Origin: Syntrophales bacterium
Lineage (GTDB): Bacteria; Desulfobacterota; Syntrophia; Syntrophales; UBA2210
Assembly: GCA_963662405.2 (NCBI GenBank)
Contig: CAXXKT010000002.1
Location: 320,001 to 384,000 of the forward strand
DNA: 64,000 nucleotides
Direction: 5' to 3'
Shown here: positions 1 through 64,000 of the stretch, piece by piece
Layout: every line of letters begins with the position of its first letter
Position numbering within the stretch: the first letter of the stretch is position 1
The notes under the pieces: generated by a model
Told to the model about the DNA's origin: nothing
The model's input: only the letters and a program-made list of their open reading frames with translations
Databases searched by the model: none
Translations under genes and position numbers: made by a program

Positions 1-1
1 C

Positions 2-892
2 GCCGCCGAGGCACAGCTCAAATACGACGTGCTTGATGAGGCTGCGATGGATGAACTGAGGATGCATGCACTTCTCGGGGTGGCACGGGGGAGCGCCGAA
101 GAGGCGCGCCTGATCATTCTCGAATACAACGGCGGGAATGCAGGGACCGCACCTGTCGTTTTGGTCGGCAAGGGAATCACCTTTGACAGCGGAGGGATAT
201 CCATCAAGCCCTCCGACAAGATGGACGAGATGAAATCGGACATGGCCGGGGGAGCCGCCGTAATCGGCACGATCAAGGCAGCAGCGGATCTGAAGCTCCC
301 CCTGAATGTGGTGGCCATTATCCCGGCGACGGAAAACCTCCCTGGCGGACAGGCCTATAAACCGGGGGATATCCTCAAGACCATGTCGGGGCTAACGGTA
401 GAGGTCAAAAACACCGATGCAGAGGGACGGCTTATCCTCGCCGATGCCCTCACCTTTGCGAAGCGTTACCACCCGGCGGCGATTATCGATGTCGCCACAT
501 TGACCGGGGCCTGCGTTGTCGCCCTCGGGGATTATCTCATCGGTATGATGGGAACGGATGAAAAGCTGAAAAAACACATGTCCGAGGCCTCGGATGCCAC
601 GGGTGAAATGGTGTGGGAGCTTCCCTTGTGGCACGAGTACGATGAATTGATAAAGAGTGATGTAGCGGACATCAAGAATGTCGGGACACGGGCCGGGGGG
701 ACCATAACGGCGGCCCTCTTTCTCAAGAGATTCGTGGATGATTGTCCCTGGGTGCATCTCGACATCGCCGGACCGGCACTCATTGCAAAGGATAAGCCCT
801 ATATCCCCAAGGGGGCGTCCGGAATCGGCGTTCGGCTTCTCACACAGTTTCTGATGGACCGGAGCCAGGGTTTCCATGTCTCACATCCTTGA
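2..892 (+). CDS. pepA: Leucyl aminopeptidase (M17), 5' end outside window
   Basis: Motifs VGKGITFDSGG, MKSDMAG, NTDAEGRL, HLDIAG; frame is open from the window edge. Confidence 0.95.
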   Translation, partial: AAEAQLKYDVLDEAAMDELRMHALLGVARGSAEEARLIILEYNGGNAGTAPVVLVGKGITFDSGGISIKPSDKMDEMKSDMAGGAAVIGTIKAAADLKLPLNVVAIIPATENLPGGQAYKPGDILKTMSGLTVEVKNTDAEGRLILADALTFAKRYHPAAIIDVATLTGACVVALGDYLIGMMGTDEKLKKHMSEASDATGEMVWELPLWHEYDELIKSDVADIKNVGTRAGGTITAALFLKRFVDDCPWVHLDIAGPALIAKDKPYIPKGASGIGVRLLTQFLMDRSQGFHVSHP

Positions 893-1844
893 CATACAGG
901 GCCTGAAGACATTTTTTTCGACACGAAATGGAACGGTCAGGGCTGTAGACGGCGTGGATCTCGCCGTAGACAGGGGAGACACCCTCGGGATCGTCGGGGA
1001 ATCGGGGTGTGGAAAGACCGTCCTCGCCCTCTCGGTCATGCGGCTGATACCGCAGCCCCCCGGGCGTATTGTCGGAGGGCGAATCCTCTTTAAAGGAACC
1101 GACCTCCTTGCCCTCGACGACAATCAAATGCGCCGGCTTCGGGGAAACGACATATCCATGATATTCCAGGAACCGATGAACTCCCTCAACCCCGTCCTGA
1201 AGGTGGGAGATCAGATCTCCGAGGTAATCAAACTCCACATGCGCGTTACGGAGGAAGAGGCCCGGGACCGCGCCCTCGATATGCTCCGGCTCGTCGGCCT
1301 GTCACCCACTCGTGAGACCATGAGGAGTTATCCCCATCAGATGAGCGGTGGGATGCGCCAGCGGATCATGATCGCCATGGCACTCGCCTGCAGCCCCGAA
1401 CTGATGCTCGCCGACGAACCGACGACGGCCCTCGATGTTACCATCCAGGCACAGATTACCGACCTGATCAACAATCTGAAGGAGGAGGTGGGAACCTCGG
1501 TCATCCTGATAACCCATGACCTGGGGATCGTCGCGGAGATGACCCAGCATGTCGCCGTGATGTACACGGGAAAAGTGGTTGAGACATGCGGCACGGACGA
1601 TCTCTTCTCTACGCCGCTCCACCCTTATACCAGAGGGCTGATGGAATCCACACCGAAGAAGGCCACGGGAGAAGAGGGATATCTCAGGGCAATCCCCGGC
1701 AACGTCCCGAATCTCTACGAGATCCCCTCGGGATGCAGTTTCAGGAATCGATGCCCCGATGTTATGGATATCTGTGCAAACGAGGAACCGCACCTGCTGG
1801 AGCATTCCCCCGGTCACGAGGTACGCTGCTGGAGGTACCAGTGA
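876..1844 (+). CDS. Oligopeptide/dipeptide ABC transporter ATP-binding subunit (OppD/DppD-like)
   Basis: Walker A GESGCGKT, YPHQMSGGMRQR, ADEPTTALD, C-terminal GC.F..RC oligo-HPY domain. Confidence 0.93.
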   Translation: MSHILDIQGLKTFFSTRNGTVRAVDGVDLAVDRGDTLGIVGESGCGKTVLALSVMRLIPQPPGRIVGGRILFKGTDLLALDDNQMRRLRGNDISMIFQEPMNSLNPVLKVGDQISEVIKLHMRVTEEEARDRALDMLRLVGLSPTRETMRSYPHQMSGGMRQRIMIAMALACSPELMLADEPTTALDVTIQAQITDLINNLKEEVGTSVILITHDLGIVAEMTQHVAVMYTGKVVETCGTDDLFSTPLHPYTRGLMESTPKKATGEEGYLRAIPGNVPNLYEIPSGCSFRNRCPDVMDICANEEPHLLEHSPGHEVRCWRYQ

Positions 1845-1860
1845 ACAAGGATCGAGAAGG

Positions 1861-2835
1861 ATGAACGAGGTCTTACTCCGCACCGAAGGACTGAAAAAGT
1901 ACTTCCCCGTCCGGGGTGGCTTTCTTTCGGGTAAACTGAAGACGGCACGGGCCGTCGACGGCATCGATCTGCAGATCTTCAGGGGAGAAACCCTCGGCCT
2001 GGTAGGGGAATCCGGATGCGGGAAGACCACCCTCGGACGCCTCATCTCCCGCCTTGAAGAGCCAACCGCCGGAAGGATCACCTTTCAGGGTGAAGACATC
2101 CTCGCCTACTCCCGCAAAGAGATAAAAGCGCTTCGCAGAAGAATTCAACTCATATTTCAGGACCCGTATGCCTCGCTGAATCCGAGAATGAGCGCGGGTG
2201 CCATCGTGGGAGAGGCCATCTCGATCCACAGGATCCTGAAAAGACAGGGAAAAGAGGAAAGAATTGCCGATCTGATGGAAACTGTTGGGCTCAGTAAAGA
2301 ACAGATGGGGCGCTATCCTCACGAGTTCAGCGGCGGCCAGAGGCAGCGCATCGGGATAGCACGGGCGCTGGCCCTCAACCCCGAACTGGTCATCGCAGAC
2401 GAGCCCGTATCGGCGCTGGATGTCTCTATACAGGCACAGATACTCAATCTTCTGAAAGACTTACAGGAAAGATTTCATCTCACTTATCTCTTCATCAGTC
2501 ATGACCTGAGTGTCGTCGAGCATATCAGCGACCGGGTCGCCGTCATGTACCTGGGAAAAATCGTGGAACTCGCGGGCAAAAAGACCCTCTACGACACCCC
2601 CCTTCACCCCTATACACAGGCCCTTCTGTCCGCAGTCCCTATTCCCGACCCCGCACATGCCAGGGACAGGATACTGCTTGGCGGTGGCATTCCCAACCCC
2701 ACCGCCCCCCCCTCCGGGTGTTCGTTCCACCCCCGGTGCCGGTATCGTATGGACATATGTGACACAACGATACCGCCACTTGAAGATCGGGGAGATGGGC
2801 ATTACGTGGCATGTCACCTGAAAACCGCATGTTGA
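1861..2835 (+). CDS. Oligopeptide/dipeptide ABC transporter ATP-binding subunit (OppF/DppF-like)
   Basis: GESGCGKT, YPHEFSGGQRQR, ADEPVSALD; ATG at 1861 preferred over the track start, which overlaps the upstream gene. Confidence 0.93.
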   Translation: MNEVLLRTEGLKKYFPVRGGFLSGKLKTARAVDGIDLQIFRGETLGLVGESGCGKTTLGRLISRLEEPTAGRITFQGEDILAYSRKEIKALRRRIQLIFQDPYASLNPRMSAGAIVGEAISIHRILKRQGKEERIADLMETVGLSKEQMGRYPHEFSGGQRQRIGIARALALNPELVIADEPVSALDVSIQAQILNLLKDLQERFHLTYLFISHDLSVVEHISDRVAVMYLGKIVELAGKKTLYDTPLHPYTQALLSAVPIPDPAHARDRILLGGGIPNPTAPPSGCSFHPRCRYRMDICDTTIPPLEDRGDGHYVACHLKTAC

Positions 2836-2959
2836 TCCGGTTCCCGAAAAAAAATCTGAAATAATACTTGACGAACAGATCTCAAAAGCATAGATAGGGA
2901 AGTCAATTTTCTTGGGACGACTCTCATGCCCCGGCAGGGGTTGTTCGAGCAAGGAAAAA

Positions 2960-3036
2960 GCGCCCGTAGCTCAGCTGGATAGAGTCGCAGACTTCGAATC
3001 TGTTGGTCGAAGGTTCGAATCCTTCCGGGCGCGCCA
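2960..3036 (+). tRNA. tRNA-Arg (anticodon TCG)
   Basis: GCGCCCG acceptor stem, anticodon arm GCAGA-CT-TCG-AA-TCTGT, GGTTCGAATCC T-loop, encoded CCA. Confidence 0.95.
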
Positions 3037-3059
3037 TACATTCGACCACATGACACAAC

Positions 3060-3136
3060 GGGCCCTTAGCTCAGCTGGTAGCAGCAACTGACTCTTAATC
3101 AGTAGGTCGTCGGTTCGAACCCGACAGGGCCCACCA
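3060..3136 (+). tRNA. tRNA-Lys (anticodon CTT); island integration site
   Basis: GGGCCCT/AGGGCCC acceptor stem, ACTGA-CT-CTT-AA-TCAGT arm, GGTTCGAAC, CCA. Confidence 0.95.
3086..3136 (+). repeat. att direct repeat, tRNA-proximal copy (51 bp)
   Basis: Identical to 34924-34974. Confidence 0.95.
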
Positions 3137-3144
3137 AAAATAAC

Positions 3145-3179
3145 AAGGGGTTACGAGAAATCGTAGCCCCTTTCTTTTT
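3145..3179 (+). terminator. Intrinsic terminator after the tRNA pair
   Basis: AAGGGGTTACGA-GAAA-TCGTAGCCCCTT then T-run; near-identical hairpin follows the distal att at ~34982-35012. Confidence 0.8.
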
Positions 3180-3194
3180 GTAGATTTTGCAATA

Positions 3195-3213
3195 TGTAGC
3201 CACAGTGTAGCCA
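3195..3213 (+). promoter_or_regulatory. Putative integrase arm-type sites (TGTAGCCA x2, 11-bp period)
   Basis: Same tandem pair at 34791-34809 and an inverted copy at 34883-34890. Confidence 0.65.
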
Positions 3214-3320
3214 CTTTCGGGACATTTAAAAGGCCCCCGGTTTCTCTGTCGGACCACTCCGCCCTTCTTGAATATATTGTATTGTTATGACGATATTATT
3301 AATTTTCTGTGATAGGAAAG

Positions 3321-3446
3321 CTTGACAATCCGTCATGATAGAGTTAACGGGGTAATAGCTTTGATCTTGGCGTTTTTTTCTACTTATGAGCGGCTGTAAC
3401 CAATGGAGGGGATTATGGTCTGATCGTCAAGAACTTTTTCCCCTCC
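3321..3446 (+). repeat. Repeated non-coding module, copy A
   Basis: CTTGACA-N11-TAGAGTTA followed by CTGTAAC..GGGGATTATGGTCTGATC; homologous to 5497-5660 and 15677-15851. Confidence 0.75.
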
Positions 3447-3518
3447 TTCGTCTATTCGTTCCCGACCATCCGGCTCGCACTGATAAAGCGGTACAGATCG
3501 ACTATTGATTCAGGCAGT

Positions 3519-3765
3519 TTGAGGAGTCGCCATAAATCGGCATATCTATTTGAAAGAGGGGACGGTAAGCCCTACACAAGCAAAGATATAAACTGCATCT
3601 GTGGAATGGCATGCGCACAAACGAGGATACTGATCAAGCCCAATAATGCCATCAAGCACTCTCTTGAATACCAACTTTTAGATGAAGGGCACAGTCTTGG
3701 CGAAGTCGCGGAAATTTTGGAACATGAAACCCGCAAATGACAAGACGGTATGCCAAGAGAACGTC
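3519..3765 (+). pseudogene. Tyrosine recombinase C-terminal remnant
   Basis: Degenerate HS....LL..G..L..V.EILxH box, then frameshifted MTRRYAK (catalytic Tyr region). Confidence 0.7.
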
Positions 3766-3854
3766 CAAGAGAAAAAGCGACGGGCTCCGCGATGCATCTG
3801 CGAAGCCCGTGTTGATTAATCGTTACGATTGTTATCTTGAAAGATTATTACTAC

Positions 3855-5223
3855 TTATTTCTCTCGCTTTCTCAACTCGGCAGGCATAACGTAGTTCTGC
3901 GGAGAACCGACGCCCTTGTACACCGCCTCATTCTCCCTGGCGCACCCCCCCCAGATACGCGATCTTCCCGTCGTTCTGGAACTGTACTATCGGGATAATC
4001 AGAGCGCCGGGGAGATTTTTATTTAAGGGATCAGAAAGATCCGCTCTGACCTTGGAGTGGAAGTAAGGTTTCACCCGCTCTTGCACGTAGGCCATCTTGC
4101 CGATCGAAAAGGTGGTCTGTGTCGTCTCCATCGCCTTGATCAGCTTGTCGATATCATCGACACCCCCCGCGGTCTCGATCACTTTCTTGATGAAATAGAT
4201 ATCCGCGTATGCAAGGTGAACGTGAATCTGGGCCGGGATACCATGTTTGGCGGCCAGCTCCACAAAGGGGATGGTCTTGTCCGTCAGCGGGATCCGGCAC
4301 TCGGTAAAGAGGGCAGAAACACCCAAACATTTCCCGCCGGTCAATTTCCAGAAATCGGCAGTCTGCGAGACACCGCCGGTGAAATCAATGGGGATATCGC
4401 GCGCGGCCGAATCGGCCCACTGCTTGACGAAGGATTCCGTGTCGGTAAACCAGGAACTTGTGTAAAGGATATTCTGAGCCCCCGAGCTGGCGATCTGCTG
4501 GAGGAGGGGCAGGTACATCGTCCCCCTCGGTTTGACTGTCTTGCTGTAGACGACCTTGATATCGAATTCTTTCTCAAGCATATCCTCGAAGGAAGGCGCG
4601 CCCAATTCGGGAATACCCTCTCGATACGCCTTGGTCCACTCAAGATCCTCATAGAGAATAGCGATTTTTTTTAAGCCGTTGGGAAATCGCTGTGGCCATG
4701 TTGTTCCCCAGAAATATCTCATCATGGGGTAATATGTCGAATCCGTAATCCAGTCACGAAAACAGAACTTGTATCTCTCGTAGTCGTCGGCGATCCGGTT
4801 GGTCAGCTCCATCCCCTGAGCACCGTTAAAGATCAGAATGTGCGGGTAGTCCTTGAACATAGCCGCTCCGTTCTCCTGAGCGGCGAGACAGATCTCCGTT
4901 CTTCCCTCAACGAAGATGAACTTCGCCTTCTCTTCCATCAGTAGGCGGCGTGTCCCCTCAACTGTCAGAGAGGTCGCGCCTTTATTGTCAGCTATGGCAT
5001 ACTTCAAGGGTCTTCCGAGAACCCCGCCGGCCTCGTTGATCTCTTGGACTGCGAGCTTCTGGATGGCCATGCAGGGCCTCGTACCCGGCGAGAGCACCAT
5101 TCCCGCGTACCCGATCACGATCGGTTCTCCCGACGGTGCGGCACCCATGCCAGTCAACGGAAAGCAGAACGTCAGTGCAAGCGCAGCCACAACAAACAAC
5201 TTCAATTCAGATCTTCTGGTCAT
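3855..5223 (-). CDS. ABC transporter substrate-binding protein (LivJ-like), frameshifted in a G8 tract near the 3' end
   Basis: Signal peptide, 'EINEAGGVLGRPL' motif; track ORF stops at 3928, but removing one G at 3945-3952 restores a C-terminus ending YVMPAELRKREK at 3855. Confidence 0.8.
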
Positions 5224-5496
5224 CGTCTTTTCCTCCTTTTGTTGTGTGGTGTGTATTACTTTGCAAACAACCTCACGCTATTGCTCCGGTGGTTAAAAGC
5301 ATCAATCACCTTACCAAGCGTGGCACGGTATCCACGCCAGCCTTGGCCTCACGTTGTGCGAGACAAACTTGATAGATGTAATTATTCGCTGGAGCAATAT
5401 TGTATTGATCAGTATACCGGGATGTCATACAAATCCGCATGGCACTCATTTGTTTGCTTTGGCGACTGCAAGTATTAAGATGTTCACGAAAAATCG

Positions 5497-5660
5497 AAAG
5501 CCCCATCTCTCATTTTTGAGAAACAGGGCTTTGGATGATCAGGCCATAATCCCCCCAAGTTACAGATGTTCACAAGTAAACAATAACGTGAAAATCAAAA
5601 CCGCTAAACGCTTAACTCTATGACAAGACTTTGTCAAGCAATTTTCAGCGAGACTTTCAA
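5497..5660 (-). repeat. Repeated non-coding module, copy B, with terminator hairpin (candidate sRNA/leader)
   Basis: Strongly similar to 15677-15851; hairpin AAAGCCCTGTTTCTCA..TGAGAGATGGGGCTTT. Confidence 0.75.
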
Positions 5661-5684
5661 GGAAAAACCAAGTTAACGTATCAG

Positions 5685-5721
5685 AAACACTTTAAAATAC
5701 TACTTTGGTAGTATTTACAAT
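5685..5721 (+). promoter_or_regulatory. Palindromic operator upstream of PEP-CTERM gene
   Basis: AAATACTAC-TTTG-GTAGTATTT; near-identical 37-bp copy at 63136-63172. Confidence 0.65.
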
Positions 5722-5778
5722 GTTCCGGTGATTAGAGAAAATGGCCCTCAAGGAAACAATAATGAGAGGACCATGGAC

Positions 5779-6381
5779 ATGAAGAAGATATTACGCATGA
5801 TTTGTCTGCTACTTCTTGCGGTTTTGGTGTCAGGGAAAGCTCATGCAACAATGTACAGCTGGGGTCTGGGCGACATTTATTCGCTTGATAAAAACTACTA
5901 TTACACGTGGGGTCTGGACGATTTTTCCCTGTCAGAGAATGAGATCATATCGTCCGCTTCGGTAACTTTCTACGATATTAGCTCGTATTGGAAATCTGGA
6001 GTGTTGTATCTGAGTCTGTTGGACACCGCCCGAGAAGGGCTCAGTTACGGAAGTGATTTGTTCACCAAAAACAATTATTTCGAAAGTGAGGCCTATTTAG
6101 GTGAACAAACTACACTAGAGTACTGGAAAAAGATTTCGAATGTTTCTCAAACCATAACTTACTACTTTGACAAATCGGAAATAGCAACGCTTATTGCATA
6201 TCTTGCGAATGATTCGGTGGTGGGACTCGGTATAGATCCGGATCAGTATTTTTACAACAAGGGCATATCCTTCAACATCGAAACATCTAGTGGCGCACCC
6301 GTACCGGAACCAACGACCATGTTGCTCCTGGGATTCGGGCTTGCCGGAATGGCTCTCGTGAAGAGAAAAGGGAAAGTGTAG
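5779..6381 (+). CDS. PEP-CTERM sorting domain protein
   Basis: Signal peptide (AHA cleavage site); C-terminal PVPEPTTMLLLGFGLAGMALVKRK. Confidence 0.92.
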   Translation: MKKILRMICLLLLAVLVSGKAHATMYSWGLGDIYSLDKNYYYTWGLDDFSLSENEIISSASVTFYDISSYWKSGVLYLSLLDTAREGLSYGSDLFTKNNYFESEAYLGEQTTLEYWKKISNVSQTITYYFDKSEIATLIAYLANDSVVGLGIDPDQYFYNKGISFNIETSSGAPVPEPTTMLLLGFGLAGMALVKRKGKV

Positions 6382-6620
6382 TGGGTAGTACCCTTCAAGG
6401 ACGGAGCAGAGAACCTATCTGTTTTCTTTAGATAGACTTTCAGATAAGGGTTTTATTGCTATAGGACATGTGTATGTCGATCAATGCGTGCTTCCTGAAC
6501 TCGATAAAATAGACATGGTTAGATATGTTGTAAATTACTTTTGGGGAACTGATGGTATCGAAGCTCACAATGGCAAGAGGAAACGGGCGAAACCCGCTTT
6601 AACGTGTCCGCAGATATTGC

Positions 6621-7070
6621 TTAAGTGTTCTCGCTAGTCGACGCAGGTTTAGGTTTGTATTTGATGGCGATCCTGACACCGAAATAGTTAGTGCACCTGC
6701 GATATCTACCAATTCCACTCCTAGAGCTTTCATAGCCTGAGCATGGTATATAATCTTTCTGAAGGTATGTCTGATTGGATGCAACCATTTTTTCAATCAG
6801 ATTGCTCACGGAGAGGCCGCCTTTGCAACACATCGGGTTTGTACAATCGATATACTCCACAACATCCTTTCCATAGCGTTCGTAATGTTTTTCCGTAGTT
6901 AAATTGGTGACTTTGTGATTGACGCTACGTTTGACAAGGACTTCAATATCTTCAATACTTGGAAAAGCTTCAGCAAATGATCCTTCCCCCGAAAACGTGG
7001 AGCCTGTATTGGGAGAGATGCCGGATGCCTCTTCTATGTCTAGACTGCTCATGTGGTTCTCCTGTGGCAC
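6621..7070 (-). CDS. Hypothetical Cys-containing protein
   Basis: 149-aa ORF with CTNPMC...C...C; start uncertain, abuts an IS200 end. Confidence 0.5.
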   Translation of the reverse strand: MPQENHMSSLDIEEASGISPNTGSTFSGEGSFAEAFPSIEDIEVLVKRSVNHKVTNLTTEKHYERYGKDVVEYIDCTNPMCCKGGLSVSNLIEKMVASNQTYLQKDYIPCSGYESSRSGIGRYRRCTNYFGVRIAIKYKPKPASTSENT

Positions 7071-7099
7071 AAATCAACCAGTGTTACGGATATTGACTC

Positions 7100-7635
7100 A
7101 ACTACCCTCGACTATAAGTCGAGGGGTTATGACGGGTCGATTGAAAATCGACTGTCGTCAACTATCGGCTCCCCTTCTTGCTCTTGAATATATTGCGCTA
7201 TCATCTCGTCAGTTATATTACCGGAACTGACAGCAAGGTATCCTCGCGCCCAAAGATGCCTGCCCCAAAATTGCTTCTTTAAATGAGGAAATTCGGATAA
7301 TAGCACCCGCGAGCTTATCCCCTTCAACCATTGAACAATCTTGCTGATATCCAGATTAGGCCGATATAAAATGAACATGTGCACATGGTCGCTCGCTACT
7401 TTTCCGGTAATGATGTCAAGCTCATGCTCAAAAGCAATTTGGCGCAGAACATCTCGCGCGCGATTTGCTACTGGACCCGTTAATACTTGCTTTCGGTATT
7501 TCGGTATCCAAACAAGATGTACCTTTAAATCCGTTTTTGTATGAGCCCCAATTTGATAACGTCGCATAGCGACAGATATAAACTTTTCTTCGCCTAAAGG
7601 CGAGGGATTTCAACCATCCCCGAGGGAGACATTAA
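7100..7635 (-). mobile_element. IS200/IS605-family element (tnpA only)
   Basis: TnpA flanked by subterminal hairpins CCCTCGACTATAAGTCGAGGG and TTCGCCTAAAGGCGAG. Confidence 0.8.
7127..7567 (-). CDS. tnpA: IS200-type HUH (Y1) transposase
   Basis: HLVWIPKYRK, DHVHM (HUH), LWARGY, YIQEQ. Confidence 0.93.
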   Translation of the reverse strand: MRRYQIGAHTKTDLKVHLVWIPKYRKQVLTGPVANRARDVLRQIAFEHELDIITGKVASDHVHMFILYRPNLDISKIVQWLKGISSRVLLSEFPHLKKQFWGRHLWARGYLAVSSGNITDEMIAQYIQEQEGEPIVDDSRFSIDPS

Positions 7636-7640
7636 AAAAA

Positions 7641-8376
7641 GGGTCTTGACTAGAACAGCGGTTTATTTTTGAAGTTCTTTAACAACAATTTATAGATATC
7701 GGTGTTACGGTTGTTGAACCGGAACTCACATTCCTTGAGATGCAGGTAAAAGGTTGATTGTGGAATACCATGGAACTTCATCAGCCTCCGTTTTGCGAAT
7801 GACCAGAAGGATTCAATGCCATTGATGTGGCTTTTCCCCCTGGCAAATTCATTGGCTCCGTGATGAACACGGTAATGCTTTTTGTATCCCAAGTCAACCA
7901 AACCATCATAGCCTCTCCAACTATCTGAATGTATGACACTATTCGGTTCAACTTTGCCCCTGATAATGGCCTGGAGAGTCTTCCTGGCGCAATCGGGAAC
8001 GATTTCGGTATAGACACTGCCTTTTCGTTGCAGGATACCGAATACAGGGGTTTTTCTCCCGGCCCCACGGCCTCGTTTCCCTTTGATACGTTTTGCACCG
8101 AAATATGATTCGTCAACCTCGATTTCACCCTGAAATGGTGATTCTTCTTCGCACAGATCAGCTATACGTTGACGAATCAAAGACAGATATCGATTCACCG
8201 TATTTCTATTGAGTTTTGTTAAAAGAGCGATGGTTTGAGCATCCAAATCGAAGGCAAAATACTTCACGATCTCTCTAAATTTTGCCTCTGAAATTTTGGA
8301 ATTTTTTACATACTTGTTACTTATTGACATGACTAGACTCTTAACATATTTCCGTGTGCTGTTCTAGTCAAGACCC
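7641..8376 (-). mobile_element. IS1595-family element
   Basis: Perfect terminal IR GGGTCTTGACTAGAACAGC; no target duplication evident. Confidence 0.85.
7650..8330 (-). CDS. IS1595-family (ISXO2-like) DDE transposase
   Basis: EVDESYFG, RGRGA, HSD, HINGIESFWS, YLHLKECEFRFN. Confidence 0.92.
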   Translation of the reverse strand: MSISNKYVKNSKISEAKFREIVKYFAFDLDAQTIALLTKLNRNTVNRYLSLIRQRIADLCEEESPFQGEIEVDESYFGAKRIKGKRGRGAGRKTPVFGILQRKGSVYTEIVPDCARKTLQAIIRGKVEPNSVIHSDSWRGYDGLVDLGYKKHYRVHHGANEFARGKSHINGIESFWSFAKRRLMKFHGIPQSTFYLHLKECEFRFNNRNTDIYKLLLKNFKNKPLF

Positions 8377-8461
8377 TTGTTTTATTAAAGCAGCCGTTTA
8401 TTGGTCGAATTCATTCGACGCGGCTGCTGAACCCCTCGACTTATAGTCGAGGGTAGTTCAA

Positions 8462-8922
8462 TTCATCTTGAGGGCCACCTGAAAGAGCTGACTACTATGA
8501 TGGTCGAGTTCTGCCGCTCTGATATGGGGGATGACATTGATATCATGACCTCTCTACGGGGGATTGGTGAGAAAACGGCGGCAAACTTTCTTATCGAGAT
8601 GGGAGGTGATATCCAGAGATTTGAAGATCACAAAAAACTTATCGCCATGGCGGGTATTGATCCTGCCATATATCAGTCTGGAAAGCATGAAGGGCACGGC
8701 AGGATCACCAAGCGCGGGAATCGTCATCTCAGACGAGTAATCTGGCTTATGACTATCCGGGTTATTCAATTCAATCAGTGTTTCCAAAACTACTATAAAA
8801 AGAGGATCCGGGATGGACTTCCCTTCAAAAAAGCGGTCCTTGCTACAGCCCATAAACTCCTGAGGGTCATTTTCGCCATGCTTACTCAAAGAACACTTTT
8901 TAACGACATGACGGAGTCATGA
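8462..8922 (+). pseudogene. IS110-family transposase, C-terminal fragment
   Basis: GIG..TA, AGIDP..YQSG, ITKRGNRHLR, AHKLLRVIFAML; no N-terminal DEDD domain. Confidence 0.85.
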
Positions 8923-9206
8923 TAGTTGACTAAAGTGTTGTTTTTTCGAATTCATTCACCCATGCCACATTACAATCGGAAATCATCAAGGTGTTAGCTC
9001 TAGAATCTGCGTGTTTTTCCTTTTCAGCTCTGTCAACCTATAATTTCTCATTCCATTAACGCACACTGCTCATTCCTCTTTAAAGTTTCTGGAGAGAGTG
9101 ATATAATTATGAAGTCTTAGTGTTTAAGCGATCGATACGTCTTATACTTCTATACAACCATCCTTTCTTTTCGGTTAGTACTCTATGTCATTACAAGGGG
9201 AATCAG

Positions 9207-10655
9207 ATGAAAGATCCATCTGGGACAAATCAAGAATTGATCGAAGAAATATCCTCCTTAAAGAGGAGAATCAAGGACTTGGAACAACCGAAATTACAGC
9301 GCAGGCAGTCGGATGGTGTGCTCCAGACCCCAGATGCGACACTCTTGAAAGTTTTAAACAGCCTTGACTCCCTTGTCTATGTGGCTGACATGAAGAGCTA
9401 TGAGGTTATTTTTATTAACACATACGGGAAAAATATATGGGGGGACGCAGAGGGTAAAATCTGTTGGCAGGCCCTCCAGGAAGGCCAGACAGGTCCCTGT
9501 GAATTTTGCACAAATAGTCAGCTCACTGGGCCGGATAGGACCCCAACAGAGGGCGTCGCCTGGGAATTCCAGAACACTGTTACTAAACGGTGGTACGATT
9601 GTCGGGACAAAGCCATTTATTGGCCCGATGGTCGTATTGTTCGGGTTGAAATTGCCACTGATGTCACCGACCATAAGCAGGCGGAGACACAACTCCGACA
9701 ACAAACCGATGCCATGGACGCGGCGATCGATGGGATAGCCATCCTCAATGAAGAAGAGAAATACGTCTATTTAAACAAAGCTCACGCCACGGTTTATGGT
9801 TATGAGAATACCGAGGAACTTATCGGAAAGTCATGGAGGGTTCTCTATGATTCTGATGCCCTTCAGCGCTTTGACCAAGAAATCATGCCTGAGTTTAGCC
9901 GGGAAGGAAGCTGGCATGGCGAAGCCATAGGTATGAAAAAAAATGGGGACAAGTTTTCGCAGGAGATCTCCTTAACGGCCATGGCTAATGGCGGGTTGAT
10001 TTGTGTCGTTCGCGACATCACCGACCGCAAGCAGGTGGAGAAAAACCTCAAAGATACTCTTGAAAATCTCAGGAAATCGTTTGGTGTTACCATTCAAGTG
10101 ATGGTGTCCGCCACAGAGGCGAGAGACCCCTATACGGCCGGTCATCAGCTCCGGGTTGCTGACCTTGCCCGTGCCATCGCCACGGAAATGAGACTTTCCA
10201 AGGATAGAATCGAGGGCATTCGTATGGCGGGTTCCATCCATGACATCGGAAAATTATCCATCCCAGTGGAGATATTATCCAAACCCACCAAGCTGTCAAA
10301 CATTGAGTTTTCTCTGATAAAAGAGCACTCCCAGAAAGGGTACGAGATGCTGAAGGATGTGGAATCCCCCTGGCCGCTGGCGGAGATTGTCTACCAGCAC
10401 CATGAACGGATGAATGGTTCAGGCTATCCAAGAAATCTGAAGGGGGATGAGATTCTTATGGAGGCCCGTATTATGGCTGTCGCGGATGTTGTCGAGTCCA
10501 TGGCCTCCCACCGGCCCTACCGTGCCAGCTTGGGGATTAGTGAGGCTCTGAAAGAAATCGAGAAGAATAAAGGAACCCTTTACGATACAAATGTGGTGGA
10601 TGCCTGCCTGAGATTATTTCGGGAAAAAGGTTTTAAGTTTTCGGAAGAACGCTGA
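9207..10655 (+). CDS. PAS-PAS-HD-GYP c-di-GMP phosphodiesterase
   Basis: Two PAS/PAC blocks (DVTDHK, RDITDRK), RDPYTAGH, HDIGK, HHERMNGSGYP. Confidence 0.92.
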   Translation: MKDPSGTNQELIEEISSLKRRIKDLEQPKLQRRQSDGVLQTPDATLLKVLNSLDSLVYVADMKSYEVIFINTYGKNIWGDAEGKICWQALQEGQTGPCEFCTNSQLTGPDRTPTEGVAWEFQNTVTKRWYDCRDKAIYWPDGRIVRVEIATDVTDHKQAETQLRQQTDAMDAAIDGIAILNEEEKYVYLNKAHATVYGYENTEELIGKSWRVLYDSDALQRFDQEIMPEFSREGSWHGEAIGMKKNGDKFSQEISLTAMANGGLICVVRDITDRKQVEKNLKDTLENLRKSFGVTIQVMVSATEARDPYTAGHQLRVADLARAIATEMRLSKDRIEGIRMAGSIHDIGKLSIPVEILSKPTKLSNIEFSLIKEHSQKGYEMLKDVESPWPLAEIVYQHHERMNGSGYPRNLKGDEILMEARIMAVADVVESMASHRPYRASLGISEALKEIEKNKGTLYDTNVVDACLRLFREKGFKFSEER

Positions 10656-10701
10656 TTGCTAATCAAAATTTTCATGAAATCGGAGCAAAAAGGAATCCCC
10701 G

Positions 10702-12009
10702 ATGTCGGAATTTGTTCCCCGAAAGGAACTCATTAAAATGATTCTCCCACCTGTCTTGGCGGTGGCCCTTTTTATTGCAACCGTCTTTGGAATTCTCCTG
10801 CCCAATTACAGGACAAGTCTTATGGATCAGCAGAAAAGGATGCTCATATCACTGAGCCATGTTGCTTGGAATATGGTAGTCGTTATTGAAGAACAGGAGC
10901 GGGCAGGAAGATTCTCTCGCATGGAAGCTCAACAAATTGCGATTCGCCATCTTCGGGGAATGCGTTACGGTTCGGATAATTTGGATTATTTTTGGATCAA
11001 TGACCTGCGTCCCTATATGATAATGAATCCATACAGAACGGATTTAGAAGGAAAAGACGTTGCGACGATATCCGACCCAAAAGGAAAGTTTTTATTTCAA
11101 GAATTTGTAAATGTAGCGCAAAATCATGGAGAGGGATTTGTCTCCTATGTCTGGCAATGGAAGAATAATTCGTCACGTATTGAACCCAAACTTTCATTTG
11201 TAAAGTATTTCGCTCCTTGGGGGTGGGTTCTTGGAACGGGTATCTATCTTAATGACGTTAATTATGAGATCGCCGCCCTGAGCCGAAATTTGATCATAAG
11301 CTCTGGCCTGATTATATTCATCGTATCATTACTTACTTTCTATATGACTATGAGAGCATTTCAAACTGCCAAACGTCGAATGCGTGCAGAAGTTGAACTC
11401 AAAGAACATGAGATCCACCTTGAAGAGCTTGTTAAAGAGCGCACCTACGAGTTAGCTGAGACCAATCTACAATTGTCTCAAGAGGTTATACAGCGGAAAA
11501 AGCTTGCGGAAGATCTTCTCCATATATCAATCACCGATATGCTTACAGGCCTTTACAATCGCCGGGGGTTCATAGAGCTGTCCAAAAAACAGCTTCAAGG
11601 GGCCGCTCGGCGCAATGATACGATATTTCTCCTGTATATGGATCTTGATGGTATGAAGTTTATCAATGATCACTTTGGCCATGAAATGGGTGATCAAGCG
11701 CTCGTAGAGACTGCCTGCATATTTAAAGAGACCTTCAGAGAATCAGATATTGTTGGTCGTCTTGGGGGTGACGAATTTGCAGTCCTGATGGTTGTTGAAA
11801 AACAGCAAGCAGATGAACAGGCCATCACACACAGAATTGGTCAGCAATTTCGGGTAAACAATTCACAATCAGACAGTCCTTACAACTTATCAATCAGCAT
11901 TGGTGTTGCCAAATACGATAATGATTCTCCTTGCTCACTGGAGGATCTCATGTCAAAGGCCGACACGTTGATGTATGAGCAAAAAAAGTTAAAAAGATTT
12001 AAACAATGA
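10702..12009 (+). CDS. Cache-sensor diguanylate cyclase
   Basis: Two TM segments around a single Cache domain (YFWIND..DPKGK..WGWVLGTG); RESD I-site and GGDEF. Confidence 0.92.
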   Translation: MSEFVPRKELIKMILPPVLAVALFIATVFGILLPNYRTSLMDQQKRMLISLSHVAWNMVVVIEEQERAGRFSRMEAQQIAIRHLRGMRYGSDNLDYFWINDLRPYMIMNPYRTDLEGKDVATISDPKGKFLFQEFVNVAQNHGEGFVSYVWQWKNNSSRIEPKLSFVKYFAPWGWVLGTGIYLNDVNYEIAALSRNLIISSGLIIFIVSLLTFYMTMRAFQTAKRRMRAEVELKEHEIHLEELVKERTYELAETNLQLSQEVIQRKKLAEDLLHISITDMLTGLYNRRGFIELSKKQLQGAARRNDTIFLLYMDLDGMKFINDHFGHEMGDQALVETACIFKETFRESDIVGRLGGDEFAVLMVVEKQQADEQAITHRIGQQFRVNNSQSDSPYNLSISIGVAKYDNDSPCSLEDLMSKADTLMYEQKKLKRFKQ

Positions 12010-12243
12010 ATCAAAAGTAAGTCAATAAAACATGGTTAAGTTCTCAATTCTATTACGGGATTTTGTCAAGAACTATTACGGTGAGACTTTAAAGCGGCAA
12101 TCATCGATTTTCTTTTGGAATCATCCTCAGCGGTAGTAGGTGCAACGTGTGAGATTTGGTGCAGCAGGAGCAGAGCTCGTATGTTGCTACGTTCTTCTTC
12201 CTGTACTCCTTGGAACTCGCATAATCGAAGGTATGAAAGACTT

Positions 12244-12358
12244 CAAATACAAGTAATCGCCACAATTCGTCAGCCAACCTTATCGAATGCGGGTTGAAAG
12301 ATGCACAACTCGGGCTGCACATTCTAGGTTCATGTAGATTATCTGCTTCTTCCTGAAA
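12244..12358. repeat. 115-bp direct repeat, copy 1
   Basis: Nearly identical to 17264-17378. Confidence 0.9.
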
Positions 12359-12511
12359 CAAAGCATCCGGCGATTTTAATGGACATCCACCATTCCAACT
12401 TGTATTCTTCATTAATAAAATCGGAGGATGATCAAGTGCTTTGGACGATTGCTGTGATGCATGGGAGGATCTCAAAGTAAGGGTATGAAACGATAAGGGA
12501 GAAAATGACCA

Positions 12512-12817
12512 ATGAAGATTTCAGACTGGTTGGATGAAAAGGAAGCAGAAGGTGTCGATGTGTCTCAAATCGTTTTGCCTGATGATCTGCTGTATGATGA
12601 AGACCCCGACGAAACCATTTTTTTCAAGGAAATTAATCCTGACGGAATCCTATCTATCGCCAAACATCCGTTTTCTACTGTCGAGCGCTTTGGAGATTGG
12701 TATTACTGCAGGGGTCGTGACAAGGCAACCAGTACTCATATGCCAGGAAAGGAGTGGATATTGTTTACAAAAGATAAAGATCTAGCTCTCGATACAGCTA
12801 AATCACACATAAAATAA
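12512..12817 (+). CDS. Hypothetical acidic protein
   Basis: 101-aa ORF with AGGGAG RBS. Confidence 0.55.
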   Translation: MKISDWLDEKEAEGVDVSQIVLPDDLLYDEDPDETIFFKEINPDGILSIAKHPFSTVERFGDWYYCRGRDKATSTHMPGKEWILFTKDKDLALDTAKSHIK

Positions 12818-12910
12818 GGTATTGAGTATGGCCAATTGAAGACGCCATGCTTCTTCCTGAAGTTGAGAAAAGCAGCAATAACGGATTAATCGAATATTTC
12901 TTTTGATAAT

Positions 12911-12967
12911 CATTAGCATACCGATTACTGGCGGATGTAAGTCGTCCGGTGTATCCTTTGGTTAGGC
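12911..12967 (-). other. Degenerate attC-like recombination site
   Basis: Minus strand GCCTAAC (overlapping the stop codon)-CAAAG-GATACACCGG..; R' decayed to GCTAATG. Confidence 0.6.
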
Positions 12968-13732
12968 TTTTCTATCTACCTTACCATTATTCACTTCAGA
13001 TAGCGGTAAAGTCGATGCAATGTGCAGTTCAGTTACTCTAGGTAAATGTGGGTCGAGCCACAAGACCCGATCAAAAGCGTGCCGGTATATTGCTGATTTT
13101 GCCTCAGCAGAGAGTTCGCAAGGAGCACCTCGAAGCAGATTATGGACAATGACCAGCCACAGCGCATCACATTTGGCACGTGCAATACCGCTCATATGCT
13201 GTTTTTTATCCACCTCTCGTTGTAAGTCAATTGATCCAACAGTCATGACCCAACCACCTGCGTCAGCTTGCCATAGTTTGTCTTGGCCGTTGACACTTCC
13301 TGATAAGTGAACATGAGCGATTTCACGAGGTAATCTATCACGTTCAATTTTCACGCTTGGGTCGTATGGTGATTTCGGTGCAGGCTCAGATAAAACTGCT
13401 TCCGCAAGAGCTTTGGCGATGGGCCTGACCGTCTTCTTTGACAAACAACCATGTGGTCCGAAGATCACGCTAAGGTATAAGGCTGGCCCGCCAGCCTCTG
13501 TATGCATTTGCTCAGCGATTTCTACAACTCGGTTTTTGAGACTTTGGACCTCTTGATAGACACGCTTTCCGGGAGGTGGTGGATGATGGTATTCTGTCAG
13601 TTCAATCCCGATTCTATTGGGGTGGTAGCCAAGCAGAAAATCCGGCTGCTCAGTTTCCTCTTGCGAATCAGGGAGTTCAATGCACTGCTTGAGTTTCTGC
13701 AAATAGTATCGTTCACGTTTTTTGTCTGGCAT
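12962..13732 (-). CDS. Hypothetical protein, possible PD-(D/E)xK-like nuclease fold; probable gene cassette
   Basis: EQPDF....IGIELTEY motif; bracketed by GTTAGGC upstream and GCCTAAC at the stop. Confidence 0.6.
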   Translation of the reverse strand: MPDKKRERYYLQKLKQCIELPDSQEETEQPDFLLGYHPNRIGIELTEYHHPPPPGKRVYQEVQSLKNRVVEIAEQMHTEAGGPALYLSVIFGPHGCLSKKTVRPIAKALAEAVLSEPAPKSPYDPSVKIERDRLPREIAHVHLSGSVNGQDKLWQADAGGWVMTVGSIDLQREVDKKQHMSGIARAKCDALWLVIVHNLLRGAPCELSAEAKSAIYRHAFDRVLWLDPHLPRVTELHIASTLPLSEVNNGKVDRKA

Positions 13733-13746
13733 ATCTATGATTTTCA

Positions 13747-13804
13747 GCCTAACGCTTGAGCCAACCAGTACCGTTAGGTGTCCGTGTTAAGCAACCTGTT
13801 ATCT
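13747..13804 (-). other. attC-like recombination site
   Basis: Minus strand AGATAAC-AGGTT-GCTTAAC..ACCTAACGGT..GTTGGC-TCAAGC-GTTAGGC, a 58-bp imperfect palindrome. Confidence 0.65.
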
Positions 13805-13832
13805 TTAAAGATCAGAAAAGAATCCCTTAATA

Positions 13833-15247
13833 TTAATTCCAGTTCGGTGAAGCATCATCACAGAACGGCGATTGGCCCCATTCCGGAGCGATCCCCGGAA
13901 AGCCTGTGGGGGGATTCTGGCCGTCGTAGCGCCATTGGTTGGGTGGTTCATCATTTGCTCCTATCGCGAAATGATGCCCCCCCACCGTGCGCCTCCATGC
14001 GTACCACTTGGTTCCGTCATCAGCCACTCTCATAACTATCCCTGATGGAACTGGAAGACCCTGCCTTGTGAAATCGTCACTGAACCTGTCAATAAGTTCG
14101 TGCTTGTAACCAATGGGGTCGTGGCGGAACCAACCCATTTGGCACGTACTAAGCCAATCCAGTGCGTCCCTTGTCTCTCGAAACTCGCGCTTGTCGACGG
14201 GCCGTCCATGTTCGTCTATACTTGTGTTGCCTGCAAACCGCATAAGATTCTTTTGATAGGCCTGTTCAGCCTTCTTCTCGGCCAGCCGTTCGTGTTTGAA
14301 CTCCCTCGATGCCTGCCAGGCAGTCCGCACAGATTGGGCATTCGCAATATGGTATGTCCCACCCTTGGCAGCACTGTGAATCCACTCGAGATTAAGCCCC
14401 AACCCTAAGACTAGACCGACCTTGGCTTGGGGACCAGGCCGTGCCCATTTTATACGCAAGAAAGCCTGCTCGTAGCTTGATACCAAACTCCAAACGAAGA
14501 CCAGAAGGAGAACCCAAAGGCCAAGACCGACCGGCCATGCTGCGCGCAGGCCAAATAATCGCCAGTCAATCGAATCCCAACCAGATGACAGTGATATCAC
14601 CGTATTCCCAACAATGGTTACGGTCAGAATAAGGAAAAACCGACTGTTCCAGCCTTGCCATTTCTGCTGCCATTCGGGTGCTTTGACGAGTAGGGGCGCT
14701 GTTGCGAGTACCAAGATCAAGGGTTGCAACAGAATCTCGACGATCAACGGAAATGTGCTGAGACTCACAAGATACTCCATGAAGGCCGCGATTCCTGCGG
14801 TCTTCCATATGGCGCGCAAAAAAACCCCTGTTTGTGGGCATCCGTGAAACCCGCAAGCAACACCACACCCGCCGTTGCCACCCACACAACCGTGTCCTTA
14901 GTTAGTCGCAGGTCCCAAAGGCGTTGCCATTGTGCGATAAGCACAATTATTGCGATCCACATGATAAAGGAAACCCATATTATGAGCAGCTTCGACGACA
15001 GGGTCGACCGAATCACGATCTCAAGACAATGCCTCACCTGTGCCCGTGAAAGGAGCCACACTGCTAGGATTCCAAGCCAGATCAAACTAGCCCACTCTCT
15101 GTTATTCAACTCGAATCCATGTTCAATCAGCCAAGCGCTTGCCGCCTCAAAAGTGTAGTTACCAGAATCGATTTGGTTCACCATACGCAGTGCACCCACC
15201 GTGTCTTCAATAATGACGGTTTGGGTAACAGGCCAGCTCTGGATCAA
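13833..15247 (-). pseudogene. Multi-TM membrane protein with soluble C-terminal domain, split by a frameshift in a T7 tract
   Basis: ORFs 14765-15247 and 13833-14885 join as ..KQGFF|LRAIWK if one T is added at 14818-14824; start uncertain. Confidence 0.7.
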
Positions 15248-15315
15248 GGAAGGAAATTTGGTCCTTGTCGACCCAGCGGTTGCCCAGGATTTATCGAAAT
15301 GGCACTTTCTGAAAA

Positions 15316-15528
15316 CTATCTTTCTACAATAGGCTCCTCAGGAGCATGAGTAGCTGCCAGTCTTGCTGACTTGATTGCCTTTAGTGCAGCATTTGTCGAT
15401 AGGTAACCCCTGCCACTTTTAGCAACTGGTATAGGAGACGGTGAATTGGAAACTATGAGATGCCAATGCCAAAGGCCTCCATCTTTGAAAACAACGAACC
15501 GATGACCTTTTCCTTTCATGCCTTTCAT
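15316..15528 (-). CDS. YegP/DUF1508-like small protein
   Basis: F.VFKD.G.W.W.L...N...VA.SG.GY.S...A..AI pattern; AGGAGAGG RBS. Confidence 0.7.
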   Translation of the reverse strand: MKGMKGKGHRFVVFKDGGLWHWHLIVSNSPSPIPVAKSGRGYLSTNAALKAIKSARLAATHAPEEPIVER

Positions 15529-15676
15529 TTTTGCCTCTCCTTCAGCAGAGAATAAGTGCTAACAATAAATAAGCAGTTTTCTGTTATTTATAAGAGGATG
15601 TTATACGGAAACCATATAACATCATTTTCTCCGATTTACTGATTGCAATATTGTTCTAATCTTTCCACAAAAAACA

Positions 15677-15851
15677 AAAGCCCCATCTCTCATTTTGAGA
15701 AACAGGGCTTTAGATGATCAGACCATAATCCCCTCCCGTGGTTACAGCTGTTCACAAGCGCATTCAATACAAGCAATTTCAATGAAACATATTGACTCAC
15801 TAACTCCATGATCTTGTTATGTCAAGAAATTTTACCGTGAGAATTTCAAAT
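15677..15851 (-). repeat. Repeated non-coding module, copy C (continues at 17120-17170 beyond the IS3)
   Basis: Homology to copies A, B and E. Confidence 0.75.
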
Positions 15852-15881
15852 TGATCTTGCCCCGAAAAAGTGGACACCCCA

Positions 15882-16730
15882 CTAAGTTACACACGCTTTT
15901 CGTTCAAACTCAGCGGGAGAGCAATAATTCAATGATGAATGTCTTCTAACGCAATTATAGAAAACTTCGATATATTCGAATATGCTCCCGCGAGCTTCCT
16001 GTCTTGTCTGATACTTCTCAAAATAAACAAGCTCCGTCTTTAAGGTATGGAAAAACGATTCCATAAGAGCATTGTCGTAACAATTCCCCGAAGAGTTCAT
16101 GCTCTGAATAAAACCATATTTCTCCATCAGCCCCTGAAAAGCATAGCTGGTATATTGAGTTCCACGATCTGAATGAAACATAACACCAGCTTTGGGTCGC
16201 CGCTGCCTGATCGCCTTGTGCAAGGCATCTGCAAGAATCTTATGACTCAATCTGTTATCCATCGACCATCCAATAATCTTACGATTGAAAACATCCAGGA
16301 TCGCTGCCAGATAAAGCCAACCCTCTCTCGTCCAAATAAGGGTAATATCAGAAACCCACACCTTGTTGGCCACATCTGTCGAAAATCTCCGATTTAAAAG
16401 ATTATCCGCCACTAAAAACTCATGCTTGGATTTTTTGGTGGCCTTGAACCTGCGTTTCGTCTTTGCCTTAATCCCATGACTCTTCATCAGGTGAGCCACT
16501 CGTTTCCTGCTACACTTAATCCCGTGGGCCTGAAGTTCCGCTGTCACCCTCGGGCTACCATATGTGCCGCGACCCTTTATGAAAGCGTCCCGAATATACA
16601 TCAGCAACCGCTCATTCTCTCTCTGGCGGTCACTCTTGCTGTGTTTCCCCCATATGTAATAACCGCTCCTGGATACCCCCAGCACTCGGCACATCTTCTT
16701 CACCGAAAATTCGGAACGGTGATTTTCCAT
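15882..16730 (-). CDS. IS3 transposase OrfB (rve/DDE domain)
   Basis: WVSDIT, HSDRGTQY, GNCYDNALMESFF. Confidence 0.92.
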   Translation of the reverse strand: MENHRSEFSVKKMCRVLGVSRSGYYIWGKHSKSDRQRENERLLMYIRDAFIKGRGTYGSPRVTAELQAHGIKCSRKRVAHLMKSHGIKAKTKRRFKATKKSKHEFLVADNLLNRRFSTDVANKVWVSDITLIWTREGWLYLAAILDVFNRKIIGWSMDNRLSHKILADALHKAIRQRRPKAGVMFHSDRGTQYTSYAFQGLMEKYGFIQSMNSSGNCYDNALMESFFHTLKTELVYFEKYQTRQEARGSIFEYIEVFYNCVRRHSSLNYCSPAEFERKACVT

Positions 16731-16741
16731 GAACTCATACT

Positions 16742-17044
16742 TTACTTTGGGTGTTTCGAGAAGATGGCCAACGCTTTTTTTAAGATTTCCCTCTCCTCCC
16801 TTAAGCTCTCATTCTCCCGCCGCAACCGACGAAGTTCCTCCTCAGGTGCCTTCAAATGACCTTTCCCGGGAAAAGCTTGCTCCATGTCCGCCCGATATTT
16901 ACGCCTCCACTGATGAAGCAGGTTTTTATGAACATTCAAATCCTTAGCTAGATCACTTACAGAACGTTTACCTTCATCCATTAACCGAATCGCCTCATAC
17001 TTAAACTCCCGATCAAAATACCGCTTATCCTTCCCATTAACCAT
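16742..17044 (-). CDS. IS3 transposase OrfA
   Basis: FDREFK.EA, HTH, EREILKKA with an A7G slippery site for -1 frameshifting. Confidence 0.9.
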   Translation of the reverse strand: MVNGKDKRYFDREFKYEAIRLMDEGKRSVSDLAKDLNVHKNLLHQWRRKYRADMEQAFPGKGHLKAPEEELRRLRRENESLREEREILKKALAIFSKHPK

Positions 17045-17263
17045 GACATGCCTCCTCGTTACTCTATGTCTATAAGAGAAACTCTTCGGTATGTCCACTA
17101 AATCGGGGGAAGACCAAATGGTAATGAATGATTTTTCTCTGCGATTGTTTTGAGTGTTTGTAGGTGGCGTCAATAACCGACACTCTGGCATTTTCCTTTA
17201 TCCTGCCTGAACAGTACGGATTGAAAGCCAAGCCGCGAATCCATTTCCCACATTTATTGACTA

Positions 17264-17378
17264 CAAATACAAGTCATCACCACAATTCGTCAGCCAACCT
17301 TATCGAATGCGGGTTGAAAGATGCACAACTCGGGCTGCACATTCTAGGTTCATGTAGATTATCTGCTCCTTCCTGAAA
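17264..17378. repeat. 115-bp direct repeat, copy 2
   Basis: Nearly identical to 12244-12358. Confidence 0.9.
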
Positions 17379-17428
17379 GTGAGCGTTTGATATTTTTTCA
17401 ATGTGTGCATTACTTCAAAGGATAATTA

Positions 17429-18075
17429 ATGCTTGATAAACGAACAGTATCGATCATCCAAGGGTACCCGATTTCGCCGGGGCTTGCTGAGGGAATTATC
17501 CATGTCCATCGCAACATACTTGGTCCAATAGATGCCCCAGTGGACATAGCGCAACACAACGTCGGGAGAAAGTTTTCACGGTTTGATGTTGCTACAGCTA
17601 AGATTTCGGATGAACTTGCCACCTTGGCAACCCGAGTCGAAAAGGAAGTTGATTCGAGACTTGCCCGCGTTTTTGGGGCTCATCAACTCATAGCAGAAGA
17701 TTCCTCATTGAGAGAAGAATTAAGACGAGAGATCCTAGACAACCTGGTAACTGTGAGCAACGCCGTGAAGACGGTATTTTTTGCGCTGGGAGAAACGATT
17801 CCTATCGATGAAATCGAAGATATCCAGAGACAAAGGCGACGACATGCGGGATGTTTCAATCCGCCTGTCCAATGCTCTTACGGGGATCACGGTTCACCCA
17901 TTGGACAAGATCCCCCTTGGCGGTGTGCTCGCTTCCTCGCGTTTACTGCCGTCTGATACCGTTTTTCTCGCTGGCCGCTCCACCTCGGCAGTTCTTCTGG
18001 AATACGGGAGTCACGGCTCTCATGCAGCTCTGTTTGTCCGCGAAATAGGTCTACCGTGCATCTCAACTTTCCAAA
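17429..18075 (+). pseudogene. PEP-protein phosphotransferase (enzyme I) N-terminal and mobile domains, frameshifted and truncated
   Basis: G.PISPGLA.G, F.AH..I.ED, D.RDV, L.PSDT, GSHAAL..RE.GLP; frameshift in T6 at ~17777-17782. Confidence 0.75.
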
Positions 18076-18149
18076 TAATCTTATCGTCAATTTCCACCGT
18101 TGAGACCAATAATCCTTCTCCCAGTATCCCTCGCTCATCCCAATATATC

Positions 18150-18520
18150 TTACTTAAAAAAACCCAATTTTCGCCTTTAACGTTCCGCTCGTGTTTGTCT
18201 TGATAAGATTCACTGCTTCACTTAACGAATATCTCGGCGGTATCACCATTAGGTATGTGAACATTGTCAACATCGATCCCTATCGCTTTGTACTCCCACT
18301 CAGGATAATACTTTCGTACCTCGCAAAATTTGGTTTCCAAATACTGGCGATCTCCCTTGATAAAGATTTCTCGCCTAAACCTCGTGGTCCACGCTATACG
18401 GTATTGTGTCCGGTAAACTGTATGTGCTGACTTCCTCAGCCTCATACAGTCTCTATATCAAAGTGCCCAGAAGATACAGGATACGGCTCTCACCCCCGCC
18501 CTCACGGACGGGGAAGTCCT
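18150..18520 (-). pseudogene. IS200 tnpA remnant with end hairpin
   Basis: SAHTVYRTQY.I.W, degenerate DNVHI; hairpin CCCCGCCCTCACGGACGGGG upstream. Confidence 0.75.
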
Positions 18521-18619
18521 GCTAAATTAGATTTCTACGAACTTCCCTCTCTTTCATGGGAGAGGTCCCCCTCCTCATGTTAATCAGAAACAGTCACGTA
18601 CCGCCTCAGGAGTTCAGCA

Positions 18620-19819
18620 TTACTCCTCAGCAGGCTGAGCAATAGCTTTCAGCAACATGGAAGCCGCCGCGTCGATAACGTAGGCCATGCCATAGTATCG
18701 GCCGGGACGAGAATGAAACCACCGAAGCATCATGTGACTGAAACCTCCGAAAAAGAGGTTCTTGAAAACACGATTACTGATATCGGGTCGAAAATTACCA
18801 TCTTTTTTCCCTTCCTCCAGGATACGATCTATGATTTCAAGGTAGCGTAGAAAATCATCGTAGGCACGGGACTGATAGAAACGTTCATTGTAGACCCCTG
18901 CAGATATAAAGGTCTTCAGAAAAGCAGGGTGTTTCAGATAGAAGAAGAAGTGCTCCCGCACAAACCGTTCGAGCTTCTCCGCAGGGGTTCGCATTATAAA
19001 AAATTCATCCATGGATTGCAGGTGCTCGTTGAACCGGTGCCGGAGCGTGGAAAAAAGGATGTCTTCTTTATTTTTAAAATATTCGTAGAGCGTTGCCTCG
19101 GCAACCTCAGCAGAACGTGCAATTTCCATGGTTGTCGTTTTCAAATACCCCCCTTCAGCAAAGTGCTTCTCGGCGGCATCTAGAATACTCGCTTCTTTCC
19201 CTCGCTTTTTCCGGTTCCCTTTTTCGTCGGGTACCATCATGGGCAGCACCAGGTCCAGAATATCATCAAAATCAGTCTGGAAGCATCCTTCTCTCCGACC
19301 TGAAAAAACCTGGATGTTTTCCATATCGAGGAGCCCCAGTATAATCGCATTCGCCACTGGGATGGAAATCTCTTTTGAAAAGGTCCCCTCCGACACCCCA
19401 TCCTCGATAATTGAATTTAGAATTCTGAGCCACTGGATGAACGGGGCCGATGCCTCATGTTGAAAAAAGGCGGAATCAGCACGGCACTCGAAGATAGTAA
19501 ATCTAGCATACTGTGGGTGATCTTCATGGTAAAAGAGTTGAAACCAGATTAGTTTGCTCAAGCGACTAACGGGTTCGCGAATACCCTGGAGCTGGTATTC
19601 AAGGTCCGCCATCATTTTTTTCAACAATTCTCCAACGGCATAAAATAGAAGATCCCTTTTGTTTTTAAAATAATGATAGATGATTGAATCCTTCACCCCT
19701 GCAGAAGCGGCGATTTCCGAAATGGTCGTTTCGGTCCCTTTCTGAGCCAACAAAATGACAGCGGCGTCTAGTATCTGCTTCTTTGTTCCAGTAATCACCC
19801 TTGTTCCTTCCGTATCCAT
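18620..19819 (-). CDS. Tandem (double-domain) TetR/AcrR family regulator
   Basis: Two HTH motifs: TTISEIAASAGV..IYHYFKNK and TTTMEIARSAEV..LYEYFKNK. Confidence 0.9.
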   Translation of the reverse strand: MDTEGTRVITGTKKQILDAAVILLAQKGTETTISEIAASAGVKDSIIYHYFKNKRDLLFYAVGELLKKMMADLEYQLQGIREPVSRLSKLIWFQLFYHEDHPQYARFTIFECRADSAFFQHEASAPFIQWLRILNSIIEDGVSEGTFSKEISIPVANAIILGLLDMENIQVFSGRREGCFQTDFDDILDLVLPMMVPDEKGNRKKRGKEASILDAAEKHFAEGGYLKTTTMEIARSAEVAEATLYEYFKNKEDILFSTLRHRFNEHLQSMDEFFIMRTPAEKLERFVREHFFFYLKHPAFLKTFISAGVYNERFYQSRAYDDFLRYLEIIDRILEEGKKDGNFRPDISNRVFKNLFFGGFSHMMLRWFHSRPGRYYGMAYVIDAAASMLLKAIAQPAEE

Positions 19820-20482
19820 ATTGATAATCTCGTACTGAATGGTTTCTATTATCAAATTTAGTTACATTCAGTAATTCCCGGTTAAGTCTTTGCATATAAG
19901 TTTTGAGTATTTGGTTCTTTTACGTTTTTTACAGTATCGGGGTCTGCAGGCATTCATCCACGGGTAAACCCGTGGTATTCTGTTTACGACCGCATAAAAT
20001 AACCGATCATTTTTAAACATTATTTGCCAATTCAATACGCAATTTCCAAACCGTAAATTACTATGATTCACTATTATTATTCAAATAAAGAAGCAAGATT
20101 AAATTTTACCAAACCCTCCTTTCTGTTCGTAATTATATGTACAACTAATAATATTAAATAGATAAGAGGATATAATGATATCTTGACTACCACAAGCAAA
20201 TTATGATAGTTGAATCTTATTCTGTTTTATAATAAATAAGAGTTGTATTAATATTGATATTGGCAAAAAATCTCTCGCCAATGCATTACTTCATTAGATC
20301 GTCGTTTGAAGAAGCACAATAATTTGATGCAATATTATAATGTTAGATATATTATCGATACAATAACAAATTATAAATAATCGGCATCATGTTTCAACGG
20401 AGAATTAGTCTTCTTGATATTTCCTTATTTAATAGGTCTATAACTGTAAAAATCAAACCACAAAAAGGAGGATTAAATACAA

Positions 20483-22453
20483 ATGAAGAAAATGTGGAAG
20501 GTATTGCATCGGGGGATCGGGTACGTCGGGTTTCTGATCGTCCTGGTATGGGGGCTTGCACTCTTTACCGGTTGCGGGAGCGGGAGCAGTGCCGGGAAAG
20601 CGCCGTCAACGGGTACGTTCACGGACAGCCCGGTCTCGGGGCTCGACTATCAAACCACCTACTGCTCGGGGACGACCGATGAGAGTGGGACGTTTAACTA
20701 TTACCACGGTGAAACGATCGCCTTTTCCGTGGGGGGCGTTTCTCTCGGCTCAGCAGCGGCCCAAGAAACGGTCACACCCTTTGATCTCGTTCCTGGAGCG
20801 GGGAACACGGCGAATGTGGCAGTGGTCAATATCTGCCGTTTCCTGCAGACGCTTGATGCCGACGGCAATCTTATCAATGGGATTCAGATCACCGCGGCGA
20901 TTATTGCGGTTATCGAGGACTACGTAGCGGCGAATCCCGGGCTTGCTCTTGATTTCAGTGATACGGCCGGTTTTGAGACTGAGATGACAGGACCTGGGGG
21001 GATCCTCGCGCAGTTGAACGCGGCGAATGTCTTTACGGAGAACAGCGCCGGCGTCGATCGTGTAATCCGAAGTTCTTATCAAGCCTGGCTGCACTTCGAG
21101 GATTCAAGGAACTGGTACACTGACGGATCGATCGATTATTCCTTCAGACCCGTTGTGTTCGTTCACGGAGGTTCCGGCTCGGCATCCCAGTTTGAGTCCC
21201 AGGCTCAGCGGTTCATAGCCAACGGCTATCCCCGAGCCTATCTTGCCGCCTACGACCACGATACCGGGGGAGCGGGTCCGGAAGAGAATGCGCCCATAAC
21301 CAATGCTGCTCTGAATGAGATCATCGACGGTCTCCTGAAGATGTCAGGCGCCGATAAGGTTGACCTTATCGCGCATTCTCGGGGCGCCGGGGTATCTTTT
21401 TATTACCTGGAAGACTCACCCGAGAATGCCGCAAAGGTTGCTCACTATGTGGCCGTGGACAGTCAAACAGGATTGGATTTGACCACAGGGATGACTCGTA
21501 CACCGGGCAATGTCGATATGCTTGCCCTATGGGGAGAAGGAGACCCCACGCGTGAGGTGGCTGCGGCTACGAACGTCTATATCCCTACCCAGGCGCACAT
21601 CGAGATGTGTACAGCTGCCGCATCCTTCGACGAAATGTATCGATTTTTCAACGGCGAAGATCCCGCAACTAATCAAATCGTGCCCGAGACGGGGGATCAG
21701 GTATGGATTGCCGGGGAAGTCAATTATTTTCCCGAAAACGTTGGAGCAGTCGGAACTCTGGAGATATACGAGGTTGACAGTGAAACCGGTTTCCGGGTCG
21801 CCGATGAACCAGTGAGTACATGGACCATCGGCGAGGACGGGGCATGGGGACCGGTACGGGTGAACAAAACCGCTACGTACGAGTTCGCCTTCGCGCATGC
21901 TGCGGGAGGGAACCACTACTTCTATCGTGAGGCATTTTCCGCAAGTAACTATTTTATTCGTCTCAATACATCTCCTCCCGGGGGGGGCATCGGTCTCTTG
22001 TTGACTCAAAGCCCAAACCACACCAATATCCTGGTCTCACGGGACAGGGAGATGTGGGGTGATCAGGGGGGCAACAGCGACATTCTGATGGTAGACGGAA
22101 ACAGCGTGGCCACCCCAGAAGCGGCTCCGCGAGCGAAACGGTTGTCCGCCCTGTTTCTATTGGATTGGGGGTATGGCGGTCACGCACACCTAGGCAATCC
22201 TTACCCAGCGGTATTTTACGGTACCCATGTGCTTGGTCAGAGTGATCTGTCAGCCCCCATTCCGATCTTTCACAGCCTAGGATTCATGTCCGGCCTTGAC
22301 CTCTATATGCCAGGGGCCACTCCTCCGAACCGGACGATACCAGTTGTGCTTACGCCCCGGGGCGGTGGTGGCGCAACGCAAACAATTAATATTCCTAACT
22401 GGGCTTCAAGTAATGTCAGAATAACGGCTGTTTTCAGAGATTTCGTTCCATAA
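20483..22453 (+). CDS. Lipoprotein with alpha/beta-hydrolase (lipase-like) domain
   Basis: Lipobox LFTG-C, PVVFVHG, nucleophile elbow AHSRG. Confidence 0.8.
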   Translation: MKKMWKVLHRGIGYVGFLIVLVWGLALFTGCGSGSSAGKAPSTGTFTDSPVSGLDYQTTYCSGTTDESGTFNYYHGETIAFSVGGVSLGSAAAQETVTPFDLVPGAGNTANVAVVNICRFLQTLDADGNLINGIQITAAIIAVIEDYVAANPGLALDFSDTAGFETEMTGPGGILAQLNAANVFTENSAGVDRVIRSSYQAWLHFEDSRNWYTDGSIDYSFRPVVFVHGGSGSASQFESQAQRFIANGYPRAYLAAYDHDTGGAGPEENAPITNAALNEIIDGLLKMSGADKVDLIAHSRGAGVSFYYLEDSPENAAKVAHYVAVDSQTGLDLTTGMTRTPGNVDMLALWGEGDPTREVAAATNVYIPTQAHIEMCTAAASFDEMYRFFNGEDPATNQIVPETGDQVWIAGEVNYFPENVGAVGTLEIYEVDSETGFRVADEPVSTWTIGEDGAWGPVRVNKTATYEFAFAHAAGGNHYFYREAFSASNYFIRLNTSPPGGGIGLLLTQSPNHTNILVSRDREMWGDQGGNSDILMVDGNSVATPEAAPRAKRLSALFLLDWGYGGHAHLGNPYPAVFYGTHVLGQSDLSAPIPIFHSLGFMSGLDLYMPGATPPNRTIPVVLTPRGGGGATQTINIPNWASSNVRITAVFRDFVP

Positions 22454-22488
22454 AGAGATGTGAAACACACCAGTTTAATCTCCTCGCC

Positions 22489-22520
22489 AAAGGGGTTGCT
22501 CGAAAGGGCAGCCCCTTTTT
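22489..22520 (+). terminator. Intrinsic terminator
   Basis: AAAGGGGTTGCTC-GAAA-GGGCAGCCCCTTTTT. Confidence 0.8.
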
Positions 22521-22939
22521 AATAACAAATAATCACAGGACATGAAAACAGGGAAAATATTTCGGGCAACAAGACAAACAAGACACCTCATTACCGATTG
22601 TATACCATGCCACGCCACTACCTTCTCTTTGACTGAACAACGGCACGCACCAGCAGGGAGACCGTCGCATCGATCTCCTCGATGAGACTCTGCTGCGCAC
22701 AGTCTTTCAGATACAGCATATGGATCGTGGAGACGCTAGAAGGCACCAAGGAGAAGATTCCTTATAACATGGGGCTCTATGCAGGTCAAAAGATCCAGTT
22801 TTTACCCTCTGCAAAGGTCAGATCAATTTCCTGCAGAGATTTTCGAAAATTCTCATAGGCGGCAGTTTCATAAAACTGGATATTATTGCTTGCGTGATTC
22901 AATACTTCTAATTTAGGGTATTGTGTGTCATGTTCTTTG

Positions 22940-23180
22940 TATGGAAAAGACAGATGCACGTAAAATCAGTAAAAAACATACAGTATACCCTGCGCAAGCA
23001 GAGAGTTCGGCTTCGTAAGCAAGAGAAGTCTAATCAAGAAATTGTCCGGATTGTTGGTGCCACAGAGCGCTATGCCATCAAGATTTGGCAGCAGTATGTA
23101 CGGGAAAGTAGCGAGTCTCTCAAGTTTGGACAAGGAGGTCACCGTAACAGTGTTTATCGCAAGCTGGTGAAGGGCTTTTA
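22940..23180 (+). pseudogene. IS630-like transposase N-terminal remnant
   Basis: MEKTDARK.. frameshifted into QYTLRKQ.VRLRKQ.KSNQEI; similar remnant near 36610. Confidence 0.55.
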
Positions 23181-23182
23181 GC

Positions 23183-23277
23183 TAACTCTAAAAAGGCGCT
23201 TTGTCAAGAGATAGTGCAATGAGACTTTCAAATGGTAATGAGTTATTTTCCCATGAGATTGTTTTAAGGAGTAGTAG
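23183..23277 (-). repeat. Repeated non-coding module, copy E (interrupted by IS110)
   Basis: TAACTCTA-N11-TGTCAAG-N12-GAGACTTTCAAATGGTAATG..GTAGTAG. Confidence 0.75.
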
Positions 23278-23289
23278 ATACCGTTCTTG

Positions 23290-24258
23290 TCAAGCGAAAG
23301 CTGGTTTATAATTTGGGTCATACTTTTTGCCGGATTTCAGGATTCCAAAGATAATGTGCACCAGCTTCCTCATTATCGCACAGACAATCACTTTCCCGTT
23401 TTTTCCTTTCTCTTTAAGGCGATTATAAAAAGCAATCATAACGGGATTACATTGGATCGATACCAGTGCCGGCATATACAGAGCTTTTCTGAGCCGCGCA
23501 TGTCCGATTTTGCATAACCTGGGTTTGCCTTTAATAGATGATCCTGAAAGTGTTTCCCGTGGCGCAAGCCCGATGAACGCCACCAGTTCCCGCACATGAC
23601 TGAATTTGTCCAGATCATCCAATTCTGCCAGGATGTGAGGAATGGTTGCCGTGCCGATACCTGGAATGGAAGCCAAGAGCCCTTTCTTGTTTTTCAGGTT
23701 CGGATCCCGATCAATTAGATCAGCAATCTGTTCCCTGATTTTCTCTATTTCCTTATCAAGATAGTTAATGTGTTCTCTGATCAATGGAATAACTGATTCA
23801 TGAGCTGCACTTATTCGATTCTTCTCCTGACTTCGCATGTTGATCAGACTGTCAACTCGCCTGACCAACGCCCTCAGGGCTCTGATCTCCGGTGAGGGTG
23901 GACTCCAGGGATCTGGTCTCATAGCCAGACAGAATCTGGCAATCAAGGCTGCATCAACCTTATCCGTCTTGGTGCGAATCAACTCGCTCTGGCCAAACCC
24001 TTTGATGCGAGCGGGATTGACAACACTGACCACATGGCCGGTTTCATGGAGATAGATCGCCAATTCCTCTCCATAGTTGCCGGTCGCCTCAAGGCAGGCA
24101 TGTACCTTATGAACTCCCTGTCTCTCCAGCCAGATCGTCAGTGTCTCAAAACCTTCCACCGTATTTTTGCAGGTTTTGTGTTTTGTCTTCCCCTCTACAA
24201 GAAGTGCAACGTCGAATTTCTGTTTTGCGATATCTATCCCAAGAACCGATACTGACAT
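23290..24258 (-). CDS. IS110 recombinase/transposase, intact
   Basis: DEDD residues GIDIAK, LEATG, KTDKVDA; Tnp domain GLAP...SGSS. Confidence 0.95.
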   Translation of the reverse strand: MSVSVLGIDIAKQKFDVALLVEGKTKHKTCKNTVEGFETLTIWLERQGVHKVHACLEATGNYGEELAIYLHETGHVVSVVNPARIKGFGQSELIRTKTDKVDAALIARFCLAMRPDPWSPPSPEIRALRALVRRVDSLINMRSQEKNRISAAHESVIPLIREHINYLDKEIEKIREQIADLIDRDPNLKNKKGLLASIPGIGTATIPHILAELDDLDKFSHVRELVAFIGLAPRETLSGSSIKGKPRLCKIGHARLRKALYMPALVSIQCNPVMIAFYNRLKEKGKNGKVIVCAIMRKLVHIIFGILKSGKKYDPNYKPAFA

Positions 24259-24294
24259 ACTACAATACTCCCTCGTACATTAATCTAATCTCCA

Positions 24295-24470
24295 GTAAAA
24301 TAGCTTCGTTCGAATCAACCTTGTAAGTGCAAACTCATTCCCATCTGAGAAGGTTTATGATACCGTACGAGTTATTGAACAAAGCTGTGGGAAGAGGATC
24401 TACTCTACAAATCATGCTCTCTGGCATCAGGTGAAACACAGATTCACTCTCCCCATTTTACCCCAGTGTC
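24295..24470 (-). ncRNA. Bridge RNA (target- and donor-binding loops); boundaries approximate
   Basis: Guide segments TTCACCT, GTAG, ACGGTATC and ACAAG match the element's target and donor junction, in the expected order. Confidence 0.8.
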
Positions 24471-24665
24471 TCAAGATCTCTTATATCTCCTAATCCCCTT
24501 CTAGAACACAAGGTGAAGACAATTTTCATTCCTGTGCCTTGACCTCATCCCTTGATTAGGTACGTATAAATCACCGGCACGGATGAGTGCCCCGGTGCAG
24601 GACTTGTAATCGACAGCCTGTATAGATGGAATCGTTTTTCCATACCTTAAAGACGGAGCTTGTTT

Positions 24666-24838
24666 ATTTTGAGAAGTATCAGACAAGACAGGGGGCTCGC
24701 GGAAGCATATTTGAATATATTGAAGTTTTCTATAATTGAGTTAGAAGACATTCGTCATTGAATTATTGCTCTCCCGCTGAAATTACAAGAAAAGCGTGTG
24801 TAACTTCGTGGGGTGCCCACTTTTCCGGGGCAAGATCA
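24666..24838 (+). mobile_element. IS3 right-end remnant, same family as 15852-17116, opposite orientation
   Basis: Degenerate [19 protein letters not shown] and terminal ..GGGGCAAGATCA. Confidence 0.85.
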
Positions 24839-25136
24839 AATGGGAATATATGCCGTGTTGACTATCGCGAACAATCCTTCCCGATCATTAATGGCAATCT
24901 AAGCACTCGGAAATCCATCATACTTTTTACCTTACCTTGAAACAGAATCTATCTGCATTTATCATGTGCCATCATTTACCAGAAACTACTTGACCTGTAA
25001 CGCTCTTCTTTGTAAATCAAAAGTTAATCAATCATTCAATTCGGGCGCTTGCTGAATATAGAAGTGGTGGATGGTGAAGTTCTTTTAGTTATTGGGCTGT
25101 TTGTCTCGAACAACTCAGGTGTATAGGAGGTACTCA

Positions 25137-27641
25137 ATGAAAGCTAAACCTCGATCATCGAAAAGTAAAAGCAAAGATATCAGTCCCGAGAAGAAGACAT
25201 TCCCTTATATTCCCGAAGCAATCATATCCCATGTAGGGGTTGGGATATATATCGTACAAAACGGTACTTTCGTCTACATAAGTCCGTTTCATCAAAAACT
25301 CACGGGCTATTCTGAGGCCGAGCTTATTGGCCACAATTCCCTTGCACATGTCTATCCCGACGACAAGGCAATCGTCAGAGAAAAAGCGATTCGAGCCCTG
25401 AAGAGGGAAGGTACAGAACCATATGAGTATCGGTTCATCAGGAAAAACGGAGAGGTTATGTGGACCTTGGAAATGGTCACCTCCATAATGTACGAGGGCA
25501 AACGGTCGACACTCGGAAGTTTTATGGATATTACCGACCGGAAAGCCATGGAAGAGCAGACCCGCCAATCGGAAGAGAAGTATCGTAGTATTATAGAGCA
25601 GATGGAGGAAGGATACTATGAAACTGATTTCTCAGGTCGTTTCCTCTTTGTGAATAACGCACAGTGCAAGATTCTCGGATACTCCCGTGAAGAGTTACTC
25701 ACTATGGATGGCATCCTGTACCTTGATGAAGGGACAAACGAAGAGCTAGCCCGTATCGCCGAGGAGATTTTCAGGACAAACGTATCTGTCCGGGCGTACG
25801 ATGTACACGCAATAAAAAAAGACGGATCAAAAGCGATTCATGAAATATCCCTTTCCCCCATACGGGACGCGGAAGGGAATCCGACGGGGTTACGCGGCAT
25901 TTCCCGGGACGTTACGAACCAGAAAGCCATGGAGGAGAAAATCAGAGAATCGGAGGAGCGATATCGAACCATCATTGAAGAGATGGAGGAATGGTATTTT
26001 GAGACCGACCTGACCGGCAACCTGCTATTCTGCAACAATCTCCTTGCCAAGAATTTGGGACGTCCCCCGGAAGAACTAGCCGGGGAAAATTTCCAAACCT
26101 TTGTCAAAGCAGAAGACGTAGGAAATGTATACCAGACATTTCACGAAGTCTACAAGACGGGGGAGCCAATTAGAGATTTCCCGTATGAGATTCTTCAACC
26201 AGATGGCAGTAGCGCGTTCACCGAGTTTTCCATTTTCCCCAAATGGGACCATGAGGGAAAGATGGTGGGGTTTCGTGGGGTCGGCCATGACATCACAGAG
26301 CGGAAACGCACGGAAGAGAAAATTCAGTACCTCGCCACCCACGATACCCTGACGGGGTTACCCAACCGATTGATGTTCAATCAGCTGTTGAGCCACGCAA
26401 TCGAGGCGGCACGTCGGCATAAACGGCAACTCGCTGTCCTGTTCTTCGATCTGGACCGCTTCAAGATCATCAACGACACGCTGGGGCATGAAGCGGGTGA
26501 CCTTCTGCTACAGGAAGTGGCTGCTCGTTTGAGAAAGAAGTTACGGGCGGTTGACGTCATTGCCCGTCTCGGAGGCGACGAGTTTGTCATACTCATCGAA
26601 GAAATTCATAATATTGAGCAAGCAAAGGCCGTAGCCAAGACCGTACTCTCTACCGTCATAAAACCGATTACCGTTATGTCGCAGGAATGCAGGGTCACCG
26701 CGAGTGTCGGTATCAGTTTTTACCCCAAGGACGGCGAGGATGAACAGACATTGATGAAAAACGCCGATATCGCCATGTACTTTGCCAAGGAAGAAGGCAG
26801 GAATAATTATCAGATGTACTCCAAAAACATAAAAAACCTGTCCATCGAGCGGCTTTCAATTGAACAAAACCTTCGCCAAGCGCTCAAGCGAAACGAATTG
26901 TCACTGCATTACCAAGCCAAGCTGGATTTTAAGACCTCAGCCATCACCGGGGTCGAAGCTTTGCTCCGCTGGGATAATCCGACCCTTGGTCCTGTGCCCC
27001 CTCTGCAATTTATCCCGGTGGCGGAAGAGACCGGCTTGATCGTGCCGATCGGGCGATGGGTTTTGAAAACAGCCTGTGCCCAGAATGTCGCCTGGCAGCG
27101 CCAAGGGCTTCCTCCTGTTTGCATAGCAGTGAACCTGTCATTGCGTCAACTCACCAACGAAGGTCTGTTGAGGGACATACAAGCAGCGTTAGATGATTCA
27201 GGGATGGCGCCACACCTTTTAGAGCTTGAAATTACCGAAAGTATGGTGATGCGTAATCCTGAGAATATTCTCAAGATCCTTTCCAGGATCAAAGCTATGG
27301 GGATACGACTCGCCATTGATGATTTCGGGACAGGCTATTCTTCACTCTCTCAACTCAAGAACTTTCCCGTCGACACGCTGAAAATTGATCGCTCATTCGT
27401 TAGAAACATCCCGGACAACTCAGATGACAAGGCCATAACCGAGGCGATCATCGCCATGGGGAAAACTCTCAGTCTGACAGTTGTCGCGGAAGGAGTAGAG
27501 ACAAAGGATCAGATGGAATTTCTCCAAGAGCATGCCTGTGATGAGATACAGGGCTTCTATTTCAGCAAGCCCATTTTGCCTGACCAGTTCGCCGACCTTC
27601 TAAGTTCACATGCTGCCAAGAAAGAATCTGCGGGAAAGTAA
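25137..27641 (+). CDS. PAS x3 - GGDEF - EAL diguanylate cyclase/phosphodiesterase
   Basis: Three PAS/PAC blocks, RAVD..GGDEF, VEALLRW, DDFGTGYSS; AGGAGG RBS. Confidence 0.95.
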   Translation: MKAKPRSSKSKSKDISPEKKTFPYIPEAIISHVGVGIYIVQNGTFVYISPFHQKLTGYSEAELIGHNSLAHVYPDDKAIVREKAIRALKREGTEPYEYRFIRKNGEVMWTLEMVTSIMYEGKRSTLGSFMDITDRKAMEEQTRQSEEKYRSIIEQMEEGYYETDFSGRFLFVNNAQCKILGYSREELLTMDGILYLDEGTNEELARIAEEIFRTNVSVRAYDVHAIKKDGSKAIHEISLSPIRDAEGNPTGLRGISRDVTNQKAMEEKIRESEERYRTIIEEMEEWYFETDLTGNLLFCNNLLAKNLGRPPEELAGENFQTFVKAEDVGNVYQTFHEVYKTGEPIRDFPYEILQPDGSSAFTEFSIFPKWDHEGKMVGFRGVGHDITERKRTEEKIQYLATHDTLTGLPNRLMFNQLLSHAIEAARRHKRQLAVLFFDLDRFKIINDTLGHEAGDLLLQEVAARLRKKLRAVDVIARLGGDEFVILIEEIHNIEQAKAVAKTVLSTVIKPITVMSQECRVTASVGISFYPKDGEDEQTLMKNADIAMYFAKEEGRNNYQMYSKNIKNLSIERLSIEQNLRQALKRNELSLHYQAKLDFKTSAITGVEALLRWDNPTLGPVPPLQFIPVAEETGLIVPIGRWVLKTACAQNVAWQRQGLPPVCIAVNLSLRQLTNEGLLRDIQAALDDSGMAPHLLELEITESMVMRNPENILKILSRIKAMGIRLAIDDFGTGYSSLSQLKNFPVDTLKIDRSFVRNIPDNSDDKAITEAIIAMGKTLSLTVVAEGVETKDQMEFLQEHACDEIQGFYFSKPILPDQFADLLSSHAAKKESAGK

Positions 27642-27645
27642 AGAC

Positions 27646-28170
27646 TCAAGAAGAGCTGGTCGGTGGAAAGGATAAAAACAAATGCATATGTTCTATAGAT
27701 ATTTCCATCTCGGTTACGTCAAATTCATAATCCTCGCTGATCTCTCGGATGAGCTGTCCCGCTCGTTCCCGAATATCCGCCCGCTCAAAAACCTTTTTAC
27801 GGTATTTCCGACACCACACAAGATGATAACCGGCCACCGCCAGTGTGTTGGCAAAGGTCGGAGCGCTCCCCAGGTATTTTTCGGACAGGACCGCGAGGTG
27901 CTGTTCCAGGGCGGACTCCGCCTTCTGCCAGTCGTTGAGGCGGGCGGAGGTGGATTCCGACTGGTAGTCCCGGATGCATTTTACGACGGCGTTGTGCAGG
28001 ACCTTGAGTGAGATCTGGTCCTGTTCGCCGGCAACCTCCAGCAGTCTCTTTACCTTTTCCTGATCCATCATTCCGTCCGGGATCGCCTGGCAGATCATCC
28101 GGGCGCGCTGTGCGTTGCCCGCGCGGCTCCAGTCGTCAGCGACGATCCGATTCTCTTTTCCCTTTACCAT
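27646..28170 (-). pseudogene. Chimeric ORF: phage-like protein fragment fused to an IS200 tnpA fragment
   Basis: C-terminal YHLVWCRKYRK..EHMHLFLSFPP is TnpA-like; N-terminal part is GC-rich like the phage module. Confidence 0.6.
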
Positions 28171-28205
28171 TTACATGAGGCCCCTTTCGTGGTATCGGCA
28201 CTCAC

Positions 28206-28282
28206 GTGGATGGTAGCGCTTCGGCGCCCTGTGCGTGGCCACACAGGTTTACGGGAGTTGCAGCTCCCGGAATACCGTCCAC
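28206..28282 (+). ncRNA. Candidate cloverleaf RNA, copy 1
   Basis: 10-bp closing stem plus three hairpins, one with a C(UUCG)G loop. Confidence 0.5.
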
Positions 28283-28397
28283 CCTGCTTTTTTCCGTCAA
28301 TACAAACCGTCAATATCTCTCCCGGATCTCACCTCCGCCTGATCAGTCTTCCCTTTTGCTGTTTACATGATGCCTTTTTCGTGGTACCGGCACTCAC

Positions 28398-28478
28398 GTG
28401 GACGGTAGCCCCCTTGGCATCCTGTGCGCTCTCTCTCACAGGTTTTCAGAACACCCCTTTTTCCTGAATACCGTCCAC
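28398..28478 (+). ncRNA. Candidate cloverleaf RNA, copy 2
   Basis: Same fold with diverged arm sequences. Confidence 0.5.
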
Positions 28479-28485
28479 TCCCCTC

Positions 28486-29043
28486 TCATACCGTCAACGA
28501 AAACCGTCGGTTCATACGGTCTTCCAGACCTCTTACCAGCTCTGCCTTTTCCCCGGTGAACCGTTCCCACCGCTTCACGATCACGTCGCAGTAGACGGGG
28601 GTCTTCTCCATCGTGTTGCAGACCCGTCCCATCTGCTCGCATGCCATCAGGGTCGTTCCGGATCCTCCGAACCCGTCCAGGACGAGTATGTCAGGGCTGT
28701 TCGGCGTGCTGTTCCGGATCATCCTGCCCACCAGGGGGATGGGTTTCTGCGTGGGATGGAGGGGGTTCCGGGACTGGCGGTCCTCTCGCAGAACGGTGGC
28801 GGCCTCGCATCGCCGCATCTCCTTCACCAGTTCCACGAGCTCCGCGCGTTTCATCCGGGAGATGTCCGCCTCCTCGTCGATCACGGTCGTCAGTGAGTAG
28901 TCCATGCAGAAGTAATGGGCCCGCCCAGGCTTCCATCCGTACAGGATGGGCTCGTGCTTCCAGTTGTAGTCCGTCGCGGTCAGATCGCTCAGTTTCATGG
29001 TGGTGAATCTCATGGCGCTTTTCTGTTTCTCCTTCATCTCATG
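28486..29043 (-). pseudogene. Phage-type DNA N4/N6 methyltransferase, internally deleted
   Basis: HPTQKP, VLDGFGGSGTT, YCDVIVKRW present; catalytic DPPY region absent. Confidence 0.75.
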
Positions 29044-29051
29044 GCGCCTCC

Positions 29052-29489
29052 CTATTCCCCATCTTTGGGTATCGCCCTCATCTTGTCCAGGGCGCGGAAC
29101 TTGATATCCCACAGTCTCACCGTCTCGGGACTGATCTTCAAAATACCGGCAATCTCCCGGGGTGAAATCCCGAAATGCAAAAAGACGGCAAGAAGGAGGA
29201 CCTCGCCGTAGGTCATGTGACACCCGGCCAGGAAGGAACCCGTGAGGGCCGTGAAGAACTTCCCGCACCGCCGGCAGCAGACCCGCTTTCCCTCCCAGAA
29301 TCTCTGCAACGCCTTTCCCTCCATCTCACCCCGGCACTCCGGGCAACGGACGGGTCCTCTCCCGTGGATCGTCCCGAGGATCCATGCCCTGCAGGCGTCC
29401 TCATCCAAAAACCCCGCACGGAAGGATGCAGCAACGTCATGAGGTACAAACACGTTGCGTCCGATGTTGTCTTCTTTTCTTGCCTTCAT
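29052..29489 (-). CDS. Zn-ribbon plus HTH protein (resembles IS1595 N-terminus)
   Basis: CPEC..CRRCGKFFTALTGS, then ISPREIAGILKISPETVRLW. Confidence 0.65.
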   Translation of the reverse strand: MKARKEDNIGRNVFVPHDVAASFRAGFLDEDACRAWILGTIHGRGPVRCPECRGEMEGKALQRFWEGKRVCCRRCGKFFTALTGSFLAGCHMTYGEVLLLAVFLHFGISPREIAGILKISPETVRLWDIKFRALDKMRAIPKDGE

Positions 29490-29575
29490 TTTGATGAGTT
29501 CCGTTTTTCCATGCGGTTTTTATTCGACAAGGAGCGAAAAGCCGGGCTGCTCCGTCTCCGTATCCGAAAAATCCC

Positions 29576-29983
29576 TCAGGAAGGACCCGCACGAGCTTCC
29601 ACTGTTTTGATGAACGGAAGAACATCGCCGCGGGAGATGAGTTCGTTCAGATCGTAACAAGCTTCCTCCAGGAGGTCGCACAGATTCTGCGCCACGGTCC
29701 ACCGCGTGGTGCCGACGTCGTCCCCGGTCAGGGCCGGTTCGAAGTGGAGGCGGAATCCGTCCTTCTCCTGGTAGATGGAGAATCCTACCTCCCGGTTCAT
29801 CTTCAGGTACTCAGCCAGTCTCATCACCGCCGGCCGGTGCATCCAGGGTGATGGATATGGGTTTGTTCTGTTCGTCGGGTTTGTCTTGTTTGTTTTGTTT
29901 GTCCGGGATCCCCTCGTCATGTCTGTCTGTGATCCTTCTTTTTCCTTCTGTGACTGGTACTTTTTGAAGTCGATTGTGGGCAT
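29576..29983 (-). CDS. Hypothetical protein of the phage-like module
   Basis: GGAG RBS before MPTIDF; the longer track ORF runs through the repeat region. Confidence 0.5.
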   Translation of the reverse strand: MPTIDFKKYQSQKEKEGSQTDMTRGSRTNKTNKTNPTNRTNPYPSPWMHRPAVMRLAEYLKMNREVGFSIYQEKDGFRLHFEPALTGDDVGTTRWTVAQNLCDLLEEACYDLNELISRGDVLPFIKTVEARAGPS

Positions 29984-30029
29984 AATTTTCTCCAGAAACC
30001 GGAAAATCCGGGCTGCAGTCGTTAAAACG

Positions 30030-30365
30030 CTTTGATATTGCTTTATTATTCGGGTGGTCCAAGCTGGAATTGGTGAAACGAGTTGATATTGTTTGATTAT
30101 TCGGAAGTGGTCCAAAAGTGGTCCCAAAATGGTCCAACTTAACCTTTTGATTTTATTGCATGGTCCAAGTGGTCCAAGTACTTTTCTATAAAATAGATTT
30201 ATAAAATTGTAAGAAGTGTTCTCAACGCGCGCGCGCGCGTGCGCGCGCATGTGCAATATGTCAAAAAAGCTTGGACCACTTGGACCACTTGGACCGGGCC
30301 TCGAAATCATTACGGTTTTTTTGGGGGTCAGGTTGGACCAGCTTGGACCACCTGGACCACCTTGG
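30030..30365. repeat. Iteron-like putative replication origin
   Basis: About six TGGTCC(A) units facing about six inverted TGGACC(A) units, around an AT-rich patch and a (CG)n run; just downstream of the primase-helicase. Confidence 0.75.
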
Positions 30366-30468
30366 AGCATTTTCGCCGGTATTTTGACATACGGCCGCGT
30401 AAAATACTCAGGGGAGGAGGGGGAAAGGGCCGTTTTATCAAAAAAATGTCTCGATCTGTTACGTTTTC

Positions 30469-31812
30469 TCATGTCTTCACCTTCAGTCCCACGCCGCGTA
30501 TCATGCGCTTCCGTTCCGCTGATTTCCGGGGACGGTAGATCCGGATGTTGTTCACGGCGTTCTCGAGCTCGCGGAAGAAGTTGTTGTTCGATGTCGGCAT
30601 GTACCCGTTCATCCCGCAGTACTGCCGGTACTGGCTATCGATCTCGTCCTTGGCCACTTCCTCTTCACTGCCGGTGACGCACTCGTCCTCGACGAAGGAG
30701 AGGATCGGGCTGTTCGATCTTCGGTATGACATGATAAGGGCGCGGGTCTCCTCGCAGTCGGTGAACCGGCCCTTCTCCATCAGTCTCCTGAGACCGCAGA
30801 GCGCCCAGTAGAAGATCTCCGACAGCTCTTCTTTGAGCTTGTCGAAGAGGTAGGGATCCCGTTCGGGATCCCCATCGAGGAACTGCCGCTTGAATCTGAC
30901 CGGCAGGAATCGTTCGTACAGCGCATCGGAGGTGTCCTTGATGCGGGGCAGGATGTTCCCGGCGAATATCAGCTTGCAGTACGGGGCGAACTCGAAGTTG
31001 TCCCGGTCTCTGAAGGCGTCCAGCTGGTCGTCGGGAAACGTCTTGAGCTTTGTTGTCTGGGTGATTGCATTAAAACCGTGAGACAGGGCGCAGATCGTGT
31101 CGCTTTCGCCCTCGCACAGAATGACCGTGTCATCGGGGTGCAGGGGGCGTGCCGGGAAGAGGCGCGAACGGCCGGTGGAGCGGGCGAAGGAGATGATCTA
31201 GTAGCGCTTCGCCCCCGGGCGGTAGAGCCTGATGTTGACCAGATTCCCGTCAGTGTCCCGTACGAGGACGGCCAGCCGGTCCGGGACCTTGATGGCCACC
31301 AGGGCGCCCTTCTTCGACAGGTAGTGCGTCTGGAGGCGGAGGTCGAGGATCTCCATCCACTTCCGGGACCATCCCCGCTCCTTCTCCATGCGGGCCAGGA
31401 GATTATCCGGAAGGGCCGTGAAGAGCTCCAGGGCGCGCTCCATCTGCTCATTGACTACTGCAGGATCGAGGGGAGGTGTCTCTTTCTCCGATCGATCCCG
31501 GGTGGTGTTCTTTGCTCTTCCTGACAGATCGATCGGGATGTCGTAGGCCTCGCAGAAGGCCCTGAATCCCTCCTTCCGGCCGTAACCCTTCACCTCGAAC
31601 CACAGCCTGATCAGATCGCCGTCGGCGTTGCAGGAAAGGCATTTATAGACGTCTTTCTTGAAGTTGTACGAAAAGGAGGGATTCTTCTCACCGTGGAGGG
31701 GACAGAGGCCGTGCAGTTCGCCCTTTGCCTCGTCGACGCTCGTGACGGTGAACAGCGTCCTTGCAATCTCCGCCCGGCGGGCTTCTCCCAGGTATTTTGC
31801 GGCAAGACCCAC
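30469..31812 (-). pseudogene. P4-type primase-helicase (CHC2 Zn finger, TOPRIM, D5 C-terminus) with in-frame TAG and internal deletion
   Basis: CPLHGEKNPSF..CLSC; TAG at 31198-31200; same frame continues CEGESD.. then jumps to KLIFAGNILPRIKDTSDA; no Walker A. Confidence 0.8.
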
Positions 31813-32255
31813 TATAAAACCCCTTTTCCTTCTCCTGGAACGGCCCGAGTTCCCGCAGTCTTACCTTTACCCTCAGAATCGGGGAAAATCGAAAATTGAC
31901 GCTGAAACTGCCCCCCAACAACCACTTTCAAGGGTTTCCTCGCAAGGGACGCCCCCCTTACTTGTCCCACAAGGGAGGGATTCTTTCCCATACGGTATGA
32001 ATGGACAGAACAGGTAACTGTTTCGCATTCGCGGACAAGATCCCGATTTCCTCCCATACATTGAAGACAGAAGGCCCGAAAGACTTTGACGGAGATTCGC
32101 TTCCCGAGCCGATACGGGAACAAGGAACATGGCCCGGTGTATGCTTGATCACCCTGGCAGTTCCTGACCACCTCTTTGTTAAATTGCTTCATTCCAAGGC
32201 AGTACGTACAATATGCACGGATGGTTTCTTTCGGTGTGAGTTTATCCGCGATCAT
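31812..32255 (-). CDS. Hypothetical protein with two IR..C..C...C....C.L..YR.GK repeats
   Basis: Duplicated Cys motif; ATG overlaps the upstream stop. Confidence 0.65.
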   Translation of the reverse strand: MIADKLTPKETIRAYCTYCLGMKQFNKEVVRNCQGDQAYTGPCSLFPYRLGKRISVKVFRAFCLQCMGGNRDLVRECETVTCSVHSYRMGKNPSLVGQVRGASLARKPLKVVVGGQFQRQFSIFPDSEGKGKTAGTRAVPGEGKGVL

Positions 32256-32458
32256 TAACGCGCCTCTAGGAGACGTTTGATTTCTTCCACGGGCCACAGT
32301 AAACGTCCGTTGGGTAGCTTCAGGGGCTTGATGCCCATATAAGCACCATCGACACAGTAACCGCGGCGCATAGTTTGAGGCTTCACACCCAGACACGGAG
32401 CCGCCGCATCGGTCGTGAGCCCTTGTTTTACTTCAATTTTTTCGTGATTTTCTGTCAT
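32255..32458 (-). CDS. Small DNA-binding protein, putative excisionase/RDF
   Basis: LTT..AA..LGVKPQT.R..KLPNGRLLWP; lies between integrase and primase. Confidence 0.7.
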   Translation of the reverse strand: MTENHEKIEVKQGLTTDAAAPCLGVKPQTMRRGYCVDGAYMGIKPLKLPNGRLLWPVEEIKRLLEAR

Positions 32459-32562
32459 TAGCCTAACCCCCCTTGTTGGTGAATTCCGTTCGATGGATCT
32501 AGGCTACGACACAATTGATTTGAAAGTCGTTTGCCGAGTAAATGCCTTTCCCGGCAAAAAGG

Positions 32563-33408
32563 CTATACTCTTGATTGTTTTATGATTTTGGATATACGGT
32601 CTTTTTTGTCTTTGTGGCGGTAATAAGCCTTTGTGACGACTTCATATGAAGTGTTGAAATGAAGTTTCATTCCAGCCTCAGCAATAATCCTGAAGCATTC
32701 ATAGAGGGGTACATTAAACCGCTGGCTCAAGAAATCAGTAAGATGTGCATACCGCACATCAATGAAAAAGTTTTTGTATGGTGATGGCCCCTTTCGAGTT
32801 GGTTGTTTCGTCTTCCCTTCCATGACAGAGCCAGCATACGCCCGAAACGGGTTTGGAACAGGTTTTCCATTGCCCACATATGCACTTGATATTTCCATGA
32901 TGGCACGATGTGCCGCGGGATCGCCCAACTCTTTGGTGTCCAACAAGAGACACTGACGATAGAAGTGCGGCCGGTGCCGTCCTGTTATCGATATCATTTT
33001 GTCGGTTACGCGGGAGCTTGTCACTATAAAGAATTTCGAAGGATCGGAAAGGACTGTTTCAAGGTCTGAGGAAGTTAGCGCCTCATTGAGTTCAGCTGTT
33101 TCTCCCTTTTCTCTGATGTCTTCCTCAGCGTCGGTCTTGGCGTAATCGTAAATAAACTCCCATTTCCATCGACCATCTTTCGGTAAGTAGCACCTGATCT
33201 CTCGCAAATAGGCGCAAAGATAATCGGTATTTATCGACTCATCATCGTGCAAAGAGTAGCCAGCAAGAATTTTGTGAATGTTCACCTGAATCAGGTGGGG
33301 ATCATCTTGCTGTGCTTCCCAACTCTTCAGAAAGAAAAAATTGCCCTCGCCTTTCAAAGCCATCCGCAAGTATCCGACAGCACATTTCAATGCCTCTTCT
33401 CTGCTCAT
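32563..33408 (-). CDS. Hypothetical protein, translationally coupled to the integrase
   Basis: 281-aa ORF with ATGA overlap. Confidence 0.65.
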   Translation of the reverse strand: MSREEALKCAVGYLRMALKGEGNFFFLKSWEAQQDDPHLIQVNIHKILAGYSLHDDESINTDYLCAYLREIRCYLPKDGRWKWEFIYDYAKTDAEEDIREKGETAELNEALTSSDLETVLSDPSKFFIVTSSRVTDKMISITGRHRPHFYRQCLLLDTKELGDPAAHRAIMEISSAYVGNGKPVPNPFRAYAGSVMEGKTKQPTRKGPSPYKNFFIDVRYAHLTDFLSQRFNVPLYECFRIIAEAGMKLHFNTSYEVVTKAYYRHKDKKDRISKIIKQSRV

Positions 33409-34721
33409 CGGCGCGCTCCCTTCGCCTCTGTGATCGGGATCACCTTCTTTTCTTCATCACCGCTTGTGATTCGTTTCAAGTGTTGTTCCCACTTCACAAG
33501 AGTTGATCGCTTCTCTTTTGTATATGCGTAACGGTCGTAGTGGGCGGCTTGCACTCCTGAAATACCGTGGGAGAGCAACTGGGCACGGATGTCACGACTC
33601 ACCCCAAGCTCTGCCAGCATGGTTTCACAAGTCCGACGTACATCCCGAAGGTCGAAGGCTTCACCGTCCATCGTACCGGCAATTTCGGTCACCCGCGGTC
33701 CCGGTACGCTTATATGCAGCGGGGTTTTCAGGGTACCTGAAGGGAAAAGAAAAGGTGTCTTTGCCTCATCTGATCTCTTTATGAGTTCGTTAACGGTCGA
33801 AGCGGCAACCGGCGCGAGGGGGAGAAGATGTTCCCGCGGTTCCGACCGTTTCCCTTTTGGGTCTGTTAGGCGGAGGGTTTTTGTCTCGGGTGTCCAGTCT
33901 GAGACCTCGGCTCTTAATATCTGCGCCATTCTCTGCCCCCCTGCATACAGGGCAAGTTTCAGGGCAAGGTCGACCGTACTATCTCCCAGGGATTGGATGT
34001 ACTCCTTCAGTTCTTCACGGTTCAAAGTCCGGTTACGAGCCTTCACGGGTATGGTCGGGATAAGGTCAACAGGATTCGTTTCAATGTTGAAGTCGATAAA
34101 GGCTTTCGGGAGGGTTCCATCAAACGGCGCTCGCCTCGCACAGCTGTAAGCCGCGGCCAAACTGCTCCTGAAAATCCCCGCCGTTCTCTCTTTGCCTTTT
34201 TGGGTGATACTTCTGACAAGACCCGCGATATCGTGGGGGGTCACTTGTCGCGCTGGTTTTTCTGAAAGTTCCGGCTCCACTTCCACCAGGTGAACCTTCA
34301 CAACCGACCGGACCCCCGCCGCGGTCCTATTCTTCCCCCGTGCATCAAGGTAGTCGGCGTAAGTATCCAGGAGCGTTTTCAGGGTATACCTCTTGACCGC
34401 TTCCGCCTCCTTTTTGGCTCTTTCTCTGGCCTCTCTCTGCGCCTTTTTTTCGGCTCTGGGATCAATGCCCCTGTCTACCAGACCTTGAAGTCGCCGTGCC
34501 TCTTTTCGTGCATCTTCAATAATCCAATCGGAACATTTCCCGATTGTCAAACGTATGGTTGTACGATCAAGTTTCCCCTCGAACACATAGGATTTGACAC
34601 CGGAGACCGTGACTCTCACCGCAAGCCTTTGAACGTCCGTATCCCAGGTAAACGACTGTTCTTTTCCTTTAGGACATTCCAGGCGTCTGATACGATCATT
34701 TGTGAGCCTGACTCGTTCCAT
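33405..34721 (-). CDS. int: Tyrosine integrase (P4-like, N-terminal arm-binding domain)
   Basis: WD...LAVRV..SG.KS, GQR, DVRRT, LLSH, HYDRY; adjacent to att. Confidence 0.93.
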   Translation of the reverse strand: MERVRLTNDRIRRLECPKGKEQSFTWDTDVQRLAVRVTVSGVKSYVFEGKLDRTTIRLTIGKCSDWIIEDARKEARRLQGLVDRGIDPRAEKKAQREARERAKKEAEAVKRYTLKTLLDTYADYLDARGKNRTAAGVRSVVKVHLVEVEPELSEKPARQVTPHDIAGLVRSITQKGKERTAGIFRSSLAAAYSCARRAPFDGTLPKAFIDFNIETNPVDLIPTIPVKARNRTLNREELKEYIQSLGDSTVDLALKLALYAGGQRMAQILRAEVSDWTPETKTLRLTDPKGKRSEPREHLLPLAPVAASTVNELIKRSDEAKTPFLFPSGTLKTPLHISVPGPRVTEIAGTMDGEAFDLRDVRRTCETMLAELGVSRDIRAQLLSHGISGVQAAHYDRYAYTKEKRSTLVKWEQHLKRITSGDEEKKVIPITEAKGARR

Positions 34722-34923
34722 TTTTTGCCCCTCCCATGTGTTAATCAGTAGGTCATTTTTGACATACTGATTCTATGTCAGTAGATGCTATGTAGCCACC
34801 ATGTAGCCAAATTCTTACAATATGGTTCAACGTAAGTCAATAGGCGAAAATAGATTTGTATTGAATATAGGATGGTTTTAGGTGGCTACACAATATCCTT
34901 CAATCTTGTTCAATATTCCCCAA

Positions 34924-34974
34924 AACTGACTCTTAATCAGTAGGTCGTCGGTTCGAACCCGACAGGGCCCACCA
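34924..34974 (+). repeat. att direct repeat, distal copy (3' part of tRNA-Lys)
   Basis: Identical to 3086-3136. Confidence 0.95.
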
Positions 34975-35496
34975 TGAATTCAAGGGGTTACGATTTTTCG
35001 TAACCCCTTTCTATTCTGGAACCGTATGAATCTTCCGGAAAGTGAAAGAATCAAAATTGACGACTTCGTAAAAAGTTAGACTCCGCAAATGCGTCATCCC
35101 GACCATAGGGAGCCATAGCACCCGTTAGGGTTAAATGTAATATTCTTAAAGTTTTAGAGATTACACTTTTTCTTTTCACTCAAAATGACAAGTTGTTGAT
35201 ATGTGAGGCTTTCAACCAGCAACCGTTTCTTCTTTTCTAACACGATTTTCAGTGCTTGAGATATTCCCCCCTGTCGTATCGAATGGCAGCATCGATAATG
35301 TCATCTTTCGTGAACCCCAATAACAACACCTTAGATAAGGACAAACTTTTATCAACGAATACCTCTTCGGTAAAAAGAGTTAAAGTTTCAATGAGATTTT
35401 GTCGAATATCACATCGAGCACTTTCCGCCATTCATGCATGTTGGTGAAAAAGCTCAATGAATTTGAGATTCATTTTCAAGAAGGAGCGACGCATCT

Positions 35497-36549
35497 ATGG
35501 ATAATGAAAGGTATAAGGCGATTCCCCTCTGTGCCATTATTCCGGGGACCTTACCGGATTTTCAGATCTATATTCGCACGTCTGAAGGAAGATTTATCCT
35601 CTGGACCGTACAAGGAAACAAGGTCAAGGCAGAACAGCTCGGCAGGCTTTCGCGAGGCGGCCACATGGAGGTCTTTATCGATATTGAAGACGAGTTTAAG
35701 TATGATCAGCATCTTGAGGCCAACCTGGGGGATATTCTTGAGAATGAATATGCATCGGATATCGATAAATCTTCGATATTCACGAAAGTTTCAACCAATA
35801 TCGTCAAAAGTTCCGTAGAGGCATCCATGGGAATGGGCACCATGGATGCCGATGCCATCCAACGAACAAGGAGCATGGTCGATAGTGCCATGAGATTCAT
35901 TACCGCCTCAAAATCACTCCACGCCCTGGTAAAACTAACCGGTCATGACTACCAGACATATGAACATGCCACTAAAGTCCTCTGGTTTACCGTGGCATTC
36001 CTCTGGAACTACCCGGACATCTTGGATCAGATCAACCCGGATCGTGAAACTGTTAACGACGAGCAACGAATGGAGATCCTGAAACAATGCGGTGTCGGCG
36101 CCCTCCTGCATGATATCGGCAAGGCACTCATTGCTCCGAGTATACTCAACAAGAATGGGCCTCTCACAGAAGTCGAGTGGGAAATCGTCAAACGCCATCC
36201 TCTCTCGAGTCTGGCGATGCTGGTCGATTCGGATCTCCCTATATTTGTTAAAAAAGGGATCCTTCATCATCACGAAAATTATCACGGGGGAGGATATCCC
36301 ATGGGACTTGAGGGAGAGAGCATCACCATACTGGCACGCGTATTGAGGATCATCGATGTCTTTGAGGCTATGACGTCCCGCCGACCGTACAAGAAGGCTT
36401 TCTCCCCTTTGAAAGCACTTCAGATCATGATGGGAAAACAGGAAAGTGACAAAGACCAGCAGCTTGACGAACGTGACAATGGAATGACACAGTGTTTCGA
36501 CGAAGATTTACTGCGGAAATTTGTCGCCTTTCTCGGCATGGTCAAGTGA
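35497..36549 (+). CDS. HD-GYP domain protein
   Basis: HDYQTYEH, LLHDIGK, HHENYHGGGYP, DVFEAMTSRRPYK. Confidence 0.9.
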   Translation: MDNERYKAIPLCAIIPGTLPDFQIYIRTSEGRFILWTVQGNKVKAEQLGRLSRGGHMEVFIDIEDEFKYDQHLEANLGDILENEYASDIDKSSIFTKVSTNIVKSSVEASMGMGTMDADAIQRTRSMVDSAMRFITASKSLHALVKLTGHDYQTYEHATKVLWFTVAFLWNYPDILDQINPDRETVNDEQRMEILKQCGVGALLHDIGKALIAPSILNKNGPLTEVEWEIVKRHPLSSLAMLVDSDLPIFVKKGILHHHENYHGGGYPMGLEGESITILARVLRIIDVFEAMTSRRPYKKAFSPLKALQIMMGKQESDKDQQLDERDNGMTQCFDEDLLRKFVAFLGMVK

Positions 36550-36609
36550 AGCATTATTGCACCGGTGAATGAATAGTTCTATTTTTAATATCATGCATTC
36601 CGCTCTCTG

Positions 36610-36900
36610 TGTGAAAAAGACAGAGGCACGTAAACTCAATCAAAACGTACCGGATACCCTGCGCAAGAGGATCGTTCGACTTCGGAAGGAGCAGAAGCGA
36701 CCATAACCGGGAGAAGACACGTACACCACTCGGCGGGGTGCATATACGGCATGATGGATCTGTTCGACCAAAGGTCAATCTTACTCGATGGCTATCCATA
36801 AAGCTTTCATGAGGGAAATCGCACCACCCTTGCCTCTGTTCCGCATTTATCCCCGTCCACAGGACGGGGTATTCTGAAGGGTGTTCTATAAACAATACCA
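36610..36900 (+). pseudogene. IS630-like remnant
   Basis: Nucleotide similarity to 22940-23180; heavily degenerate. Confidence 0.45.
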
Positions 36901-37079
36901 AAGTGCGGATCGGTAGATATCACGGCTTGCTCGGGCATGCTTTTCGCGCGGTATCTTTGCAGGCCATTTTGTGCCCCCTCCTCTTACAACCGAAAGCGAC
37001 TTGACAGGAGCATTATTATCCCTTAGAAGCATATTCATCCTGTGTCGAGGGTCCATCTGCGACCGGAGAGGTGCACTTT

Positions 37080-37970
37080 ATGAAACGAGAGCAGACCGGA
37101 AAGATATGCGACGGGCTCTACGCTCCGGGTTACCACTTCATCCCCGCCTTTCTCCTGGCGAGCCCGACCCCTGTACTCTTCGACGCGGGGGTAGCGGCCA
37201 TGGGGCCATACTATCTCAAAGAGCTCGAGACCTATCTGGGAACGGCGGAAGCCTTGAAATATCTTTTCTTGACGCATTCGCACTACGACCACTGCGGGGC
37301 GGCCCCCTTCCTCAAGGAGCGGATACCAAATCTCAGGATCGGGGCGGATGCCCACGCCGCAGAGGTACTCCGGAAACCAAACGCCGTCGCCCTGATCCGC
37401 GCCCTCAACCGGAACTTCGTGAAGGTCTTCGGAGAGGTCTTCGGGGAAAATGAGATTCCTTTCGACCCGGTTGAGGTCGATCCGATCCTGAAGGACGGCG
37501 ATGTGGTGGACTGCGGCGGAGGGTGGACGGTGTGCGTCATCGAGACACCGGGGCACACGAACGACTCGCTCTCCTACTACATTCCAAAGATCAAAGCCCT
37601 GATACCGGGGGAGTCGGTCGGGGTCTTCCACAACGACGCCGTGCACCCGGAGTTTTCGTCGGGGTACAACGACTATGTCGCCTCTCTGGAAAGACTCGCA
37701 GCTCTCGATGTTGAGATCCTCCCCCTGGCACACCGGTATGTCCTGACGGGAGAGGACGCCGTTCGGTATTTGGAGACTTCACTCGCGGCTACGGTCTCCT
37801 TCAAGGAGCGGATTGAGAAATACCTCGACCGGTTCAACGGTGACCGGGAGCGAGTGGTTCAGAGGATCCTTGGAGAGGATTACGACGACACGGTCCTGAT
37901 GCAGCAGGACAAGAAGTCCTTCACACTGAACCTGGAGGCGCAAGTACGGGTCGTCGCCGAGGGGAAGTAA
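37080..37970 (+). CDS. MBL-fold metallo-hydrolase
   Basis: THSHYDHCG, TPGHT. Confidence 0.9.
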   Translation: MKREQTGKICDGLYAPGYHFIPAFLLASPTPVLFDAGVAAMGPYYLKELETYLGTAEALKYLFLTHSHYDHCGAAPFLKERIPNLRIGADAHAAEVLRKPNAVALIRALNRNFVKVFGEVFGENEIPFDPVEVDPILKDGDVVDCGGGWTVCVIETPGHTNDSLSYYIPKIKALIPGESVGVFHNDAVHPEFSSGYNDYVASLERLAALDVEILPLAHRYVLTGEDAVRYLETSLAATVSFKERIEKYLDRFNGDRERVVQRILGEDYDDTVLMQQDKKSFTLNLEAQVRVVAEGK

Positions 37971-38090
37971 TTTTTATCCTTGCCATAAAGGTGATAATCC
38001 CCTATAAGGGTGCTGCCCGGGAAGGACGGACCGGGGATCTGTCAAAAACAGACTCTCAGTACCTGAGTCTCAGTGAAAGGAGATGGTAGA

Positions 38091-38756
38091 GTGAACATTC
38101 TGATCTTTGGACCCAACGGAAGCGGCAAGGGCACGCAGGGCGCGATCGTCCAGAAAAAGTTTAACGTACCTCACATCGAGACGGGTGTGATCTTCAGGGA
38201 TAACATCTCGCAAGGAACGGACCTCGGCAAACAGGCAAAGGCGTACATCGATAGAGGAGATCTGGTCCCGGACGAGATCACCGTCCCCATGATACTCAAC
38301 CGGCTGAAAGGTGAAAAGGACGGCTGGCTCCTGGACGGCTTCCCGCGGAACCTGGCCCAGGCGAAAGCGTTGTATACGGCTTTGGAACAGGAGGGAATCA
38401 AGCTGGACTACGTCATCGAGATCATCCTCGACCGGCAGACATCCAAAAACCGGATCATGGGCCGAAGGCTCTGCGCGAACGACAACAATCATCCGAATAA
38501 CATCTATATCGAAGCCATCAAACCGGCCGAGAAGGACGGCGGTTTTGTCTGCCGCGTCTGCGGCGGTGAGCTGAGTGCCCGCGCCGACGATCAGGACGAG
38601 GCGGCGATCGGCAAGCGGCACGACATCTACTACGACGACAAGACGGGAACCACCGCCGGTATCAACTACTTCAAGGAACGGGTCACGGTGATCGGGGTCG
38701 ATGGCCTTCCCGGTGTCCAGGAAGTCAGCGAGGAACTCCTCAAAAAATTGGGATAG
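38091..38756 (+). CDS. adk: Adenylate kinase
   Basis: GPNGSGKGTQ, GDLVPDE, LDGFPRN, LID domain. Confidence 0.95.
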   Translation: MNILIFGPNGSGKGTQGAIVQKKFNVPHIETGVIFRDNISQGTDLGKQAKAYIDRGDLVPDEITVPMILNRLKGEKDGWLLDGFPRNLAQAKALYTALEQEGIKLDYVIEIILDRQTSKNRIMGRRLCANDNNHPNNIYIEAIKPAEKDGGFVCRVCGGELSARADDQDEAAIGKRHDIYYDDKTGTTAGINYFKERVTVIGVDGLPGVQEVSEELLKKLG

Positions 38757-38820
38757 CAAAAACCCCGAGAAGATTGTATAAAAGCCTTCCTGTTTTTGAC
38801 GGGGAGGCTTTTTGATTACT

Positions 38821-40617
38821 ATGAAGAATACACGCAATTTCAGCATCATAGCCCATATCGATCACGGCAAGTCCACCCTGGCCGACCGGATGATCCAGCA
38901 CAGCGGCGTGATCGACGCCCGCAGCTTCAAGGATCAGATCCTCGACAACATGGACATCGAGCGCGAACGGGGGATCACCATCAAGAGCCAGGCCATTACC
39001 CTCCCCTACCGGAGTCGAGACGGGAAAGAATACTCCCTCAACCTGATCGACACCCCCGGGCACGTGGATTTTTCTTACGAGGTCTCGCGATCACTCGCGT
39101 CCTGCGAGGGTGTCCTCCTCCTGATCGACGCCGTCCAAGGGGTTCAGGCGCAGACCGTGGCAAACCTGTACATGGCGATGGAACACGACCTGGAGATCAT
39201 ACCCGTCATCAACAAGATCGACCTCCCCGCCGCTGATGTCGATCGGGTCATGGAACAGATCGACACGGAACTCGGCCTCGACCCCTACACGAGCCTCGCC
39301 TGTTCGGCAAAGGATGGAACGGGGGTGGAGGAGATCATGGAGGCAATCGTTGAGCGGATCCCGCCGCCGAAAGGCGACCCGGATGCCGCACTGGCCACCA
39401 CAATCTTCGACGCAAAATACGACCCCTTCCGGGGTACCATCATCCATTGCCGGATCATCGACGGCACCATACGGGGCGGCGATACCATTCGCCTCATGCA
39501 CGGCGAGACCATCCACCGGGTCGAGGAGGTGGGGCACTTCCTCCTCCCGCGCCAGAAGGCAGCCAACCTCTCGGCGGGGGATGTGGGATATATCATCGCC
39601 GGGATCAAGACCGTTTCGGACGTCCAGATCGGTGACACGATTACCTCCGAAAAGCGCCCCTGCGCGCAGCCTCTCCCCGGCTTCAAAGAATCGAAGCCGG
39701 TCGTCTTTGCCTCGATCTATCCCATCGCCTCCGACGACTACGAAGAGCTGGCGGTAGGACTCGAAAAATACAAGCTGAACGACGCCTCCTTCGTCTACCA
39801 GAAAGATTCCTCCGTCGCCCTCGGACAGGGGTTCCGATGCGGTTTCCTGGGGCTCCTGCATCTGGAGATCGTCCAGGAGCGGCTGGAGCGGGAGTACGAC
39901 CTGTCGATCATCCTCTCCGTCCCCAGCGTCCGGTACCGTTTCACGCTGACCGACGGGACGGTTCTGTATGTGGACAACCCGGCGCACTACCCCGATTCCG
40001 TCTCGATCGTCAGGAGTGAAGAGCCGTATATACGTGCCTCTATGATGTTCCCGGAGCGATACATGGGGGCCGTAATGAAGCTGTGCAAGGAAAAACGGGG
40101 CGAGAACTCAGTCCTCAGCTATCCTTCACCGGGGCGCATTGAGCTTTCGATCGAGATGCCTCTCGCCGAGGTGATCTACGACTTCTACGACCGCCTGAAG
40201 TCGGTCACTCAGGGATACGGCTCCTTCGATTACGATATTATCGACTACCGGGACAGCACCCTTTCCCTTCTCGATATCCTGGTCAACGGCGAACGGGTTG
40301 ATGCCCTCTCCCAGATCGTCTTCCGTGGCTCAGCCCGCGAGCGCGGCCTGCGGGCATGCGAACGCTTGAAAGAGGAGATCCCCCGGCAGATGTTCAAGAT
40401 CGCCATCCAGGGGGCCATCGGCGGTGAGATCGTATCGCGCACCACGATCTCCCCGTTCCGGAAGGACGTCACCGCGAAGTGCTACGGCGGCGACATTACA
40501 CGCAAGAGAAAACTACTGGAAAAACAGAAGAAGGGGAAGAGGCGGATGAAGATGGTCGGATCGGTGGCAATCCCTCAGAGCGCCTTCGTCGCCGTCCTGA
40601 AATCGGAAAATACGTAG
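38821..40617 (+). CDS. lepA: Translation elongation factor 4
   Basis: RNFSIIAHIDHGKSTLADR, GFRCGFLGLLH, KCYGGDITRKRKLLEKQK. Confidence 0.98.
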   Translation: MKNTRNFSIIAHIDHGKSTLADRMIQHSGVIDARSFKDQILDNMDIERERGITIKSQAITLPYRSRDGKEYSLNLIDTPGHVDFSYEVSRSLASCEGVLLLIDAVQGVQAQTVANLYMAMEHDLEIIPVINKIDLPAADVDRVMEQIDTELGLDPYTSLACSAKDGTGVEEIMEAIVERIPPPKGDPDAALATTIFDAKYDPFRGTIIHCRIIDGTIRGGDTIRLMHGETIHRVEEVGHFLLPRQKAANLSAGDVGYIIAGIKTVSDVQIGDTITSEKRPCAQPLPGFKESKPVVFASIYPIASDDYEELAVGLEKYKLNDASFVYQKDSSVALGQGFRCGFLGLLHLEIVQERLEREYDLSIILSVPSVRYRFTLTDGTVLYVDNPAHYPDSVSIVRSEEPYIRASMMFPERYMGAVMKLCKEKRGENSVLSYPSPGRIELSIEMPLAEVIYDFYDRLKSVTQGYGSFDYDIIDYRDSTLSLLDILVNGERVDALSQIVFRGSARERGLRACERLKEEIPRQMFKIAIQGAIGGEIVSRTTISPFRKDVTAKCYGGDITRKRKLLEKQKKGKRRMKMVGSVAIPQSAFVAVLKSENT

Positions 40618-40627
40618 GGAAACCGTG

Positions 40628-41761
40628 ATGAGTGAGAGGGAAATGAAACCCGGTCTCTACGTACACATCCCCTTCTGCCTCACCAAGTGCGGCTACTGCG
40701 ACTTCTACTCCGTCACGCAGACAGAAAAAATCCCCCTTTTTATCGCGGCCCTCATCCGTGAGATGGCACTATACCGCGGTTTCGAGGGCCCATTCGACAC
40801 GATCTACCTGGGAGGCGGAACCCCCTCTCTCCTCGGTGCCAAGCACATAGAAACAATCCTCAACGCCATTCATCGGATCTTGCCCGTTACCGACGACCCT
40901 GAGATCACCTGCGAGGCGAATCCCGGGGACCTGAACCCGGATATGGCCGCGGCGCTCCGTGCGGCAGGGATCAACCGGATCAATGTCGGGGTCCAGTCCT
41001 TCGACGACGGGGTGCTCACCTTCCTTGGTCGCCGGCACAATGTGGCCGAAGCCGAGGCCGCAATCGACAGCGTACGGCGGGGAGGATTTACAAACGTGGG
41101 TTTCGACCTGATTTACGGGGTCCCCGGGCAGAAGCTCACCCTGTGGCTTGAAACATTGCGATACGCCCTGTCCTTCGCCCCGGAGCACCTCTCCTGCTAC
41201 CAGTTAACCCTGGAGCCCTCGACCCCCCTGGGGCTCCAATACCGAAAGGGAACGCTTGTTCCCCTCGACGACGACCGTCTCTACGATTTTTTTATGGAGA
41301 CCTCCCAAACACTGGAGGGAGCCGGGTATCTCCATTACGAGGTCTCGAACTTCGCCCGGAGCGAGAAATGGATGTCACGACACAACCATAAATACTGGAA
41401 CCACACCCCCTATCTCGGCCTCGGTCCCGCAGCGCACTCCTTCTCCGGCATCCGACGATGGTGGAATCACCGCTCCTTGAACAGCTACATTGAGGCGGCA
41501 GACCGTGGCCTTCATCTCATAGCAGGTTCCGAAATCCTAACCGACGAGCAATTGCGCCTGGAGGCCCTCTCCCTGGGGCTGCGCACCCAAGAGGGAATCG
41601 ACTTGGCCGCCTTCTCAGAGCGGTACGGATACGATCTGCTGCACGAAAAGGATGACCTGCTCCGCTCGATGGAGCGGGAAGGGCTCGTCACCATTTCCGG
41701 CAATCATCTCCGTCCAACCCGCGCCGGTCTCGCCGTCTCCGACAGCCTGCCACTCCTGTAG
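40628..41761 (+). CDS. hemW: Radical SAM heme chaperone (HemN-like)
   Basis: YVHIPFCLTKCGYCDF, GGGTPS, YEVSNFA, HNHKYW. Confidence 0.9.
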   Translation: MSEREMKPGLYVHIPFCLTKCGYCDFYSVTQTEKIPLFIAALIREMALYRGFEGPFDTIYLGGGTPSLLGAKHIETILNAIHRILPVTDDPEITCEANPGDLNPDMAAALRAAGINRINVGVQSFDDGVLTFLGRRHNVAEAEAAIDSVRRGGFTNVGFDLIYGVPGQKLTLWLETLRYALSFAPEHLSCYQLTLEPSTPLGLQYRKGTLVPLDDDRLYDFFMETSQTLEGAGYLHYEVSNFARSEKWMSRHNHKYWNHTPYLGLGPAAHSFSGIRRWWNHRSLNSYIEAADRGLHLIAGSEILTDEQLRLEALSLGLRTQEGIDLAAFSERYGYDLLHEKDDLLRSMEREGLVTISGNHLRPTRAGLAVSDSLPLL

Positions 41762-41997
41762 CCTTCAAAAACAAACCATGGGGGTTGTGGGAACATGCAT
41801 TTTTCCTTTGACACCACGCGTATCTTGGATTATGGAGGGACTTGGTTTGGCTTCGCTTGCAGGGAAGCCTGCCTGTGGGGGGTGGAAGCCGTATAAAACA
41901 CGGCTTTCTTTTCTTCTTGATCAGCACACCCGATAGACAGTTCAGGCATCCGGTTGATCCCAACGTGAATGCCGGATGCCGTATTCAGGAGCAGAGG

Positions 41998-42249
41998 ATG
42001 AAAAAGGAATTCGACTGGTTCGACAAACCCAGTAATATCGGAAAGTTACGGATTTTCAGCTACATTCTTCTTGCCGTGAGCGTCCTGGCGGAATTTCTTG
42101 TCCCCGCGCACGGCCCCCAGCACCCGTGGGACAAGATCCCGGGGTTTTATGCCCTCTTTGGGTTCGTCATCTGCATGGCAATGATCATCGTCTCCAAGCT
42201 GCTCGGACAGTACTGGCTGAAAAAGAGTGAGGATTATTATGACCGGTAG
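41998..42249 (+). CDS. Small membrane protein associated with Mrp-type antiporter genes
   Basis: Two TM segments, PGFYALFGF..EDYY; overlaps the start of the next gene. Confidence 0.7.
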   Translation: MKKEFDWFDKPSNIGKLRIFSYILLAVSVLAEFLVPAHGPQHPWDKIPGFYALFGFVICMAMIIVSKLLGQYWLKKSEDYYDR

Positions 42250-43990
42250 CCTTCTGATTCCCGCATTCATATTCTTCATCGGCGCCCTGATCCTCCTCGC
42301 CGTCAGAGGAAAAGCGAAACAGCTCCTCATCCTCGCCATACCCGTAATCGGTTTTCTGTTCATCGCCCGGCTCAGTCCCGAGGCGACACTGACGCTTCCC
42401 TTCCTGCAGTATGAACTGAACCCGCTCCATGTGGACAAGCTCAGCAAGGTGTTCGGCTATATATTCTGCATCGCGGCCTTCGGGAGTTTCCTCTTCGCCC
42501 TCCACATCGAGGGAAAGCTGGAACATCTCTCAGCCCTCGTCTATGTCGGGAGCGCCCTGGGGGTGGTCTTCGCGGGTGACTTCTTCACCCTGTACATCTT
42601 CTGGGAGTTCATGGCCGTCGCGTCCGTGATGCTGATCTGGGCACGCAAGACCAAGCGGGCACTGGACGCCGGCTACCGGTACGTCCTCGTCCACATTGTA
42701 GGGGGGCTGATCCTCCTGGCAGGGATCCTGCTCCACGTCCACGAGACCGGTTCTCTGGAGGTCGGACGGATACAGACACAGAACATCTCGTCCTGGCTGA
42801 TCCTGATCGGCTTCATGCTGAACGCTGCGGTTCCTCCCCTCTCCGCGTGGCTCTCCGACGCCTACCCGGAAGGAACGGCCACCGGGAGTGTCTTCCTGAG
42901 CGCCTTTACCACCAAGACCGCCGTCTACACGATGATCCGCGTCTTCCCCGGGTGGGAGATCCTGATCTGGCTGGGGGCCATGATGACGATCTATGGGATT
43001 ATCTACGCCATCATGGAGAACGACAGCCGGAAGATCCTCGCCTACAGCATCATCAACCAGGTCGGCTTCATGGTCTGCGGGATCGGGATCGGGACGGCCA
43101 TGGCGATCAACGGCGCCGCGGCGCACGCCTTCGCCCACATTATCTATAAGGGGCTCCTCTGGATGTCGGCGGGATCGGTCCTCTACATGACGGGAAAGAC
43201 CAAGTGCACCGACCTGGGGGGACTGTACAAGACGATGCCCCTGACACTGATCTGCTGCTGCATAGCGGCCGCCTCGATCTCCGCCTTCCCGCTGACGAGC
43301 GGATTCACGACCAAGACGATGATCCTTCAGGCCGCCACCAGCCAGCACCTGACCATCATCTACTTCATGCTTGAGGCGGCCTCCGCTGGCGTCTTCCTGC
43401 ACGCGGGGATCAAATTCCCCTACTTCGTCTTCTTCGCCAAGGACAAGGGGCTCAGGGTATCGGATCCGAAATGGAACATGCAGTGGGCGATGGTCTTCTT
43501 CGCCTTCCTGTGCATCGCGATCGGCGTCTATCCCGAGCCGCTCTATAAGATCCTCCCCTACCCCGTGGAATACCACGCCTATACCGGGCTTCACGTGGTG
43601 CGGATGCTGCAGCTGCTCTTCTTCTCGGGGCTGGCCTTCTTCGTCTTCCTGAAGCTGCTGAAACGAACGGAGACGATCACCATCGACACGGACTGGATAT
43701 ACCGCAAGGGGTCACGGCTCGTGGTAAATGTCGTAACGGGGATAGCCGCCGGGATCGCCAGGCTGGGAGAATATCTCTTCATACAGCAACTCCCCCGCCT
43801 CCTTGCCGCCTTCGTCAAGCGGCCGATCGGGATCTTTATGGACGCCTACCGGAGACTCGGCGGGGCGAAGACCGGCGGAACCGCTGCGGAACCGGAGCTT
43901 GCCACGATTATCCCCGCGGGGGTCCCGGTCCTCTTCGCCGTCGGGTTTCTGTTCGTCCTCGCCTTTGTCTTTACGATGGTTTTCAAATAG
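42239..43990 (+). CDS. Na+/H+ antiporter subunit D-like (MrpD/NuoL family) membrane protein
   Basis: FWEFMA, WLSDAYPE, FTTKTAVY, LAYSIINQVG, HIIYKGLL. Confidence 0.88.
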   Translation: MTGSLLIPAFIFFIGALILLAVRGKAKQLLILAIPVIGFLFIARLSPEATLTLPFLQYELNPLHVDKLSKVFGYIFCIAAFGSFLFALHIEGKLEHLSALVYVGSALGVVFAGDFFTLYIFWEFMAVASVMLIWARKTKRALDAGYRYVLVHIVGGLILLAGILLHVHETGSLEVGRIQTQNISSWLILIGFMLNAAVPPLSAWLSDAYPEGTATGSVFLSAFTTKTAVYTMIRVFPGWEILIWLGAMMTIYGIIYAIMENDSRKILAYSIINQVGFMVCGIGIGTAMAINGAAAHAFAHIIYKGLLWMSAGSVLYMTGKTKCTDLGGLYKTMPLTLICCCIAAASISAFPLTSGFTTKTMILQAATSQHLTIIYFMLEAASAGVFLHAGIKFPYFVFFAKDKGLRVSDPKWNMQWAMVFFAFLCIAIGVYPEPLYKILPYPVEYHAYTGLHVVRMLQLLFFSGLAFFVFLKLLKRTETITIDTDWIYRKGSRLVVNVVTGIAAGIARLGEYLFIQQLPRLLAAFVKRPIGIFMDAYRRLGGAKTGGTAAEPELATIIPAGVPVLFAVGFLFVLAFVFTMVFK

Positions 43991-44335
43991 CTTTGCCATA
44001 TCATAATCCTCAGCACGGAAAAGCCTCAATGAGATAGCTCTCTCCGAGACTTTTCCGGCTCTATCGTCGGCCATGGTTGTCACTATCGATCTTTGGTAAT
44101 TGATCCTGTCGCGACACCTGTGGTAAAGAGCATCCGCGCAGCAAACGAGGGCATCTGCTTTTTGTATACCGTTACAACCGCTAATCGAGAGCCCCACGTT
44201 TCGGAGCCAGGACTTACCCACCCTTGCATGAGAAGTACGGTGTCTGGAAAAACTGAGACTATTATGGAACAGCACCAACCCCTGCCTGGCACCGTCCCCT
44301 TGGCACCCCATGGATCGTCAGGAGAAACAAATGAC

Positions 44336-46168
44336 ATGTATTACAAAGAGATAGCAAAACGATACCCACCGGAATATCTCGTCGCCTTTGAAACCTCAAT
44401 ACAAGAAGCAATGGCGATTCTGCAGGACAACCGGCTGGATGCCATCCTTGTCGAGGATCCCGAGGGGAACCTCTCGGGATTCGTGACTCAAGACGAACTG
44501 ATTCAGGCCTATCGCACGGGTCTACCGGTTCACGACCCGGTGGGCAGCATCATGAATCGTTTCTTCGAGCTTATCGACGAAAACGAGCAGGTGGAACATA
44601 CCGTCTTGTCAAGGGCACCTTTTGTTGTGACAAAGAACGATGACAACGGCATCACGGGGATTGTATCCGAGAAGATCCTCTCGAAACAGCTGCTGCGATT
44701 ATCCGTGGAGAAGATAAAGAAAGAGGTAACAACAAAGAAGTTGCTACATCAGGATGCGGAGACTGATGTCGAACCCGGAGACGATGTTCCCAACAATCTT
44801 TTAGATCTGTATAACAGAATTAACAAACTGTTGTATGTAAATAAAGAACTATGGGATATCATAGAATATTCTTCCGACAGTATCTATGTGACTGATGGAA
44901 AGGGGATTACCGTATATGCCAATGATTCCTTCGAACGGATGACGGGCGCTCCTGTCAGCGATGTCATAGGGGCAAGTGTTTTTGAGATAGAGGCGAAGGG
45001 GATATACCGGCCTTCCATAAGCGCCATCGTACTGCGCGAGAAGCGACAGGTCACTCTTGTACAGCGTGGCTACAATGGCAAAGATCTGATCGTGACAGGA
45101 ACGCCTGTCTTTGATGATGCTGGCAATATCTACATGGTCATATGCAATAGCAAGGATATCGATGAACTGAGTATACTGAAAAATTACCTTTCAGATATCA
45201 AATCATCCTCGGTGCGGGTGGAAGATGCACCGAATAAGAACTCAAAGATTATATACACCAGCGAGCATATGATGGGTCTGATGAAGATGGTCAACAGGGT
45301 CACTCACGTGGATTCGACGGTGCTCCTGACAGGCGAATCCGGTACCGGGAAAGGGATGATTGCTCGATACATTCATGGGAACAGTGCCCGCGCCAACAAG
45401 AAATTGATAGAGATCAACTGCAGCGCCATCCCGGAAAGCCTCTTTGAATCGGAACTTTTCGGGTATGAGTCGGGAGCTTTCACCGGAGCCAAAGAGGGAG
45501 GCAAACCCGGCCTGATAGAAATGGCCAATCAAGGTACCCTCTTCCTCGACGAAATAGGCGATATGCCGATGCACATGCAGGTCAAGCTGCTGAAGGTGCT
45601 GCAAGACAGACAGGTCACGAGGGTTGGGTCCGTGAATCCCACCAATATCGATATCAGAATTATAGGTGCTACCAACAGGGACCTGAAACAACTGGTGGGA
45701 AAGGAACTCTTCAGGGCCGACCTCTACTACAGGCTCAATGTATTCCCCCTCCATATTGCTCCCTTACGCGAGAGGAAAGAGGACATACACATATTACTCC
45801 AACATTATCTTACCTATTACAATCAAGTGCACAATGGCAACGTCACACTGACCTATCGGGCGCAAGAAATGCTGTCCGGCTACAGTTGGCCTGGTAATGC
45901 CCGGGAACTCAATCACTATGTCGAACGATTGGTTCTCATCAAAGACGGTGTCGTCGATATCGAGCATCTAGAGATGGATTATGATACGAGCAAAACAGAA
46001 GCTGCCATAATCGTGAATAAATTATTGCCACTCAGAAAGGCCCTTGATGAAACCGAACGACAGCTGATCCATATCGCCACCGGGATCACACAAAACAGCT
46101 ACGGCGTCGCCGATCTCTTGGGAATAAGTCAGGCAAGCGCCTACCGGAAAATACAAAAACACAAATGA
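44336..46168 (+). CDS. Sigma54-dependent transcriptional activator (CBS-PAS-AAA-HTH)
   Basis: GESGTGK, ESELFGYESGAFTGA, LFLDEIG, WPGN.REL; start uncertain. Confidence 0.92.
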   Translation: MYYKEIAKRYPPEYLVAFETSIQEAMAILQDNRLDAILVEDPEGNLSGFVTQDELIQAYRTGLPVHDPVGSIMNRFFELIDENEQVEHTVLSRAPFVVTKNDDNGITGIVSEKILSKQLLRLSVEKIKKEVTTKKLLHQDAETDVEPGDDVPNNLLDLYNRINKLLYVNKELWDIIEYSSDSIYVTDGKGITVYANDSFERMTGAPVSDVIGASVFEIEAKGIYRPSISAIVLREKRQVTLVQRGYNGKDLIVTGTPVFDDAGNIYMVICNSKDIDELSILKNYLSDIKSSSVRVEDAPNKNSKIIYTSEHMMGLMKMVNRVTHVDSTVLLTGESGTGKGMIARYIHGNSARANKKLIEINCSAIPESLFESELFGYESGAFTGAKEGGKPGLIEMANQGTLFLDEIGDMPMHMQVKLLKVLQDRQVTRVGSVNPTNIDIRIIGATNRDLKQLVGKELFRADLYYRLNVFPLHIAPLRERKEDIHILLQHYLTYYNQVHNGNVTLTYRAQEMLSGYSWPGNARELNHYVERLVLIKDGVVDIEHLEMDYDTSKTEAAIIVNKLLPLRKALDETERQLIHIATGITQNSYGVADLLGISQASAYRKIQKHK

Positions 46169-46320
46169 TTCATTTTATAATGAGATAATTCAAAAAAGAT
46201 TTAAATATTTTCTGCTAGTTGTAATATCGTAGATCCCTTTCCCATTCAAAATGTGTTTCTCAACAAGTTTTCCTTTTCACTTCCATCATAAAATTAATGT
46301 AAATTTAATGACTTATAATA

Positions 46321-46335
46321 TGGCACGATGATTGC
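46321..46335 (+). promoter_or_regulatory. Sigma54 -24/-12 promoter
   Basis: TGGCAC-GATGA-TTGC, directly downstream of a sigma54 activator gene. Confidence 0.88.
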
Positions 46336-46385
46336 GATTTCTCACTGCATCTCAGATTCATCACCAAGAGAGGAGGTTAAAGCAC

Positions 46386-48152
46386 GTGACAATTCTTACA
46401 CTCAGCACTATCATTCTCATTATTTTAGTAATCGCCTTCATTGGCATGGGGCTGTGGTTCAAGAGACTGGTATCCACATCCGAAGATTTTCTGCTAGCCG
46501 GCAGAAACGCTCCCTTCTGGCTCATGGCAGCGGCATACCTGGGCGGCTATGTCGGCGGCGCCAGTGTATCGGGGTACGTAGCATACGGATTTAAAGGCGG
46601 GATATCTCAGATGTGGACAGCCATGTTCGTCGTCGCAGGTATCACGGTCTTTATTATCTTGTTTGCGAGGAGACTGAATTACTTCGGGCGCAAGACCGGT
46701 GCAGTTACATTGGCAGACTTTGTCTGTACACGATACGGCGAGTCCATGCGGTTGCCGATGGCGATATTCTCCATCCCCCGGCCGGCATTCCTGACGGGCA
46801 TGCAGATACTGTCCATCGCCATCGTGCTCAACGTCAACTTCGGCTGGGATATAAAGTACGGTGTATGGCTTTCCGCCATCATCATCTTGCTGTATATGAT
46901 TACCGCCGGACAGTACTCGGCCCTTATCACCCAGTGGTTCCAGAGCGTGTTGCAGTCAATCGGTATCGTGCTCTTCGCTATAATGGTTTTCAAACTGTTT
47001 CAATCACCGAATGCTGCCGTCGACGCGATATTCAAGGTGATGCCACAAGGCTCCGTCAGCCTCTGGAATGTGAGCATACCGGTATGGTCCATGTGGTTCC
47101 TAACACTCGGCCTTTTTTATCTTGTCGATCCGTGGATCTACATGTGGGCCTACATCGGGACGACCCCCCGGACCGCATCAAATGCCCAGTTGGCAATTCT
47201 GGGCGGGTCGTACTATAATGTTCTTCCCTTCATCGCGGGTCTCGCACTTGCCGCGGTGGGCGCGCTGGGGATTATGGCGGTCCCCGCCGGATTGAGCAGG
47301 GATGGTCTCTATGCATGGTTCTGCCTCAATAATATGCCGGTCGTCATCGGAACAATCGTTGTCGTCGGTCTCCTGATGACCATTATCTCCTGCGGTTCGT
47401 CTTTCGCCATGAACGGGGTCACCATATTGACCCGGGATATCTATCAGAAACTGATCAATAAGAACGCAACCGAAAAGCAATCGCTGCTCGCCAGCAGGCT
47501 CTCACTCCTCATCATCATGCTGATCGCCATCGTCAGTGCCCTGTGGCTGCCCATCCTGGTGCCTCTGTGGATCCTGGCACAGGCCATCGGTATTTCCGGA
47601 CTTTTCGCGCCGACCATATCGGCATGGTTCTGGAAACGATCCACAACAACGGGCGCCCTCGCTGCGGCATGGGGTGGAGGTATCGTCGCGCTGGCGTGGG
47701 CACTGTGGGTGTGGAGCACAACGGGAAACCCCGGTTCGCTGGTCCACGGCCTGCACGCGGCGCATGTTGGGCTTGCGGTCTCCCTCGTTCTGATGATCGT
47801 CGTATCGCTGGCAACCAAACCGGAATACGAGAAGGCACAGGTAACCAACTTCAAGACGCTGGGAGACGAAATGGTGGCAAACATCCCTGAGATCGCGACC
47901 GAAAAAGGAACGGGCATATTCGGCTGGTTGGGCGCGAAGAGCGGTGGAATCAAAGTATGCTGGACGGTTGTGGGTGTATTGTTTATCCTCCACTTTATCC
48001 TATCATTTGTCTTCCACGTCAAAGGTGCGGCACTGCTCATGACATGGGTATCGCTTATAACCGGTGTCTGCATGATCTTCCTCCTCTTCTTCCTCGGGCT
48101 GAAAGATGTCATCACTATGGTGAAAAACAGCAAATCGGCGAGCAGGAATTAA
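46386..48152 (+). CDS. Sodium:solute symporter family transporter
   Basis: DFLLAGR, T.ADF...RYG, many TM segments; GAGGAGG RBS before GTG. Confidence 0.9.
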   Translation: MTILTLSTIILIILVIAFIGMGLWFKRLVSTSEDFLLAGRNAPFWLMAAAYLGGYVGGASVSGYVAYGFKGGISQMWTAMFVVAGITVFIILFARRLNYFGRKTGAVTLADFVCTRYGESMRLPMAIFSIPRPAFLTGMQILSIAIVLNVNFGWDIKYGVWLSAIIILLYMITAGQYSALITQWFQSVLQSIGIVLFAIMVFKLFQSPNAAVDAIFKVMPQGSVSLWNVSIPVWSMWFLTLGLFYLVDPWIYMWAYIGTTPRTASNAQLAILGGSYYNVLPFIAGLALAAVGALGIMAVPAGLSRDGLYAWFCLNNMPVVIGTIVVVGLLMTIISCGSSFAMNGVTILTRDIYQKLINKNATEKQSLLASRLSLLIIMLIAIVSALWLPILVPLWILAQAIGISGLFAPTISAWFWKRSTTTGALAAAWGGGIVALAWALWVWSTTGNPGSLVHGLHAAHVGLAVSLVLMIVVSLATKPEYEKAQVTNFKTLGDEMVANIPEIATEKGTGIFGWLGAKSGGIKVCWTVVGVLFILHFILSFVFHVKGAALLMTWVSLITGVCMIFLLFFLGLKDVITMVKNSKSASRN

Positions 48153-48167
48153 TAAGAGAGGCATCGT

Positions 48168-49577
48168 ATGGATAATCAAGACATCAAGGCATTCATCAGC
48201 GAGTGGATCAAAGATCATAAGCAAGAATTCTATGATATCGCTGATTTTATCTGGGAAAACCCTGAGTTGGGTCTCGAGGAATACAAGGCATCCGAAAAAT
48301 TAACGGCCGTCCTGGCAAAACACGGTTTTACCGTGGAGAGGGGGCTGGCCAGGATGCCCACATCCTTCATAGCGACATACGGAGAAAGGGGACCCGTCGC
48401 CGGTATCAATGTCGAATATGACTGCCTCCCGGGACTGTCACAACAGGCAGAATGCCCTCAGAAGGCGCCCATCATAGAGGGCGCACCGGGGCAGGGTTGT
48501 GGGCATAATCTTCTCGGAACAACGGCGGTGCTCGCGGGTGTTGCCCTGCGGTACGCCCTTGAAAGATATGAGATAGACGCCATCGTCAAGATGTTTGGAT
48601 CGCCAGCAGAAGAACAGTGTATTGGCAAGACATTCATGGGAAGGGCCGGTTTGTACAATGATGTGGACTTCTTTCTGGACTGGCACCCTTGGAACTACAA
48701 CCGAGCTGACTACGATAATTGCAACGCCTATTTTAATATCAAGTATCACTACACAGGGAAAACCGCACACGGCAATGCCCCCTGGAACGGGAGAAGCGCT
48801 CTGGACGCTGCTCTGCTGAGTGCTCATGCCATCGAGATGCTCCGAGAGCATATCGAGCCGACCTCGGCGGACGCCGCACAGACCATCAATTACAGTTTTC
48901 CAGACGTGGGACCCGGATTCCCGAGTGTTGTTCCCGACAAGACGACAATGTGGGTAATCGGTAGATTGGCAACAACGGAACAGATGATGAATATTATCTC
49001 GAGAATTGACAAATGTGCCGATGCCGGTGCACTCGCAACTGAAACAACGGTCGAGAGGGAATTGATTACGGCAACGCACGAAAAGATCCCGAATAAGACC
49101 CTTGCGGAAGTGGTTCACAGAAACTTCAAGGCAATCGGACCTCTGGTTTTCTCTCAGGAAGAGCAGAATCTTGCAAGGGAAATGCAGAAATCGGACGGTA
49201 TCGAACCGACAGGGCTGGACGAAACCTTGAAGGAGTTTGGTCCAAGCGGCACGGCTCTGTGCGATACCTCCGAATTCAGTTGGAATGCGCCCTATGCGAC
49301 CTTCTGGCTCACGCTGGCACCGGCGGGCGGCTGGCACAACTGGATGGTAACCGCCTGCGCCCGCAGCAGCATCAGTAGAAAGGTCATGGATCATGCGTCA
49401 CGAATCATCGCTTCATCCGCCATGGATATCATCACCACACCCGATATCATACAAACGGCGAAGGAAGAACTGAAGAAGAGGCTCCATGGCCGGACATATC
49501 ACTGTCTGGTTCCGCAGGAAATCAACCCTCCCTTGGGACTGAATGCGGAGATCATGAACAGATATTGCACAAAATAA
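48168..49577 (+). CDS. M20 amidohydrolase (AbgB-like)
   Basis: PELGLEE, EYDCLPGL, GCGHNLLG, PAEE, WHP. Confidence 0.88.
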   Translation: MDNQDIKAFISEWIKDHKQEFYDIADFIWENPELGLEEYKASEKLTAVLAKHGFTVERGLARMPTSFIATYGERGPVAGINVEYDCLPGLSQQAECPQKAPIIEGAPGQGCGHNLLGTTAVLAGVALRYALERYEIDAIVKMFGSPAEEQCIGKTFMGRAGLYNDVDFFLDWHPWNYNRADYDNCNAYFNIKYHYTGKTAHGNAPWNGRSALDAALLSAHAIEMLREHIEPTSADAAQTINYSFPDVGPGFPSVVPDKTTMWVIGRLATTEQMMNIISRIDKCADAGALATETTVERELITATHEKIPNKTLAEVVHRNFKAIGPLVFSQEEQNLAREMQKSDGIEPTGLDETLKEFGPSGTALCDTSEFSWNAPYATFWLTLAPAGGWHNWMVTACARSSISRKVMDHASRIIASSAMDIITTPDIIQTAKEELKKRLHGRTYHCLVPQEINPPLGLNAEIMNRYCTK

Positions 49578-49720
49578 AGACAAGAGCCCAAAGTCAGAGC
49601 TTCCCATGCCTGCAGGGATGGGAGGCTCTGCTCTTTTTCCGCTGATCAAACAAGAGCGAGAGGTCTTCGCACCAGTGTCTTAAAGACTATGCGGAACGAA
49701 CAGCGGTTACATCCCGACGG

Positions 49721-50594
49721 TCACTCCAATCTCATTGACTCAATCATCTCTTTCAGGTGAGTCACCTCTTCTTCACCCGGCGTTTCTCCTTCGGGGAACC
49801 CATAGGTGATTCCTAACTGGGCACTCTTTGACCGTCCTCCCTCATGGTACGGCAGCAGGGATACCTTTCGAACGCCGATCTCTTGGCCGAGCAAGGCTAT
49901 CTTCCTGATATGCCCCTCAGGAATCATTGAACCCACGAATAAGGGGAATACGCAGCCATACCTCTTTTATCTTTGCTGCTTTCTTTAGATTTTCCAAGAT
50001 TACATCGTTTCGGACACCGGTAGCCTTTCGATGTATGTCAGAATCAAGATGTTTGATATCATAGAGGATCAAGTCAACAAACGGCAGGACCGACTCCATC
50101 TGTTTCCACTGGGCATGACCGGAGGTGTCCAGTACGGTATGTAATCCCTCTTTCTTGCACGCAGCGAGAACTGCCTGCACAAACATACCCTGTGATAACG
50201 GCTCTCCCCCCCCGATACGGTAATCCCGCCTCCCGAGTTTTTATAGAAGATTCGATCCTGCAACACCTCGTCGAGCACCTCCTTGACCGTCATGTACGTT
50301 TCGCATCGAACCAGAGAACCGTACAGGCAGCTCTCAACACAGGCCAAGCATTGATCCCATTGATCCCTGTGTATTACCCTCCCTGTTTCTCCTGAAATAG
50401 ATATGGCCTCCTGAGGGCATGCCTCCACGCAAGCGCCACACCCCTTGCAATGAATATCCCGTACCATCAGCTCAGGTATACATTTCTTGGATTCCGGGTT
50501 GGAACACCATCCAATCCAATGGACACCCCTTTATAAATACCGTTGTCCTGATGCCGGGGCCATCATTGACACTGAATTTCTGGATGTTGAAGAC
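49721..50594 (-). pseudogene. Glycyl-radical enzyme activating enzyme, multiply frameshifted, 5' end cut by IS3
   Basis: [25 protein letters not shown], ferredoxin-type Cys motifs, SGGGITVSGGE, YDIKH, LLPYH spread over four ORF fragments. Confidence 0.88.
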
Positions 50595-51780
50595 TGAAGT
50601 TCCCCCAAAATGATGGACACACCGAAAAGTTAGAGATAAAGGAAGAAGGACTTGGAGGTGTGCAGTGGGAAATAAGAGAGAGGGGAGCAGTTTTGACAAA
50701 GAATTCAAGAAGGAAGTAGTCCATTTAGTTACAGGAAGAGGACGGAAGGTTTTTTAGAAGTAGCGCGGGATTTAGATATCCACCCTAATGTGATACACCG
50801 ATGGAAGCGAGAGTGTCTGGAAGACATTGAGGATGCATTTCCTGGTAAAGGGCGTATGAAACCCGAAGGAGATGAGATGCGAAAGTTAAAGAAGACGCTG
50901 GCCGATGTGACGGAGGAGCGAGACATATTAAAAAAAGTGTTGGCCATCTTTTCAAAACACCCTCGATGAAATATCAGTTCATTGACAAATACCGCTCCGT
51001 ATATCGAGTGGGAAAGATGTGCCGGATATTGCAATATAGGCCGGAGCAGTTATTACGCATGGAAGAGGCGTCGCAAGAGCATGAGAGACGAGGAAAACGA
51101 GAGTCTTGTTTTTACGATCAGGCTGGTCCATGGAAAGAGTCACAAGGCCTATGGTAGCCCCAGAATTACCGCCCAATTGCGTGCACGAGGCATCAGGTGC
51201 GGTAAGAACCGTGTTGCCCGTCTTATGCGAGAGAACGGGATAATGGCAAAGACAAAGCGCAGATTTAAGATTACCACGGATTCAAAGCACAACTTGCCAA
51301 TAGCCGAAAACCTTCTTGGGCAGGATTTTACAGCAGATGCTCCGAGTAAAACATGGACGGGCGACATTACGTATGTGTGGACAAGGCAGGGTTGGATGTA
51401 TCTTGCTGTAGCATTAGATCTATTCAATCGTGAAATCGTAGGTTGGTCCATGAAAAAGAGGATAACAAAGGATGTCGTGACAAAAGCCCTTACCATGGCC
51501 ATACAGCGAAAGAGACCGCAGAAAGGGCTGATATTTCATTCAGACCGAGAAAGTCAGTACGCAAGTCATGAATGCAGAAAGCTTCTGGGAAAGCATCATT
51601 TTATCCAGAGCATGAGTGGTAAAGGAAATTGCTATGACAATGCTGTTACGGAAAGTTTCTTCCATATATTAAAAACGGAACTCATATACGGTGAAAAATA
51701 CAAAACTCGGACAGAAGCTCGTCAGAGCATCTTCGAATACATCGAGATATTCTACAATAGAATCAGGAGTCATTCATATT
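50595..51780 (+). mobile_element. IS3-family element, frameshifted, right end lost at the IS5 junction
   Basis: Left IR TGAAGTTCCCCCAAAATGATGGACA; OrfA (ERDILKK) and OrfB (WTGDITY, HSDR, GNCYDNA). Confidence 0.88.
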
Positions 51781-53546
51781 TAGGGCCTTCTGAAGAAGTC
51801 ATTTATCTTGACAATACAAGGTGTTACGTGTATATTTTATGTAATTGGTGCCCGAAAAATGATCGATAGGTGCCAAAAACCGTGCACGTGGATGGGACGA
51901 TGTATAGACACAATGTGAGGCAACTTTCATTCGAGGAGTTCAATCTGCCCTTCAGGGGACATTTACGGGGAGACAACCGGTGGGTCATCTTATCCACATT
52001 GATTCCATGGGAGATGGTGGAAGAGATCTATACGTCACAATTGAGTTGTGATTATGGAGCCCCGGCCCATTCGGCCCGGATGGCCTTCGGTTCCCTGTTG
52101 ATCAAGGAGCGATTGCGACTGAGCGATGAAGAGACCGTGGCCCAGATCACGGAGAACCCCTATCTCCAGTACTTCATTGGGTTGCGGGACTTCCAGAAGG
52201 ATGCCCCCTTTGATCCGTCCCAGATGGTCTATTTTCGCAGGCGTTTTCCCGCCGAGGCGGTTGATCGGATCAATGAGGCGATAGCCGCCGCCCGGATTCG
52301 GGAAGATATGGACAAGACCTCAAAAGAACATTCATCCGATGATCCCCCACCGGGAGGCGGCAGTTCCGATCGGAGCAATGAATCGGCACAATCAAAAGAA
52401 CCCAAGGTAAAGAACCAGGGCAAGCTGATCGTTGATGCCACCTGCACCCCGCCGGATGTTGCCTACCCCACCGATCTGAACCTCTTGAACAAAGCGAGGG
52501 AGAAGGCTGAGAAGATCATCGACACCCTCCATGGCGCCCGTACGGACCGGGCACCCAAGCCGCGGACCTACCGGAAGAAAGCCCGCAAGGACTACCTGGC
52601 CGTAGCAAAAGCCAAGAGACCCGGACACAAGAAGATACGCAAAGCCATTGGGCAACAACTGCGATACCTCCGTCGAGACCTGGGACACATTGACACCTTG
52701 GCGGAGCAGGTATCTCTTTCGGTACTCTCCCCCCGTCACTATCGTGATCTACTGGTCATCCATGAGGTCTACCGGCAACAGAAGGCCATGTACGAGAGCA
52801 AGACCCATCGGATTGACGATCGGATCATCAGCATCTCCCAGCCGTACCTCCGTCCGATCAAACGGGGGAAGGTAACTGCGGAAACGGAGTTCGGGGCCAA
52901 GGTATCTATCAGTCTTGTCCGGGGCTATGCCTTTACCGAGCGTATCAGCTGGGACAACTTCAACGAAGGGATTGACCTGAAGGACATCATTGATCGGTAT
53001 CATACGAGGTTCGGTACCTATCCTGAATCGGTCCACGTGGATGCGATATACCGGAATCGCGAGAACCGGCGATATTGCCGGAAATACGGGATTCGTTTAT
53101 CAGGGCCACCGCTGGGTCGTCCCCGTACAAAGACCCCGGAGAACCAGGAAGAGATGAAGGCGGTCCAGCAACTAACCAGGCAAGACGAGTTGGATCGCAT
53201 TTCGGTGGAAGGGAAGTTCGGCCAGGGGAAACGGCGATTTGGTCTTAACCGTATCATGGCAAAACTGGCAGACACCAGTGCTACGGTGATTACCCTGACC
53301 ATCCTGGTCATGAACCTGGAGAAGCTGCTCAAGGCGGCTCTTTCTCCGCTTCTTTGTATCTTTTTTCTGTGTGAGCAATCTCTTCAGCGGCAATATAGGG
53401 CGATTCTCACTGTTGAAGTGCCATTATATCATCATCTGGTGACCTTCAGGCCTGATCAGAGGTGTTGCTGTTGATGCTTGGCACAACCAGTATCACGGGT
53501 AACTTTACGGTAAAATGAGAAATATTGCTTTTTTCAGGAAACCCTA
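51781..53546 (+). mobile_element. IS5-family element
   Basis: Imperfect IR TAGGGCCTTCTGAAGAAG / TAGGGTTTCCTGAAAAAAG. Confidence 0.8.
51900..53474 (+). CDS. IS5-family transposase
   Basis: ENPYLQYFIG, IVDAT, RIISISQP, EFGAK, D.IY, R..VEGKFGQGKR. Confidence 0.9.
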   Translation: MYRHNVRQLSFEEFNLPFRGHLRGDNRWVILSTLIPWEMVEEIYTSQLSCDYGAPAHSARMAFGSLLIKERLRLSDEETVAQITENPYLQYFIGLRDFQKDAPFDPSQMVYFRRRFPAEAVDRINEAIAAARIREDMDKTSKEHSSDDPPPGGGSSDRSNESAQSKEPKVKNQGKLIVDATCTPPDVAYPTDLNLLNKAREKAEKIIDTLHGARTDRAPKPRTYRKKARKDYLAVAKAKRPGHKKIRKAIGQQLRYLRRDLGHIDTLAEQVSLSVLSPRHYRDLLVIHEVYRQQKAMYESKTHRIDDRIISISQPYLRPIKRGKVTAETEFGAKVSISLVRGYAFTERISWDNFNEGIDLKDIIDRYHTRFGTYPESVHVDAIYRNRENRRYCRKYGIRLSGPPLGRPRTKTPENQEEMKAVQQLTRQDELDRISVEGKFGQGKRRFGLNRIMAKLADTSATVITLTILVMNLEKLLKAALSPLLCIFFLCEQSLQRQYRAILTVEVPLYHHLVTFRPDQRCCC

Positions 53547-53668
53547 ATTAGTAGGTAGGTGTAACGATTGTCAAGGCCAAATTTTAATTCAAGGCAAGCA
53601 CAGGATCCTTGAGTGTGTCACTTATATGCTGGGCCTGTTTCCACCACTGAGCAGGGATGGTATATAAT

Positions 53669-54463
53669 CTATCTTCCGCGGAATACGGGTTTTCGTTTCT
53701 CCAGAAAAGCGCGTCGTCCCTCGATATAGTCCTCACTGGCGTAGCAGCGGGCGTCCAGATCCTCCATACGGGGAATATCAAGATTATCATCGTGTTTCAT
53801 GAGCTCGATAATGATGTTCTTCGCCGCCTGTATGGTCAGCGGGGCATTGCCGCCGATCATATCGCAATAGGCTTGGACGAAATCCGCCAGCTCGTCGTCA
53901 GCGACAACCCGGTTAACAAGCCCCATGCCGTGCGCCTCAGCGGCCGTAAAGGTACGGCCGGTAAAAAGGATCTCCCGGGCAAAGGCCGGCCCGGCAAGGT
54001 CGATGATCATCTTAAGGCCGGGCCAGCTGTAACCCAGCCCCAGCTTGGCCGCCGGGATACCGAAACGCGCGCTTGCCGCTGAGAGGCGCATATCGCAGGC
54101 CAGCGCAATGCCTATGCCGCCGCCCATACAAAAGCCCCGGATCATCGCGATGGTCGGTTTGTTGATCGTGTACAGCTTTCTTGACGCGGTTTCGCCGGTT
54201 TTGTTGTAGTACGCCACCTGCTCGGGTGTGGAGCGCACCGTGTCGAATTCTGAGACGTCGGCCCCGGCGGTAAAGGCCCTGTCTCCTGCCCCGGACACGA
54301 CGATCACCCGCACATCGGGATTTTCGGCATAGTGGTCGAGGACCGCATGCATGGCCTGCCACATTTCCAGAGTCACAGAATTGTTTCGCTCAGGCTGGTT
54401 GAAGATCAGCCAGCCGGTTGGACCTTCGATTCGGGCAATAACCCGTTCGCTGGGAGAAATCAT
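53669..54463 (-). CDS. Enoyl-CoA hydratase/isomerase family protein
   Basis: AFTAGADV, KPTIAMIRGFCMGGG, EGRRAFLEKRKP. Confidence 0.92.
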   Translation of the reverse strand: MISPSERVIARIEGPTGWLIFNQPERNNSVTLEMWQAMHAVLDHYAENPDVRVIVVSGAGDRAFTAGADVSEFDTVRSTPEQVAYYNKTGETASRKLYTINKPTIAMIRGFCMGGGIGIALACDMRLSAASARFGIPAAKLGLGYSWPGLKMIIDLAGPAFAREILFTGRTFTAAEAHGMGLVNRVVADDELADFVQAYCDMIGGNAPLTIQAAKNIIIELMKHDDNLDIPRMEDLDARCYASEDYIEGRRAFLEKRKPVFRGR

Positions 54464-54489
54464 ATACAGATCCTTTTCGTCATTGCCGC

Positions 54490-55662
54490 TTAAATAACTC
54501 CGCTGTCCCGGAATCCGGCAATGGCGTTGTCATCATAGCCGAGATTGAGCAAGATATCAACGGTATGTTCACCCCGTTCCGGCGTCGCCGAAACAAGCTG
54601 CGACGGCGTACGGCTGAGGATGACCGGCTGACCGATCAGGTCCAGCTGCCCCAGTGTGGGATGCGTGACGGGTTGCACAATCCCCATGTGCTTTACCTGC
54701 GGATCGTCGAAGACCTGATCCATCGTATAGGCCGGGCCACAGGGGACGCTTGCACCGTTAAATATCGCGATCCATTCCGAAGATGTCTTGTGCAGCAGGA
54801 GTTCACTGATCGCCGCATTGACCTTCTCGCGGTTATAGTAGCGGGAACGGGCGGTGGCAAAATCCGGTTCGTCGGCAAGGTGCTCCGCGCCCAAGGCGCG
54901 GCACAGGCGGCGATAGATCTCATCGCCAGTCACGGCAATATTGATGTGCCCGTCGCTGGTTTTGAAGAGGCCCGTGGGAACCGCCGTGGGATGATCGTTC
55001 CCCACCTGCGGGGGCACGATATGGTCGATCGTCCAGCGTGCCGCCTGAAAATCGAGCATGGAGATCTGAGCAGCCAGCAGCGATGACTGCACCCATTGCC
55101 CCTCCCCCGATTCCTCTCGTTCCAAGAGGGCAACCAGGATGCCCATGGCGGCAAAGATGCCCGCCGTCAGATCTGCAATCGGGATACCAACGCGGACGGG
55201 TCCCTGGCCGGGCAGGCCGGTGATCGACATGAGACCGCCCATCCCCTGAGCGATCTGATCCAGGCCGGGAAGGTCGCGATAGGGACCATCCTGGCCGAAG
55301 CCGGAGACACTGGCATAGACAAGGCGCGGATTGACCTTTTTGAGACTCTCATAGTCAATACCCAGCCGGTATTTCACATCGGGCCGGTAATTTTCCACAA
55401 ACACGTCAGCCGATTCGACCAGGCGTTTCATGATCGCCAGGCCTTCAGGCTGTTTCAGGTCCAGAGTCATGCTCCGCTTGTTGCGGTGAATGTTCTGAAA
55501 ATCAGATCCATGCCGGTCGCCACCCAGGGCCTTGTCCGGACCCGGCGCCTCAACCTTGATGACATCGGCACCCCAATCGGCCAGCTGCCGGACACAAGTG
55601 GGTCCGGCTCTGACATGCGCAACATCAATGACTCGAAATCGGGAAAGCGGCGGTTTGATCAT
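54490..55662 (-). CDS. Family III CoA-transferase (CaiB/BaiF)
   Basis: AGP....LADWGADVIKVE, RNKRS, ENYRP, SGFGQDGPY, IADL. Confidence 0.93.
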   Translation of the reverse strand: MIKPPLSRFRVIDVAHVRAGPTCVRQLADWGADVIKVEAPGPDKALGGDRHGSDFQNIHRNKRSMTLDLKQPEGLAIMKRLVESADVFVENYRPDVKYRLGIDYESLKKVNPRLVYASVSGFGQDGPYRDLPGLDQIAQGMGGLMSITGLPGQGPVRVGIPIADLTAGIFAAMGILVALLEREESGEGQWVQSSLLAAQISMLDFQAARWTIDHIVPPQVGNDHPTAVPTGLFKTSDGHINIAVTGDEIYRRLCRALGAEHLADEPDFATARSRYYNREKVNAAISELLLHKTSSEWIAIFNGASVPCGPAYTMDQVFDDPQVKHMGIVQPVTHPTLGQLDLIGQPVILSRTPSQLVSATPERGEHTVDILLNLGYDDNAIAGFRDSGVI

Positions 55663-55746
55663 AGGCTTCTTCTCCGGATGAAAATAGTTACTCTTTCTGT
55701 GCGTAAATATTTATATCTACTGTCATGTCCTCAATGAACCGCTGTT

Positions 55747-55762
55747 TGCAATTATGTTGCCA
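55747..55762 (-). promoter_or_regulatory. Sigma54 -24/-12 promoter
   Basis: Minus strand TGGCAA-CATAA-TTGCA, ~85 bp upstream of the CoA-transferase. Confidence 0.7.
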
Positions 55763-56134
55763 GAATTAATCCCACCCGGTCGCACATGAAGGATTCCTGT
55801 GAAAACGGAGTGATACCTTTTCCGGCACCCCCGAGAATTATGACAAGCCCCGCCTGCTATATCTGTAACTGACACTGTAGCGTTACAGTGCCTGTCACAT
55901 TCCTCATGGTAACAACGACTGCTGCAGAGGAAAGCTGTTCAGCGGATTGTCCTGCTTCCCACGTGCCTCCTGACAATACCGATCACGGCATTTCTTTTGT
56001 CATTCCAGCCATTCCATCTTGCATTTCATCCGACACAAGCAATGTTTTCGAGGCACAGAGGGCATGTGCTGTTTTTCGGCTCAAAATTTGCTTAGAAGAC
56101 GCTGCGCGTCCATAATCCGTGTAAGGAGAAAGAG

Positions 56135-57868
56135 ATGATCAAACTGGAGTTTTACGATCCATCCGGTAGTATCGAGGTCACGCAGTCCCATGCACTCAGG
56201 CTTGATTCGCTTTCCGGAAAATGTATCGCTTTGCTCAGCAACGAACAATGGCAGGCTCACCGTACGTTACCGCTGATCAAGACAATGCTGGAGGAGGATT
56301 TTCCGGACTGCTTCGTGCTGCCACCGGACACTTTTCCCCAGGGCCTTGCCGCCATTGCCAGTGAGGAAACCGCCCGGCTCGTGAAGGATAGAGGTGTCGA
56401 TGCGGTTATTATCGGTAACGCGGCCTGAGGATCGTGCGCTATAGCATGCGGCCGTGCAGCCGCAAGAATTGAAACTCAGGGTATTCCAACGGTCATCCTG
56501 ACCCGCGCTGATTTTGTGGGCGTCATGAAAAATGCCCTTTCGGGCCTGGGGCTTGCGCCGGAAGCGGCCATGGTCACGTTCCCGATGGATTTGTTTTTGC
56601 CCGACAGCGATATTGCACCGATTCGAAAACGTCGTCAGGAATTCTACGATGGTCTTACCCGATGGCAACCGGAATCGGTTTCGGACACATCGGCAACCGG
56701 CACACTGCTGAGTGTCGAGGGAAAAAATTATGAAGACGCTCTGGTCAAAGCCAATCATCTGTTCGTCACCAACTTATGGAGCGACGGCTTGCCTCTTTTG
56801 CCGGCAACCCGCGAGCGTGTAAACTGGATTTTACAAGGCGCTGCCCTGCCCCGCACCCATATCATCGGCACGTTTCCGCCGCGCGGCGCCGTCGTTACGG
56901 TTGAGTCCTGCGCGATTTCACTGGCCATGGCCGGGGGCAGGCCCGAATACCTGCCGGTGCTGATTGCCGGTGTGGAAGCCTTTCTCGATGCCCGCTCCGG
57001 CGCCGAGCACCTGCAGGCGGCTTCCGGCAGCGCCTTCCCCGTCATCATTGTCAACGGCCCGATCGGCACGCAGATCCGGCTCAGTTCTTCTTTCGGCTGC
57101 CTCGGACCGGATCCGCAAAGACCCGCCGGCGCCGGCATTGGACGTGCGCTACGTCTTATGCAGCAAAATCTGGGAGGGGCACTGCCCGGCACGGGAACCA
57201 TGGCTAACTTCGGCCCCATGCGTTACACGAATGTGATATTCGCCGAAGATGAAGAAGGCTTGCCCCAGGGCTGGTCGCCCCACGGAACGGAACGCCACGG
57301 CTATGCGCCGGGTACAAACTCGGTGTCGCTTGCCTTTGCCAACGGCGCCGCCAACATCAGGCGGCGCGGCGCAAGAAAAGAAACCCCGCAGGAAGAGGCC
57401 CTGCAGGGAATGCACCGCATGGCGGATTTCATGCGCACGCCCAATGTAGCCAACCTGCCCGGTTATGAAAACGGCACTCCCGGTATTCTCATGATTCCTC
57501 AGGTTGTTGCCCACATGATGACAACGCTGGGATGGACAAAGCGATCCATGCGCGAATTTCTGTGGGAACAGGCCAAGATACCGATGGAACATTTACAGCG
57601 CTCGGGCGCTCTTCAATGGATAGAAGTTGACGCCGGACCGGCTCAACTTGCCAGCCTGAATCTCGATCCCTGGCCGATCTGTGCCAGTCCCGACCAGATG
57701 ATTATTGTCTGCGCGGGTGGAAACCATCCGACCAACAGTTGCTGGCTGCAGGGGTACTGCCCGCGCGTTATCGGACGCGAGATTCGTGTCCCGGAGGAAT
57801 TTGATCATCTGCTTACGGCTGCCAATCGCGATTTGGGTTGCGGCGCGGACGCCTGCATGATCTACTAA
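56135..57868 (+). CDS. UGSC-family selenoprotein (in-frame TGA at 56426-56428 read as Sec)
   Basis: Track ORFs 56135-56428 and 56516-57868 are in the same frame, joined by AA-U-GSC-AIACGRAA..GIPTV. Confidence 0.85.
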
Positions 57869-57935
57869 TACAGCCACGTTTCAAAAGAGAATCGATCATC
57901 CATTATTGTGATATGACATAACCGGTAAGGGAAAC

Positions 57936-58286
57936 ATGATCAATTATTCTTCCATCTTTGTCGCTTTCATCATCGTGGGGTTCATTGCAACCGCATTTTT
58001 TGTTTCCGGTCGCAAGTCCAAACGGGCGGTCGGCGAGGTGCTCAGCATCTTCGAAAGGCACAACGCCATCGGAGTCCAAGAGGCCAAGATGGTAGACGAA
58101 CTGGGGTTAGCCTCTCCCACACTCGTAGCCAGCTTCAACAGCATGAGGGACTATAAACCCGGCGCTCTGAATACCCTGATACAGATGGATATCGTTCGCG
58201 TCACGGATGAAGGAAAGCTGTATGTTTCCGCGCGCAGTCTTGAGGAACGAAAAAAGAAAAGGAGGAATGATAAAAAGTCTTCATGA
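57936..58286 (+). CDS. Hypothetical protein with N-terminal TM anchor
   Basis: Hydrophobic N-terminus; AAGGG RBS. Confidence 0.6.
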   Translation: MINYSSIFVAFIIVGFIATAFFVSGRKSKRAVGEVLSIFERHNAIGVQEAKMVDELGLASPTLVASFNSMRDYKPGALNTLIQMDIVRVTDEGKLYVSARSLEERKKKRRNDKKSS

Positions 58287-58483
58287 GCTGTGAATTGGGA
58301 TACACTGTTTGAAACTTTATAGTTTTGGGCAGCAAGGCTACTGTTCGACATGTTTACTGGTCTTCGAGACCGCAAAGGAGAATGAAGAGCTGTAGCCGCA
58401 ACATTCAATGATCTTCGAGATCGAATAGGAGATTGGGACCAATTCACCTGACAGGCGCTGTCCAAGATGTGAGGAGGCGTTCT

Positions 58484-59596
58484 ATGAAGATGAGTATCGG
58501 GGTTGACCTTCACAAGACGCAGTTTACCGTTTGTTGTTTGAGTGAAGATCGGAGTGTTCAGGAGTCGGGCATCTACCCGACGACTGATCGAGGTTACCGG
58601 GCATTTATCATGAAGGTGTCCAACTGGAATGAGGGCGGTTACGAGGTCACGGCAGCGGTGGAATCAACAGGGAACACCCGACACTTTCGCAACCGGTTTT
58701 TGAAGGCGGGGATTGAGGTCAAGATAGTGAACACCTTGAAATTCAAGGTTGTAAATGAGTCAGTAAAAAAGACTGACAAGCATGATTCCCGCACATTGGC
58801 TGAGTTTCTTGAGAAAGATATGCTTCCCGAGTCCATTCTTTGTTCGCAGGAAAGCGAGGACATTCGAAGGCTTCTCAAGTCACGTTCTGTTCTGGTGAAA
58901 GCTTTGGTATCCTTGAAAAACCAGATACACGGTTTATTGCTTGGATATGGGATAGAGAGTCGGCGGGGACAGCTGCAGAGCAAAAAAGAAAGGCAGCGAA
59001 TCCTTGACGGTCTCGCGGACCATAGGAGTTACGGAAACGCTGCCCGAGCGGTAAAACCGCTTCTTGGTACAATAGACCAAATTGCATCCGAGGTCAAAGG
59101 ACTTGAGCGCGTATTATCTGATCTTGTTTCTGAAGACGAGGATGTTGCTCTGTTGCAAACGATTCCTGGCGTTGGAATAATAACAGCAGCGACGATTCGG
59201 GCTTATACCGATGACATCAACCGATATGAGAGCGCCAAGCAGTATGCTGCTCATGCCGGTTTGGTACCATGGGTTCAAAACTCCAACAAGACCATTCGCC
59301 ATGGTCATATTACCAAGCGAGGCCCCGTGGAACTGAGGACGGCTTTTGTGCAAATGGTAATGGGGATGCTACGGCTTCGGAATAAAACCGATGGATATTG
59401 GCTTATGTACAAATACAAAGCCATGAAAGAGAACAAGGGAACCGGGAAGAGCGTAATAGCGACGGCGCGAAAGATGAGCACTATTGTATATGCCATCTTG
59501 AAGAAGGGGGAGCTGTTTGATCCATCGAAAATGCTGCCAGACCCGAAATATGTAGAGATGAGTAAGGTTGCGAGGTGTTATGCTTTGGCCGTTTAA
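58484..59596 (+). CDS. IS110-family transposase (element approx. 58290-59652)
   Basis: GVDLHK, VESTG, KTDKHDS, IPGVG, AGLVP..QNS, ITKRG, ARKM. Confidence 0.93.
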   Translation: MKMSIGVDLHKTQFTVCCLSEDRSVQESGIYPTTDRGYRAFIMKVSNWNEGGYEVTAAVESTGNTRHFRNRFLKAGIEVKIVNTLKFKVVNESVKKTDKHDSRTLAEFLEKDMLPESILCSQESEDIRRLLKSRSVLVKALVSLKNQIHGLLLGYGIESRRGQLQSKKERQRILDGLADHRSYGNAARAVKPLLGTIDQIASEVKGLERVLSDLVSEDEDVALLQTIPGVGIITAATIRAYTDDINRYESAKQYAAHAGLVPWVQNSNKTIRHGHITKRGPVELRTAFVQMVMGMLRLRNKTDGYWLMYKYKAMKENKGTGKSVIATARKMSTIVYAILKKGELFDPSKMLPDPKYVEMSKVARCYALAV

Positions 59597-59738
59597 ATTT
59601 TAACCATGGGCCTGTTTGACAGGCTCTCCATGAATTGACTTTTTATAGGAGTAATTCACGGTTGATTTTTGATTGATTGGAGCCGGAGACGATATCTATG
59701 TCCTCCAGCCCATGGCAGTCATGCACTTCAAGCAGTTC

Positions 59739-60524
59739 TTACCCCTCGCCGAGACCGGCCTTGACATGTTCCAGGACCCGCACCATCGACTCACCGGCAC
59801 CGGCGTTCAAGACGATCGAGGCCTCCGTATCCAGCGGTGTGGGATCGTTGTTGATGATGACCAGCCTGGCCCCGCTCCGGACGGCATGGATCGGCATGTA
59901 GGCGGCGGGATAGACAACCAGCGACGAACCGATGACGATACACAGGTCGCACCGGCGTGACCGTTCTTCGGCCTCCCGCGTCTCCTCGACCGGCATGGAC
60001 TGGCCGAAGGAGATAGTGGCCGACTTCATGATCCCCCCACAGGCGTCGCACAGGGGGATCTCCACACCGTCGTCAAGCCATCCTTCGATCTCCTCGCGGG
60101 TCCACCTTTTATTGCAGTCCAGACAGACCACGTAGCGTGTCGTCCCGTGGAGTTCGATCACCCGGTCCGGGGCATTCCCCGCCATCTGATGGAGACCGTC
60201 AATATTCTGTGTGATGACGCAGTCAAGTTTTCCCAGCTTTTCGAGTTCGGCTACCGCATAATGGGCACGGTTGGGCTTGACGTCCGACCAGGGTATGGCG
60301 CGGAAGAATTGCCAGGCGCGTCGACGCACCTCGATCTCTCCGACAAATCGCTGAAAGGTAAACTCCCGGGGATCAAACTTCGTCCAGATACCACCGGGGG
60401 AGCGAAAATCAGGAATTCCCGACTCGGTACTGATCCCCGCCCCGGTAAAGACCACGATCCTTCGAGCGTCAAGGATACGATCGGCTATCTCTCCGGCCTT
60501 CCGTTCGAGCACTTCGTTTTGCAT
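59739..60524 (-). CDS. NAD-dependent protein deacylase (Sir2/CobB family)
   Basis: FTGAGISTESGIPDFR, TQNIDGLHQ, ELHG, CxxC..CxxC, GSSL.VYPAA; start placed at ATG 60524. Confidence 0.93.
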   Translation of the reverse strand: MQNEVLERKAGEIADRILDARRIVVFTGAGISTESGIPDFRSPGGIWTKFDPREFTFQRFVGEIEVRRRAWQFFRAIPWSDVKPNRAHYAVAELEKLGKLDCVITQNIDGLHQMAGNAPDRVIELHGTTRYVVCLDCNKRWTREEIEGWLDDGVEIPLCDACGGIMKSATISFGQSMPVEETREAEERSRRCDLCIVIGSSLVVYPAAYMPIHAVRSGARLVIINNDPTPLDTEASIVLNAGAGESMVRVLEHVKAGLGEG

Positions 60525-60749
60525 CGGCGCAACCCTCCCTGGAGTATCGTCACGGCTTATTAGTTCGCATACTGACCCGTCGTCTGTCAACACCGATTCA
60601 TCTCGCTCCATTGACGGGTTATTTTCCCCATATTTTTTTGATCCTCTATTAAAGATCCTTCTATAAATGCCGATATATGCGCTATATTCCTTCAAAAAAG
60701 TATCAGGCGGTATCAGCATTTCAAAACCGAGGAACAACGGAGGGGAGAT

Positions 60750-62036
60750 ATGCAACGCATGCAGCTCTTTATCGACTGGTTGATCCCCAGCGAGGTAAAA
60801 AAAGATGTCGACCTCTACATCCGATCGAAACAACTGGTCATCTTCTGCCTGATCAGTCCGGCATTCTTTATCCCGAATGCCCTCAAGTGGAAAAGTATCG
60901 GGAGCACGGGACTCGCCGTCAGCATGGGTGTGGTGATGCTCTTGATCGCCGGGATGCCCTTTTTTTTCAAATACTTGAAATCGCTCTCCATCTTCGCCAA
61001 TTGCACATTCGCCATCCTCGTGTGGCATTTTATCTTTCTCCCGTACTGTACCGGCGGGATACATTCCTCCGCCCTCACCTGGAACCTGGTGATTCCCGTC
61101 TTCGCTGCGGCATTTGCGGGGATACGAAGCTCCCTCTTCTGGTCCTCCATCATGCTTCTGGAGATCGGGACCTTTGCCTATTTTGAGTCTGCAGGTGTGG
61201 TGCTTCCGAAGATAGACATGACATCGGGGCAATTCCTGGAGGCGGAGATTGCCAATGCGGTCGGTCCCCTCCTGGCCGTGGTGCTGACCATGTTCTTCGC
61301 CGAACAGGGACGGAAACAGGCATTCGATGCCCAGAGACTCGCTCAGGATGCCGTGCTGGAGGCGGAAGAGCAGTCGAAGCGTGAAGCCGACCAGAGCACA
61401 GAAGAACTCCAGGAAATCTTCGACCGGGTTCGAAACAGCACCCAGAATCTGAACACTCAAGTCAACGAGATCTCCGATAAAATCAAACAGAATGCCAATC
61501 ACTCCGTGAAGGCCGATCAGGTGATGAAGGAGTCCGAACGAATCGTCACCTCGGCCCAGGACTCTATGAAGCAACTGATCGCCTCAATGGAAAAGATCGC
61601 CGCAGCCAGTGAAAACACATCCAAGATCATCAAGACCATCGATGAAATCGCTTTTCAGACAAATCTCCTGGCACTCAATGCCGCTGTCGAGTCGGCCCGC
61701 GCCGGTGAGGCGGGTGCGGGTTTTGCGGTCGTCGCGGAGGAGGTCAGGAACCTGGCGCTTCGCTCGGCCGAGGCCGCCCGGAATACGGCCGACCTGATCG
61801 CCGAGACGGGGAAAACCATCGGCGAGGGGACCGAACTGGTTTCCGGCACCGATACCGCCTTCCTCAATGTCGCCGACAGCGTGACCCAGGTTGTGGGTCT
61901 GATCGCCGATATCGCCGACTCATCAAACCACCAGGCGGAAGGGATCGAGCATATAAACCTGACCGTTGCCGAAATGGCCCAGATAGTGGAATCAAAGAAT
62001 GAGGTACACCAACACTACCAACTGATCGAGGCCTGA
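60750..62036 (+). CDS. Methyl-accepting chemotaxis protein
   Basis: Multi-TM N-terminus; [37 protein letters not shown]. Confidence 0.95.
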
Positions 62037-62236
62037 GATGGGGGGGGACCGGGGAGAATCCCCGGTCCCCTTTCTATCCGGCAGCATGACATCGCCGTTT
62101 CCCCCCGTATTTGCAACCTAAAATTCCTTGACAGAAAATTTTCACGGGATATGGTGTTTCTCTCAAACAGTGACATAATTGAGATGTCACGTCGAGCCCT
62201 TGCTGATTGATACAGGACACAAAGGAGATCTTCACG

Positions 62237-62653
62237 ATGGATTATACCCATATGACCGCTCCGTGCGGGCTGGCCTGTTTTAATTGTCCCCTTTATTTTG
62301 CCATCGAGAATGAATCACTCAGAGTAAAACTGGCGAAGCGCATGGATATCCCGATTGAGAAAATAGCCTGCCGGGGATGCCGGGACGAACAGGGCATCAT
62401 CCCCTATCTCGACATGACTGAACCCTGCAACGTCTATCGGTGCACCCGGGAGAAGGGAATCGACTTCTGCTGCGACTGCGGGGATTTCCCCTGTGATTAT
62501 CTGCACCCCTACGCGGACCGGGCGGACCGGATCCCGCACAATACGAAGATCTTCAACCTCTGTCTGATCAGGAAGATGGGCTTGGAAGAATGGGCACGAG
62601 AGAAGGCACGGGATGTTCAACAGACCTACTACCAGGGGAAGTGGAAGCTATAA
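62237..62653 (+). CDS. DUF3795-like Cys-rich protein
   Basis: APCGL.C..C, C.GCR, C....C, C.DC.DFPC. Confidence 0.8.
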   Translation: MDYTHMTAPCGLACFNCPLYFAIENESLRVKLAKRMDIPIEKIACRGCRDEQGIIPYLDMTEPCNVYRCTREKGIDFCCDCGDFPCDYLHPYADRADRIPHNTKIFNLCLIRKMGLEEWAREKARDVQQTYYQGKWKL

Positions 62654-62772
62654 GGCAAGAGATCATTCTTCGTTGATAATCATTTTCGATCCGACGAGGA
62701 CCCCGGGCATACTTGATAGTCGGGGTCCTTTTCTTGATTTGACCGAGTGGGTGAAGCATTTTTCAGAGAGTC

Positions 62773-63030
62773 CTATACCGCAAGGAACTGTCTTCGGACC
62801 TCGTGGTGCTGTTCCAGCTCCCCGGCGCTTCCGCTGTAGACGATACGCCCCCTCCCCATCAGGGAGACCCGGTGGGCGATAGAGAGGGCCACCTTCAGAT
62901 TCTGCTCCACCCGCAGGATTGAAACACCCGTCTTCTCGTTGATCTCCGCCAGGACGTTCCGTACCTCCCGCACCATGATCGGCGCCAACCCCTCCGTCGG
63001 CTCATCAACCAGCAAAAGACCCGGATTCAC
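62773..63030 (-). pseudogene. LivF-like ABC ATPase C-terminal fragment
   Basis: LLLVDEPTEGLAP, VEQN; no Walker A. Confidence 0.75.
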
Positions 63031-63135
63031 CTCAACTGTTAGAATTTCTTCCGCCACGTCTTTTCTGCGATACATTCGGTTCCATCTTCGTCTCGCCGAG
63101 ATGTCTTCAGGGATAAACAGCCTAAAGATGTTTGA

Positions 63136-63172
63136 AAACACTCAAAAATCCTACTTTAGTAGTATTTACAAT
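63136..63172 (+). promoter_or_regulatory. Palindromic operator upstream of PEP-CTERM gene
   Basis: Near-identical to 5685-5721. Confidence 0.65.
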
Positions 63173-63273
63173 CCCCCCTCCTCCTGCCATTCTAAGAACC
63201 AAGAAAAGAGTACGAATCGACGTCCCGGTGACGGGGATACACGGCGATTCATTGGAGAGCACGGGGGTGCATC

Positions 63274-63909
63274 ATGAAAAAGATATTTATTACCGTGGTT
63301 ATTTTTCTATGCGTCGCAACCAGCAGTTGGGCGACCTACACGGGAAGCATCGTCGGAGGCAACACGCTGTTCGGAACGGACGGATGGAGTAGTGCCGTTC
63401 TGAGCTGGGATGTCAGTTTCGAGAATAATGCCTGGGTTTACAATTATACCTTTTCAGCTGCAGAGAAGGCGATCAGCCATCTGATTCTTGAGGTATCGGG
63501 CACCTTCACTTCCGATAACATCCTGGACGGAACCACCACCGGATACACGCTCGGCACGTATAGCGAAAGCAACGGGAATCCCGGCATGCTTGGTTCGATC
63601 ATCGGCCTGAAGTGGGATACGGACGGGATCGATACAACGGAGTCGATCACCATCGTATCCGACCGGGCCCCCATGTGGGGTGACTTCTACGCGAAAGACG
63701 GGGTCCAGGGCGGGGTTCTTGCCTACGCGTACAATACGCAATTCGGTTCCGATACCACCGCATCGATCGGCGAAGGCAACGCGGGCGGCTGGGTACTGGT
63801 CCCGGATACTCAGAGTTCGCCCCCCGTCCCCGAACCGGGGACCATGCTCCTCCTTGGGGCCGGCCTGATCGGTCTGGCAGGGGCAAGCAGAAAAAGGATC
63901 AGGAAATAA
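63274..63909 (+). CDS. PEP-CTERM sorting domain protein
   Basis: Signal peptide; C-terminal PVPEPGTMLLLGAGLIGLAGASRKRIRK. Confidence 0.92.
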   Translation: MKKIFITVVIFLCVATSSWATYTGSIVGGNTLFGTDGWSSAVLSWDVSFENNAWVYNYTFSAAEKAISHLILEVSGTFTSDNILDGTTTGYTLGTYSESNGNPGMLGSIIGLKWDTDGIDTTESITIVSDRAPMWGDFYAKDGVQGGVLAYAYNTQFGSDTTASIGEGNAGGWVLVPDTQSSPPVPEPGTMLLLGAGLIGLAGASRKRIRK

Positions 63910-63928
63910 CAACCGGAACGTAAGGTAT

Positions 63929-63975
63929 AAAAAAGTCTTGGTGGTCCTGCGCGAAGGGACCGCCAAGACTTTTTC
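63929..63975 (+). terminator. Intrinsic (possibly bidirectional) terminator
   Basis: AAAAAGTCTTGGTGGTCC..GGACCGCCAAGACTTTTT. Confidence 0.8.
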
Positions 63976-64000
63976 GGTTTGAGAAATCGACGTTCCAACA

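Follow-up and report, generated by a model that had tools for sequence, protein, structure and literature searches.

An IS621-type IS110 element of a Syntrophales bacterium and the two-box repeat that is its probable natural target

Introduction

The closest described relatives of the element considered here are bridge recombinases that work together with a bridge RNA, namely IS621 of E. coli (PMC11208160; structures 8wt6-9) and IS622/ISCro4 (9t56). A discontiguous right donor guide, in which nine guide bases stand against seven donor bases, has also been described for IS621 (PMC11208160). Bridge-RNA targeting of a repeat is part of known IS621 biology, and the same applies to ISPpu10, ISPa11 and ISKpn4. 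In fact, several IS110/IS1111 members are aimed at the sites of other elements, including ISKpn4 and ISPst6 (attC), ISPa11 (REP) and IS4321/IS5075 (Tn21 ends) (PMC11187229). ISPpu10 inserts into a repeated intergenic element, and its choice of site depends on more than guide pairing, with an adjacent GC-rich stem-loop that is conserved in structure as the further determinant (10.64898/2026.03.19.712850).

Such additional layers matter because off-target insertion is a consequence of the short guides of bridge recombinases, a class of enzymes under development as genome-writing tools. In the literature found, the neighboring stem-loop of ISPpu10 is the sole reported layer of this kind. The clade described below lands in one class of site 70-85% of the time despite 2-5 guide mismatches, which points to a further layer of specificity. 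What lifts the case above the routine is a box at a fixed distance from the insertion point, together with an uncharacterized landing-pad repeat that is an insertion hot-spot in the phylum. The data also provide a series of naturally reprogrammed guides with their matched targets. Should the box prove to be a passenger, the element would be an ordinary IS621 orthologue.

The window is a stretch of 64,000 nucleotides from a Syntrophales bacterium, and positions without a prefix refer to it. Those prefixed C1, C2 or C3 are genome positions, and L numbers denote loci of orthologues.

The IS110 element and its copies

The window contains an intact IS110 element of 1,237 bp on the minus strand (24512-23276), with CT at either terminus, a left end of 254 bp and a right end of 14 bp after the stop codon. 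Its parts and its left junction are as follows:

23276..24512, minus strand: complete IS110 element of 1,237 bp, counting the CT core at either end (24512-24511 and 23277-23276); ends identical in the five genomic copies
24513..24519, minus strand: left target half TCTTCAC, a 5/7 match to the guide
24480..24488, minus strand: internal -10-like hexamer at left-end positions 28-33, a candidate bridge RNA promoter
23290..24258, minus strand: bridge recombinase of 322 aa, with a DEDD domain (D9, E57, D99 and D102 by alignment) and an SGSS serine loop at 238-241
23278..23293, minus strand: right end, with a -35-like TTGACA (23293-23288) and the left donor ACGGTAT (23284-23278), conserved in orthologues

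Five full copies occur in the genome, two of them identical, two with three differences and one at 93.6%. The four further copies have the same termini as the window copy and differ in their flanks, so that the boundaries are fixed independently and recent movement is indicated. The preliminary description of this DNA had read the junctions as donor ACGGTAT-CT-TGTGT and target TCTTCAC-CT-ACTAC (minus strand), and both hold exactly, with the ends confirmed by the four other copies. The window element is clearly a real, recently active RNA-guided mobile element of the known IS621 kind. At the five genomic insertion sites, the bases to the left of CT are TCTTCAC, ATAGCAC, TTTTCAC, TTTTCAC and CTTTCAC, and those to the right, in the same order, are ACTAC, ACTAC, ACAAA, ACAAC and ACTAC. 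These occupied sites match the 14-nt target defined by the guides at 9-13 positions.

No circle joint of the element was found in four sets of contigs covering the region, contigs being a form of data that drops rare forms. Across the circle junction of the window copy, a -35 is present, with no good -10 at a spacing of 16-18 bp. Of the 88 distinct left ends, 52 have TATAA at left-end position 28 and 49 have an extended TGn-TA, and the hexamer of the window copy is without the TG.

The left end has been tandemly duplicated in the genome copy at C1:165350 (C1:165268-165350) and at L034:751-834 and L035:1156-1239. The duplicated stretch is the first 82-83 bp, stopping exactly at the left target guide. 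L034 and L035, from two other assemblies, share the same flank and represent one event, making two independent events with the C1 copy. The DNA of the left guide is a perfect left half-site for the IS110 itself. The duplications would fit insertion of the element into its own guide by half-match recombination (10.64898/2026.08.31.748434) followed by collapse, and slippage between the 8-nt repeats fits as well. A module at C3:390682 has the IS110 donor half, ACGGTAT-CT, on its left side and no recombinase match beside it, and is possibly a scar of donor-half-match recombination or of a deletion. The genome also has nine copies of another, only distantly related member of the IS110 family (26% identity), including C2:378496-379527 (about 58500-59530 in the window), and two matches to a third.

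The recombinase and its bridge RNA

The recombinase consists of PF01548 (the N-terminal DEDD domain) and PF02371 (the C-terminal domain with the conserved serine), and no extra domain was found relative to IS621. It matches the structures of IS621 (8wt6, E 7.8e-84) and ISCro4 (E 1.2e-82) and is 46% identical to the annotated IS621 recombinase. The annotated IS621 record has the junctions target ATCAGGC-CT-AC and donor ACAGTAT-CT-TG. The donor is thus one base apart (ACGGTAT here, ACAGTAT in IS621) and the right target, CT-AC, is shared, whereas the left target is (T)TTCAC here and ATCAGGC in IS621.

Two loops make up the bridge RNA in the left end:

24389..24454, minus strand: target-binding loop, with an outer stem, the left target guide (24437-24429), an inner hairpin and the right target guide (24411-24405)
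24303..24385, minus strand: donor-binding loop, with the left donor guide (24366-24359) and a discontiguous right donor guide (24328-24320)

The four guide segments first read from the letters, all on the minus strand, lie where they had been placed: TTCACCT at 24435-24429, TTTGTAG at 24411-24405, ACGGTATC at 24366-24359 and ACAAG at 24324-24320. The left target guide is a 9-nt one, GTTTCACCT, starting at 24437 (minus strand), and the right donor guide sets 9 nt against 7 donor bases. The donor-binding loop region aligns with the IS621 left end.

The preliminary description also had each pair of guides flanking an internal hairpin and proposed folding the region as a check. The window sequence alone gives z = 0.02 and a minimum free energy fold without the target loop, so that a lone sequence is uninformative and the evidence for the structure comes from the alignment. 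In 30 left ends aligned together, 96.3% of cells are paired in the two-loop structure, and compensatory changes back it: two-sided changes occur in 16 of 43 pairs, compared with 4.4+-1.5 in shuffles and 4-10 in slid controls. In this count the target loop is the RNAalifold consensus, while the donor loop was drawn by hand on the IS621 layout before its pairs were counted, RNAalifold's own donor loop having differed from that layout. Rfam at the gathering score found only two tRNAs over the window, and at E up to 5 it found nothing relevant over 3100-25000, with no family for the bridge RNA or for the module RNA described below.

Taken with IS621, the element has the same DEDD domain and serine loop, a two-loop bridge RNA in the left end, a CT core, the discontiguous right donor guide and insertion into an intergenic repeat. 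Protein, donor and RNA fold all match, in agreement with the IS621 bridge-RNA layout recognized at the outset. It differs in its shorter target loop and linker, in a covarying 7-nt right guide, in the conserved -10-like hexamer of the left end with only 14 bp from the -35 to the junction in the main clade, and in its target, which is not a REP palindrome; the IS621 flank, for its part, is without a distal box. Of the traits of the IS110 group, the element has the domains, the CT core at both ends, a long left and a short right end, a non-coding end with two internal loops, and guides that covary with their sites. Membership in the IS110/IS621 group, with a bridge mechanism, is almost certain.

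Guides and targets across orthologues

Loci were collected from genome contigs (79), from 61 genomes (26 loci; nine genomes, this one included, had a match) and from metagenomes, where the 80 best of at least 387 were taken. Before covariation was counted, loci with less than 60% identity were set aside, as were ten that were duplicates or fragments and two sites whose left end is duplicated, and four guides were re-parsed by hand. Left target guides matched their own targets at 236 positions compared with 210.6+-4.4 for permuted targets (46 sites), and right target guides at 159 compared with 144.8+-3.0 (40 sites). The metagenome loci repeated the result, with 307 compared with 274+-5 for left guides (61 sites) and 228 compared with 203+-3 for right guides (54 sites). 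Related elements are not independent, and these permutation values overstate significance. The guides, initially claimed as readable from one copy, thus covary with insertion sites in both sets of loci.

Individual variants tell the same story. Targets track departures of the left guide from the consensus at -4..-1 in 12 of 17 cases, and departures of the right guide in 10 of 16. Clear cases are L020 and L037 (CAT), L060 (CTC), and L012 and L014 (ACTTA); in L011 and L135 both target guides have changed and the target is CAAC-CT-TTCAA. The guide-target pair of L002 is discordant. Donor variants are few: L031 changes guide and donor together, and L001 and L037 do not (L037 is a wobble). This tracking of targets by natural guide variants lends indirect support, from comparison of sequences, to the idea that the element may be reprogrammable.

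The two-box target unit

The preliminary description took the heptamer CACCTAC, as the conserved motif of a repeated module, to be the target. The heptamer does occur in the module copies at 12136-12142 and 17160-17166, but that description overlooked a distal box at a fixed distance, and neither the heptamer nor the module of 250 bp as a whole accounts for the insertions. What the clade follows is a unit of about 66 bp, made up of CAC-CT-AC, about 35 mostly variable bases, and then GATTAC-N3-TTGAAA at +36/+37. The tail that the module carries beyond this unit lies after only 7 of 108 insertion sites. From these alignments, the two-box unit is very likely the true natural target of the IS clade. 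Four copies bear on the window:

23225..23275, minus strand: right part of the occupied target unit, with the right target ACTAC, a variable spacer and the distal box CATTAC-CAT-TTGAAAG at 23240-23225
12087..12146, minus strand: empty target unit, core at 12139-12138 and box at 12102-12087
17116..17170, minus strand: empty target unit with its distal box split by an IS3 (about 15843-17116); the module resumes near 15850-15680
17253..17320, plus strand: divergent, degenerate unit copy in which AT replaces the CT core (profile match C2:337267)

A leave-one-out scan over 66 offsets placed the top score of the distal box at offset 0 or -1 for 59 of the 66 distinct right flanks. Held-out metagenome flanks had it at -1..+1 in 37 of 54, with about seven more shifted by 2-10 nt, and the pooled orthologue insertions, partly the training set, had it at -2..+1 in 99 of 119. 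A unit profile built from the sites of other genomes, leaving out six boxless flanks and this genome's own five sites, found 31 units here, including all five occupied sites, and none in the shuffled genome. As a dispersed repeat, the unit is present in 24 of the 301 genomes from the phylum that were scanned with a strict pattern, reaching 28 copies at most; the reversed control gave no matches. Among five unit-rich genomes, three hold a relative of the recombinase and none was found in the other two. Viral contigs contained one unit.

The association is not universal. Among 82 insertions with readable guides, 12 have no box at -2..+1, some of them with the box shifted by 4-10 nt and others, among them the well-matched L004 and L128, with none at all. 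Five distant IS110s with a visible CT-core donor end (L045, L050, L055, L057 and L064) have no box at that position. A CT-ATTCAG subclade (L019, L140, L143 and L144, with guides readable in L140) also inserts without a distal box, so that the enzyme's need for the box is not absolute. L002 has guides of the CT-ATTCAG type, yet sits in a boxed unit with 7/14 matches. The guides of the sister elements L011 and L135 are directed at the other strand of the distal box, at its far end, where these elements insert; their contigs end nine bases later.

Several identities for the unit were considered. A symmetric dyad as the general layout was rejected, inverted boxes at -50 being found in only 6 of 92 left flanks. 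Comparison with REP/BIME found GTAG, the complement of CTAC, and no conserved palindrome or covariation in the unit. The unit was rejected as an attC, having no AAC...GTT boxes that enclose complementary arms. As for attI, which lies beside intI and upstream of the cassette array, no unit lies upstream of either intI gene, and the genes of abutting cassettes point towards the unit, which corresponds to the downstream side. The unit has no match in Rfam. A literature search for IS110 elements with IHF, a host factor or a distal motif, and for Syntrophales repeats, found no such box or unit in the literature that it covered; the clade may be catalogued already, for example in ISfinder or in the supplements of PMC11208160. 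Like the IS110/IS1111 members named above, the clade has its guides set on a conserved, multi-copy "safe" site; the targets of those members are known elements (PMC11187229), whereas the two-box unit matched nothing in Rfam or the literature searched.

Site choice and rival explanations

CACCTAC alone is no sufficient explanation of site choice, as the genome holds 270 such sites. Five of the 21 that have a distal box are occupied, compared with none of the 249 that lack one (Fisher p 1.8e-6). Restricting the unboxed class to intergenic sites gives 5/21 vs 0/37 (p 0.004), and with intergenic controls and a guide match of at least 10/14 the contrast shrinks to 5/15 vs 0/15 (p 0.04), the intergenic class resting on crude ORF picks. 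Among the 82 insertions for which guides could be read, 43 match their guides at 9-11 of 14 positions, and 38 of these 43 have the box. About 15 would be expected, a figure reached by hand arithmetic from this genome's supply of boxed to intergenic unboxed sites (6:24, 8:15 and 5:8) as a proxy for other hosts. Such sites are not independent, as elements are related and several come from the same genome. On this comparative evidence, an IS621-type mechanism with a preference for the boxed unit that lies outside the guide is probable.

Of course, a target that is a repeat always brings conserved flanks along, and the box may thus be a passenger. Under guide-only targeting, a different system would maintain the two-box site to which the box belongs, evolution would have fitted the guides to the left box of the unit, and insertions elsewhere would match worse or be purged from genes, leaving an ordinary IS621 orthologue. 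The unit does exist independently of the IS, as the 24 of 301 genomes and the two unit-rich genomes without a detected recombinase relative attest. Moreover, six of this genome's eight best-matched sites (>=12/14) are units, and IS621 is reported to need no bacterial host factor in human cells (10.1101/2025.05.14.653916). The excess of boxes at weakly matched insertions and the 37 empty intergenic unboxed sites argue against this explanation, which is best regarded as a doubtful but serious contender. It is improbable that the IS or its recombinase made the unit or spreads it, for instance by half-match recombination, which is reported for IS621 (10.64898/2026.08.31.748434) and would join new left flanks to the same right flank, so that the abrupt left edge of the module at the core would be a scar of IS activity. 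Module homology does begin at CAC-CT, with unrelated sequence further left, and both tandem duplications of the left end stop precisely where the left guide is reached. Yet the box is not part of the IS (its best score near the donor junction is 8.9), units abound in genomes where no recombinase relative was found, and no left-end-only footprint joined to a right target turned up.

A target secondary structure, rather than a protein-bound box, could conceivably be the extra determinant, as the target stem-loop used by ISPpu10 illustrates (10.64898/2026.03.19.712850), and the unit consensus has a loose inverted repeat pairing +3..+12 with +31..+42. In 40 reconstructed targets, however, the best axis has 32% complementarity, which is the expectation from column frequencies, the stem positions coincide with the conserved letters, and there is no covariation. 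A target hairpin was rejected on these grounds, and structure is a very remote prospect as the determinant. The likeness to ISPpu10 is one of plan, in that an IS110 element enters a repeated intergenic element with a presumed layer of site choice beyond guide pairing; there the layer is a structure-conserved stem-loop next to the site (10.64898/2026.03.19.712850), whereas here the candidate is a box of conserved sequence at a distance of 36-37 bp, and no stem covaries.

A possible mechanism

By analogy with IS621, the element would excise or copy itself out as a circle joining ACGGTAT-CT-TG. The bridge RNA encoded in the left end would then pair with the circle junction through its donor loop and with (T)TTCAC-CT-AC(AAA) through its target loop, and recombination would take place at the CT core. 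On the preferred reading, guide pairing would set the point of crossover, and something outside the guide would favor boxed sites. The most likely extra factor would be a host DNA-binding or DNA-bending protein that occupies the distal box, at a distance of about 3.5 helical turns, and presents a U-bent target. Whether the distal box acts mechanistically at all is close to evenly balanced, with a slight lean against it.

IHF has the consensus WATCAA-N4-TTR. On its other strand, the distal box reads TTTCAA-N4-TAA, with two departures from that consensus, one of them at a strongly conserved position. The genome has eight genes of the HU/IHF family, and two of these matches (C1:1937170 and C1:301029) lie in open frames of 191 aa in module-rich regions, about 4-5 kb from units. 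An analogy, limited to the way of working, can be drawn with the phased landing pads found in CRISPR leaders and at phage att sites, which combine IHF with sequence motifs (10.1101/2023.05.26.542337). Conserved boxes, a fixed spacing, variable DNA between them and a position near the point of integration are common to both, and the distal box here is IHF-like in sequence.

A more far-reaching version is put forward tentatively: recognition by two factors, with the guide reading the crossover and a host protein at the phased box, 36-37 bp away, licensing it, and with the unit as an undescribed, phylum-wide landing pad for several mobile systems. Its users would be this IS at one end, the reprogrammed sister IS (L011 and L135) at the other, integron cassettes just past the box, and an IS3 within it.

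The module, the island and integron cassettes

Most units of this genome lead into a stretch with TTGACA and then into a conserved sequence of about 110 nt that ends in a terminator-like hairpin. The occupied copy retains the beginning of this tail:

23190..23224, minus strand: start of the lineage-specific module tail, with TTGACA at 23207-23202; the RNA-like part is missing in this copy

Copies of the tail also lie at 15680-15850 (minus), 5500-5662 (minus) and 3320-3430 (plus). Its 110 nt contain a Shine-Dalgarno-like GGAGGGG, a two-codon ORF (ATG-GTC-TGA) and the hairpin, have no Rfam match, and are a candidate for an undescribed small RNA family. The tail was found in 18 of 24 genomes of the same family, and four of the seven insertion sites that it follows, promoter and RNA included, come from this genome. 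Pieces of 148 bp stacked upstream of some modules were considered as footprints of the IS110 left end, an idea that found no support.

A profile of the module gave 56 matches over all three contigs. The preliminary description had seen the recombinase as specialized for a repeat of mobile islands; all five genomic copies are indeed in the repeat, but the repeat is not island-specific, and neither unit nor module is confined to the tRNA-Lys island of the window. Removal of the IS had likewise been said to restore homology to the copy at 17157, which is an overstatement, as the homology amounts to 40 nt at 82.5%, all of it on the right side of the core, with no more than CAC in common on the left. 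The match of that copy to the right guide does stand, over the full CTACAAA (17157-17163), but its left guide match is only 3/7 and the site is empty.

The tRNA-Lys island spans about 32 kb (3086-34979), bounded by a 56-bp direct repeat (3086-3141/34924-34979), with a tyrosine integrase at 33405-34721. It has satellite-like ORFs (CHC2 zinc-finger and D5-like) and a cargo of PAS, GGDEF, EAL and HD-GYP domains. The IS3-family element inside the distal box of the 17157 unit is full (15843-17116), and a 222-bp IS3 end fragment, 92% identical, lies at 24626-24847, 114 bp from the left end of the IS110. Between 7100 and 8922, an IS200-like Y1 gene and an IS1595-family gene sit in nested inverted repeats (7100-7128/8430-8458 and 7633-7659/8358-8384). 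Next to them comes part of another IS110 recombinase (8497-8922).

In several empty units, an attC-like hairpin accompanied by a converging gene begins 0-9 nt past the box. Three heuristics for such hairpins gave 2/31, 8/31 and 5/31 units in this genome compared with 0/60, 3/150 and 4/150 random sites, and these heuristics are insensitive, two versions having missed a clear attC near C1:244441 (IS-excised numbering). A count by eye came to about 8 of 31 units and is not objective. Orthologue flanks gave 0/90 and 2/103. Further counts were 2/30 empty and 3/91 occupied units compared with 5/816 controls and, in held-out data, 3/87 compared with 3/5,576 windows. Adjacency of cassettes to the unit is enriched over background and occurs in a minority of cases. 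The genes beside empty units, at 31 loci, are unrelated to each other.

Boxes may also be stacked. In L194, L196, L197, L200 and L203, and in the genome near C1:1.94 Mb, a CAGGAAG box lies near -62 and a further distal box near -114, with a repeat period of about 151 bp. Units of this genome also lie back to back in both orientations, much like a mosaic repeat.
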